Origin: Amphiscolops sp. MND2022
Taxonomy: Eukaryota
NCBI GenBank assembly: GCA_964187785.1
Contig: OZ076413.1
Coordinates: 47,120,001-47,184,000 of the forward strand
Direction of reading: 5' to 3'
DNA: 64,000 nt
The translations under genes and the position numbers were made by a program. Each line of letters starts with the position of its first letter. Position 1 is the first letter of the stretch. This document shows positions 1 through 64,000 of the stretch, piece after piece. Below the pieces are notes generated by a model. That model worked only from the letters and a program-made list of their open reading frames with translations, was not told the origin of the DNA and searched no databases.

Positions 1-639
1 AGACTTCTAGGCCTCACAGATCGAACTCATCTCTTCAATGCGAGGGTTCATTCAAGTAGATCGCTCTTTTCTGTCCGTGCATTCGTAGAAATAAATAGTG
101 TGAACAAAGTTTAATTAGAAGTCTTATTAGATTTTTACCAATTTTTCCAAAAAGAAAATTGGTGATGGCGAGGAATAGAGAAGAAACAAGTGTTTCATGC
201 TCCTGAGATCCGAAATCGCAGACAAAACCATGAGAACTAGGATAGAAATTTGATTTAAAAAAGGTTTTAGCTTTTCAAGTTTTAGCGTTCTGCTAGAAGA
301 GCACTAGAAATGCGATGATACTCGCCTCTCTTCAGTAAGAGCAAGGATGCTTTCCAGGAGTTCACAAAAATGTGATCCATGTCACAGTGATGAGTCATTC
401 TTGTAGCAAGATAAGAAGTTGTAGATCAGTTTGCGACAGAATAAGCCGTAAAGCCCGCTTAGGGCTCAGCTATCGCAAGTGCAGTCTTTTATCAGAATCT
501 ACCAACTATGAAACTGTTGAACGAGTCGGGTTATGTCTAATTTTTTTTTACCATACAAAAGCGCCCAATCAATCGCGACTGACGGTTTGATAGCTTCTTT
601 CCCACAACCAACTGAAGTTCGTCACTCCAGTTGAATAAT

Positions 640-1010
640 GTTTTTAGTCGGCGCTTCATGAGGTGAAACGGGACTATAAATGTGGCTTTTCTTTTAAAAT
701 CCACACGAAAATCAAAAGTACAAAATTTTAGGGGCCCAATTTGTTGTTCCTATAATAGCTCTTCCTTTTTTTAGCGTAACATTCAAAACCGGGCGAGACT
801 AAAGGGTCCTCTCGATTTTTTTTCGGCACTGGGACTTTTTTTCGAAATTTTTCAATGTCTCCAAAGGAAGTCCCTCTTCATTTTTTCTCGATATTTTGTA
901 ACAATCGATGTCAATAATTTCTGAACGTTCCCCCTTTTTTTGTTTTTTGGAACTATGAGACTTCAAAATTCTCATATTTCGTTTGATATTAGGTTTTCTC
1001 ATTATACACT
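640..1010 (+). mobile_element. 3'-truncated copy of a HINE/Helentron-like non-autonomous element (family A)
   Basis: Starts TTTTTAGTCGGCGCT (646-655). Shares the internal block 'acgagactaaagggtcc...ttttttttcggcact...ttttcgaaattttt..aatgtctc' with 6727-7231 and 8510-9017. No 3' inverted repeat or hairpin seen. Confidence 0.5.
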
Positions 1011-1339
1011 ATAGTTTCAAAATGTTGAGTACGGCAAAACTTTTTACAAAATTAAATCCATGAACTTGAAATTAAAAAAATAGAAATTGTATTGGAACAG
1101 CATTGTCAGAACCGGGAAAGGAGTCCATAACTACCAATGACTGCTTTTGATCGGTCAGAAATGCTGTCATATAGCTATTGAATGAGTGGTCTCTTAATCA
1201 ATCAACTTCCAAAGTTTTTGGACTTATTCTTTCACGGAACTGTTAGTTCAGCAATGCTTCTTTTAACAGTAGCTTGAAGGTTCCAAATTTTATTCGAGTC
1301 AACTGTAGTTTGGCCAATTGAGGACGTCCTTATCATTTT

Positions 1340-1561
1340 TCTTGACTTTCGAGGCTGAGTGAGAGAGTTGTTAGTTTCAATTCAACTTTAATCAGAGAAG
1401 TTAACAGAAAAGTGATTCACAGAACAAACATCAAAAGTTAATGATCATCTCCTGCTGAAATACAAAAAAGCGTGACTTGGTCTAACTGGAGAAGTTGTTC
1501 ATACATATCGAGAAACTTGTTTCTAGCTTCGGAACATGCTCTGACTTCTATATATCTTAGA
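1340..1561 (-). repeat. 3' LTR of the copia element
   Basis: ~220 bp direct repeat of 6045-6270 (e.g. 'gtttcaattcaacttt..tcagagaagttaacagaaaagtgatt', 'tagcttcggaacatgct.tgacttctatatatcttaga'); roughly 85-90% identical by eye. Confidence 0.85.
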
Positions 1562-1726
1562 ACGTTTATAACAATTACGTTTATAACGATATTCCGGTTA
1601 TAGCGATCGTTTCACGGTCCCGGTCACGATTCTAGTATTCAACCATTTTCGCCTATAACGACATTCGGATATAACTAATAAAAAGCACCGGCCCCGGGGC
1701 AATCGTTATAAGCGGAGTTGAGTGTA
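1562..1726. mobile_element. MITE-like insertion (Tc1/mariner-type end) inside the copia 3' LTR
   Basis: Right end read on the minus strand is TACACTCAACTCCGCTTATAACGA, resembling TA-CAGTC..CTC..TATAACG ends. Internal TTATAACGA repeats. Left end eroded. It separates the LTR from its PPT. Confidence 0.45.
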
Positions 1727-1738
1727 TTTATCTTAAAA

Positions 1739-1749
1739 CTCCCCCTTTT
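1739..1749 (-). other. Polypurine tract of the copia element
   Basis: Minus strand AAAGGGGGAG followed immediately by LTR-start-like TTTTAAGATA. Confidence 0.7.
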
Positions 1750-1789
1750 CGAAGCTCGATTACAAGTTATACTCTCCGGAGAGTCTTTT

Positions 1790-4470
1790 GCAGAACATTT
1801 CAACCGTAACTTTTGCCAACGGTTCAGTTAGCAAGTCAGCAATCATTTCACTAGTTGGACAAAACTCAACCTCCAAGTGTCTCATGTCTATTTTTCTTGT
1901 ATGAAGCTCAAATTGATTGCAAAATGCTTGACTTTCTGAGAATTACTGTATTCATAATTATGGCGATGCAAGCCTGATTGTCTACACGTATCCTAATAGG
2001 TTTTTCCGTGTCTATTCCGATCTCGTTTGCTAGGTCTCACAGGAACTCAAGTTCTTGGAAAGCTGCAAATAACGACATTGCTTCCGCCTTCGCTGTTGAG
2101 GTCGACAGCGTTGTCTGTATTAGAGCGTCAACTAATAGCTCCTGATTCTGAACTCAGAAAGAATCAAAAACCACTGTTGGACTTCCTATTATCTAACTTT
2201 CCTACCCAATCGGAATCACTGAAACCTGTGAGCTCGAGCATCTCGGATTTTCTATACGTCAATTTCTTACATTTTGTTACCTTTAGATAGTGTGTTTTCC
2301 TTGTAACCAATATCTACGGCCTGGTTTTGAACGTATCGACTTAAGGCTCTATTAGCGAAAGTTATACTTTCCTTAAAATCTAATATCGTCGCTACAGTAG
2401 ACTAAATCATCTACCCAACTTGCTACGAAATTATTATGAACGTTTCGTTCCCTCAAGACGAAACAAGGATGAATTTTGCTTGGATTGAACTGAATGCGAT
2501 CTGGTTGCTTCAATCCATGAAGTGATTTTTTCCATCTACAAACATAGCTTTTGCCGTTTGCATTTTCCTTAACAAATCTCTGTGGCTGATCTACAAAAAT
2601 TTCGTCTCTACCTGCGTTCAAGTAAGCGGTTTTTATATGAAACTATTTCAACTTCATTCCTTTTTGAACTACGACCTCAGCAAAACTTAGCTATTTTCAC
2701 AGTCGGACTATATGTTTGATCGTAGTCAACACCTTGTTTTTGTCTGAATCCTCTAGCTACGTATCTTTCTTTGTATTCAATATTTTCCTTACTGTTTCGC
2801 TTGCCTGCAAAATGCCTATTACCTGTACAAGGTTTTTTCGTCAAGTATTTCAACAAGTTCCCAATCTTCATTTTACTGTTGAGATTCGTATTCCGCTTTC
2901 ATTGCACGATACCACTCTGGAGAAGAAAACGCTTCTTCAATGCTTTTCGTTAACCCTTGATCAACATAATCACTATGGTATCCGAGCGTTTCATTTTCAT
3001 AGAACTCGAACGAACCTAAGTCGTAAGACAAGTTGCTGCTTGTACCTAGGGTATATCTGTTAGGCGGCTTCACTTTTTGTTCGTATCTAGTAGTATGCAG
3101 TCGAACTATGCGGTTGACTTTGTGTTATACTCTCGTCTGATCTTTCCCTAACCAAAGTTTCTGGATTACCGCCTAAATCACCGTGTTGCAACTCACTCAC
3201 ATCGCTTATCAAGTTTTGTGTATTGGTGACTGATTCCGTGTTTTACAACTATATTTCTATCCCCCTTTCGTTGAGTTCACTGTCAGTTCCAATGTTTGCG
3301 AAACGTTTCCTGGAAAACTAGTCTCGTGGAATTTAACATTGCGGCTTCTTTTCGTGATGAGCTCTACGGCATCAAAAAATCCGATCAGAGATGACTTAGA
3401 GTTGTTTCTCTAGCTGAATAAAACTTCTCCAAAGCTCTTCTTTCAAACTTTTTCATTTTGGTTTCTCTAAGTATACGAATGCTTGACACCCGAAAATGAG
3501 ACTTCTGGTGTCTCGTCAAAAAATATCTCGGTGTTGTGCCATGAGCAGTGAAGGCACCGGTTTTTTTATAAGGAAATATGTTCCGTATGCAAACGACCAA
3601 ATAGATTCATGTAAGCCTGCTGTTTTCAACAGACACCTAGCCTTCGCGCCGATGGTTGCCCAAACCTATTCTATTTTACCGTTTTGTTCTGGAGTTATTC
3701 ACAAGTAAACTCCTGATAAATTGCTTGCTGTAAACAAATGTTCGCGAAATTTCCAAAATTAACTTTTTTAGCATTATCAGTGACAACCTTGCGAGGTTTT
3801 CCAAGCTCAGCTATAAACTTCAAAAGCTTCCTTCCGACTTCGGGTCGTGTTCTTCTAGTAGATAAATAGCACCGAGACTGCTCAAGCTATCAACGAATCC
3901 CAGAGCGTACTTGAAGTCGTATTTTCTGGCGATATATCCACGTGGAGTATGCCTTGAGGTTTTTCAAGCTCTAGTTGCTACTTGACGGCTTATCGGTAAC
4001 CGCTTGGCCTTTTCTGTGTTACACACATCGCAAGGTTCGTTTTCTGTATCCTAACTTTATATCGACTACAGCCTTTGTCAATTTTAGAACATCAATTTTG
4101 TTATTGTCAGCCAATCTTTCATGCCATAGTTAAAAATTTGCAGTTGCCGCATTGCTCTGCTCGTGCAATCAACTTGTAATTAAAACGGGTTATTTTCGCA
4201 CTTCAACGGAAAACTTTATCAATTAAAACTGCGATGTTTCGCATCAAAATGAACGATCGCATTTTGTTCCTTCGGTTTTTTAAAGGAAACTAAGTTTTTT
4301 GTATATTGGGGAACGTGCAGCGACTCTCCAAGTTCCAAGATTTGTTCTTGGCCTTGATTGACTATTGCGAAGAAACTAATGGATCCTCTACCTTCAATAT
4401 TGGATTCAGTTCCGTTCACACATTCAACTTTACCCATTTTCTGAACAATTCAGCGTCCTTCATCATGTGA
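1790..4470 (-). pseudogene. copia pol remnants (protease region, integrase, RT, RNase H)
   Basis: Minus-strand peptides: VEFCPTSEMIADLLTE (RNase H, ~1820-1870); KKSLHGLKQ and WVDD (RT, ORF 2373-2621); YKERYVARGFRQKQGVDYDQTYSP (ORF 2677-2871); SIEEAFSSPEWYRAMKAE (ORF 2873-3073); ARCLLKTAGLHESIWSFA (integrase, ~3589-3642); LHVPQYTKNLVS (ORF 4219-4437). Confidence 0.87.
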
Positions 4471-4643
4471 CTCGTGCTGCCACTGTCTACTAAAGGTTCC
4501 ATGATCTTACACGTAGAATGTGCTTGACTAGTGTGAAACGAGAAACCTTGTTTTTCAGCTGTTAGGTTACTCTCATTTCGCTTCGTATAAAAATTTTTTG
4601 AGCCGTCTCACGCGGAGCTCCTGTTTTTGACTTTTGCGTGCAC

Positions 4644-5141
4644 TCATTCTCCTTGTGGCCTTTTTGACCACATTCGTAACACTCTGGCAGACGCTCTGCA
4701 TTCACTTTGTCCGTGGCCTATTTTGCCACACTTGAAGCATCTCACGTCTTTAGTGAAATGTGAATTTGTTCCCTGGTCATTCTGACCTCGGCAACTATCA
4801 CTATCAATTTTCGAAAGATCTTGTTTTGGATCTGCTAAGGTCTTAGCTTCATGCGAAAGTTTGAAAACGGTTACGGAACTTGCAAAACTATTCGGCGAAC
4901 CATTTAGGACTACCGAACGTAGCATTTGATCACTAGCGTTTTCGCCAACATCGGTTAGATTGAGTTGAAGTTCTTCAGCTCCGATCAAATAATCTCGCAT
5001 ACTTTCTGGTAAGTTCTTTTCAAGGTTCGTTAATTTATTCAAAAGTTGATGGATAAGAGGACAATCACGACTTTGAAACCAGACATGCAAAAGTTTCCAA
5101 GCCAGAGTGCCGTTAGGTTTCGCTGTTTCAACTAAACTCAA
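4644..5141 (-). pseudogene. copia gag remnant with CCHC zinc knuckle
   Basis: ORF contains CFKCGKIGHGQSEC (CX2CX4HX4C) preceded by a copia-gag-like helical region (VVLNGSPNSF). Confidence 0.82.
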
Positions 5142-6032
5142 TGACTATCCTGACATTGCACGAGTTCACACCGAACTTCAAACTTTTTTTCAACTGGTTG
5201 TGCTCACTAGCCAAATTCGCGTTCGTTTCCTCAGGATTCTCAGCACTTCTGATCAAGAAGGGCCGTCCTCGATTTTAATGAGAGAAGCCGAGCTTCAAAA
5301 CGTTCAGCAAAATATTCGAAGTCCGTGTTCCCGAAAACAACGTTACTAACTGCACAGTACAGTTAGTCATTTTGTCTGAATTGTGTAATTTAACAAAGAC
5401 ACTCAAAACGCTCAGGCCTTGTGAATCTGCTTTTGTGCTCCTTGACCTTGAGAGAATGCTGTTCCGGTTGTTTTGCATATAAACACGCTTCTCTGCGTCG
5501 CAAAACAAACTTACAAACAAAAATCCGAATGACGCGTTTTGAAGTGAAAACAAAGTTCAGAAACATTTCCTAATTCCTGTCATGCTATGCAGTGCATAGC
5601 CACCTGCTCTTTGGAAGTCAACCAAAACAAAGAAATGCTATCTGAACGTATGCCAGACAATTGTCATTAAGGTTTTTTCGTCGAGCCTAGATATGTTTCA
5701 CTGGAGTATTTTTGGAATCTCCCTAGAAAATTTTTCGAAGAATTTCATTACTCATGTGTAGTCTCACTCATCTTCGAACCCACTTCTAGCCTAGGGAAAC
5801 AGCAAGAAAATTTACTAAAGCATCAAGAAAGTTTGAGTCTGAGTTTTGATGTGTTTACTCGCTTCTCGTCTCTGGAAGTTGACTTCTGACTGCATGGCGT
5901 CGTGGTTCCCTCGAAAAAAGATTGCTTTCTACTTTTCACCTCTACTTGCTATCAATCGCTTCATCTTTGAGTCTATCTTTGGCAAGTGACTTCGAAAGTT
6001 GACAGCAACGTTAGTTTCAGATGATTGGTTAA

Positions 6033-6044
6033 GGCCACATAACC
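6033..6044 (-). other. Primer-binding site of the copia element
   Basis: Minus strand GGTTATGTGGCC directly after the LTR end TCAAGA; resembles the copia-type GGTTATGGGCCC PBS (internal tRNAiMet priming). Confidence 0.68.
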
Positions 6045-6270
6045 TCTTGACTTCTGAGGTTGAGTGAGACGAAGAGTTGGTAGTTTCAATTCAACTTTAT
6101 TCAGAGAAGTTAACAGAAAAGTGATTTACAAAACAGACATCAGAAGTTAATGATATCTCCCGCCTAAATAAAAAAAAGCGTGATTGGTTCTAACTGGAGA
6201 AGTTGTTTATGCATATCAAGAAACTGGTTTGTAGCTTCGGAACATGCTATGACTTCTATATATCTTAGAG
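6045..6270 (-). repeat. 5' LTR of the copia element
   Basis: Direct repeat of 1340-1561, adjacent to the PBS. Confidence 0.85.
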
Positions 6271-6726
6271 TGTTCAAGGGCAAACTTCATTGGTTTTAAT
6301 GCCGTAACAAACCGGGTTGTTGTCTTGTTGGAACACCAAACCTAAAAAATGAATTTTGTTCCGTTTCAGAATATCGAAATTACTGGTGCTGACTCTTGAC
6401 ACTTTACAAGCCTTTTTCAGCCATCTGATCGAATTGCATCTCAAAATATGAAGGATCGTCAGTTGACGCATTCCTCTTTTTTTTGAGATATCGAGTGCTT
6501 TTTCTCCGACAATCTCGGAACTCATTCGTCACTAGAGATCTTTACCAAAGTTTTGTCAGTGATAACCACGAAATACCAAAACTTGTAGACTTTCTTCGTC
6601 ATTTTTCACCTATTTTCGTCGGTTTTTTCTCTAGGAATTTTGGTGGTCGGCCAGTTGATTTGTTCGGCAGATAGCTGTTGCTTCGATGATAACGATTATA
6701 CACTGTCGATTTTGCTTTCAATTCAT

Positions 6727-7231
6727 ATTTTTAGTCGGCACTTTTCTAGGGAAAAGTGCACGACACTTACAGTGGCTAGTTTTTCTTTTTTTTTTCGTCA
6801 GACTACTATCTCACTCTGATAGGGCCACTTTTCTTACAATCGAAACTACTAAAACTACTACCATAAGGCCAAGTCCGGTCAGCGGAAATTAGTGCAAAAG
6901 GATCCCCCTTTCATTTTTTACTATTTTAACGTAACCTACAAAACGGACGAGACTAAAGGGTCCCCCTTTCGATTTTTTTTCGGCATTGTGTGACTTTTTT
7001 TCGAAAATTTTTTAATGTCTCAAAAGAGTCCCCCTTTCGAGTTTTTTGATGTTTTGCAACAGAATATATGTTAATAAAGCCCAAAAGGTCCCCCCTTTTA
7101 CATTTTTCCGCACTATGCGACATTTTCTGAAAGAAAAAAAATCAAAAATTTCAAGTTTTTTTTTCAAAAAAAGTATTTTGCGCTTTTCGAGCCTTAGATC
7201 TAGCGCCGACTTAAGACGTTCCCGTCTTGTT
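6727..7231 (+). mobile_element. HINE/Helentron-like non-autonomous element (family A), full-length
   Basis: 5' AGTCGGCACT (6733-6742) is an imperfect inverted repeat of 3' AGCGCCGACT (7202-7211), followed by a perfect hairpin AAGACG-TTCC-CGTCTT (7213-7228) and T's. This asymmetric subterminal IR plus 3' hairpin matches the DINE-1/HINE layout. Confidence 0.68.
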
Positions 7232-8509
7232 TGAGCTCATCATCAGTTTTTTGAAACGGATAACCGGCCTTTTTCAATGTAACAGTTCGACAAGCTAGAA
7301 AAGGATATAACAAAGCAGGCGTTTCCGATTTTAGATTATTTGAACGTGGAAACAAGTGAATGGATTTCATGATCTTGAGATTTCAGGAAACAACTTCAGC
7401 AATCAAAACAGTGAAAATGCAGCAACTTTAAGATAAAATGACCTAAACAGGACTAGATCAACCATTTTTAAGCTTGGAAATACTTGAAATGCCCTCTCAT
7501 GCGAACCATTACTTTCTTTCGTCGGGGCAGGCTCTGACACAATTTTTCGGGGTTTTTGTGAGGTTAGCAAACATTTGAAGGAGCTGCTCAGAATTATCTG
7601 TAGGGTGGGTATATTTCTTTTCTCGCTCACGATGCAACAATATATTTTGAATGATATTCAAATCGTGGGACTGTGCCAGCTACGTTGATCTTTGTATATC
7701 ATTCCGGTGGAAATTTGAAGTCTTTAAGTTGATATATGAAAACTCGCGTTGTCTTGCTGAAAAAGTATGTGTTACCTAGAAACTTCGAATGACGGCAGGT
7801 GAAGTTGACGCCAATGAGCCGTGGAATTGTCTGGAATCAATTTTGTCCGACATATTCAGGTGAATTTCACTCCATGAAAGGTTACACAAGCACAAATCAT
7901 AACTCATTTTTTTTCGCTGTCATTTTGGTGAACATTGTTGGAATGCATACGGTTGTGAATCTGGTCGCTGAATTTGGATTGTATTTTCTGAATTAAGTAC
8001 AACTTGACATTCGTCGGAGAGTGTCCATCGTCTCCAATCCATAAAGTCCATTTACTTTTGTTGCGGCACCAAAAAACTCGAAAGTTTCGTTTTTTTTCAT
8101 TGATATTCGATTTTTTTTTCAAAGTACATCTAACATATGCCTGACCAATGGTAAATTTCTTGAGTTTTTCCTTCCAGATTAGATTTCCACAGTTTTTTGA
8201 CCAGCTTCTTGGAATTCCTTAATGCTGCAGTGAATGGTTTTTGGGTAACAGTCCAGAATCTCAGCGATGCGTACTTTAATTTAAAACTTTGTGTGAAGAG
8301 GCGAATGGCAATTTCCCTGCTTTCTGTTGACAACCGATTTTTGGCCCAAACATTTTTTGGAATGAGTTTAGTCCAATTTTCCGGAATGAGTTTTTGTTGG
8401 AAAGTGGACAAAATGAAACTGATGTTTTTCACAGCGGTGTTTTTTATTTGGTTTACGACTTCCGCCGAGATTCAGGAAAGAACATTCTCACATTTATTGA
8501 TGTATTAAT

Positions 8510-9017
8510 TTTTTAGTCGGCGCTTTTCGAAGAAAAACGCAGACTATAGTAGTGACTTCATTTTTTAGTCGGCGCTTTTCGAAGAAAAACGCAGACTATA
8601 GTAGTGACTTTTTTTAAAGACCAACGAACTGACAGATTTTATAAATTTTATAAGTTGGCACTAACACTAAACCGGCACTAACACTAAACCGTGTCACACT
8701 ACTTCACTGCCACTTGGCCACTGCGGGTTTTTCGAGGTCTGACAAGCAGAAGGACATGGGTCCACCCTTCATTTTTTTGTCTATTTGGCAAAAGAAGGAT
8801 GTTAAAAAACTCCCAAAGGGCCCCATTTTACATGTTTCGGCACTATGCGACTTACGGGTGACCAATAAAATTTTTGAAAAATTTCAAAAAAAAGGAATTT
8901 TTTTTTCAATTTTTCCTCAAACGGGTACTGTAGAAGAGAAAACTTGACACTTTGAAGTCCTTTTGTTATTTTTGAGCCTTAGATATGGCGCCGACTTGGG
9001 CCGTTCCCGGATTGTTC
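8510..9017 (+). mobile_element. HINE/Helentron-like non-autonomous element (family A) with duplicated 5' end
   Basis: AGTCGGCGCT at 8515 and 8567 (52 bp tandem duplication); 3' GGCGCCGACT at 8987-8996 followed by GCCG-TTCC-CGG hairpin; internal GGGTCCCCC/CGGCACTATGCGAC blocks shared with the other copies. Confidence 0.68.
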
Positions 9018-9587
9018 ATTTATCTTCTGACCTGTCTGTGTCAACAAGTAAGTTTTCTGATGCACTTTGAGCTGCGTTTATTCTGCTCGCTTCGTTACTT
9101 CGTAGCAACCGTAGGTAGATCAGGGGAATCTTATGAACGACAGGCCCCATTATACCCTTATGAAACACGGACATCCCGAAGTTGCACCTCCTGAAGAACA
9201 GGCCCCACGCATACCTAAGTGGTGAATCAATGCGCCCGTACTCATTTTCTTAAGTAAAGGGGCTGGCACCGTTGGAACAGCTGATAATTTACTTTCATTT
9301 TTTTCGAATTTCATATACAATTTTGACGGAGAAACATGGTTGGCAATGGAAACATGTTATTTAAAATTTCAGGGTTTGTCTAGACATGTGTAGATCTGTT
9401 TGAAACATCAGTTTAAAAAATTGAATCCTAAAAGTTTCATGATTTGGTTTGATCCCGAATATCATGTGGAAATGCTTGTTATTTACATTGTTATTTACAT
9501 TGTTCCAGCAAAAAGTTATTTACCTTGTTCATTGATGTTGAAGATTGTTGTAAAATTCATGTATTTCGGGTGGCAACGGGTGTTGAC

Positions 9588-9683
9588 TAGGGGTCTGCCG
9601 CATATCAAGTCCGGTCCGGTATCCGGCAGGACTTTTGACGGAATCCGGCCGGACAAATGTCTTAGCAAATGATCGCATATCTC
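9588..9683 (+). mobile_element. hAT-like element terminal fragment
   Basis: Starts TAGGGG, rich in ATCCGG/CCGGA motifs; homologous to the reverse complement of 55774-55899 ('atcaagtccggtcc', 'tcttagcaaatgatcg.atatctc'). Confidence 0.45.
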
Positions 9684-10829
9684 TTGCGAAAACTATTTAA
9701 AGCGGCCAATATTGAGACCAACTTGTTTTTCGATTGAGACCACTGCCAAGAAATTGGGTAGATAAATCGAAAGATGCTTTTAGAGTTCGACAATCATGCA
9801 GTTATTGCCGGTTTTAAACCATCAGGTCTCGACAACAGTTAAAAACTAGTTTTTTCCAAAGTTGAAAAAATAGAATAATTTTTGCCACTAGTTTACTTTG
9901 CTTTCCATCATACCCATTGCCCAATTCTGAAAACAATCTGTCATATAGTTGATGATGATGTCCTGTCCGGTGCACCACTAGTGTTGACATATCAACCGAA
10001 TCCGTTTTCTAAGCTTTTCAACCATATTTTTTTGAAAGCTTCTAAATAACCCTTTCAACTTGTGTAGTTTTTCAGATGCATGTTTTGTTTGCCTTGATTC
10101 TACATTCCCTGCCGATGCCTCTGCTTGTCAATTTCAGTACAATTGATGAACGTCTCAAGCAAGGTCTCTGTTCCAGTGGTATCACGTGATTATTCTTCTG
10201 GAGCCTTAAGAAGAGAAACTCTAAATGCATGTAGGCGATTTTCGATTCTTGATTTCCTTATTTCTCGGATTTTAAGAAATGCAATGATTTTAGCAAATAG
10301 AAATGATCATCTTTGAATTTGCTAACTGGTTTTGCTGATTTACCTACACAATTTCAAAATACTTTCATCGTTTTGGTATGTGTTTCAGTCGACGGTTCCG
10401 CCGTTGCTGGCTCGTGTGTCCGGATGAAACAGTAAGTCTTTGTCACAAAATCTGGGTTTTGGGTTTTATTTTGTGTTTCGGATCGTAAGATACTTACTGA
10501 CTGGTGATGTACGTAAAGATTACGTGTCATGTTATAGGTATCATTTTATTTCTCACAATGATTGCTACTTTGAAATTTCTGTTACTCCTAACATACAAAA
10601 CCTTTTCTGTAAAACCTTGTAAAAAAATATTGTTGAATGGCAAAGACTGCGTTCCATCGTTGGCTCCTTTTTGGTGTCAATTTGGGCGTCAATCTTTAGT
10701 CATTGAAAAGTAGACAAACCAACAACCAACAGCAATTACAAGAAGTGGAAGATTGTATATTACCTGATATCTACATAACACAACTGATTATAGTTGAAGG
10801 AATGCTAGTCTTCAACTGAATCATGAAAT

Positions 10830-11420
10830 AAGTGGAAACTTTTACTAGAATTTGTGGACTTGGTAAGAATCAATTGTGAATTTATAGGAATCACATGTGA
10901 AAACAGAGAAGTGAAAATCGTATTGCAACTAATAAGTTTGAAAATACCCTGAAGGAAGGAGGTTATCAGTTTGAAATTTTCATATGGTTTTTGCTCTAAT
11001 TTCAGAACTCGCAACAAATCATCTAAGTTTGAGATGAGGGTATCGTCAAATGACATTAAACCGAATGACTGGACCTGTGTTCTTGTTCCAATTTGAAGAC
11101 AATCTCACGGAATGGCTAAAGAATTTCTCGGAAATGAAAGATCTGGGAGCGATTATGAATTCGATTAGATGGATGTTTTGGAAGAGCAAATGAATTGTGA
11201 AGACCGCTCACTCTGGAGCATAGCATCTATCGATGGATCCAAGAATATACTTGCCTGTGCTTACTAGATTACTCCCTCCGTATTGCGTTTGCAGAAGTTC
11301 AAGACAAAACCCGCGTATTAGAAACGTACACGAATTTTTCGTTCGACGGAAACCGCTAACTGCGTTCATCTCAACTGCGTCAATGATGAAATACCAATTT
11401 GGTTCAGGACTGTATATTTT
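10830..11420 (+). pseudogene. Decayed coding segment of unknown identity
   Basis: One frame reads as protein-like for ~195 codons with five isolated stops (WKLLLEFVDLVRINCEF...DWTCVLVPI*...MDVLEEQMNCEDRSLWSIASIDGSKNILACAY*...). No family recognised. Confidence 0.25.
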
Positions 11421-14080
11421 TTCAATTATAACAAGTAGTCCTTATTCAGGTTCCTGAATCATTTCTTGTCAAGGTTTTGTTTTGTTGGTTGTTTCATTCT
11501 TAGTGGGTTTCTCGTTTTCGTTGCCCTTTCGTTAGTCTTTTCAAAAACTAAATGTATTTCAAAGACAGTGGAAATGAGTTAGTTACTGAAAAAATGTCTG
11601 ACTAATGCCGACGATACAGAAGTATGCCGCAGTGCATGGAAACTAGCATTTTCATTCAGCATTCAAAGACGTCGAGTTTAGCATTATTGTGATGAATTTC
11701 CATCATCCGATGATATCCTGCATAGATCATCTACTTGCGAGTTTCATCACTGAACGAAACTGTTTTCTCACCGAAATTATTTGGTTAATTTTCTGCAGTT
11801 TTGTCCCTACTGGAAGCGGAATTGATAATTAGACAATGGTTAGGTTTTAGGTACGTGCGTTGAGAAGGGAAGTGTAAGTGATCTTAGTTTTTTTCTGACT
11901 CAGTAGTCGAGTTCAGTGAAAGGTCACCTGCCCTTATCTTTATGTGTAGAAGATGCATTCTTTCCGAATTGAAAGGTTGTCCGGCACCCTTCCGACATCA
12001 TTTGTCTTTTTGCCGAGTCAAAAACTTGCGATTCATTTGTATCAAAGTTTTTCATCTGCGGTTTTTCACATATTTAGTGTGATTAAATTGCCTTCTCATG
12101 TTAACTGGGGATTCCTTTCAATCTAGTCCTGAAGTTGGGTGATGAAAGCTTGAAACTAATGCTTTTAAACTCAACTATTACATTTAGGTGTGTTTGTCAT
12201 TGTCAAGTTTGCTTTGAACTGTTTCAAAAAATGTCAGTGTTTTAAAACCTTGTAACACGATGAGATCAATTTTTACCTACTAAATTTTTGTTACAGTTCA
12301 TTCTCTCAATCAGGTGAGCTGGATTTCTTTTCAATAAACGACCGTGTTGACTCAGTAAAGTGTTGAGCCTTTGATTAGAGCCTCGGGAAAAAATCCAAAA
12401 ATTCTGTTTACCGAATTTGTAGCATAAGTTAGTGTTCATACGTTCAAAAATTGAATTATTTTTTAGAAATCTGCCCAGTATCGAAGAATTCACGTCTCTG
12501 AACTCCAAAAATAAAGTTCAGTGTTTTGAAGAATTAGTTGTGAATCGATTTTCTGCGAACGCTAATTTTCCTCTCAACCAACGTAGATTTTGTCAAAGGC
12601 TTGTTCGTTTTCTGTAGGTGTATTTCACTAGGCAGTTTCCGCCGAGTATTGGATATCGATTTTCATGTAGTGTAGTGGTTGAAGTGAGATTGAGTCCATG
12701 TCTTCTGTCATATGCTGTGGAATGTCATCATGTCAACTTTCTCAAGTTAAGCCCTTTCGGATTCGAGAGTGTCTTCCCGGTCACCTTCAGACCTCAAAAA
12801 GGCCTTTTTGCCGTGTCAATTCGTTTCAAGGAGCGATCTTGTTCTAAATCCAGTAAATCAGCTGTCACTCAGCCTTCAATATAGTGGATGCAAAAGTTTC
12901 GCTTCATTGAAGTATCAGAGCTGAAGGTGTAATGTTTGGATTTCAGCCTTAGGTTTAAGGTTGCTATTTTTGAATACAAACCTTTCAAAAACGAACTTTT
13001 TCGAAATCTGCGTAGAAGTGAAACGTCTATGCCACTGAACTTGAAAATTGAGTGCCGAAGAGTCAGTCGTGATTACTTTTCAGTGAACGCTCTCTTCCTA
13101 ACCAATATTTGATTTTGCGGACGCGTTTGCCGTTTTTTATTGCAGTTTTCAATGAGTCTTTTCCGTGAACATTTTCCTGTAGAGCATCAATTTAGGATGT
13201 ATTCCCTACAACAATTTCAGACATCCATCCTTTTGGGCATCGTTGATATTTATAAAAATGGTGTTCTGGTGATTTGGATTTGCCTGTCGTTACTTTTCTT
13301 GAAGTTAGATGCGCCACGACAGACAGCATTCAGTGATTGAGTCGTTTTGATCGAATTGTGCCTTCCCTTTTTGTTAACGGGTTATTCTCTTCAGCCTAGT
13401 CTTGAAGTTTGGTCGAAACTTCAAACTAATCCTTCTATGCTAACTTTGTCATTGCGAAGTTTTTGCCATGCACTGAAAGTTCATTTGGTTTTTACCTTTA
13501 TCTAGATGACTTTCGATATTCACTTTTGGTTTTTCCGAGCGTACTTCTTATGCCGCCATCAGAAACAGCAGCCTTGGATCTGATGAATCATGAAGAAAAG
13601 TGCGTATCTAAGGACACAAAAATCGCGTACTGAACTCGTTTTTCTCCGCTTTCGGTACTGATACGGAGGGAGTGATCTATGCACAAAGAAAACAAGATGG
13701 TCAATGCCCTAACTTCGAACAATTACCCTGTCGCCTGAATGTTATCCCGCAAGTCAAAATGCTTCTGGAACCTTCAAACACAGCTGATTCTGCCTCATTT
13801 TTGGGGGTGTCAGCTTCTGCGGTCAGGCCCAGTGAATTTGTAACGGGAGGATGCATTTTGTTTCTTTTCGTCAGAATCTATTTGTTTTTTGTTGTTTTAT
13901 TGAATTGAAATAAATTGTTTATGCTTTTTACCTTATTTATTCTGCCTCCGGTCTCAATACATTAAAGATCCGTTTTGTGGTGATATTTGCGCCGTAGTTT
14001 TCCTGCAATGCTTTATGCGGTTGGTTGACCAGTTTCGAGTTTACTGATTGAGTTTGCAGACTATCTTCATATTTTTTAAT

Positions 14081-14603
14081 ATTTCTGCTTTAGCAGGAAT
14101 ATTATTGAAATCCGAAAATGTCTACTTTTTTAAAGTACAATTTACGGGACGATATTGAATAATTCAGATAATTTGTTCGGCAGTGACTGTAAGCGTGGGA
14201 TTTAAATTTCTCAAGCTGCCGACGACAATTCAATTCTAGTGAGATGGAACGAGCGAGTGGTATTTTTCCATTCGTATGCTGACGTCCTTAAGATGAAGCG
14301 AGTGAATGTTCGTAACTGTGCTTTCGTTGCTCCGAGTTATTGAGATGAAGCGAATGAGTGTTAATTATTCGTTCACGGAGAGCTTCGCCTGCATTCAAAT
14401 GCGATTGCGAAACTTCGTCTACGCTTAGTAGTTATATTTTCTTCAGTCCGGGAAGAATTAAAGGCAGTGTAAACTTGTACAGTGATTAATTGTGCGCTAA
14501 ATAATGAATAAAAAAGAGTGTATTGGTATTCCAGATATGATTCTTTTATTAAAGAAAGAATAAAGCAGAAATAGTACTGAGCCCCGGAGAAGCCTAATTT
14601 AAT
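14081..14603 (+). mobile_element. ~523 bp HINE-like insertion in array unit (copy 1 of 3)
   Basis: Absent from 2.28 kb units, which read 'tttaat|cgaagtc'. 12 bp IR ATTTCTGCTTTA (14081) / TAAAGCAGAAAT (14561) is asymmetric, ~30 bp from the 3' end; flanked by TTTAAT on both sides; internal degenerate GAGATGAAGCGA repeats. Confidence 0.65.
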
Positions 14604-16874
14604 CAAAGTCATTATGGTAATTTTGCCGAAAACTGTCATGTTGCGTTTGATTTTTTTCCATGAATTTTTTTTGAAGATTTGCAATAATATCCTGTAAACA
14701 AAATTCTGGAGACGTTCACAATATACTGTCTCTTCTTCCTTGGAAATGGGTAAGCTGTTTTTCTGACACCGGGTGATCGTCTGTTGACGAGAAACGTGTC
14801 CGTTCGCTGTGAGAGCTTCTGATATGTGATGACTTTAATTCAACTTGCTGGCAGACCACATGTCTTTTTTCTAACGTTGAAATTTTGCTTCGAAGACTCA
14901 GGTCTTGCTCCGAGATTTTAACCTACAACCAAAAGATTTTCATCTGCGATTTTTTGCGAATTTAGTGTGATGAAATTGTTTTCTCATGTTAACTGGCGCT
15001 TCCTTCCAATCTAGTCATGAAGTTGTCTGATGAGAGCTTGAAACTAATGCTCTTATATCCAACTTAGTCATCGGGAGTTTTTGTCTCTGTCAAGTTTGCT
15101 GTGAACTGTTTTTCGAAAATTTCAATGGGTTTTCAGACCTTGTAACACGATCAAATTTTAGCTACTAAAGTAATGTTACGGCTCATTCTCTCAATAAGGT
15201 GAGCTGAATTTGTTTCCAATAAGCGACCGTGTTCACTTGGTAATTAAGCCTTTGCTTAGAAACTTTGCAAAAGTAAATCCAAAAGTTTTGTTTACCGAAT
15301 TGATTGCATAAATTAAAGTTGTGAATCGATTTTCTGCGAACGCGCATTTTCCTCTCAACCATCGTAGGTTTTGTCAATGGATTGTTCGTTTTTTGTAGGT
15401 GTATTTCACTAGGCAGTTTCCGCCGAGTATTGGATATCGATTTTCATGTAGTGTAGTGGTTGAAGTGAGATTGAGTCCATGTCTTCTGTCATATGCTGTG
15501 GAATGTCATCATGTCAACTTTCTCAAGTTAAGCCCTTTCGGATTCGAGAGTCTTCCCGGTCACCTTCAGACCTCAAAAAGGCCTTTTTGCCGTGTCAATT
15601 TGTTTCAAGGAGCGATCTTGTTCTAAATCCAGTAAATCAGCTGTCACTCAGCCTTCAATATAGTGGATGCAAAAGTTTCGCTTCATTTGAGTATCAGAGC
15701 TGAAGATGTACTGTTTGGATTTTTCTGCCTTAGGTTTTTAGGTTGCTATTTTTGAATGCAAACCTTTCAGGAACAAACTTCTTCGAAATCTGCATAGAAG
15801 TGAAACGTCTTTGCCACTGAACTTATAAATTGAGTCGTGAAGACTCAGTTGTGATTCGTTTTTCCTTGAACGCTTTCCTAACTAACGTTGATTTTGCGAC
15901 GGCTAATGCCATTTTTTATTTGAAGTTTTATTTTCATTTCCGTGAACTCCAAACTTTTTCATTTTGGACATCATTTTAGGGCGGTTTCCTGAAAACAATT
16001 TCCGGAAGACTCACATCATTTTGGACCTCGTTGATATTGATAAAAATGGTGTTCTTCTGTTTTAGATTGGCCTGTCGTTACTTTTCTTGAAGTTGGATGC
16101 GCCATGGCAGACATTCATGGCAGCATTCAGTGATTGAGTCGTTTTGGTCGAATTGTGCCTTCCCTGTTTGTTAAGGGGTTTTTCTCTTCAGCCTAGTCTT
16201 GAAGTTTGGTCGAAGCTTCAAACTAATCCCTCTATGCTAACTTTGTCATTGCGACGTTCTTGCCATGCACTGAAGTTTCATTTGGTTTTTACCTTTTAAC
16301 TAGATGACTTTCGATATTCACTTCTTTTTCGAGCGTACTTCTGATGCCGTCATCAGAAACAGCAGCCTTGGATCTGATGAATCATGAAGAAAAGTGCGTA
16401 TCTAAGGACACAAAAATCGCGTACTGAAATCGTTTTTCTCCGCTTTCGGTACTGATACGGAGGGAGTGATCTATGCACAAAGAAAACAAGATGATCAATG
16501 CCCTAACTTCGAACAATTACCCTGTCGCCTGATTGTTATCCCGCAGGTCGAAATGCTTCTGGAACCTTCAAACACAGCTGATTCTGCCTCATTTTTGGGG
16601 GTGTCAGCTTCTGCGGTCAGGCCCAGTGAATTTGTAACGGGAGGATGCATTTTGTTTCTTTTCGTCAGAATTTATTTGTTTTTTGTTGTTTTATTGAATT
16701 GAAATAAATTGTTTATGCTTTTTACCTTATTTATTCTGCCTCCGGTCTCAATACATTAAAGATCCGTTTTGTGGTGATATTTGCGCCGTAGTTTTCCTGC
16801 AATGCTTTATGCGGTTGGTTGACCAGTTTCGAGTTTACTGATTGAGTTTGCAGACTATCTTCATAATTTTTAAT

Positions 16875-17398
16875 ATTTCTGCTTTAGCAGGAATATTATT
16901 GAAATCCGAAAATGTCTACTTTTTTTAAAGTACAATTTACGGGACGATATTGAATAATTCAGATAATTTGTTCGGCAGTGACTGTAAGCGTGGGAATTAA
17001 ATTTCTCAAGCTGCCGACGACAATTCAATTCTAGTGAGATGGAACGAGCGAGTGGTTTTTTTCCATTCGTATGCTGACGTCCTTAAGATGAAGCGAGTGA
17101 ATGTTCGTAACTGTGCTTTCGTTGCTCCGAGTTTTTGAGATGAAGCGAATGAGTGTTAATTATTCGTTCACGGAGAGCTTCGCCTGCATTCAAATGCGAT
17201 TGCGAAACTTCGTCTACGCTTAGTAGTTATATTTTCTTCAGTCCGGGAAGAATTAAAGGCAGTGTAAACTTGTACAGTGATTAATTGTGCGCTAAATAAT
17301 GAATAAAAAAGAGTGTATTGGTATTCCAGATATGATTCTTTTATTAAAGAAAGAATAAAGCAGAAATAGTACTGAGCCCCGGAGAAGCCTAATTTAAT
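16875..17398 (+). mobile_element. ~523 bp HINE-like insertion (copy 2 of 3)
   Basis: Near-identical to 14081-14603 at the same position in the unit. Confidence 0.65.
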
Positions 17399-19669
17399 CA
17401 AAGTCATTATGGTAATTTTGCCGAAAACTGTCATGTTGCGTTTGATTTTTTTCCATGAATTTTTTTTGAAGATTTGCAATAATATCCTGTAAACAAAATT
17501 CTGGAGACGTTCACAATATACTGTCTCTTCTTCCTTGGAAATGGGTAAGCTGTTTTTCTGACACCGGGTGATCGTCTGTTGACGAGAAACGTGTCCGTTC
17601 GCTGTGAGAGCTTCTGATATGTGATGACTTTAATTCAACTTGCTGGCAGACCACATGTCTTTTTTCTAACGTTGAAATTTTGCTTCGAAGACTCAGGTCT
17701 TGCTCCGAGATTTTAACCTACAACCAAAAGATTTTCATCTGCGATTTTTTGCGAATTTAGTGTGATGAAATTGTTTTCTCATGTTAACTGGCGCTTCCTT
17801 CCAATCTAGTCATGAAGTTGTCTGATGAGAGCTTGAAACTAATGCTCTTATATCCAACTTAGTCATCGGGAGTTTTTGTCTCTGTCAAGTTTGCTGTGAA
17901 CTGTTTTTCGAAAATTTCAATGGGTTTTCAGACCTTGTAACACGATCAAATTTTAGCTACTAAAGTAATGTTACGGCTCATTCTCTCAATAAGGTGAGCT
18001 GAATTTGTTTCCAATAAGCGACCGTGTTCACTTGGTAATTAAGCCTTTGCTTAGAAACTTTGCAAAAGTAAATCCAAAAGTTTTGTTTACCGAATTGATT
18101 GCATAAATTAAAGTTGTGAATCGATTTTCTGCGAACGCGCATTTTCCTCTCAACCATCGTAGGTTTTGTCAATGGATTGTTCGTTTTTTGTAGGTGTATT
18201 TCACTAGGCAGTTTCCGCCGAGTATTGGATATCGATTTTCATGTAGTGTAGTGGTTGAAGTGAGATTGAGTCCATGTCTTCTGTCATATGCTGTGGAATG
18301 TCATCATGTCAACTTTCTCAAGTTAAGCCCTTTCGGATTCGAGAGTCTTCCCGGTCACCTTCAGACCTCAAAAAGGCCTTTTTGCCGTGTCAATTTGTTT
18401 CAAGGAGCGATCTTGTTCTAAATCCAGTAAATCAGCTGTCACTCAGCCTTCAATATAGTGGATGCAAAAGTTTCGCTTCATTTGAGTATCAGAGCTGAAG
18501 ATGTACTGTTTGGATTTTTCTGCCTTAGGTTTTTAGGTTGCTATTTTTGAATGCAAACCTTTCAGGAACAAACTTCTTCGAAATCTGCATAGAAGTGAAA
18601 CGTCTTTGCCACTGAACTTATAAATTGAGTCGTGAAGACTCAGTTGTGATTCGTTTTTCCTTGAACGCTTTCCTAACTAACGTTGATTTTGCGACGGCTA
18701 ATGCCATTTTTTATTTGAAGTTTTATTTTCATTTCCGTGAACTCCAAACTTTTTCATTTTGGACATCATTTTAGGGCGGTTTCCTGAAAACAATTTCCGG
18801 AAGACTCACATCATTTTGGACCTCGTTGATATTGATAAAAATGGTGTTCTTCTGTTTTAGATTGGCCTGTCGTTACTTTTCTTGAAGTTGGATGCGCCAT
18901 GGCAGACATTCATGGCAGCATTCAGTGATTGAGTCGTTTTGGTCGAATTGTGCCTTCCCTGTTTGTTAAGGGGTTTTTCTCTTCAGCCTAGTCTTGAAGT
19001 TTGGTCGAAGCTTCAAACTAATCCCTCTATGCTAACTTTGTCATTGCGACGTTCTTGCCATGCACTGAAGTTTCATTTGGTTTTTACCTTTTAACTAGAT
19101 GACTTTCGATATTCACTTCTTTTTCGAGCGTACTTCTGATGCCGTCATCAGAAACAGCAGCCTTGGATCTGATGAATCATGAAGAAAAGTGCGTATCTAA
19201 GGACACAAAAATCGCGTACTGAAATCGTTTTTCTCCGCTTTCGGTACTGATACGGAGGGAGTGATCTATGCACAAAGAAAACAAGATGATCAATGCCCTA
19301 ACTTCGAACAATTACCCTGTCGCCTGATTGTTATCCCGCAGGTCGAAATGCTTCTGGAACCTTCAAACACAGCTGATTCTGCCTCATTTTTGGGGGTGTC
19401 AGCTTCTGCGGTCAGGCCCAGTGAATTTGTAACGGGAGGATGCATTTTGTTTCTTTTCGTCAGAATTTATTTGTTTTTTGTTGTTTTATTGAATTGAAAT
19501 AAATTGTTTATGCTTTTTACCTTATTTATTCTGCCTCCGGTCTCAATACATTAAAGATCCGTTTTGTGGTGATATTTGCGCCGTAGTTTTCCTGCAATGC
19601 TTTATGCGGTTGGTTGACCAGTTTCGAGTTTACTGATTGAGTTTGCAGACTATCTTCATAATTTTTAAT

Positions 19670-20193
19670 ATTTCTGCTTTAGCAGGAATATTATTGAAAT
19701 CCGAAAATGTCTACTTTTTTTAAAGTACAATTTACGGGACGATATTGAATAATTCAGATAATTTGTTCGGCAGTGACTGTAAGCGTGGGAATTAAATTTC
19801 TCAAGCTGCCGACGACAATTCAATTCTAGTGAGATGGAACGAGCGAGTGGTTTTTTTCCATTCGTATGCTGACGTCCTTAAGATGAAGCGAGTGAATGTT
19901 CGTAACTGTGCTTTCGTTGCTCCGAGTTTTTGAGATGAAGCGAATGAGTGTTAATTATTCGTTCACGGAGAGCTTCGCCTGCATTCAAATGCGATTGCGA
20001 AACTTCGTCTACGCTTAGTAGTTATATTTTCTTGAGTCCGGGAAGAATTAAAGGCAGTGTAAACTTGTACAGTGATTAATTGTGCGCTAAATAATGAATA
20101 AACAAGAGTGTATTGGTATTCCAGATATGATTCTTTTATTAAAGAAAGATTAAAGCAGAAATAGTACTGAGCCCCGGAGAAGCCTAATTTAAT
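19670..20193 (+). mobile_element. ~523 bp HINE-like insertion (copy 3 of 3)
   Basis: Near-identical to 14081-14603 at the same position in the unit. Confidence 0.65.
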
Positions 20194-23100
20194 CAAAGTC
20201 ATTATGGTAATTTTGCCGAAAACTGTCATGTTGCGTTTGATTTTTTTCCATGAATTTTTTTTGAAGATTTGCAATAATATCCTTTAAACAAAATTCTGGA
20301 GACGTTCACAATAGACTGTCTCTTCTTCCTTGGAAATAGGTAAGCTGTTTTTCTGACACCGGGTGATCGTCTGTTGACGAGAAACGTGTCCGTTCGCTGT
20401 GAGAGCTTCTGATATGTGATGACTTTAATTCAACTTGCTGCCAGACCACATGTCTTTTTTCTAACGTTGAAATTTTGCTTCGAAGACTCAGGTCTTGCTC
20501 CAAGATTTTAACCTACAACCAAAAGATTTTCATCTGCGATTTTTTGCGAATTTAGTGTGATGAAATTGTTTTCTCATGTTAACTGGCGCTTCCTTCCAAT
20601 CTAGTCCTGAAGTTGTCTGATGAGAGCTTGAAACTAATGCTCTTATACCCAACTTAGTCATCGGGAGTTTTTGTCTGTCAAGTTTGCTGTGAACTGTTTT
20701 TCGAAAATTTCATTGGGTTTTCAAACCTTGTAACACGATCAAATTTTAGCTACTAAAGTAATGTTACGGCTCATTCTCTCAATAAGGTGAGCTGAATTTG
20801 TTTCCAATAAGCGACCGTGTTCACTTGGTAATTAAGCCTTTGCTTAGAAACTTTGCAAAAGTAAATCCAAAAGTTTTGTTTACCGAATTGATTGCATAAA
20901 TTAAAGTTGTGAATCGATTTTCTGCGAACGCGCATTTTCCTCTCAACCATCGTAGGTTTTGTCAATGGATTGTTCGTTTTTTGTAGGTGTATTTCACTAG
21001 GCAGTTTCCGCCGAGTATTGGATATCGATTTTCATGTAGTGTAGTGGTTGAAGTGAGATTGAGTCCATGTCTTCTGTCATATGCTGTGGAATGTCATCAT
21101 GTCAACTTTCTCAAGTTAAGCCCTTTCGGATTCGAGAGTGTCTTCCCGGTCACCTTCAGATCTCAAAAAGGCCTTTTTGCCGTGTCAATTTGTTTCAAGG
21201 AGCGATCTTGTTCTAAATCCAGTAAATCAGCTGTCACTCAGCCTTCAATATAGTGGATGCAAAAGTTTCGCTTCATTTGAGTATCAGAGCTGAAGATGTA
21301 CTGTTTGGATTTTTCTGCCTTAGGTTTTTAGGTTGCTATTTTTGAATGCAAACCTTTCAGGAACAAACTTCTTCGAAATCTGCATAGAAGTGAAACGTCT
21401 TTGCCACTGAACTTATAAATTGAGTCGTGAAGACTCAGTTGTGATTCGTTTTTCCTTGAACGCTTTCCTAACTAACGTTGATTTTGCGACGGCTAATGCC
21501 ATTTTTTATTTGAAGTTTTATTTTCATTTCCGTGAACTCCAAACTTTTTCATTTTGGACATCATTTTAGGGCGGTTTCCTGAAAACAATTTCCGGAAGAC
21601 TCACATCATTTTGGACCTCGTTGATATTGATAAAAATGGTGTTCTTCTGTTTTAGATTGGTCTGTCGTTACTTTTCTTGAAGTTGGATGCGCCATGGCAG
21701 ACATTCATGGCAGCATTCTGTGATTGAGTCGTTTTGGTCGAATTGTGCCTTCCCTGTTTGTTAAGGGGTTTTTCTCTTCAGCCTAGTCTTGAAGTTTGGT
21801 CGAAGCTTCAAACTAATCCCTCTATGCTAACTTTGTCATTGCGACGTTCTTGCCATGCACTGAAGTTTCATTTGGTTTTTACCTTTTAACTAGATGACTT
21901 TCGATATTCACTTCTTTTTCGAGCGTACTTCTGATGCCGCCATCAGAAACAGCAGCTTTGGATCTGATGAATCATGAAGAGAAATGCGTATCTAAGGACA
22001 CAAAAATCGCGTACTGAACTAGTTTTTCTCCGCTTTTGGTACTGATACGGAGGGAGTGAACTATGCACAAGAAACAAGATGATCAATGCTCTAACTTTGA
22101 ACAATTTCCCTCTCGCCTGAATGTTATCCCGCCAGTCAAAATGCTTCTGGAACCTTCAAACACAGCTGATTCTGGCTGATTGTCGGGTATCAGTTCCTGT
22201 GGTCAAGCCCAGTGAATTTGTAACGGGAGGATGCACTTTGTTTCATTTCGTCAGAATTTGTTTTTGTTGTTTCATTGAAATAAATTGTTCATGCTTTTTA
22301 CCTTATTTGTTTTGCTTCCGGTCTCAATACATTAAAGATCCGTTTTGTGGAGATGTTGCGCCTTAGTTTTCCTGCAATGCTCTATGCGGTTGTTAGGTTG
22401 ACCAGTTTCGAATTTACTGATTGAGTTTGCAGACTGTTTTCATCTATTTTAATTGAAGTCATTACGCTAATTTTGCCGGAAACTATCATGTTGCGTTTGA
22501 TTTTTTTCCATGAATTTCTTGAAGATTTGCAATATTATCCTGCAAACAAATTCTGGAAACGTTCACGATAGACTGTCTCTTCTTTCGTGGAAATATGTAA
22601 GCTGTTTGTCTGGCACCAGGTGATCGTCTGATGACGAGAAACGTGTCCGTTCGCTGTGAGAGCTTCTGAGAATGTGATGACTTCAATTCAACTTGCTGGT
22701 ATCTTTCGTTTTTTTTCGAAGTCTTTTTTTTAACGATGAAGTTTTGCTCCGAAGACTCATGACTGGCTCCAAGATTTCAACCAACAACCAAAAGATTTTC
22801 GTCTGCGATTGTTTTGCGAATTTAGTGTGATGAAGTTGTTTTCTCATGTTAACTGGCGCTTCCTTCCAATCTAGTCCTGAAGTTGTCTGATGAGAGCTCG
22901 AAACTACTGCTCTTATACCCAACTTAGTCATCGGGAGTGTTTGTCTCTGTCATGTTTGCTGTGAACTGTTTTTCAAAAATTTCATTGGGTTTTCAAACCT
23001 TGTAACACGGTGAAATCAATTTTTAGCTTCTAAAGTAATGCAGCTAATTCTCTCAATTAGGTGAGCAGACTTTGTTTTCAATAAGCAACCGTGTTGACTT

Positions 23101-26100
23101 GGTAATTAAGCCTTTGCTTAGAAACTTTGCGAAAGTAAATCCAAAAGTTTTGTTTACCGAATTCGTAGCATAAATTAAAGTTGTGAATCGATTTTCTGCG
23201 AACGCGCATTTTCCTCTCAACCATTGTAGATTTTGTCAATGGATTGTTCGTTTTTTGTAGGTGTGTTTCACTAGGCAGTTTTGCCGAGAATTGGATATCG
23301 ATTTTCATGTAGTGGTTGAAGTGAGAGATTGAGTCCATGTCTTTTGTCACATAAGCTGTGGAATTTCGTCATGGCAACTCTCTCAAGTTAAACCCTTTCG
23401 GATTCGAGAGCGTCTGCCTGGTCACCTTCAGACCTCAAAAGAGGCCCTTTTGCCGTGTCAATTCGTTTCAAGCAGCGATCTTGTTCTAAGTCCAGTAAAT
23501 CAGCTGTCACTCAGCCTTCAATATAGTGGATGCAAAAGTTTCGCTTCATTTGAGTATCAGAGCTGAAGATGTACTGTTTGGATTTTTCTGCCTGAGGTTT
23601 TTAGGTTGCTATTTTTGAATGCAAACCTTTCAGGAACAAAATTCTTCGAAATGTGTATAGAAGTGAAACGTCTATGCCACTGAACTTAAAAATTGAGTCG
23701 TGAAGAATAAGTTGTGATTCGTTTCTCAATGAACGCTTTTTCCTGACTAACGTTGATTTGCTGACAGCTAATGCCATTTTTTATTTGAAGTTTTCCATGA
23801 GTCCATTTCCGTAAACTCCAAACTTTTTCATTTCGGACATCATTTAAGCGCGGTTACCTGAAAGTTTCCTGAAGACACCCATCATTTTGGACCTCCTTCA
23901 TATTGATAAAAATGGTGTTTTTCTGACTCAGATTTGCCTGTCGTTACTTTTCTTGAAGTTAGATGCGCCATGGCAGACAGCATTCAGTGAGTGTCGTTTT
24001 GATCGAATTGTGCCATCCCTGTTTAAGGGGGTTTCTCTTCAGACTAGTCTTGAGGTTTGGTCGAAGCTTCAAACTAATCCCTCTATGCTAACTTTGTCAT
24101 TTCGTCGTTCTTGCCTTGCACTGAAAGTTCATTTGGGTTTTACCTTTTAACTAGATGACTTTCGATATTCAATTTTGGTTTTTTCCGAGCGTACTTTTGA
24201 TGCCGCCATCAGAAACAGCAGCTGTGGATCTAATGAAGCATGAAGAAAATCGCGTATCTAAGGACACAAAAATCGCGTACTGAACTCGTTTTTCTCCGCT
24301 TTCGGTACTGATACGGAGGGAGTGAACTATGCACAAAAAACAAGATGATCAATGCCTTAATTTCGAACAATTACCCTCTCACCTGAATGATATCTCTCCA
24401 CAGTCAAAATGCTTCTGGAACCTTCAAAGACAACTGATTTTTCCTCATTTTTGGGGTATCAGCTTCTGCGGTCAAGCCCAGTGAATTTGTAACGGGAGGA
24501 TGCACGTTGTTTCTTTTTGTCAGATTTTGTGATTTGTTTTTTTTGTTGTTTCATTGAAATAAATTGTTTATGCTTTTCACCTTATTTGTTTTCCCTCCGG
24601 TCTCAATATATTAAAGATCCGTTTTGTGGAGATATTTGCGCCGTAGATTTCCTGCAATGCTTTATGCGGTTGTTATGTTGACCAGTTTCGAATTTACTGG
24701 TTGAGTTTGCAGACTATTTTCATCTATTTTAATCGAAGTCATTACGCTAATTTTGCCGGAAACTATCATGTTGCGCTTGATTTTTTTCCATGATCTTTTT
24801 TCTAAAGATTTGAAATATTATCCTCTAAACGAAATTCTGGAGACATTCACGATAAACTGTCTCTTCTTCCTTGGAAACAGGTAAGCTGTTTTCTGGCACC
24901 AGGTGATCGTGTGTTGACGAGAAACGTGTCCGTTCGCTGTGAGAGCTTCTGAGAAAGTGATGACTTTAATTCAACTTGCTGGTATTTTTTTCGAAGCGTA
25001 GATTGCGTCTTTTTTCTCTAACGACGAAGTTTTGCTCTGAAGACTCATGACTTGCTCCAAGATTTTAACCTACAACCAAAAAATTTTCGTCTGCGATTTT
25101 TTTTGTATTTAGTGTGATGAAGTTGTTTTCACATGTTAACTGGCGATTTCTTCCAATCTAGTCCTGAAGTTGTCTGATGAGAGCTCGAAGCTAATGCTGT
25201 TATACCCAACTTAGTCATCGGGAGTGTTTGTCTCTGTCAAGTTTGCTGTGAACTGTTTTCCAAAAATTTCATTGGGTTTTCAAACCTTGTAACACGATGA
25301 TCAATTTTTAGCTTCTAAAGTAATGCAGCTAATTCTCTCAATTAGGTGAGCAGAATTTGTTTTCAATAAGCGACCGTGTTGACTTGGTAATTAAGCCTTT
25401 GCTTAGAAACTTTGCAAAAGTAAATCCAAAAGTTTTGTTTACCGATTTCGTAGCATAAATTAAAGTTGTGAATCGATTTTCTGCCAACGCGCATTTTCCT
25501 CTCTACCATTGTAGATTTTGTCAATGGATTGTTCGTTTTTTGTAGGTGTGTTTCACTAGGCAGTTTTGCCGAGAATTGGATATCGATTTACATGTAGTGG
25601 TTGAAGTGAGAGATTGAGTCCATGTCTTTTGTCACATATGCTGTGGAATGTCGTCATGGCAACTTTCTCAAGTTAAACCCTTTCGGATTCGAGAGTGTCT
25701 GCCTGGTCACCTTCAGACCTCAAAAGAGGCCCTTTTGCCGTGTCAATTCGTTTCAAGCAGCGATCTTGTTCTAAATCCAGTAAATCAGCTGTCACTCAGC
25801 CTTCAATATAGTGGATGAAAAGTATCGCTTCATTTGAGTATGAGAGCTGAAGATGTACTGTTTGGATTTTTCTGCCTGAGGTTTTTAGGTTGCTATTTTT
25901 GAATGCAAACCTTTCAGGAACAAAATTCTTCGAAATGTGCATTGAAGTGAAACGTCTATGCCACTGAACTTAAAAATTGAGTCGTGAAAAATCAGTTGTG
26001 ATTCGTTTCTCATTGAACGCTTTTTCCTGACTAACGTTGATTTGCTGACAGCTAATGCCATTTTTTATTTGAAGTTTTCCATGAGTCCATTTCCGTAAAC

Positions 26101-29100
26101 TCCAAACTTTTTCATTTCGGACATCATTTTAGCGCGGTTACCTGAAAGTTTCCTGAAGACACCCATCATTTTGGACCTCGTTCATATTGATAAAAATGGT
26201 GTTTTTCTGACTCAGATTTGCCTGTCGTTACTTTTCTTGAAGTTAGATGCGCCATGGCAGACAGCATCCAGTGAGTGTCGTTTTGATCGAATTGTGCCAT
26301 CCTTGTTTAAGGGGGTTTCTCTTCAGACTAGTCTTGAGGTTTGGTCGAAGCTTCAAACTAATCCCTCTATGCTAACTTTGTCATTGCGACGTTCTTGCCT
26401 TGCACTGAAAGTTCATTTGGGTTTTACCTTTTAACTAGATGATTTTCGATATTCACTTTTGGTTTTCTCCGAGCGTACTTTTGATGCCGCCATCAGAAAC
26501 AGCAGCTGTGGATCTAATGAAGCGTGAAGAAAAATGCGTATCTAAGGACACAAAAATCGCGTACTGAACTAGTTTTTCTCCGCTTTCGGTACTGATACGG
26601 AGGGAGTGAACTATGCACAAAAAAACAAGATGATCAATGCCTTAACTTCGAACAATTACCCTCTCGCCTGAATGATATCTCTCCACAGTCAAAATGCTTC
26701 TGGAACCTTCAAAGACAACTGATTCTTCCTCATTTTTGGGGTATCAGCTTCTGCGGTCAAGCCCAGTGAATTTGTAACGGGAGGATGCACTTTGTTTCTT
26801 TTCGTCAGATTTTGTGATTTGTTTTTTTTTGTTGTTTCATTGAAATAAATTGTTTATGCTTTTCACCTTCTTTGTTTTCCCTCCGGTCTCAATATATTAA
26901 AGATCCGTTTTGTGGAGATATTTGCGCCGTAGTTTTCCTGCAATGCTTAATGCGGTTGTTATGTTGACCAGTTTCGAATTTACTGGTTGAGTTTGCAGAC
27001 TATTCTCATCTATTTTAATCGAAGTCATTACGCTAATTTTGCCGGAAACTATCATGTTGCGCTTGATTTTTTTCCATGATTTTTTTAAAAAGATTTGAAA
27101 TATTGTCCTCTAAACAAAATTCTGGAGACATTCACGATAAACTGTCTCTTCTTCCTTGGAAACAGGTAAGCTGTTTTCTGGCACCAGGTGATCGTGTGTT
27201 GACGAGAAACGTGTCCGTTCGCTGTGAGAGCTTCTGAGAAAGTGATGACTAATTCAACTTGCTGGTATTTTTTTCGAAGCGTAGATTGCGTCTTCTCTAA
27301 CGATGAAGTTTTGCTCCGAAGACTCATGACTTGCTCCAAGATTTTAACCTACAACCAAAAGATTTTCGTCTGCGATTTTCGTATTTAGTATGATGAAATG
27401 GTTTTCACATGTTAACTGGCGATTTCTTCCAATCTAGTCCTGAAGTTGTCTGATGAGAGCTCGAAGCTAATGCTGTTATACCCAACTTAGTCATCGGGAG
27501 TGTTTGTCTCGGTCAAGTTTGCTGTGAACTGTTTTCCAAAACCTTCATTGGGTTTTCAAACCTTGTAACACGATGATCAATTTTTAGCTTCTAAAGTAAT
27601 GCAGCTAATTCTCTCAATTAGGTGAGTAGAATTTGTTTTCAATAAGCGACCGTGTTGACTTGGTAATTAAGCCTTTGCTTAGAAACTTTGCAAAAGTAAA
27701 TCCAAAAGTTTTGTTTACCGAATTCGTAGCATAAATTAAAGTTGTGAATCGATTTTCTGCGAACGCGCATTTTCCTCTCAGCCATCGTAGATTTTGTCAA
27801 TGAATTGTTCGTTTTTTGTAGGTGTATCTCACTAGGCAGTTTTGCCGAGAATTGGATATCGATTTTCATGTAGTGGTTGAAGTGAGAGATTGAGTCCATA
27901 TCTTTTGTCACATATGCTGTGGAATGTCGTCATGGCAACTTTCTCAAGTTAAACCCTTTCGGATTCGAGAGTGTCTGCCTGGTCACCTTCAGACCTCAAA
28001 AGAGGCCCTTTTGCCGTGTCAATTCGTTTCAAGCAGCTATCTTGTTCTAAATCCAGTAAATCAGCTGTCACTCAGCCTTCAATATAGTGGATGCAAAAGT
28101 TTCGCTTCATTTGAGTATCAGAGCTGAAGATGTACTGTTTGGATTTTTCTGCCTGAGGTTTTTAGGTTGCTATTTTTGAATGCAAACCTTTCAGGAACAA
28201 AATTCTTCGAAATGTGCATAGAAGTGAAACGTCTATGCCACTGAACTTAAAAATTGAGTCGTGAAGAATCAGTTGTGATTCGTTTTTCATTGAACGCTTT
28301 TTCCTGACTAACGTTGATTTGCGGACAGCTAATGCCATTTCTTATTTGAAGTTTTCCATGAGTCCATTTCCGTAAACTCCAAACTTTTTCATTTCGGACA
28401 TCATTTTAGCGCGGTTACCTGAAAGTTTCCTGAAGACACCCATCATTTTGGACCTCGTTCATATTGATAAAAATGGTGTTTTTCTGACTCAGATTTGCCT
28501 GTCGTTACTTTTCTTGAAGTTAGATGCGCCATGGCAGACAGCATTCAGTGAGTGTCGTTTTGATCGAATTGTGCCATCCTTGTTTAAGGGGGTTTCTCTT
28601 CAGACTAGTCTTCAGGTTTGGTCGAAGCTTCAAACTAATCCCTCTATGCTAACTTTGTCATTGCGACGTTCTTGCCTTGCACTGAAAGTTAATTTGGGTT
28701 TTACCTTTTAACTAGATGACTTTCGATATTCACTTTTGGTTTTTTCCGAGCGTACTTTTGATGCCGCCATCAGAAACAGCAGCTGTGGATCTAATGAAGC
28801 GTGAAGAAAAATGCGTATCTAAGGACACAAAAATCGCGTACTGAACTCGTTTTTCTCCGCTTTCGGTACTGATACGGAGGGAGTGAACTATGCACAAAAA
28901 AAACAAGATGATCAATGCCTTAACTTTGAACAATTACCCTCTCGCCTGAATGATATCTCTCCACAGTCAAAATGCTTCTGGAACCTTCAAAGACAACTGA
29001 TTCTTCCTCATTTTTGGGGTATCAGCTTCTGCGGTCAAGCCCAGTGATTTTGTAACGGGAGGATGCACTTTGTTTCTTTTCGTCAGATTTTGTGATTTGT

Positions 29101-32100
29101 TTTTTTTTGTTGTTTCATTGAAATAAATTGTTTATGCTTTTCACCTTCTTTGTTTTCCCTCCGGTCTCAAAATATTAAAGATCCGTTTTGTAGAGATATT
29201 TGCGCCGTAGTCTTCCTGCAATGCCTTATGCGGTTGTTATGTTGACCAGTTTCGAATTTACTGGTTGAGTTTGCAGACTTTTCATCTATTTTAATCGAAG
29301 TCATTACGCTAATTTTGCCGGAAACTATCATGTTGCGCTTGATTTTTTTCCATGAATTTTTTTAAAAGATTTGAAATATTGTCCTCTAAACAAAATTCTG
29401 GAGACATTCACGATAAACTGTCTCTTCTTCCTTGGAAACAGGTAAGCTGTTTTCTGGCACCAGGTGATCGTGTGTTGACGAGAAACGTGTCCGTTCGCTG
29501 TGAGAGCTTCTGAGAAAGTGATGACTAATTCAACTTGCTGGTATTTTTTTCGAAGCGTAGATTGCGTCTTGCTTCTCTAACGATGAAGTTTTGCTCCGAA
29601 GACTCATGACTTGCTCCAAGATTTTATCCTACAACCAAAAGATTTTCGTTTGCGATTTTTGTATTTAGTGTGATGAAGTTGTTTTCACATGTTGACTGGC
29701 GATTTCTTCCAATCTAGTCCTGAAGTTGTCTGATGAGAGCTCGAAGCTAATGCTCTTATACCCAACTTAGTCATCGGGAGTGTTTGTCTCGGTCAAGTTT
29801 GCTGTGAACTGTTTTCCAAAAATTTCATTGGGTTTTCAAAACTTCTAACACGATGATCAATTTTTAGCTTCTAAAGTAATGCAGCTAATTCTCTCAATTA
29901 GGTGAGCAGAATTTGTTTTCAATAAGCGACCGTGTTGACTTGGTAATTAAGCCTTTGCTTAGAAACTTTGCAAAAGTAAATCCAAAAGTTTTGTTTTCCG
30001 ATTTCGTAGCATAAATTAAAGTTGTGAATCGATTTTCTGCCAACGCGCATTTTCCTCTCTACCATTGTAGATTTTGTCAATGGATTGTTCTTTTTTTGTA
30101 GGTGTATCTCACTAGGCAGTTTTGCCGCGAATTGGATATCGATTTTCATGTAGTGGTTGAAGTGAGAGATTGAGTCCATGTCTTTTGTCACATATGCTGT
30201 GGAATGTCGTCATGGCAACTTTCTCAAGTTAAACCCTTTCGGATTCGAGAGTGTCTGCCTGGTCACCTTCAGACCTCAAAAGAGGCCCTTTTGCCGTGTC
30301 AATTCGTTTCAAGCAGCGATCTTGTTCTAAATCCAGTAAATCAGCTGTCACTCAGCCTTCAATATAGTGGATGCAAAAGTTTCGCTTCATTTGAGTATCA
30401 GAGCTGAAGATGTACTGTTTGGATTTTTCTGCCTGAGGTTTTTAGGTTGCTATTTTTGAACGCAAACCTTTCAGGAACATAAATTCTTCGAAATGTACAT
30501 AGAAGTGAAACGTCTATGCCACTGAACTTAAAAATTGAGTCGTGAGGAATCAGTTGTGATTCGTTTTTCATTGAACGCTTTTTCCTGACTAACGTTGATT
30601 TGCGGACAGCTAATGCCATTTTTTATTTGAAGTTTTCCATGAGTCCATTTCCGTAAACTCCAAACTTTTTCATTTCGGACATCATTTTAGCGCGGTTACC
30701 TGAAAGTTTCCTGAAGACACCCATCATTTTGGACCTCCTTCATATTGATAAAAATGGTGTTTTTCTGACTCAGATTTGCCTGTCGTTACTTTTCTTGAAG
30801 TTAGATGCGCCATGGCAGACAGCATTCAGTGAGTGTCGTTTTGATCGAATTGTGCCATCCCTGTTTAAGGGGGTTTCTCTTCAGACTAGTCTTGAGGTTT
30901 GGTCGAAGCTTCAAACTAATCCCTCTATGCTAACTTTGTCATTGCGACGTTCTTGCCTTGCACTGAAAGTTCATTTGGTTTTTACTTTTTAACTAGATGA
31001 CTTTCGATATTCACTTTTGTGTTTTTTCCGAGCGTACTTCTGATGCCGCCATCAGAAACAGCAGCTTTGGATCTGATGAATCATGAAGAAAAATGCGTAT
31101 CTAAGGACACAAAACTCGCGTACTGAACTCGTTTTTCTCCGCTTTCGGTACTGATACGGAGGGAGTGAACTATGCACAAAAAACAAGATGATCATTGCCC
31201 GCCACAAGATGTTATCCCGCCACAGTCAAAATGCTTCTGGAACCTTCAAAGACAGCTGATTCTGCCTCATTTTAGGGCTATCAGCTTCTGTGGTCAAGCC
31301 CAGTGAATTTGTAACGGGAAGATGCACTTTGTTTCTTTTCGTCAGAATTTGTTATTTGTTTGTTGTTTCATTGAAATAAATTGTTTATGCTTTTTACCTT
31401 ATTTGTTTTGCCTCCGGTCTCAATAAATTAAAGATCCGTTTTTTGGAGATATTTGCGCCGTAGTTTTCCTGCTATGCTTTATGCGGTTGTTAGGTTGACC
31501 AGAGTTTGCAGACTATTTTCATCTATTTTAATTGAAGTCATTACGCTAATTTTGCCGAAAACTATCATGTTGCGTTTGATTTCTTTCCATGAATTTTTTC
31601 AAAGATTTGAAATATTATCCTTTAAACAAAATTCTGGAGACGTTCACGATAGACTGTCTCTTCTTCCTTGGAAACAGGTAACCTGTTTTTCTGGCACCAG
31701 GTGATCGTCTGTTGACGAGCAACGTGTCCGTTCGCTGTGAGAGCTTCTGAGAATGTGATGACTTTAATTCAATTTGCTGGTATCTTTCTTTTTTTTTCGG
31801 AGCGTAGACTGCGTGCGTCTTTTTTTTCTAACGATGAAGTTTTGCTCCGAAGACTCATGACTTGCTCCAAGATTTTAACCTACAACCAAAAGATTTTCAT
31901 CTTCGATTTTTTCGTATTTAGTGTGATAGTTGTTTTCCCATGTTAACTGGCGATTCCTTCCAATCTAGTCCTGAAGTTGTCCGATGAGAGCTCCAAACTA
32001 ATGCTCTTATACCCAACTTAGTCATCGGGAGTGTTTGTCTCTGTCAAGTTTGCTGTGAACTGTTTTTCAAAAATTTCATTGGGTTTTCAAACCTTGTAAC

Positions 32101-32520
32101 ACGGTGAAATCAATTTTTAGCTACTAAAATATTGTTACAGTTCATTCTCTGAATTAGATGAGCTGAATTGGTTCCCAATGAGCGACAGTGTTGACTTGGT
32201 AGTTTAGCCTTTGCTCAGAGCTTGCAAAGGTAAAAGCTAAGGTTTTGCTTACCGAATTTATAGCATAAATTTGTTTTCAAACGTTCGGAAGACGATTTAT
32301 TTTCATAAATCGCCCGGAATTGAAAGATTCACGTCCCGAACTCCAAAAAAATGGGTTCACTGTTGTGAAGAATAAGTTGTGAATCCGTTTCTTGCAAACG
32401 CGCATTTTCCTCTCAACCATTGTAGATTTTGTCAATGGATTGTTCGTTTTTTGTAGGTGTGTTTCACTAGGCAGTTTTGCCGAGAATTTGATATCGATTT
32501 TCATGTAGTGGTTGAAGTGA

Positions 32521-35500
32521 GAGATTGAGTCCATGTCTTTTGTCACATAAGCTGTGGAATGTCGTCATGGCAACTTTCTCAAGTTAAACCCTTTCGGATT
32601 CGAGAGTGTCTGCCTGGTCACCTTCAGACCTCAAAAGAGGCCCTTTTGCCGTGTCAATGCGTTTCAAGCAGCGATCTTGTTCTAAATCCAGTAAATCAGC
32701 TGTGACTCAGCCTTCAATATAGTGGATGCAAAAGTTTCGCTTCATTTGAGTATCAGAGCTGAAGATGTACTGTTTGGATTTTTCTGCCTGAGGTTTTTAG
32801 GTTGCTATTTTTGAATGCAAACCTTTCAGGAACAAAATTCTTCGAAATGTGCATAGAAGTGAAACGTCTATGCCACTGAACTTAAAAATTGAGTCGTGAA
32901 GAATCAGTTGTGATTCGTTTTTCATTGAACGCTTTTTCCTGACTAACGTTGATTTGCGGACAGCTAATGCCATTCCTTTCCATGAATTTTTTCAAAGATT
33001 TGAAATATACTCCTTTAAACAAAATTCTGGAGACGTTCACGATAGACTGTCTCTTCTTCCTTGGAAACAGGTAGCCTGTTTTTCTGGCACCAGGTGATCG
33101 TCTGTTGACGAGCAACGTGTCCGTTCGCTGTGAGAGCTTCTGAGAATGTGATGACTTTAATTCAATTTGCTGGTATCTTTTTTTTTCGGAGCGTAGACTG
33201 CGTCTTTTTTTTTCTAACGATGAAGTTTTGCCCCGAAGACTCATGACTTGCTCCAAGATTTTAACCTACAACCAAAAGACTTTCATCTTCGATTTTTTCG
33301 TATTTAGTGTGATAAAGTTGTTTTCTCATGTTAACTGGCGATTCCTTCCAATCTAGTCCTGAAGTTGTCCGATGAAAGCTCCAAACTAATGCTCTTATAC
33401 CCAACTTAGTCATCGGGAGTGTTTGTCTCTGTCAAGTTTGCTGTGAACTGTTTTTCAAAAATTTCATTGGGTTTTCAAACCTTGTAACACGGTGAAATCA
33501 ATTTTTAGCTTCTGAAATATTGTTACAGTTCATTCTCTGAATTAGATGAGCTGAATTGGTTCCCAATGAGCGACAGTGTTGACTTGGTAGTTTAGCCTTT
33601 GCTCAGAGCTTGCAAAGGTAAAAGCTAAGGTTTTGCTTACCGAATTTATAGCATAAATTTGTTTTCAAACGTTCGGAAGACGATTTATTTTCATAAATCG
33701 CCCGGAATTGAAAGATTCACGTCCCGAACTCCAAAAAAATGGGTTCACTGTTGTGAAGAATAAGTTGTGAATCCATTTCTTGCAAACGCGCATTTTCCTC
33801 TCAACCATTGTAGATTTTGTCAATGGATTGTTCGTTTTTTGTAGGTGTGTTTCACTAGGCAGTTTTGCCGAGAATTGGATATCGATTTTCATGTAGTGGT
33901 TGAAGTGAGAGATTGAGTCCATGTCTTTTGTCACATAAGCTGTGGAATTTCCTCATGGCAACTTTCTCGAGTTAAACCCTTTCGGATTCGGTGGTGTCTG
34001 CCCGGTCACCTCCAGACCTCGAAAGGGGCCTTTTTGCCGCGTCAATTTGTTTCAAGGAGCGATCGTGTGGTAAATCCAGTAAATAAGCTGTCACTCAGAG
34101 CCTTCAATATAGTGGATGCAAAAGCTCCGCTTCATGGAAGTATCAGAGCTGAAGATGTATTGTTTGGATTTTTCAGCCTTAGGTTTTTAGGTTGCTATTA
34201 TTGAATGCAAACCTTTCAGGAACTAAATTCTTCGAAATGTGCATAGAAGTGAAACGTCTATGCCACTGAACTTAAAAATTGAGTCGTGAAGAATCAGTTG
34301 TGATTCGTTTTTCATTGAACGCTTTTTCCTGACTAACGTTGATTTGCGGACAGCTAATGCCATTCCTTTCCATGAATTTTTTCAAAGATTTGAAATATAC
34401 TCCTTTAAACAAAATTCTGGAGACGTTCACGATAGTCTGTCTCTTCTTCCTTGGAAACAGGTAACCTGTTTTTCTGGCACCAGGTGATCGTCTGTTGACG
34501 AGCAACGTGTCCGTTCGCTGTGAGAGCTTCTGAGAATGTGATGACTTTAATTCAATTTGCTGGTATCTTTTTTTTTCGGAGCGTAGACTGCGTCTTTTTT
34601 TTCTAACGATGAAGTTTTGCCCCGAAGACTCATGACTTGCTCCAAGATTTTAACCTACAACCAAGACTTTCATCTTCGATTTTTTCGTATTTAGTGTGAT
34701 AAAGTTGTTTTCTCATGTTAACTGGCGATTCCTTCCAATCTAGTCCTGAAGTTGTCCGATGAGAGCTCCAAATTAATGCTCTTATACCCAACTTAGTCAT
34801 CGGGAGTGTTTGTCTCTGTCAAGTTTGCTGTGAACTGTTTTTCAAAAATTTCATTGGGTTTTCAAACCTTGTAACACGGTGAAATCAATTTTTAGCTACT
34901 AAAATATTGTTACAGTTCATTCTCTGAATTAGATGAGCTGAATTGGTTCCCAATGAGCGACAGTGTTGACTTGGTAGTTTAGCCTTTGCTCAGAGCTTGC
35001 AAAGGTAAAAGCTAAGGTTTTGCTTACCGAATTTATAGCATAAATTTGTTTTCAAACGTTCGGAAGACGATTTATTTTCATAAATCGCCCGGAATTGAAA
35101 GATTCACGTCCCGAACTCCAAAAAAATGGGTTCACTGTTGTGAAGAATAAGTTGTGAATCCATTTCTTGCAAACGCGCATTTTCCTCTCAACCATTGTAG
35201 ATTTTGTCAATGGATTGTTCGTTTTTTGTAGGTGTGTTTCACTAGGCAGTTTTGCCGAGAATTTGATATCGATTTTCATGTAGTGGTTGAAGTGAGAGAT
35301 TGAGTCCATGTCTTTTGTCACATAAGCTGTGGAATGTCGTCATGGCAACTTTCTCAAGTTAAACCCTTTCGGATTCGAGAGTGTCTGCCTGGTCACCTTC
35401 AGACCTCAAAAAGGCCTTTTTGCCGTGTCAATTCGTTTCAAGGAGCGATCTTGTTCTAAATCCAGTAAATCAGCTGTCACTCAGCCTTCAATATAGTGGA

Positions 35501-36680
35501 TGCAAAAGTTTCGCTTCATTGAAGTATCAGAGCTGAAGGTGTAATGTTTGGATTTTTCAGCCTTAGGTTTTTAGGTTGCTATTATTGAATGCAAACCTTT
35601 CAGGAACTAAATTCTTCGAAATGTGCATAGAAGTGAAACGTCTATGCCACTGAACTTAAAAATTGAGTCGTGAAGAATCAGTTGTGATTCGTTTTTCATT
35701 GAACGCTTTTTCCTGACTAACGTTGATTTGCGGACAGCTAATGCCATTCCTTTCCATGAATTTTTTCAAAGATTTGAAATATACTCCTTTAAACAAAATT
35801 CTGGAGACGTTCACGATAGTCTGTCTCTTCTTCCTTGGAAACAGGTAACCTGTTTTTCTGGCACCAGGTGATCGTCTGTTGACGAGCAACGTGTCCGTTC
35901 GCTGTGAGAGCTTCTGAGAATGTGATGACTTTAATTCAATTTGCTGGTATCTTTTTTTTTCGGAGCGTAGACTGCGTCTTTTTTTTCTAACGATGAAGTT
36001 TTGCCCCGAAGACTCATGACTTGCTCCAAGATTTTAACCTACAACCAAGACTTTCATCTTCGATTTTTTCGTATTTAGTGTGATAAAGTTGTTTTCTCAT
36101 GTTAACTGGCGATTCCTTCCAATCTAGTCCTGAAGTTGTCCGATGAGAGCTCCAAACTAATGCTCTTATACCCAACTTAGTCATCGGGAGTGTTTGTCTC
36201 TGTCAAGTTTGCTGTGAACTGTTTTTCAAAAATTTCATTGGGTTTTCAAACCTTGTAACACGGTGAAATCAATTTTTAGCTACTAAAATTTTGTTACAGT
36301 TCATTCTCTGAATTAGATGAGCTGAATTGGTTCCCAATGAGCGACAGTGTTGACTTGGTAGTTTAGCCTTTGCTCAGAGCTTGCAAAGGTAAAAGCTAAG
36401 GTTTTGCTTACCGAATTTATAGCATAAATTTGTTTTCAAACGTTCGGAAGACGATTTATTTTCATAAATCGCCCGGAATTGAAAGATTCACGTCCCGAAC
36501 TCCAAAAAAATGGGTTCACTGTTGTGAAGAATAAGTTGTGAATCCATTTCTTGCAAACGCGCATTTTCCTCTCAACCATTGTAGATTTTGTCAATGGATT
36601 GTTCGTTTTTTGTAGGTGTGTTTCACTAGGCAGTTTTGCCGAGAATTTGATATCGATTTTCATGTAGTGGTTGAAGTGAG
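32521..36680 (-). repeat. Sub-array of three ~1.385 kb deletion-derivative units
   Basis: Landmark spacings 1388, 1387, 1384. All share the junction 'gctaatgccatt|cctttccatgaatttt' at ~32974, ~34364 and ~35747, which removes ~965 bp relative to the 30166 unit. Confidence 0.93.
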
Positions 36681-39600
36681 AGATTGAGTCCATGTCTTTT
36701 GTCACATAAGCTGTGGAATGTCGTCATGGCAACTTTCTCAAGTTAAACCCTTTCGGATTCGAGAGTGTCTGCCTGGTCACCTTCAGACCTCAAAAGAGGC
36801 CCTTTTGCCGTGTCAATTCGTTTCAAGCTGCGATCTTGTTCTAAATCCAGTAAATCAGCTGTCACTCAGCCTTCAAGATAGTGATGCAAAAGTTTCGCTT
36901 CATTTGAGTATCAGAGCTGAAGATGTACTGTTTGGATTTTTCTGCCTGAGGTTTTTAGGTTGCTATTTTTGAATGCAAACCTTTCAGGAACAAAATTCTT
37001 CGAAATGTGCATAGAAGTGAAACGTCTATGCCAATGAACTTAAAAATTGAGTCGTGAAGAATCAGTTGTGATTCGTTTTTCATTGAACGCTTTTTCCTGA
37101 CTAACGTTGATTTGCGGACAGCTAATGCCATTTTTTATTTGAAGTTTTCCATGAGTCCATTTCCGTAAACTCCAAACTTTTTCATTTCGGACATCATTTT
37201 ATCGCGGTTACCTGAAAGTTTCCTGAAGACACCCATCATTTTGGACCTCCTTCATATTGATAAAAATGGTGTTTTTCTGACTCAGATTTGCATGTCGTTA
37301 CTTTTCTTGAAGTTAGATGCGCCATGGCAGACAGCATTCAGTGAGTGTCGTTTTGATCGAATTGTGCCATCCCTGTTTAAAGGGTTTTCTCTTCAGACTA
37401 GTCTTGAGGTTTGGTCGAAGCCTCAAACTAATCCCTCTATGCTAAATTTGTCATTGCGACGTTCTTGCCTTGCACTGAAAGTTCATTTGGGTTTTACTTT
37501 TTAACTAGATGACTTTCGATATTCACTTTTGGTTTTTTCCGAGCGTACTTTTGATGCCGCCATCAGAAAAAGCAGCTTTGGATCTAATGAATCATGAAGA
37601 AAAATGCGTATCTAAGGACACAAAAATCGCGTACTGAACTCGTTTTTCTCCATTTTCGGTACTGATACGGAGGGAGTGAACTATGCACAAAAACAAGATG
37701 ATCAATGCCTTAACTTCGAACAATTACCCTCTCGCCTGAATGATATCTCGCCACAGTCAAAATGCTTCTGGAACCTTCAAAGACAACTGATTCTTCCTCA
37801 TTTTTGGGGTATCAGCTTCTGCGGTCAAGCCCAGTGAATTTGGAACGGGAGGATGCACTTTGTTTCTTTTCGTCAGATTTTGTGATTTGTTTTTTTGTTG
37901 TTTCATTGAAATAAATTGTTTATGCTTTTCACCTTATTTGTTTTTCCTCCGGTCTCAATATATTAAAGATCCGTTTTGTGGAGATATTTGCGCCGTAGTT
38001 TTCCTGCAATGTTTATGCGGTTGTTATGTTGACCAGTTTCGAATTTATTGGTCGAGTTTGCAGACTATTTTCATCTATTTTAATCGAAGTCATTACGCTA
38101 ATTTTGCCGGAAACTATCATGTTGCGTTTGATTTTTTTCCATGATTTTTTTTATAGATTTGAAATATTATCCTCTAAACAAAATTCTGGAGACATTCACG
38201 ATAAACTGTCTCTTCTTTCTTGGAAACAGGTAAGCTGTTTTCTGGCACCAGGTGATCGTGTGTTGACGAGAAACGTGTCCGTTCGCTGTGAGAGCTTCTG
38301 AGAAAGTGATGACTTCAATTCAACTTGCTGGTATTTTTTTCGAAGCGTAGACTGCGTCTCTTTTCTCTAACGATGAAGTTTTGCTCCGAAGACTCATGAC
38401 TTGCTTCAAGATTTTAACCTACAACCAAAAGATTTTCTGCGATTTTTTTCGTATTTAGTGTGATGAAGTTGTTTTCACATGTTAACTGGCGATTTCTCAC
38501 AATCTAGTCCTGAAGTTGTCTGATGAGAGCTCGAAGCTAATGCTGTTATACCCAACTTAGTCATCGGGAGTGTTTGTCTCTGTCAAGTTTGCTGTGAACT
38601 GTTTTCCAAAAATTTCATTGGGTTTTCAAACCTTGTAACACGATGATCACTTTTTAGCTTCTAAAGTAATGCAGCTAGTTCTCTCAATTAGGTGAGCAGA
38701 ATTTGTTTTCAATAAACGACCGTGTTGACTTGGTAATTAAGCCTTTGCTTAGAAACTTTGCAAAAGTCAATCCAAAAGTTTTGTTTACTGAATTTGTAGC
38801 ATAAATTAAAGTTGTGAATCGATTTTCTGCGAACGCGCATTCTCCTCTCAACCGTCGTAGATTTTGTCAATGGATTGTTCGTTTTTTGTAGGTGTATCTC
38901 ACTAGGCAGTTTTCGCCGAGAATTGGATATCGATTTTCATGTAGTGGTTGAAGTGAGAGATTGAGTCCATGTCTTTTGTCACATATGCTGTGGAATGTCA
39001 TCATGGCAACTTTCTCGAGTTAAACCCTTTCGGATTCGGTGGTGTCTGCCCGGTCACCTCCAGACCTCGGAAGGGGCCTTTTTGCCGCGTCAATTTGTTT
39101 CAAGGAGCGATCGTGTGGTAAATCCAGTAAATAAGCTGTCACTCAGAGCCTTCAATATAGTGGATGCAAAAGCTCCGCTTCATGGAAGTATCAGAGCTGA
39201 AGATGTATTGTTTGGATTTTTCAGCCTTAGGTTTTTAGGTTGCTATTATTGAATGCAAACCTTTCAGGAACAAAATTCTTCGAAATCTGCGTAGAAGTGA
39301 AACGTATATGCCATTGAACTTAAAAATTGATTCCTGAAGAATCAGTTGTGATTTGATTTTCATTGAACGCTTTTTCCTGACTAACGTTGATTTTGCGGAC
39401 GGCTAATGCCATTTTTAATTTGAAGTTTTCAATGAGTGCATTTCCGTGAACTCCAAACCTTTTCATTTCGGACATCATTTTACGACGGTTTCCTTAAAAC
39501 AATTTCCGGAAGACACCCATCATTTTGGACCTCGTTGATATTGATAAAAATGGTGTTTTTCTGATTTAGATTTGCCTGTCGTTTCTTTTCTTGAAGTTAG

Positions 39601-42600
39601 ATGCGCCATGGCAGACAGCATTCAGTGATTGAGTCGTTTTGATCGAATTGTGCCTTCCCTGTTTGTTAAGGGGTTTTTTGTCTTCAGACTAGTCTGAAGT
39701 TTGGTCGAAGCTTCAAACTAATCCCTCTATCCTTACTTTGTCATTGCGACGTTCTTGCCATGCACTGAAAGTTGATTTGGTTTTTACTTTTTAACTAGAT
39801 GACTTTCGGTATTCACTTTTGTTTTTTTCGAGCGTACTTCTGATGCCGCCATCAGAAACAGCAGCTTTGGATCTGATGACTCATGAAGACAAATGCGTAT
39901 CTAAGGACACGAAAATCGCGTACTGAACTCGTTTTTCTCCGCTTTCGGTACTTATATATATATACAGCTGATTCTACCTGATTTTGGGGTATCAGCTTCT
40001 GCGGTCATGCTCAGTGAATTTGTAGCGAGAGGATGCACTATGTTTCTTTTCGTCGGAATTTGTTATTTGTTTTTTTGTTGTTTCATTGAAATAAATTGTT
40101 TATACTTTTCACCTTATTTGTTTTCCCTCCGGTCTCAATATATTAAAGATCCGTTTTGTGGAGATATTTGCGCCGTAGTTTTCCTGCTATGCTTTATGCG
40201 GTTGTTATGTTGACCAGTTTCGAATTTACTGATTGAGTTTGCAGACTTTTTTCATCTGTTTTAATCGAAGTCATTACGCTATTTTTGCCGAAAACTATCA
40301 TGTTGCGTTTGATTTTTCTCCATGAATTTTCTAAATAGATTTGCAATATTATCCTTTAAACAAAATTCTGGAGACGTTCACGATAGACTGTCTCTCCTTC
40401 CTTGGAAATAGGTTAGCTGTTTTTCTGGCACCAGGTGATCGCCTGTTGACGAGAAACGTGTCCGTTCGCTGTGAGAGCTTCTGAGAATGTGATGACTTTA
40501 ATTCAACTTGCTGGTATCTTTCGTTTTTTTTTCGAAGCGTAGACCGCGTCTTTCTTTCTAACGATGAAGTTTTGCTCCGAAGACTCATGTCTTGCTCCAA
40601 GATTTTAACCTGCAACCAAAAGATTTTCATCTGCGATTTTTTGCGTATTTAGTGTGATAGTTGTTTTTTTCATGTTAACTGGCGATTCCTTCTAACCTAG
40701 TCCTGAAGTTGTCTGATTAGAGCTCGAAACTAATGCTCTTATACCCAACTTAGTCATCGGGAGTGTTTGTCTCTGTCAAGTTTGCTGTGAACTGTTTTTC
40801 GAAAATTTCATTGGGTTTTCAAACCTTGTAACACGATCAATTTTTAGCTACTAAAGTAATGTTACGGCTCATTCTCTCAATAAGGTGAGCTGAATTTGTT
40901 TTCAATAAGCGACCGTGTTGACTTGGTAATTAAGCCTTTGCTTAGAAACTTTGCAAAAGTAAATCCAAAAGTTTCGTTTACCGAATTAATAGCATAAATT
41001 AAAGTTGTGAATCGATTTTCTGCGAACGCGCATTTTCCTCTCAACCATCGTAGATTTTGTCAATTGATTGTTCGTTTTTTGTAGGTGTATTTCACTAGGC
41101 AGTTTTCACCGAGAATTGGATATCGATTTTCATGTAGTGGTTGAAGTGAGAGATTGAGTCCATGTCTTTTGTCACATATGCTGTGGAATGTCGTCATGGC
41201 AACTTTCTCAAGTTAAACCCTTTCGGATTCGAGAGTGTCTGCCTGGTCACCTTCAGACCTCAAAAGAGGCCCTTTTGCCGTGTCAATTCGTTTCGAGCAG
41301 CGATCTTGTGGTAAATCCAGTAAATAAGCTGTCACTCAGCCTTCATTATAGTGGTTGCAAAAGTTTCGCTTCATTGAATTATCAGAGTTGAAGATGTATT
41401 GTTTGGAATTTTTAAGCCTAAGGTTTTTAGGTTGCTATTTTTGATGGCAAACTTTTCGGGAACGAAATTCTTCGAAATCTGCGTAGAAGTGAAACGTCTA
41501 TGCCACTGAGCATAAAAATTGAGTCGTGAAGAATCAGTTGTGATTCGTTTTTCATTGAACGCTTTCCTAACTAACGTTGATTATGCGGACGGCTAATGCC
41601 AATTTTTATTTGAAGTTTTCTATGAGTCCATTCCCGTGAACTCCAAACTTTTTCATTTCGGACATCATTTTACGACGGTTTCCTTAAAACAATTTCCGGA
41701 AGACACCCATCATTTTGGACCTCGTTGATATTGATAAAAACGGTGTTCTTCTGATTTAGAGTTGCCTGTCGTTTCTTTTCCTGAAGTTAGATGCGCCATG
41801 GCAGACAGCATTCAGTGATTGAGTCGTTTTGATCGAATTGTGCCTTCCCTGGTAAGGGGTTTTTGTCTTCAGACTAGTCTTGAAGTTTGGTCGAAGCTTC
41901 AAACTAATCCCTCTATGCTAACTTTGTCATTGCGACGTTCTTGCCATGCACTGAAAGTTGATTTGGTTTTTACTTTTTAACTAGATGACTTTTGGTATTC
42001 ACTTTTGTTTTTTTTCGAGCGTACTTCTGATGCCGCCATCAGAAACAGCCGCCTTGCATCTGATGAATCGTGAAGAAAAGTGCGTATCTAAGTACACAAA
42101 AATCGCGTACTGAACTCGTTTCTCTGCACTTTCGGTACTGATACGGAGGTAGTGACCTATGAACAAAAAAAAACAAGATGATCAATGCCCTAACTTTGAA
42201 CAATTACCCTCTCGCCTGAATGTTATCCCGCCACAGTCAAAATGCTTCTGGAACCTTCAAACACAGCTGATTCTGGCTGATTGTGGGGTATCAGTTCCTG
42301 TGGTCAAGCCCAGTGAATTTGTAACGGGAGGATGCACTTTGTTTCTTTTCGTCAGAATTTGTGATTTGTTTTTTTTTGTTGATTCATTGAGATAAATTGC
42401 TTGTTTTTTACCTTATATATTTCGCTTCCGGTCTCAATACATCAAGGATCCGTTTTGTAGTCATACTTGCGCCGTAGTTTTCCTGCAATGCTTTATGCGG
42501 TTTTTAGGTTGACCAGGTTCAAATTTACTGATTGCGTTTGCAAACTATTTTCATCTATCCTAATCGAAGTGATTACGCTAATTTTGCCGAAACTATCATG

Positions 42601-45600
42601 TTGCGTTTGGTTTTTTTCCCATGAAATTTTTTAAAGTTTTGCAAAGTTATCCTTCAAACAAAATTCTGGAGACATTCACGATAGACTGACTTTCAATAGT
42701 CTCTTTGAGTGTTCTCCGAGAGTTTTTCTGATTGCTCAAAGATTGCAAAAACAGCCGCCTCGGATCTGATGAATCAGACAAAAAATGGTCTCTAAGAACG
42801 CAAAAATCGCCTACTGAAGTCATTTTTCTCCGCCTTCGTTATGATACGGAGGGAGTGATCAAGCACGAAAAACCGAGATGATGAATTGCCCTCTCGCCTG
42901 AATGTTGTCCCGCCACTCTCAAATTGCTTCTGGAACCTTCAACAACAGCTGTTTTTGTCTCATTTTTGTAGTGTCAGCTTCTGCGGTCATGCTAAATGAA
43001 TTTGTAACGAAAGGATGCATTTTTTGTCACAGTTTGGTAGTTTTTTTGTTTGTGCAGGTTTTTTTTACCCAATCCGATTCGCCTCCGGTCTCAGTACATC
43101 AAAGATTCGTTTCGTGGAAGATATTCGCGCCGTAGTTTTCTCGAAATTCTTTGTCCGGCTGTTAGTTTGACCACTTTTGATTTCACTGATTGAATTGCGA
43201 ACTATTTTTGTCTTAATCGAAGTCATTACGAGAATATGCCGGAAACTATCATCATGTTGCGTTTGATCTTTTCCATGATTTTTTTTTTCGATTTGCCATC
43301 TTATCCTCCCAAACAAAATTCTGGAGACGTTCACAATAGACTGTCTCTTCTTCCTTGGAAGCAGGTGAGCTGTTTTCTGGCACCAGGTGATCGTCTGTTG
43401 ACGAGAAAGTGTCTGTTCGCTGTGAAAGCTTTTGAGGATATATGATGACTTTAATTCAGCTTGCTGTATCTTTCGTTTTTTTTTCGAAGCGTAGACCACA
43501 TGTCTTTTTTTCTAACGATGAAGTTTTGTTTCGAAGACTCAGAATTGAGAATTGCCTGAAGAAGTTTACCTAGAATCAGAAGATTTTCATCTGCGGTTTT
43601 CCACATGTTTAGTTTGATTAGATTGTTTTCTCTTGGCGATTCCTTTGAATCTAGTCCTGAAGTTGTTTGATGAAAGCTTGAGATTATTGCTTTTATACTC
43701 AACTCAGTCATTCGGTAGTGTTTGGCGTTGTCAATTTCGTAGTGAATTTTTCCTCAGAAATGTAAAGGGTTTTCAAACCTTGTAACACGGTGAGATCAGT
43801 TTTTAGCTACTGAAATTTTGTTACATATCGATCTCTCAATTAGTGAGCTGATATGGTTTCCAATAAGCGACCGTGTTGACTTGGTAATTAAGCCTTTGCT
43901 TAGAGCCTTGCACAGGTAAATGCTAAGGTTTTGTTTACCGAATCCATAGCATAATTTAGTATTCAAACGTTCGGGAATCGATTCATTTTCAGAAATCTGA
44001 CCGGAATTGAAAGATTCACGTCCCGAACTCCAAAAAAATGAATTAGGTGTTGTGAAGAATTAGTTGTGAATCTTTTTTCTGCGAACGCGCATTTGCCTCT
44101 CAACCAACGTAGATTTTGTCAATTCCTTGTTCGTTTTTTGTAGGTGTACCTCAGTAGGCAGTTTTTGCCCAGAATTGGATAGTTTTTTATGCAGTGGTTG
44201 AAGCAAGAGATTAAGTTCATGTCTCTTGTCAAATTTTTTGCGAACTGTCATCATGGTAACCATTTGGTAATCATGGTCATCATAGCTGAAGTTAAACCAT
44301 TTCGGATTCGAGTTTCTGTCCGGGCAACTGCAGACCTCGGATGAGGCCTTCTTGCCGTATCAATTCGTTTTGAAGGAGCGATCTTGTGTTAACTCCAGTC
44401 GTTTAGCTGTCATTTCGGGCCTTTGAAATAGTGAATGCAAAAGTTTCGCTGTCCGTACTTGTTGCATCACTCCATATGTATGTGATCCGTGTCCTTCATC
44501 GAAGTATAAAAGCTGAAGGTGTTTTGTTTGGATTTTTTCCTTCTAACCTTTTTAGGTTTCTGCCTTTGCATACAAACAATTCAAAAATGAACATCTTTTT
44601 ATGAATCCGCGTAAAATCGAAAGGTCTTTGTCACTGAACTTAAAAAGCATTCAGTTGTGATTCGTTTATCCTCCTATTTAATGTTGCTTTTGCGGACAGC
44701 TTGTGCTATTGTTTTATTTAGTATTTCCTTGAGTCTATTTCCGTGAACTCCAAACATTTTCCTCTGGAGTATTCTTTCAGGACGGTTTCCTGGAAATTTG
44801 CGAAAGATATCCGTCTTTTTGGACTTCATTGATTATGGTGAAAATTGTGGTCGTCTGAGTAAAATTTGTCATGGGCCACATCAGACAGCGTTTAGTGATT
44901 GAGTCGGTTTGAAGAAGTTTTCTTCCCTTTTCTTTTGTTAACGGGTGTTTCTCTCCAGGCTAGTCTTGAATTTTGATGAAATCGTCAAGCTTATCGTTCT
45001 ATAATAATTTTGTCATTGAGAAATTCTTGCTATGTGCTAAAAGTTGTATTTTGTTTTTGTCAACTTCTAACTCTAGATGACTTTCAATAGTCTCTTTGCG
45101 TGTTCTCCGAGCGTTTTTCTGATCGCTCAAAGATTGCAAAAACAGCCGCTTCGGATCTGATGAATCAGACAAAAAATGGTATCTAAGAACGTAAAAATCG
45201 CCTGCTGAACTTTTTTTTCCGCCATCGTTATGACACGGAGGGAGTGACCAATGCACGAAAAACCGAAATGATGAATGCCCTAACTTTGAACAATTGTTTT
45301 CTCGCCTGAATGTTATCCTACCACTATCAAATTGCTTTTGGAAAGTTCATTAACAGCTGTTTTGCCTCCTTTTTGTAGTATCAGCTTCTGCGGTCATGCC
45401 AAATGAATTTGTAACGGAAGGATGCATTTGGTTTTTTCGTCAGAATTTGTTAACGGGTTTTATGAAGATATTCGCGCCGTAGCTTTCTTGAAATTCTTTG
45501 TCCGGATGTTAGTTTAACCAGATTTGAATTCACTGATTGAATTTGCCAACAATTTTCTGATCGAAGTCATTACGCAGATTTTGTCGGAAACTTATCATTT

Positions 45601-48600
45601 TTTTGATTTTTTTGGTTTGCAATAATATCCCTCAAAAAAATTCTGCAGAAGTTCACGATAGACTGTCTCTTCTTCCTTGGAACTAGGTGAGTTGATTTTC
45701 TGGCACCATGGGATCGTCTGTTGACATGAGAAACTGATCCGTTCGCTGTGATGCTATTTGATGATTTAATTCAAGCTGCTGGTATTTTTTTTCGAAGCGA
45801 AAACCACATATCTTTTTTTCTAACGATGAAGTTCTGTTCCGAAGAGTCACGCCTTAGAATTGCTCCAAGAATTTAACCTACAACCAAAAGATTTTCATCT
45901 GCGATTTTTTGCGTATCTAGTGTGATAAAGTTGTTTTCTCATGTTAACTGGCGATTCCTTCCAATCTAGTCCTGAAGTTGTCAGATGATAGCTTGAAACT
46001 AATGCTCTTATACCCAACTTAGTCATTCAGGAGGGTTTGTCTTTGTCAAATTTGCTGTGTTTTTCCTCAAAAATGTCATAGTGTTTTCAAACCTTGTAAC
46101 ACGGTGAAATCAATTTTTAGCTACTAAAATATTGTTACAGTTCATTCTCTGAGTTAGGTGAGCTGAATTGGTTTCCAATAAGCGACCGTGTTGACGTGGA
46201 GACCTTTTTGCTGCATCAATTCGTTTTCAAGGAGCGATCTTAAATTAACTCGTAATAAGGCTGTAACCTAGAGCCTTTGACATAGTGAATGCAAAAGTTT
46301 CGCTGTCCGTACTCGTTGCATCACTCCAATAAGCGACCGTGTTGACGTGGTAATTTAGCCTTCGCTTAGAGCCTTGCAAAGGTAAATGCTAAAGTTCTGT
46401 TTACCGAGTTTATAGCATAAATTAGTGTTCATCATTCGGAAATTGATTTATTTCCCGAAATCTAACCGGAATTGAAAGATTCAGGTCCTGACCTCCAAAA
46501 AATGAGTTCAGTGTTGTGACGATTTAGTTGTGAATCAATTTTCTGCCAAGGCGCATTTTCCCCTCAATCAACGTAGATTTTGTCAATGGATTGTTCGCTT
46601 TTTGTAAGTGTACCTCAGTAGGCTGTTTTTGCCGAGAATTGGATAGTTTTTCATGCAGTGGTTGAAGTAAGAGATTGAGTTCATGTCTCTTGTCAAATTT
46701 GCTGCGAACTGTCATCATGGTAACTTGCTGAAGTTAAATCATCTCGGATTCGAGTTTCTGCCCCGGCACCTTCAGACCTCAAATGAGGCCTTCTTGCTGT
46801 ATCAATTCGTTTTCAAGGAGCGATCTTAAATTAACTCCAGTAATAAGGCTGTAACCTAGAGCCTTTGAAATAGTGAATGCAAAAGTTTCGCTGTCCGTAC
46901 TCGTTGCATCACTCCATATGTAGGTGATCCGTGTCCTTTATCAAAATATCAAAGCTGAAGGTGTTTTGTTTGAATATTTCATTTTAACTTTTTTAGGTTT
47001 CTGCTTTTGCATACAAACAATTCAAAAATAAACATTTTTCTGAATCCGCGTAAAATCGAAAGGTTTTTGTCACTGAACTTAAAAAGTGAGTCGTGAAGAA
47101 TTCGTTGTGAATCGTTTCTCAGTGAACGCTTTTTCCTATTTAATGATTTTGCTGACGGTTTGTGCCCTTGTTTTATTTGTAGTTTTTTCATGAGTCATTT
47201 TCCGCGATTACCAAACATTTTCCTTTGGAGTGTCCTTTCAGTACGGTTCCCTGAAAATTTTGCGAAATATATCCATCCTTTTGGATCTCATTGATTATGG
47301 TGAAAATTGTGGTTCCCTGATTTAGATTTGTCATGCGCCAGGCCAGACAGTTTTTAGAGATTGAATCGTTTTGAAGAAGTTTTCTTGCCTTTTTTGTTAA
47401 CGGGTGTTTCTCTCCAGCCTAGTCTGTAATTTTGATGAAATCGTCAAACTTATTTTTCTTTAATAATTTTGACATTGAGAAATGCCTGCCATGTGCTAAA
47501 AGTTGTATTTTGTTTTTGTCAACTTCTAACTCTAGATGACTTTCAATAGTCTCTTTGAGTGTTCTCCGAGCGTTTTTCTGATCGCTCAAAGATTGCAAAA
47601 ACAGCCGCCTCGGATCTGATGAATCAGACAAAAAATGGTATCTAAGAACGCAAAAATCGCCTACTGAACTCATTTTTCTCCGCCTTCGTTATGATACGGA
47701 GGGAGTGATCAAGCACGAAAAAACCACACGATGATAAAGCACAAGATGATGAATGCCCTAACTTCGAACAGTTGCCCTCTCGCCTGAATGTTATCCCGCC
47801 ACTCTCAAATTGCTTCTGGAACCTTCAACAACAGCTGTTTTTGTCTCATTTTTGTGGTATCAGCTTCTGCGGTCATGCCAAATGAATTTGAAACGAAAGG
47901 ATGCATTTTTTTCATCAGAGTTCGGTAATTTTTTGTGAATATTTCATATAAATGATTTGTTTGTGCAGGTTTTTTTACCCAATCCGATTCGCCTCCGGTC
48001 TCAGTACATCAAAGATTCGTATCATGAAGATATTCGCGCCGTAGTTTTCCCGAAATTCTTTGTCCGGCTGCTAGTTTGACCACTTTTGAATTCACTGATT
48101 GAATTGCGAACTATTTTTGTCTTAATCGAAGTCATTACGACAATATGCCGGAAACTATCATGTTGCGTTTGATCTTTTTCATGATTTTTTTCGATTTGCA
48201 ATCTTATCCTCCCAAACAAAGTTCTGGAGACGTTCACAATAGACTCTCTTCTTCCTTGGAAGTAGGTGAGCTGTTTTCTGGCACCAGGTGATCGTCTGTT
48301 GTAGAGAAAGTGTCTGTTCGCTGTGAAAGCTTTTGAGGATATGTGATGACTTTAATTCAGCTTGCTGGTATCTTTCGTTTTTTTTTCTAGTGTTTTCAAA
48401 CCTTGTAACACGTTGAAATCAATTTTTAGCTACTAAAATATTGTTACAGTTCATTCTCTGAATTAGGTGAGCTGAATTGGTTTCCAATAAGCGACAGTGT
48501 TGACGTGGTACTTAAGCCTTTGCTAAGAGCCTTGCAATGGTAAATGCTGAAGTTTTGTTTACCGAATTTATTGCGTAAATTAGTGTTCAAACGTTCGAAA

Positions 48601-48760
48601 ATCGATTTATTTCCCGAAATGTAACTGTTATTGAAAGATTCACGTCCAGAACTCAAAACAATGAGTTCAGTGATGTGAAGATTTAGTTGTCACTCGATTT
48701 TCTGCGGAGGCGCATTTTCCTCTCAACCAACGTAGATTTGTCAATGGATTGTTCGTTTTT

Positions 48761-49155
48761 AGGAGTCGGAAAAATTTTTCGACTACGTATGCAATCGTGT
48801 CGTTTTTTTTCTCCCAGCCTTTACATGAAAATTTCAAATTTCTCAAAAACTGTCCATTCGATTCGAACGAAATTTTCTAGTCTTTTTACACCACTTTAGA
48901 GTCCTATATGTGCAATGGCATCAAAATCGTATGGCTGGGATGTGAGAAACATAGCCAAAAATGGCCAAAAACAGCCATTTTTTGACTTTTTTGATTTTAG
49001 CAAAAACTGTCCATACTATTCGAACGAAACTTTCTACAGTCATTTTCTACACCATAGTATGGTCTAAGTGTGCAATTTCAATAAATTTGTATAACTGGGA
49101 TTGGAGCGAGTCAGAAGGAAAAAGACCTAAGCCGACTCTACCGCATATACGGCTG
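48761..49155 (+). mobile_element. HINE/DINE-1-like insertion (family B) in an old array unit
   Basis: Interrupts 'ttcgttttt|tgtagg'. 5' GAGTCGG (48763) / 3' CCGACTC (49132) IR, then CCG-CATATA-CGG hairpin; inserted in a T-run; internal ~157 bp duplication (AAAACTGTCCAT..TTCGAACGAAA at 48845 and 49002). Confidence 0.72.
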
Positions 49156-50314
49156 TTTGTAGGTGTACCTCATTAGGCACTTTTTGCCGAGAATGGGATA
49201 TAGTTTTTCATGCAGTGGTTGAAGTGAGAAATTGCGTTCATGTCTCTTGTCAAATTTGCTGCGAATTGTCATCATGGTAACATGCTGAAGTTAAACCATT
49301 TCGGATTCGAGTTTCTGCCCGGGCAACTACAGACCTCAATTGAGGCTTTTTTGCCGTGTCAATTCGTTTTGAAGGAGCGATCTTGTGTTAACTCCAGTCG
49401 TTTAGCTGTCATTTAGGGCCTTTGAAATAGTGAATGTAAAAGTTTCGCTCTTCGTACTTGTTGCATCACCGTTCAAGTGTAGGTGATCCGTGTCCTTCAT
49501 CGAAGTATCAAAGCTGAAGGTGTATTGTTGGGATTTTTCAGCCTAACGTTGTTTGGTTTCTTTTTTTGCTTGCAATCCTTTCAAAAATAAACTTTTTCGG
49601 AATCCGCGTAGAATTGAGAGGTGTATGTCACTGAACCTAAAAAGTGAGTCGTGAAGAATCAACTGTGGTTCGTTTTCATTGAACGCTTTTTCCTAACTAA
49701 CATTGATTTTGCGAACGGCTAATGCCATTTTTTTGTAGTTTTCCATGAGTCCCTTTCCGTGAACTCCAAATAATGCCCTCGAATGAATTTTTTCCCTCCA
49801 CAGTCACGTGGCTTCTGGATTTTCCAGAGACAGCTGATTCTGCCTCCTTTTAGGGATATCAGCTTCTTCTGATACGCAGGAGAATTTGTAACGGGACGAA
49901 GCATATTGTTCTTTTCGTCAGAATTCGTTATTGTTTTTGAGTGTTTCATTGAAACAAATTGCTTTTCCTTCTCACCTTGTTTATTTCTCCTTCGGTCTCA
50001 CTACATCAAAAATCCGTTGAGATTGCGCCTTTTGTGTCCGCCCGTTTTCCATTTGCGCTTTTGTTTTCCTGAATTTCTCTATCCCGCTGTTAGGTTCACT
50101 AGTTTTGACTTTACTAATTGACTTTGCAAACTTTTTTCATTACTATGGAAGTCAATACGCAGGTTTTGTCGGAAACAAATAGCTCTAGCTTTTTTCCATG
50201 AAAATCGACTTGCAATATTATCCTGCAAACAAAATTTTGGAGACATTCATGATAGACTGTCTGTTGTCTCTTGCACGTAGGTGAGTTGATTTTCAGTCGC
50301 CATCGTCTGTTGAC

Positions 50315-51141
50315 CGATACGATACATATGCCGCAGCGAACTAGCTAGATCTTGCTAGTTCGAATAACAGCCAATAAAAACGCGGTATTAATCCAAATAC
50401 GCGTTACGTGTTTTGCTCGTTACACTGTGATTTGGCGTTACGCGTAGTGATCAGAATGCAGTAAATGAGTACTTTACACGGGGACTGTTCAATTCGTCGA
50501 ACACGTATTACTTTAGCGAGCAATATATGACGTAATGGAATGAATTGATTTCGGCCAATCAAATTCGAGCATTCAAAATTACGATAACGTAGTCAGATAT
50601 GTTCACATATTCCTAGTGCCCTAAATGCAGGAGCGAAGCGAAGCGGAGCGACGTGCCATATGGCCATGCCTCAATATTGCTACTTGGCGAAGGGAGCGAA
50701 GCGACCGAGCCATACAACAAATGTGCTAATCGCTACAAAATATAACCAAATGAAATTAATCGCTGATATGGAATTCTTTCGACGCATTGAATAGCTTTTC
50801 ATTTTTCGACTATTTGAATGTTCGACGAATTGAATAGGCACCACTTTACACTCCCTACAATTACGTACTTTGACTGGTTTCCACTTCACACACGAATGGA
50901 AGCATCGTTTAGAGTCATTCTTACTCACGGTGTATACCAAAATTCTTTACTGGTTTCCACTTTTCTCTCTAGTTACGCTCAATGATCACACAATCCGCAA
51001 TTTCTGATTACACTGTGCATCACAATTCGCTATGAACACGATGCACTTTTTGACTAGAATACAATTCGCTCTCGTTTTACAGATAATACACTTTACACTT
51101 GATGATAAATTCCACTTTTGCGGCATATGTGTCGTAATTAC
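50315..51141. mobile_element. ~827 bp insertion with 17 bp inverted repeats in the outermost array unit
   Basis: Splits 'ctgttgac|atgagaaa', which is intact at ~45718. IR ACGATACATATGCCGCA (50319-50335) / TGCGGCATATGTGTCGT (51119-51135), one mismatch. Internal GAGCGAAGCGA motifs at ~50630-50710. Confidence 0.62.
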
Positions 51142-51479
51142 ATGAGAAATTGATCCGTTCGCTGTGAAAGCTTTTGAGGATATGTGATGGCTTTAATTCA
51201 ACTAGCTGGTAGGTTCCGTTTTTTTAAAGCGCGAACTATATTTTCTCAACGTAGTTTTGTTATGGAAGACTTAATTGGAAATTGCTCGAAGAAATTTACC
51301 TAGAACTGAAAGGTTTTGGTCTTCGAGTTTTTTCATATTTGGTGTGATATTTTTTTCTCATTATAGCGAGCGATTATTTTCAATCTAGTCCTGAAGTTTT
51401 CCGATGAAAGCTTGAAACCAATGCTTTTATTTATACTTAACTGTCTTTTTCTAAGTGTTTGCCTCATACTGAAAGTTGC

Positions 51480-52402
51480 GATTGGTGTGTTTTTCTTTGG
51501 AAATTCGAACTCAAGATGACTTCAAGTGCTCGTCGGCGGGATTTTTTCTTATGTAGAATTTCGGTTATAAAATCATCCCGAGTCGTTGCAGCTGCCCTTC
51601 GTCGAATTTTTCCAAGCGTGCTTCCGAATGCTCAAAGATTGCAGAAACGCCTGCAATTGATCTGTTGAAACGAATCAGATAGAATTATGTTTCCGAAGAC
51701 ACATAAAAATCGCATACTAAATTTAGTTTTTCTCTGCCTCCAGAGTGGATCAAATACTTCGATCGCTTTCCAAAATAGCTCCTGAGTTTTTTACAGTGGT
51801 TTCGTGAAAATCTCTTTTGTAGTCATATCCACGGATCAGGTTCATTGCGGGCCCTGTCACCAAAGTTTGCAGATAGTCATCTTTTTGGCATTTGTCATGT
51901 CCGAGCTACCTACTGTGGCTGTGAAATGGGCAATTCATTTTATAAGCATTTCAGTGGATTTCCGTCGTACTCTTTAGGTTGACTGTCAGTAGTGACGGTT
52001 TGAATGATCTTGACATTGAACATGTGGTTGTTGTCGTTGAATTTGAAGCTTCTTGGGACATTTTTCGTAAAAGTTTCGCTTCAACAGTTTGATTTTGAAG
52101 AGTTGTGCTTGTTTTCGACGGTTTTCTTGAACTGAATAAATAGCTGTCGTACGTCATCTTGAGTGTTCTTATACTGCTCTGTATGTTCTTCGTGGACTGA
52201 AGATCTGTCGGACTTTACAATCATATCTTTTGTAGTTTTTTCTAGCTCTTTTAGCTTCGCATTAATTTCATGGATGATTTTTTCATTTTCGTCAATGCAC
52301 TTTCTCACAAAGTTTTGCGAGCTATTGATTTCTTTCCTGCTTAATAAGTTTCGCAACGCAATTTTTTCTTGCAGTTGCTCCTCTGCCTTTTTTGTTGACC
52401 AT
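51480..52402 (-). pseudogene. BEL/Pao gag remnant (coiled-coil N-terminus plus DUF1759-like capsid region)
   Basis: Coiled-coil ORF 52081-52356. With small frameshifts, 51975->51765 reads KEYDGNPLK..*IAHFTATVGSSDMTNAKKM.YLQTLVTGPAMNLIRGYDYKRDFHETTVK.LRSYFGK, matching the BEL/Pao gag pattern FDGNPLxWxxW..F..TV....K..YLQTLVTG.A...I.GY...Y..A...L...FG. Confidence 0.85.
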
Positions 52403-52587
52403 TTGTTCCAAGTAACTTGTTAAGTTCAATTCAGTTTCTCAGCGATTGTGTTTTAGATACTTGGTTCTTCAAACAAGAAAAATAAGGTTGACAAGAGTTC
52501 TCGACACTTTCTACAATTCGATTCCAACGTTAACCGTAGTTTCATGTTTGATTTTCAAAGTTTGAGTCTTGAAGAATTGTCAACTGT

Positions 52588-52605
52588 GTTCCCTGTTGGA
52601 CGCCA
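52588..52605 (-). other. tRNA-Lys-like primer-binding site of the BEL/Pao element
   Basis: Minus strand ...CCCCATACA-TTC-TGGCGTCCAACAGGGAAC, i.e. CA end, 3 nt spacer, then an 18-mer close to the tRNA-Lys3 PBS TGGCGCCCGAACAGGGAC, ~190 bp upstream of the gag start. Confidence 0.72.
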
Positions 52606-52608
52606 GAA

Positions 52609-52830
52609 TGTATGGGGAATTTTGTTCTAATTGGAATAAAGGGGGAAAATGTCCTATCTCTCAAATAAAGAAAGGTCTATTTTAAGGTCTTTTTTGGAGT
52701 TTGGCGTGGCTTGAAGAACTGGATGTGAGTCGCATAAACAACCTGACGTTAATTTATTAACAAACTTCATGAGTCAAAGAGTCTTTCACGACCTTTGAAA
52801 AATGGTAAAATTAGGCAAACTTGTAGACAA
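52609..52830 (-). repeat. Probable 5' LTR of the BEL/Pao element (outer boundary uncertain)
   Basis: Ends in CA immediately before the PBS; minus-strand AATAAA at 52753-52758. No partner LTR found in the window, so the length is a guess. Confidence 0.42.
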
Positions 52831-52917
52831 TTGGGTGGATTTGCACATTTTGTAATGAAAATTGTTTTTTCAATCATACTTTTACCGATCTAAGTTAATA
52901 TGCGCTAATTTTTCAGG

Positions 52918-53200
52918 TCAAGAAACGACGTTTGAATCAGACTCATGTTTGTCTTCAATGTAATGTTTCAAGTTCGTTTCCATAATCTCCGAATACATTT
53001 TCGATTGACCATTACTTGAACCACGGTTTCAACATTGCTCTCATCATTCCGGAGTATAGCTGCCCATACTGGCAGTTGTTGGCAAATTTTATTTATCCGA
53101 GCGTATTTCACCAAAGACGGAGTCGTTTTGCGATCACTTAAAAGTGTGCACGTTATTTCCTTGTACGTTTGAATTGGTCCAAGTAAAGTGCTATTCATCA
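52918..53200 (+). pseudogene. Decayed C2H2 zinc-finger-like exon
   Basis: Follows an acceptor-like TTTTTCAG. Reads HVCLQCNVSSSFP*SPNTFSIDHYLNHGF...EYSCPYW (CxxC..HxxxH then CPY), with stops. Confidence 0.27.
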
Positions 53201-55008
53201 TTCTTAACTGCTTCTTTCATAAAACTACTTTCGCACGAGTTTGTTCAATTTGATTGCATCTGATTGCTGATTGCGGATCGACTGCAGTAATCTGCATCGA
53301 TGCTAAAACCCTATTCTGTACTTTCAGAATTCTCCTAATTGTTTAGGGCGCTCACTTGTTGCTTGCGGGCACATTATCGTTGACTAACTCCGTTGTTATG
53401 ATTCAACAATTTCCGGAATTTCAGCTTTTCGATGTGAGTTATTTTGCGGCTGTGACCACTAGAACCCATTTTTTAGCCACCAGTTAATCTCTTCTGAATC
53501 AGGAAATATGTTGTTTTACTGTTCGCTCGGACACATCATAACAGTCCAGGAGAGATGCAACATATTTCGCTCCTATGTCCGTATTTTTGCCACAAAATGC
53601 CCATGGTAGTTCCAAGTTTTTTCCCAGATATCTTCTAATCATCGTCATCCATTATTTGAATTGATTTGCCAAGATAAAAATCAAAGCTTTCGAAATGTTG
53701 AAATAAAAACCGGAAATGAAAAGTTTTTACGTCCTTAATGTTCAGATTTTTTTGCTGCCACATACCTCATCATCAGGTCGACCAATTTTTTGACAGTATT
53801 TTTCATTTGAATGATGGTCGGTTTTCACATCTAACCGGTCCGGTGACATCTCAGTTACTGTTGCGTGTCTAAAAAATTCTACTAAAAGTGTTCTTTGTTA
53901 ACCTGTTGTTAACCTCATGAGTGCTACTGAACTGTTTCTCAGGTGTTGAAGCGCCGTTTAGGTGTGTTAATCGAAGTCGGCGCGGAATATGATTCCCTGG
54001 TGTTTGATACCATACGCTACCACGTGAGAAACCTTTTCCTCATCGATCGAAATAGTCATGGAACGGTTTAACTTGGAGTTTCCATCCGTATGTGGGTATG
54101 CCCAACTATAATACCAAATATGCTTTAAAAAGAGAATCAACGTTCGTCTCAAAAAAGCTTCATAATGCTCTGTGTGCAGGAGTAGGGTGTTGATGTAGTT
54201 CTGCATTACTTTAACCATCGGCTTTCAATCTTGTTGTATTGACGGACTGTCCATCTGCATCATTCAGTTTTTGATGGGTGACCAATTTCAAGATAGGAAT
54301 ATCAACATTTACTGTCTACAGCACCTCAGACACGAAATATTCTGACTTTTCCGTGCCTCTTCACTGCGGCAAATTTTGCTGATGGAAAATAGCCTGAAGA
54401 TCATCGTAGACTCTCCTTTTGAAATCATCTGTGTTAAAAACTAAGTTAATGCTCCCGGGAAATTCCTGGTCTAATTTTCTGGGACCCTTTAATCCAATTC
54501 CCATGGGATGCAATTTGAGTTTCCCTCTTGATGCCATTCTCTTGGCTGTCTCGCTGTGGATAAATGTTACGAGGATTTAAAAATGCTACAATGTATCAAC
54601 ATTAAGGTTTATGGTCTGTAACCGTTCTTTTTTGCTTGGTTGTTCACTTAGAATTTCGTTCTGATAAATAACTGATTAATACTGATACTAATGAACTTGT
54701 TATTTTCACAGTTGACAATATATATCAAGTTGCGTTGGGGACCAGGCTTTAGACTACTGCCTCAATCCTTTTACGGAACTGTAAATTCGAGTCACTGAGT
54801 GACCCTGGTTTTGTGAAAAATACTGCTCCCATTTACTGTGTTGTTAAAACCCAGTTTCGATGCTTAATATACAGATACTTTTACGGGCGCGATCAATATT
54901 TCTGCATTTTTCTCTGCTCAGACTTCGTCCCAAACAGTACTTGTACTCGTAATTTGAAGATTTCAAAAATGAAAGTTCATTGTCTTTTCAGTTTGATCCT
55001 GTATCTAA

Positions 55009-55333
55009 ATGGATGTCCAGTACGGCTCTGCTCGACGGACTCCAGCTCCGCGCCATTCCACCACTGCAGCCAATCGCATACCACTTGGTTCGCGCCCTCA
55101 AACACCAAGTTTTGGCGGAGGCAACCTCATTCCACCTATGCCCCCAAGTCCGAATAGGCCCCAGATGGGAGCAATGGGAATGGACCCCAGGGGTATGAGA
55201 ACCCCTACTGCGAGACCTCAATTGGGTCAACCACCTCGTCCGCTTCTAGTATCACCAGTCTACGGCAATGCCACTCCGGGTGGAGGAGCAGGAGTTAGAC
55301 CAAATATGGGCAATCGTGCCTCCTACCCACAAG
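55009..55333 (+). CDS. Coding exon 1 of large multi-zinc-finger protein (Pro/Gly/Met-rich N-terminus)
   Basis: ATG at 55009 preceded by in-frame stops; acceptor at 54990-54991 implies an upstream UTR exon. Donor CAAG|GTTGGA at 55333/55334 is phase 1 and joins 56280 in frame (PQ-G-SPSFG); composition continues seamlessly. Confidence 0.82.
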
Positions 55334-55773
55334 GTTGGATCATTTTTATAAAAAAACTGCACTTCCATTATTTCAATAACAGAATGAGACTAATGACTTA
55401 GGAATCAATCATCTTTATTTTTCGTTATCTGAGGGGATTTTTTGGATTCCTTTCCTCCACCATTTTTTGCCAACAGAATGTACTTTCCACTGGAACTAGA
55501 GGTTGAGGCGAGTTTCTGTGAGTGATGAGTGAGTTCGGAAATCTAGAGGGTAGACCAAATTTTCCAGTTTTGGAAATTTTTCGGCACTGTGCGACTCACC
55601 AAAGAATTTTCCAACACTTTTTTTCAAGACAATTTTTGTGTTTTGAGGTTTCCTGTTTACAAAACACGTTTTCTTAACCTAAAAGGTCACACCTCTGGGT
55701 AATTGCGACACACTATTTCTGGAAATAGTTTTAGTCGTTTCCTTCATTTAAAATTTTCAAGCAATTCTCATCT

Positions 55774-55899
55774 GAGATATACGATCATTTGCTAAGATAT
55801 CTGTCCGGACTGATTACATCAAATCTCCGGATACCGGGTCGACATCTTGCTGAAATCTGGCCGGATTCGGGACCGGACTTGATGTCCGATACACCCCTA
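55774..55899 (-). mobile_element. hAT-like terminal fragment in the intron
   Basis: Minus strand begins TAGGGGTG; ATCCGG-rich; homologous to 9588-9683. Confidence 0.45.
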
Positions 55900-56279
55900 G
55901 TTGTCATGTTTGGAACTTGTGGAATGAACGATGGAATAGCTATTTTTTGTGGCTCCCATCTGAAAAATTTATAGTGGGCGCTTTGTGAAACAGAACGAAA
56001 ATTCTGCAATACCTCTAAGATCTAAGGAGGAGCAAAGAGATTTAAAGGGTCCTCCCATTCATTTCTTCGAAAATATTTGTTAAAGTTTCAGACTTGGAAA
56101 GAATTGTTCCTTTTGGTGGCACGCCAATCATTTTGGAGTTTGATTTTTACTTCCAAAATTTAATGGCATAAGTGGTCAGAAAAACAAATTTTTATCTATC
56201 TTCGCGCCTATTGAAAGTTTTTTCTGCTACACTTATGATCAATAACGTTTCTGTTAAATTTTCTTATGCGTGCTTTTAG

Positions 56280-59200
56280 GTTCACCATCGTTTGGTAACT
56301 ATGGACCTCCAACTCCTATGCGTAGCATTGGGCCACCTGGTAGCCAGAATATAGCTCAATTCCCTCAAGCTTCTAATAACATGACACCCATGATGCCACC
56401 TCGTAGTGCTCCTGCGCCTAGACCTTATATGCAAAATGCGATCACTCCTAGGCCTTACGCACAAGGTGCCCCTCGTACAACGACTCCATACATGCAAAGT
56501 GGCACTGCAGTTCAAATTGAACCAATGCCTCAAGAGTTTTTCAAAATTCCTGGTTTCCCGCCTCCACCAAAACCCGTTGCAGCATCGGAGCAGAAACCAC
56601 AGAACACTCTTCAAAGTTACGGTAGCTCCCGTCAACAAGGATCTGAAGTTGAATCCCCAAAGAAGAAAGAAGAACCAGTGGGAATGATTGATATTGAAAA
56701 GTACAGTAAGTTAGTTGGATGGGATCGGCTCTCCAGAGCTCCAGATGATGTTGTCGTTGGACTTCTCAACGCTATCTACGACAGCGTAACTGAAATGTCA
56801 GATTTGACATCTGAGAAGAGAATTCATGAGCTTGTCAAACTCTTGAAAGAGTATCTAACCTTGCTTCTGGTTCCAACTTTTGAGTTTCAGAAGTACTTCG
56901 AGCAGTATTTGAACAGACTCATCAAAGATCAGAACTGGATCTCAATGACTACAGCCCAAGCTCTGTGCATTTCAGTGGCAACTCCTGATGATGATTCACG
57001 CTTGAATAAAGTGAACCGAAAGTTTTTCTGCAGTTATTGTACTCTCAGCTACAGCTCTGCCAAGTTCACCTGTAAGTTCTGCTTGGCATCCTTTAAGCAC
57101 GTATCCGATTTGCAAGCTCACGAATTCGAAGCCCATAACAAGCTGAGTTCATTTCTGTTTGTTTGCGAAATATGTCAGCAAAGTTTCCCTCAAAATCCAA
57201 TGCAGTTGCGTGATCACATGTATGAACGACATATTTGTTCCCGCAAACATTTCGAGTGCCCGTATGGATGCGAAAAGCTTATCTTGGAAATGAGTCAGCA
57301 TTCGTATAAGGATCACATCAAAGCTGTGCATCAATGCTCTAAATGTAAAGACGTAGTTCAAGGAAGCATGGATGAACATAACAAAATGTTCCATAACGAG
57401 GAAAGAGCTAGGAAGAGGTCCCCAAGTCCGGATAGAAGAAAGCAGGATGAAAGCAGGTTATCTCAAGGTTCACACAGTCGAGATAGACACAAGCATGGTT
57501 CTGAACGATCGCATAGACTGATTGAACGAGAACCATCAGATCGGGGTTATGATAGAGATCGAGACTTCAACAGAGGCAGAGGCATGGAAAGAAGCCGTGA
57601 CTACGATGAATACGAGGATAAAATGAAACATGCTTCCCGAGGTATGGAAGGCAGCCGACGGTACGATGATATTGAGGAGAGACAGATGTCACCGCCCAGA
57701 ATGATAGGGTCTAGCCGAAGAACGAGAGGCACTGAAGGCTTTGAAAAGTTCAATACTAGTACGATCGATGACACTGAACTTGCCAAAGCACAGCAGACGC
57801 TCAGAGAAATGCAGCGGGCTAAAGAACTTTTGGAAGCGTCCGAGAACAGTTTCCAGAATGAAATGGAACGCTTTGATTACGTAGATCCCCCAGGGAAAGG
57901 AACGTGGCCGCAATGCAAAACGTGCAAACTGCAGCAACCACCGGGAGGTTTTAAGTGTACGAAGTGCAATTTAGTGCTGTCTCATCGCGTCTTCTTGTTC
58001 AAGCACATGCAGGAGGTTCACAAAATGCTGATGCCCAATTCGTTTGAGTGTGAAATGTGCCCCAAAGTGTTCTCCAGTCTGAGTATCTTGGTTTATCATG
58101 TAAACAAAGAGGCGCATGCATGTACGAGCGATCATCTCCAGTGTACTTATGGCTGTCTCAATTTGTTTCAAAACAAGCATTCTTTGGATGCGCATACTAA
58201 CGCGAAACATGAGTTCATGTGTCATATATGCGAGGCACCCGTCGTGAACCAAACTAAAAAGAGACATTTCGCAATCTACCACCCTGGGGAAAAGGTCACA
58301 GCACCCTCTGAACACCAGCAAACTCCGATGGAGCAAGTAGAAGTTGCCACTGCTGCGTCAACCCCTTCGCATAACGAAGCTGTTGGTAAATTCCCTAAAA
58401 CGTTAACTCTGGCACCTAGGACCCACAACAATATGAGGCAGTCATATTTGAATCTAGCTAGTAACAGATTGGAAACTCTTCTCTTCATCCCCCCGCCTTT
58501 GTTGAATGACAAATCGTTTGCAAGCAAAACGAAGACTCAGTTGATCAACATGGGCTTCATGCATTGCCGATCATGTGAGATCATATACCATCCTGTGCTT
58601 GTGAGCTGCAAACTTTGTGGAGAAACATTACTCAACAACAATTGCTTGAACGAACATTTGGTGGAAGTGCATAAGCAAAAAGAAATGGTGGGCTTCAAGG
58701 AGTGTGCGGTGATGCAATGTGGCGCTAAACTGCCGAACTATAAGATGTTGATAAACCACCAAGTTGAGCATTTCTGCAGAGAGCATACGGAATGTCCTTT
58801 TGGATGCAAGCAATTGATCGCGGGCAGTGAGTCAGCTGTAGTTCAACACTGCATCCAAGGTCACCCCAATAAGGAGATTCCCAAGTTTTCAACTACATCA
58901 TCTGAGCGAGAACGTCAGGACAATGATTTTGTTGATAGGAACACTGAATATGTCAGCTTGAACAAGCTTCATAAGGAATCGGAGCAGCAATCCAGGTCGC
59001 TTGATCAATCAAGTGACATGGACTTCGATGTGTGTCTCAAATGCATAACTTGCAGTTTCATGTGTTTCGAAGACAGTATGAGAACGTGTGATGTATGTCC
59101 TGCTGATAATTCCTTCAAATGCGGCGATCTTGACGAACTCAAATGGCATTTAGCCAGTTTTCACGATTTATTCATGCAAGGCGAGTTTGTATGTGTCCCA

Positions 59201-62200
59201 TGTACCAAAAAAAATCATGCCCCGGTCAAATTCACTGATGACGTAATGAGGTTTTTGGACCATCGACATAAAGCCCATGGAGTGTGTAAAGTTCATGAAC
59301 GGTGTTCTAATTCACCGTGCACTGCTATTTTTGACCCAAAATCTCCAGATGCTGAAAGGCACGTCAAGTTCTTGTGCCAATTCATCAAGGAAACCACTCA
59401 ACCGAAAATTTCGGAAGGCGTTGCTTTGGAATGTACTCGATGGAGCATGTGTGTCAAGTGCAAGTTCACAGCCGAGATTACAAAAGCGTATGAGTGCATC
59501 AACTGTGAAAAACCAAAAACGTTCTACGTGAGAGAAGAGTACTATGCTCATCTTGTAACTGCACATTCCTGGAAAACAGAGCATATTTTTTCGTGTTTTG
59601 TTTGCAACTCGCAGTTTGGAAGCAATGCCAAAGCCTGGTTGAGTCATAGACAACAGAACAAATCTCATAGTATGTGTGACCAGCATGTAATATGCGACTC
59701 TACGGACTGCATTTGGATGGCCCCAAATCGCAGTGAAATTGAAACACATCGAAGAGCTCAAAAATGCCAAGATCACAAGCTTGATGGCATAATCCGGGAC
59801 ACTAAAATTTGCCATGTTTGCTCTCAGATTTTCTCAGACGGAGTGATCTTTCAATGTGTGCTTTGTTTGAAAAACAAGCAACAATTTGTGTCCGTTCTAG
59901 AGTACTTGGTTCACATCGAAAACATCCATGACCGAAAGATTGCTGGGAACTTCGATTGTCTGGAATGCCGATCTTACACCGCTCTGAGTCCTTATGAGCT
60001 TTCAAGGCACAACTATACCAAACATAAAAAGTGCCAATCTCACAAGTTCTGTCCAAACAGCTCGAAATGCCCCGTTATGTTTCCTTTCGAGAGCTACAAC
60101 ATGATGCATCAATGTACGTTTGTGAATGAGTCACCAATCAAATCTTTGGCAGAGTCCCCTTCCAAATCGCAAAGCGGCAGACAAGTCAGCGTTTGCACTT
60201 CCCTCTCAGATGCAAGGAAATTGACTACTGTAGAAATGGACGTGCAGGATAATGGAAACGACACTCAATCTAAATCTATCATAATCTCGAAGATCAATGA
60301 TAAAGCTGTGGATCCAATCGATTCCCCCGGAAAAAGCGAGAGCCGAACTTTGGGAAGTAATGCGAGATTTTCCGGCGACTCTAGTAAATTTTTTGAAGGC
60401 ATTGGGGCACCAACACATAAGCCCTCAGAGCCAGTAAAAGTTATTAGAATTTTGCCAAAAACTATAATAAACATCGACGATGATAGCCCTGACGACGAGA
60501 AAGAAAAGTGTCGGGAGAAAGAAAAGTGTCGGGAGAAAGTAAAGGAAACTGTCAGTGACGGCGAAACCCGTCTTCCTGATCGATATCAAATTGCTAAAGA
60601 AGGCAAAAGTAAGTTGTATGTTTGCAGCCATTGTAATTACAGGTCCATCTTACCGCCGCCCGGGAAGTTCAAAGGGGATATGAAGTGCAAGCAAAGAAAT
60701 TGTGGCTTGATCTTCCATCAAAAATTCGAACTTGTTTCTCACTTGGAATTGGCCCATGACAAACCTCTGCCCCCTGTAAAGTTCAAAATAACATGTGAGT
60801 TCTGCAGAGATGAGAAAGTGGCCGTTCCATTCGCTCACAATCTCAGCATCCCGCTTTGTGAGCATAGAAAGTTGGTGCATGGATGCTGCAGAACTCATAT
60901 AGTTTGCCCTGTCGAGAACTGTTCGACTCTTCTACCGACTCGAGATGCTTTGGAGAAACACAAGAAAGAAGATTGCTGTGAAACTTTGTATGTCGCTCTG
61001 GAAGGCGAGCCCTCTAGTTCCGAGAAATTGGATTCGTGGAAAAAACAAGTTAAGTCTAACAGTTCCGAAAAAATCGATTCATGGGGAAAACGAGGCGAGT
61101 CCACAAGCTCCGAAAAATCGGATTCTTGGTCGAAACGAGGTGAATCTTTGTCCGCATGGAAGAAATCGAAGCCTTCTTCGGATAATCCCCAAGTAATTGA
61201 CATTGATGATGATATACCGCCTCCTCCGAAACTGATTGACATCAAGACTAGTAAAATAGAAACTTTAGTTCTCAAATACGGATCTAAAGATTCTCAGCCT
61301 TTCAAACTGTTTGAGTGTCTCGAATGTGCTCGTAAGTTTGCTTGCATGACTATATACCGTTGTAATCAATGCCCTGACAGCATTTCCCTGTCATCTAGAT
61401 CTTTTGTGAATCTAGTTGAGTTCTTTGCTCATTTAAAGGATGTTCACAAAATAGACACGGAAATTGAACACTCATGTGCTTTATGCAGCTCTTTCCGTGG
61501 ACCCGCGTACAATCTTCAAAAACATGTGGAGCAACGTCATAGAGTATGTGGTCATCATTTCCTGTGTCCCAATATGTGCAAGTATCTCTTCGATGACAAG
61601 CAAAAGCTGTTGGACCATATTCAGAGCGGAACATGCCAGGGTCCTTCAAGCTCGCCATCTAGCGGTGATAAAAGGAAAGGGGCTGATGTGTTCTATGAAG
61701 AAGACGCCCCAGTCCCAAAGAAAGTATTCGAAAGAGTGGGTACTAAAAAGGAAAACGAGATAAGTCGCTCAAAACGTTCTGCTGAGAAAGGCGGTTCTAA
61801 CAAGCCGCCCGCCAAATGGGACGACATGATGGCAAATATTGTGGCGGATATTGATGGGTTTTGGAGTGACGAAGATGGAACGGAAGTTGCTAGAGATGAG
61901 ACGGATAAAATGTCTAGCCTTGTTGAAGAAATGAAGAACAAGGAGATGGAAGTAACGGAAGAAGAAAAAGCTGACAAGGACTCTCCGAAATCTGACACAA
62001 AGAATGACGAAGCAGAGAATATCGAAGAAATGGATCCTCAAAAAATTGTACTCGTGGAAGAGGAATCTCCTGTGAAACCTGTTGTTGTTTGCACCAAACC
62101 AGAAGATACCGAGGACGCTGGGAACGATGAAATAACTGAAAACAATGACGTTAATAATGAAACGGAAGAGAATAACCACGAGCAAACGGATGAAACTGAA

Positions 62201-62437
62201 ATGCAGGATGTTGATGATGAACAGGAGGACACTACTGAGAAACAGCTCGAAGAAGAGGAGGAAGACAGCGAACCCGAAGAAGAAGAGGACGTGGTTTATG
62301 AGGAGAATTCTGAGAGTGACGTCATTAAACCTGGAAGTAACAGAATGACGTCGTGCGCTTCTGCTGAAGACAATCCTGATGATTTAATCATTGATCCTCA
62401 GACAGAAGATGAAGCATTTACTGTCGAGTTTTCGTAA
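56280..62437 (+). CDS. Coding exon 2 (6158 bp) of ~2160 aa multi-zinc-finger protein with eight composite Zn modules, Arg/Asp-rich linker and acidic tail
   Basis: Uninterrupted 2055-codon frame; acceptor TGCTTTTAG ends at 56279. Repeated CxxC..HxxxxH fingers. Joined CDS 55009-55333 + 56280-62437 = 6483 nt = 2160 aa + stop. No specific ortholog recognised. Confidence 0.93.
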
Positions 62438-62739
62438 TTCGCTTAATTTCCATGAAAAACATGTTTCTCCGTATATCTTTGATTAACTTTCTTGTTCAAA
62501 TGGAGTGTTTTTGGAATACTATTTATTCAGTGTGAGTTTTTCATTGTGGAACGCGCTATAGTGTTTAAAATTTTTCTGAAGTTGAGTAGATTTCCTGCAT
62601 TGATTTTCAGCGCACAGTTCAAGTACCTCGGTGTCCAACTTATGTACCTGAATTTTACCAACTGTCGCTTTCCACCTTGAAGTATATGGGGTTATTATGA
62701 CAAGTGTATATTATAATAATTTTCACGTCTGTTATTTTG

Positions 62740-62745
62740 AATAAA
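62740..62745 (+). terminator. Candidate polyadenylation signal of the zinc-finger gene
   Basis: AATAAA ~300 bp after the stop, followed by T/GT-rich sequence. Confidence 0.45.
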
Positions 62746-63344
62746 ATGTTTCCTGTTCTTGCTCATTTTGCAGGTAGAATGCTACTATTCAAGAAGTTCT
62801 TCAATGTTTGATTAAATATCCGTTTCAAACTACTTTTCAATGGGTTAACTTTTCAATTATATTTACTGAATATAAAAACTGTATTTGTTGAAAACTAATT
62901 CCTGTCGACTAATTCAATATTTCCTGTTGATCCCTTTTTCCTTGGGGATTTTTTGTTTTTACTCATTCAAAAATGTATTGCGGTGGTATATCGTACATTG
63001 TTCACATTGTTGGCTCTTTGAAATACTTTCAGAATTATTGTTCGGGGAATACACTATCTTTTCGGTTTATCAATTGTATCAAACTGGTATCAGAGGCAAT
63101 GTGAATCCCTTCCTGTATATAGGAACATCTGGTGTCAATATTGAATTGAATACCTGTTGCAACTTTCTAGAGTAGAAAAACGCTCGCATTTTCACTTCTA
63201 ACTCAATCCTCAAGTTTTAGAAAATCGATTTGTACGGGGTTTTTCCCAAGTTCTCACAACCACGGGCGCATTTATTATGTCTTGGTGAATCCTTAGTTGT
63301 CAGTCAATTTAAAAGTCCCATTCTGTGAAAATTTTTCAGTTGCA

Positions 63345-63605
63345 ATGGAAAACCTGGGGTTCCAGGAAGAGGAGCAAGTGGATGGACAACTTGAGTTGAA
63401 TGTTTCGATTGACAGCCAATCGGAAAGCAAGCAAAATTCGAATCTTGCGGAATGTTCTGTGGATCTTGGAAGCAAAGGTGCTATCCCCAAAAAGAGCACT
63501 CAAGTACGTAGGAGGGAGCCGAGGATGATTCACTGCCGGGATGGGGTAATTTCGGAAGACGAGATTGGTAAACTGTACGAGCAATTTGACGAGCCCTTGT
63601 CGAAG
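63345..63605 (+). CDS. First coding exon of a possible FAM177-like protein
   Basis: Acceptor TTTTTCAG (63338-39), ATG at 63345, donor AAG|GTTAGC (phase 0). Peptide ...SVDLGSKG..KK..RRREPRMIHCRDGVISEDE resembles the FAM177 motif VELG..KK.PRR.IHF.DG..EEY..DE. Confidence 0.5.
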
Positions 63606-63660
63606 GTTAGCTTTATTTTTTGCTGACTTCCCATAATCATGTTTTAGTAAATACTTTGTT

Positions 63661-64000
63661 GATGTTCAAACAGTTCTGATATAATGACTCCCTGATTTTT
63701 CATCCTGCTGAATATCAAATCACGTTGCAAAAGGTTGCTTGAGGTGTTGGATTCAATTTTAGGCGTTTTCGTGGCTTCGTTGAAAATGATGTTCAAACAG
63801 TTCTGATATAATCTCCCTGATTATCGTTCCTGTTGAATATCAAGTCACATTGCAAAAGGTTGCTTGAGGTGTTGGATTCAATTTCAGGCGTTTTCGTGGC
63901 TTCGTTGAAAATGATGTTCAAACAGTTCTGATATAATGACTCCCTGATTATCGTTCCTGTTGAATATCAAATCACATTGCAAAAGGTTGCTTGAGGTGTT
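63661..64000. repeat. ~126 bp tandem repeat, at least 2.7 copies, runs off the window edge
   Basis: GATGTTCAAACAGTTCTGATATAAT recurs at 63661, 63788 and 63913; copies nearly identical. Confidence 0.93.

What the first reader, a model, noticed from the sequence alone, without database searches (positions are those of the whole stretch)
55009..62437. Giant zinc-finger protein made of eight copies of an unusual ~110 aa four-zinc module
Seen: eight modules starting near 57023, 57914, 58562, 59039, 59447, 59807, 60619 and 61313. Each has the same ligand order: orphan CxxC - C2H2 finger - C2H2 finger - xCxxH - C(P)x2-4C..H..H/C (e.g. module 8: CLEC..CNQC..HLKDVH..CALC..HVEQRH.VCGHHFLCPNMC..HIQSGTC). 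Inference: the orphan N-terminal CxxC and the CxxH after the second finger may form a fourth Zn site clamping two fingers into one rigid unit; the tail resembles TRAF/SIAH-type fingers. Linkers are not canonical TGEKP and sequence identity between modules is low, so this looks like an old repeated domain rather than an ordinary C2H2 array.
Basis: partly seen in the sequence, partly recalled or inferred. Interest (0 to 1): 0.7.

Follow-up and report, generated by a model that had tools for sequence, protein, structure and literature searches.

The report
Acoel protein with eight four-zinc modules
This gene of an acoel flatworm-like animal encodes a 2,160-residue protein made of eight copies of a roughly 105-residue unit of three ordinary zinc fingers plus four extra conserved metal ligands; the unit defines a gene family seen so far only in acoels and absent from Pfam.

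Summary
Each module has the same 16 Cys/His in the same order; 2,000 composition-preserving shuffles gave none.

Each module has four parts:
- an N-terminal CxxC knuckle (K);
- two C2H2 fingers (A, B);
- a Cx2-3H motif (J) that occupies the place and length of the canonical TGEKP linker;
- a third finger, Cx3-5C..H..C/H.

No Pfam family covers the module, and no solved or predicted structure matches it as a whole. Only single fingers match.

A profile search of 1.84 billion proteins found about 20 clusters with the full module. Every named one is from an acoel (Convolutriloba macropyga, Symsagittifera roscoffensis). The window's genome has at least nine such loci. Paralogues keep the modules in the same order behind a shared, unannotated N-terminal helical domain, so the array is old.

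K and J sharing a fourth zinc is supported only indirectly: 2+2 leftover ligands, 134 of 146 modules with both intact, and the one module that lost K also lost J. No coordinates were available.

The TRAF/SIAH resemblance is not supported. Function is unknown; I infer a nuclear nucleic-acid or chromatin binder. This is a new variant of a known kind, of moderate interest.

The parts
55009..55333 (+). Exon 1: ATG plus 108 codons and 1 base, a Pro/Gly/Met-rich low-complexity N-terminus
   Evidence: ORF. Donor CAAG|GTTGG. Residues 2-30 are homologous to the N-terminus of the C. macropyga orthologue P0002.
55334..56279 (+). Intron (GT...AG, 946 nt), inferred
   Evidence: The join is in frame. All four indel polymorphisms seen in the public DNA contigs over 54900-57400 fall inside it, and none falls in the exons. 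No RNA evidence.
56280..62437 (+). Exon 2, including the stop codon; it holds all folded domains
   Evidence: P0001 is a 99% identical allele.
56717..57004 (+). N-terminal helical domain shared by the whole family; no known relative
   Evidence: phmmer finds it in the paralogues. Alignment A2. AF2 pLDDT 84.6 with five helices. No significant Pfam, PDB or atlas match. 78-80% identical to the orthologues.
57029..57331 (+). Module 1 (K, A, B, J = Cx3H, C finger ending in His)
   Evidence: AF2 model with pLDDT 78 shows three beta-beta-alpha units.
57335..57394 (+). Extra short C2H2 finger behind module 1
57395..57913 (+). Arg/Ser/Asp/Glu-rich disordered linker (RS/RD-like)
   Evidence: 38 K+R, 37 D+E and 18 S in 173 residues. 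27-31% identical to the orthologues, with gaps.
57914..58210 (+). Module 2
   Evidence: It is the only module that reaches the zf-C2H2 gathering score (25.2 bits). Its J motif aligns to the TGERPFQ linker of CTCF at equal length.
58220..58282 (+). Extra short C2H2 finger behind module 2
58565..58864 (+). Module 3
59042..59377 (+). Module 4
59450..59767 (+). Module 5 (highest profile score)
59810..60115 (+). Module 6
60623..60979 (+). Module 7
61316..61636 (+). Module 8
61637..62434 (+). Acidic C-terminal tail (net charge -58) ending in FTVEFS, as in the orthologues

Best explanation
The locus is a two-exon gene for a 2,160-aa protein of a multigene family so far seen only in acoels.

**Architecture.** A disordered N-terminus is followed by a family-specific helical domain. 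Then come eight (ancestrally about ten) modules of 99-119 aa, separated by disordered linkers, one of them RS/RD-like. The protein ends in a strongly acidic tail.

**The module.** Each module is a triple beta-beta-alpha zinc finger (C2H2, C2H2, C2H[C/H]). Four further conserved ligands lie outside the fingers. Two are a CxxC knuckle 10-17 residues before finger A. The other two are a Cx2-3H motif that replaces the TGEKP linker between fingers B and C, at the same length.

**Inferred mechanism.** These four ligands bind a fourth zinc (a C2CH site). That zinc staples the module's N-terminus to the B-C linker, closes fingers A and B into a metal-locked loop, and fixes the orientation of finger C. 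Each module would then be one rigid four-zinc body rather than three beads on a string.

**Inferred function.** A nuclear protein that reads nucleic acid or chromatin, or scaffolds protein partners, through an array of such rigid heads.

**Shown versus inferred.** Shown: the modules, their conservation, their family and its taxonomic range, and the three-finger secondary structure. Inferred: the fourth zinc site and the function.
For: **Ligand conservation**
- The 16-ligand pattern occurs 8 times in the window protein and 0 times in 2,000 shuffles.
- There are 13 invariant Cys/His columns across 27 orthologous modules.
- Over 146 modules of 22 family proteins, each ligand column is 91-100% conserved. 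The exceptions are the J Cys, which shifts by one column, and the last ligand, which is C or H.

**Fingers**
- The AF2 model of module 1 shows three hairpin-plus-helix units at the expected places.
- Foldseek and sequence profiles match them to classical C2H2 fingers only, one finger at a time. The TM-score for the whole module is 0.25-0.34.

**The J motif**
- J sits exactly 2 residues before finger C in 90 of 90 parsed paralogue modules, and 1-2 residues after finger B in 89 of them (0 in one).
- In module 2 it aligns residue for residue with CTCF's TGERPFQ linker.
- It is diagnostic of the family: 0 matches in 207,924 residues of the non-family poly-zinc-finger hits.

**K-J coupling**
- 134 of 146 modules have K and J intact.
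- 7 have lost only the J Cys, 6 of them in one module lineage.
- 1 (P0008:1020-1142) has lost both K Cys and both J ligands while its three fingers remain.
- The 4 apparent K losses are Cx4-5C variants or a truncated protein.

**Family**
- Per-domain scores are 30-100 bits over profile positions 2-107 in about 20 clusters. Ordinary zinc-finger arrays score 11-26 bits.
- Every named member is from an acoel.
- The window's genome has at least nine loci.
- Module order is collinear among paralogues.

**Selection**
- Modules and the N-domain are 46-80% identical to the orthologues without gaps. Linkers and tails are 19-53% identical, with gaps.
Against: - No atomic model with metal was available, so K-J zinc sharing is not shown.
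- AF2 confidence is lowest at K (pLDDT 69) and around J (68).
- Splitting module 5 into K+A and B+J+C and co-folding them with zinc gave no verdict (ipSAE 0.02).
- Seven modules keep K although the J Cys is gone, so the site can apparently tolerate three protein ligands, or K has a further role.
- Modules are nearly neutral (net charge -2 to +6), which is less basic than typical DNA-binding triple fingers, so DNA binding is a guess.
- No RNA-seq run holds the locus, so expression and the splice rest on homology.
- Only the best 150 of 22,812 profile hits were visible. Weakly similar or single-module relatives outside acoels cannot be excluded.
Confidence: 0.7

Rival explanations
1. It is an ordinary divergent C2H2 array with a different wiring of the extra ligands. 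The N-terminal CxxC pairs with finger A's CxxC as a C4 zinc ribbon (RanBP2-like). Finger A's two His then pair with the CxxH.
For: - The spacing CxxC-x10-17-CxxC is that of a zinc ribbon.
- The K region of module 2 plus finger A gives weak hits to Nup153 RanBP2-type fingers (E 0.07-1.1).
- Single modules give weak hits to C4 ribbon families such as zf-Sec23_Sec24 and zf-ChsH2.
- An aromatic residue often stands 3 residues before K.
Against: - These hits are at chance level.
- Finger A keeps the classical core signature F-x5-L-x2-H-x4-H (consensus).
- Finger A aligns as a whole to classical C2H2 fingers.
- AF2 models it as hairpin plus helix.
- In the module that lost K (P0008:1020), finger A's CxxC and both His are intact while J is gone. 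This fits K-J pairing, not K-A pairing.
Confidence: 0.12
2. Daisy-chain wiring: the knuckle of module n+1 shares a zinc with the CxxH of module n, linking neighbouring modules rather than closing each one.
For: Numbers of K and J are equal in every protein. Some modules follow each other closely: M5 to M6 are 14 residues apart and M4 to M5 are 24.
Against: - Most inter-module linkers are long (59-173 residues), disordered and poorly conserved.
- The first K and the last J of every protein would be unpaired, yet they are conserved.
- K and J were lost together within one module, P0008:1020-1142, while the following module keeps its K.
Confidence: 0.06
3. The module is a relative of TRAF/SIAH-type or Di19/KCMF1/RNF125-type finger clusters. 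These serve in ubiquitin-ligase adaptors by protein-protein contact, not nucleic-acid binding.
For: - Five of the eight tail fingers end in Cys (C2HC), as TRAF-type fingers do.
- zf-Di19 is the best non-generic Pfam hit. It matches 7 of 27 modules, best E 8.5e-05, over fingers A+B.
- KCMF1 chains appear at E 0.005.
- Modules are nearly neutral in charge.
Against: - All these matches are below the curated cut-offs: 17-19 bits against 27.5.
- No zf-TRAF or Sina match was found for any window module.
- There is no RING, ZZ or other ligase domain in the protein.
- The tail finger aligns to Cx4C C2H2 fingers of TFIIIA and GLI.
Confidence: 0.08

Closest known systems
Classical (Krueppel/TFIIIA-type) C2H2 zinc-finger arrays, e.g. 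TFIIIA, GLI, CTCF (Pfam PF00096, PF13894)
   Same: - Fingers A, B and C have the C-x2-5-C ... H-x3-5-H/C ligands, the F/L core and a predicted beta-beta-alpha shape.
- The distance from the last His of finger B to the first Cys of finger C equals that of a TGEKP-linked array.
   Different: - There are no TGEKP linkers.
- The B-C linker itself carries two metal ligands.
- A CxxC knuckle precedes finger A.
- Fingers come in fixed triplets separated by long disordered spacers.
- The whole protein scores only 12.9 bits against zf-C2H2_4, whose cut-off is 27.
Double-finger units: zf-Di19 (PF05605; KCMF1), ZNF451 pairs (PF23107/PF23108), ZNF512/ZNF512B pairs (PDB 2ctd, 2gqj)
   Same: Two C2H2 fingers about 30 residues apart with non-canonical linkers. 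There is weak sequence and structure similarity over fingers A+B.
   Different: All matches are sub-threshold. None covers the knuckle, the CxxH or the third finger.
THAP domain (C2CH: C-x2-4-C-x35-50-C-x2-H)
   Same: The leftover ligands have the same order and type: CxxC, then a long spacer, then CxxH. This comparison rests on my own knowledge of the THAP signature.
   Different: - The spacer here is about 62-80 residues and is filled by two complete fingers.
- No THAP Pfam match was found for any window module.
- The similarity lies in the ligand formula only.
TRAF-type / SIAH zinc fingers
   Same: C2HC ligand order in the third finger of modules 4-8.
   Different: No profile match. Modules 1-3 end in His. 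The best alignments are to Cx4C C2H2 fingers.

Membership tests
Classical C2H2 zinc finger (PF00096/PF13894) | Ligands C-x2-4-C-x12-H-x3-5-H with a conserved aromatic and Leu core | tested here: met
   The consensus of A1 shows C..C.....F....EL..HL...H for finger A, and the same ligand pattern for finger B. Profile alignments put them on TFIIIA, GLI and CTCF fingers. Spacings are often longer than 12 residues.
Classical C2H2 zinc finger (PF00096/PF13894) | Reaches Pfam's gathering score | tested here: inconclusive
   The whole protein scores 12.9 bits against a cut-off of 27. Of the isolated modules, only M2 reaches 25.2 bits, which equals the cut-off. 16 of 27 modules match at E of 1 or less.
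Classical C2H2 zinc finger (PF00096/PF13894) | Beta-beta-alpha fold | tested here: met
   The AF2 model of M1 has three hairpin-plus-helix units. Foldseek probability is 0.8-0.96 against C2H2 arrays, but TM-scores are only 0.25-0.34, so single fingers match and their arrangement does not.
Classical C2H2 zinc finger (PF00096/PF13894) | Tandem fingers joined by TGEKP-type linkers | tested here: not met
   There are 0 TGE[KR]P motifs in the protein. The B-C linker is x(1-2)-C-x(2-3)-H-xx.
TRAF-type / SIAH zinc finger (PF02176, PF03145) | Match to the family profile | tested here: not met
   No such family is listed for any of the 8 window modules at E up to 1 (M1) or up to 10 (M2-M8). HMMER's filters may drop very weak matches.
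TRAF-type / SIAH zinc finger (PF02176, PF03145) | C2HC ligand set | tested here: inconclusive
   The last ligand is Cys in M4-M8 and His in M1-M3. In the paralogues it is Cys in 68 modules and His in 22.
zf-Di19 / KCMF1-type double finger (PF05605) | Reaches the curated score over both fingers | tested here: not met
   17.4-18.8 bits against a cut-off of 27.5. 7 of 27 modules match at E of 1 or less.
ZNF451-type double finger (PF23107/PF23108) | Reaches the curated score | tested here: not met
   15-16 bits against cut-offs of 29-30.
THAP domain (PF05485) | C2CH ligands with a 35-50 residue spacer, and a match to the profile | tested here: not met
   The spacer from K to J is about 62-80 residues. 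No THAP hit was found for any window module.
RanBP2-type zinc finger | W-x-C-x2-C-x3-N-x6-C-x2-C and a significant match | tested here: not met
   Only M2 gives Nup153 hits, at E 0.07-1.1. The conserved Asn is absent.
Acoel four-zinc-module family (defined here; no public name) | Per-domain score above about 30 bits over positions 2-107 of profile A1, with K and J present, and the N-terminal helical domain A2 | tested here: met
   All 8 window modules score 55-90 bits, read from the P0001 rows, its 99% identical allele. The A2 domain is present and shared with the paralogues.

The most novel reading that the evidence does not exclude
The module is a previously undescribed composite zinc-binding fold. 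It would be a triple C2H2-type finger locked into one rigid body by a fourth C2CH zinc, whose ligands come from an N-terminal knuckle and from the inter-finger linker itself. It would have arisen and expanded (at least 9 genes per genome, up to 10 modules per protein) within Acoela or Xenacoelomorpha. It would also show a new way to fix finger geometry without DNA.
Probability: 0.5. Interest if true: 0.6.

Novelty: new variant of a known kind. Interest (0 to 1): 0.45.

Why it matters
In ordinary C2H2 arrays the fingers are flexible beads. Their linkers order only on binding DNA. Here the linker position is taken by two metal ligands whose only evident partner is a knuckle about 65 residues upstream. 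That would be a built-in metal staple fixing three fingers in one geometry.

If the structure confirms this, it adds a new supermodule to the zinc-finger repertoire. It would be useful for domain databases, which now leave these 1,000-3,000-aa proteins unannotated, and possibly for protein design.

It is also a clear case of a lineage-restricted gene family in acoels, whose genomes are only now being annotated. The shared unknown N-terminal domain and the collinear modules show that one ancestral protein of about ten modules gave rise to the whole family.

No function is known, so the biological importance is open.

Tried and rejected
- **Split-module co-fold.** Module 5 residues 1-46 against 47-112, with four Zn, scored ipSAE 0.02 and 0.01. 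The tool gave no verdict, so this is evidence neither way.
- **RNA evidence for the splice.** No run on record as RNA holds the locus. The four holders are DNA contigs that contain the intron and show no joints.
- **Whole-module fold search.**
  - Foldseek against the PDB gave best E 4.9e-03, TM 0.25-0.34 and rmsd about 10 Å.
  - VIA-align wide gave best Z 3.3.
  - The ESM-atlas shape search gave TM of 0.38 or less.
  - Only single C2H2 fingers matched.
- **Language-model atlas search of module 5.** It returned only generic small C2H2 proteins.
- **N-terminal helical domain.** There was no significant sequence match in the PDB (best E 0.017, a designed repeat protein) or in Pfam. Foldseek E was 1.7 or worse. 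VIA Z was 7.2 or less, on generic helical bundles and designed proteins. Atlas TM was 0.54 or less, on TetR-like bundles. I treat it as unassigned.
- **Literature search** (acoel, zinc finger, lineage-specific). The ten listed titles and abstract openings showed nothing on this family; no paper was read in full.
- **Two regex parsers of mine** mis-assigned the J motif. They were replaced by the parsers and (hmmalign columns). Their counts are not used.
- **TRAF/SIAH, THAP and RanBP2 readings.** Considered and rejected as membership claims (see the membership tests).
Full report
**What is there**

The window has eukaryotic composition, 37-44% GC. On the + strand an open frame of 2,055 codons runs from 56270 to 62437.

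Upstream, an ATG at 55009 opens 108 codons. They end at a donor, CAAG|GTTGG, with the exon's last base at 55333. An acceptor, TGCTTTTAG|GT, ends at 56279. The join is in frame and gives a 6,483-nt coding sequence of 2,160 aa.

The first 30 residues of exon 1 resemble the N-terminus of the Convolutriloba macropyga orthologue. In public DNA contigs of the same organism, all four indel differences over 54900-57400 lie inside the proposed intron. No RNA run holds the locus, so the splice is well founded but not confirmed.

**The organism and the orthologues**

The best relatives are as follows:

| Protein | Source | Identity to the window protein | Length |
|---|---|---|---|
| P0001 | ENA assembly, an allele | 99% | 2,049 aa |
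| P0002 | LOC142336381 of Convolutriloba macropyga, uncharacterized | 57% | 2,361 aa |
| P0003 | LOC134839362 of Symsagittifera roscoffensis, uncharacterized | 56% | 2,128 aa |

The window therefore comes from an acoel. Its assembly has 1.07 Gb, and the window is C5:47120001-47184000.

It matches ten times in the C. macropyga orthologue and nine times in the S. roscoffensis one, where a tenth copy is cut short in that gene model. It never matched in 2,000 shuffles.

Aligning the 27 modules gives 13 invariant Cys/His columns, although different modules are only 21-29% identical.

I name the parts as follows:
- K: a CxxC knuckle.
- A and B: two C2H2 fingers.
- J: a Cx2-3H motif.
- C: a finger of the form Cx3-5C..H..C/H.

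Modules 1 and 2 are each followed by one extra short C2H2 finger. There is no TGEKP-type linker anywhere.

The window species lacks two modules that both orthologues have, M6b and M7b. M6b is also present in paralogues, so it was lost here.

**What the module is made of**

AlphaFold2 on module 1, using the 27-row alignment, gave pLDDT 78 and pTM 0.63. It shows three hairpin-plus-helix units exactly where A, B and C lie.

Sequence profiles put A, B and C on ordinary fingers of TFIIIA, GLI, YY1, ZIC3 and CTCF. Finger C aligns with the Cx4C fingers of TFIIIA and GLI, not with TRAF or SIAH fingers.

No TRAF, Sina or THAP family appears for any window module, even at E up to 10. Pfam's best matches are generic C2H2 models and, below threshold, zf-Di19 and the ZNF451 double fingers. 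All of these cover A and/or B only.

No library gave a match to the module as a whole:
- Foldseek against the PDB: TM 0.25-0.34, rmsd about 10 Å.
- VIA-align wide: best Z 3.3.
- ESM atlas by shape: TM 0.38 or less.

**The two orphan ligand pairs**

J lies 1-2 residues after the last His of finger B in 89 of 90 parsed paralogue modules (0 in one), and exactly 2 residues before the first Cys of finger C in all 90.

In module 2 the alignment to CTCF sets H-ACTSDHLQ-C against H-TGERPFQC-type linkers of equal length. J is thus the canonical inter-finger linker turned into a metal-binding motif.

J is also the family's hallmark. It does not occur once in 207,924 residues of the ordinary poly-zinc-finger proteins that the profile also hit.

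Twelve of the sixteen ligands are accounted for by the three fingers. The four that remain, two Cys of K plus the Cys and His of J, are exactly one tetrahedral site.

Over 146 modules of 22 family proteins aligned to the profile:

| State of K and J | Modules | Note |
|---|---|---|
| K and J both intact | 134 | |
| J Cys lost; K and J His kept | 7 | 6 in one orthologous module lineage |
| K first Cys outside the aligned region | 4 | three are Cx4-5C variants; one is a truncated protein |
| Both K Cys and both J ligands lost | 1 | P0008:1020-1142; fingers A, B and C intact |

The knuckle is never lost while J stays whole, and the only full loss of either is a joint loss inside one module. This favours an intramodule K-J site. 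It argues against K pairing with finger A's CxxC as a zinc ribbon, and against a daisy chain between neighbouring modules.

It is still indirect. The structure tool returns no coordinates, AF2 is least sure at K and J (pLDDT 68-69), and the co-fold of the two halves of module 5 with zinc gave no verdict. I put the shared fourth zinc at about two in three.

**The family**

A profile of the 27 modules was scored against 1.84 billion representative proteins and gave 22,812 hits. They fall into two classes.

- About 20 clusters carry 4-10 full-length matches each, at 30-100 bits over profile positions 2-107, with K and J present.
- All the rest of the listed 150 are ordinary C2H2 arrays. They match at 11-26 bits per stretch, mostly from position 12 onward, and lack J.

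Every family cluster that carries a name is from S. roscoffensis or C. macropyga. The others are unnamed ENA gene calls. The window's own genome has at least nine loci with full modules, most in very long open frames. One of them lies only 3.5-7 kb upstream of the window.

Family members share a helical N-terminal domain of about 95 aa (window 56717-57004). Its model has pLDDT 84.6. It has no significant relative in Pfam, the PDB or the atlas.

Paralogues keep the modules in the same order as this gene. So an ancestral protein that already had about ten modules was duplicated.

Modules and the N-domain are 46-80% identical to the orthologues without gaps. Linkers and tails are 19-53% identical, with gaps.

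Limit: only the best 150 hits were visible. Weak or single-module relatives in other phyla cannot be excluded.

**How it probably works**

Shown:
- a conserved array of eight triple-finger units with four extra conserved ligands each;
- a shared N-terminal helical domain;
- an RS/RD-like linker and a very acidic tail, net charge -58.

Inferred:
- Each module binds four zinc ions.
- The fourth zinc ties the module's start to the B-C linker, so that A and B sit in a closed loop and C is held in a fixed pose.
- The protein is nuclear and uses these rigid heads to bind nucleic acid, chromatin or protein partners.

The near-neutral charge of the modules, -2 to +6, leaves the kind of target open.

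**Verdict**

The thing is a new variant of a known kind: C2H2-type fingers combined into an undescribed four-zinc supermodule. It sits in an unannotated family seen so far only in acoels.

Interest is moderate. It is structurally neat and testable, but it has no known function and no link to a standing open question.

Noticed in passing
G000:C5:47113242-47116466 (+), 3.5-7 kb upstream of the window start: A paralogue of the same family with an open frame of 1,437 aa and at least three full modules. It matches the P0013/P0159 cluster, which lies on the same ENA contig as P0001. The genome has at least nine family loci: one on C3, two on C5, two on C6, one on C7 and three on C8.
   Followed up: partly
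window 56717-57004: A family-specific N-terminal five-helix domain (conserved motif LTSEKRI...LIKDKNW). It has a confident AF2 model but no Pfam, PDB or atlas relative. Possibly an oligomerisation or partner-binding domain.
   Followed up: partly
window 55870-55900 (inside the intron): A word of about 30 nt with Logan contig depth of 350-690, against 35-70 beside it, and many short contigs ending there. Probably a piece of a high-copy repeat.
   Followed up: no
window about 60500-60540: An 18-nt unit coding EKEKCR stands twice in the window but once in the 99% identical allele P0001. This is an in-frame tandem-repeat polymorphism in the M6-M7 linker.
   Followed up: no
window 10000-52000: About 40 kb of very even composition (GC 0.37-0.39, AT skew about -0.16 to -0.23) between the two paralogues. 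Another note of the scan (s1-152391) reads its end at 51480-52830 as an LTR-like array end. Not examined here.
   Followed up: no
P0011:535-635, P0012:543-643, P0013:702-802, P0044:633-733, P0102:601-703: A module variant in which finger B reads C-x-C-C ... H-x5-6-C-x2-H. The second His of finger B is missing and an extra Cys sits in the knuckle. The ligand set may be rewired in this lineage.
   Followed up: no
window 63297-63626 (+): A 109-codon open frame downstream of the gene, after AATAAA-type signals at 62740 and 62811. Possibly the first exon of the next gene.
   Followed up: no
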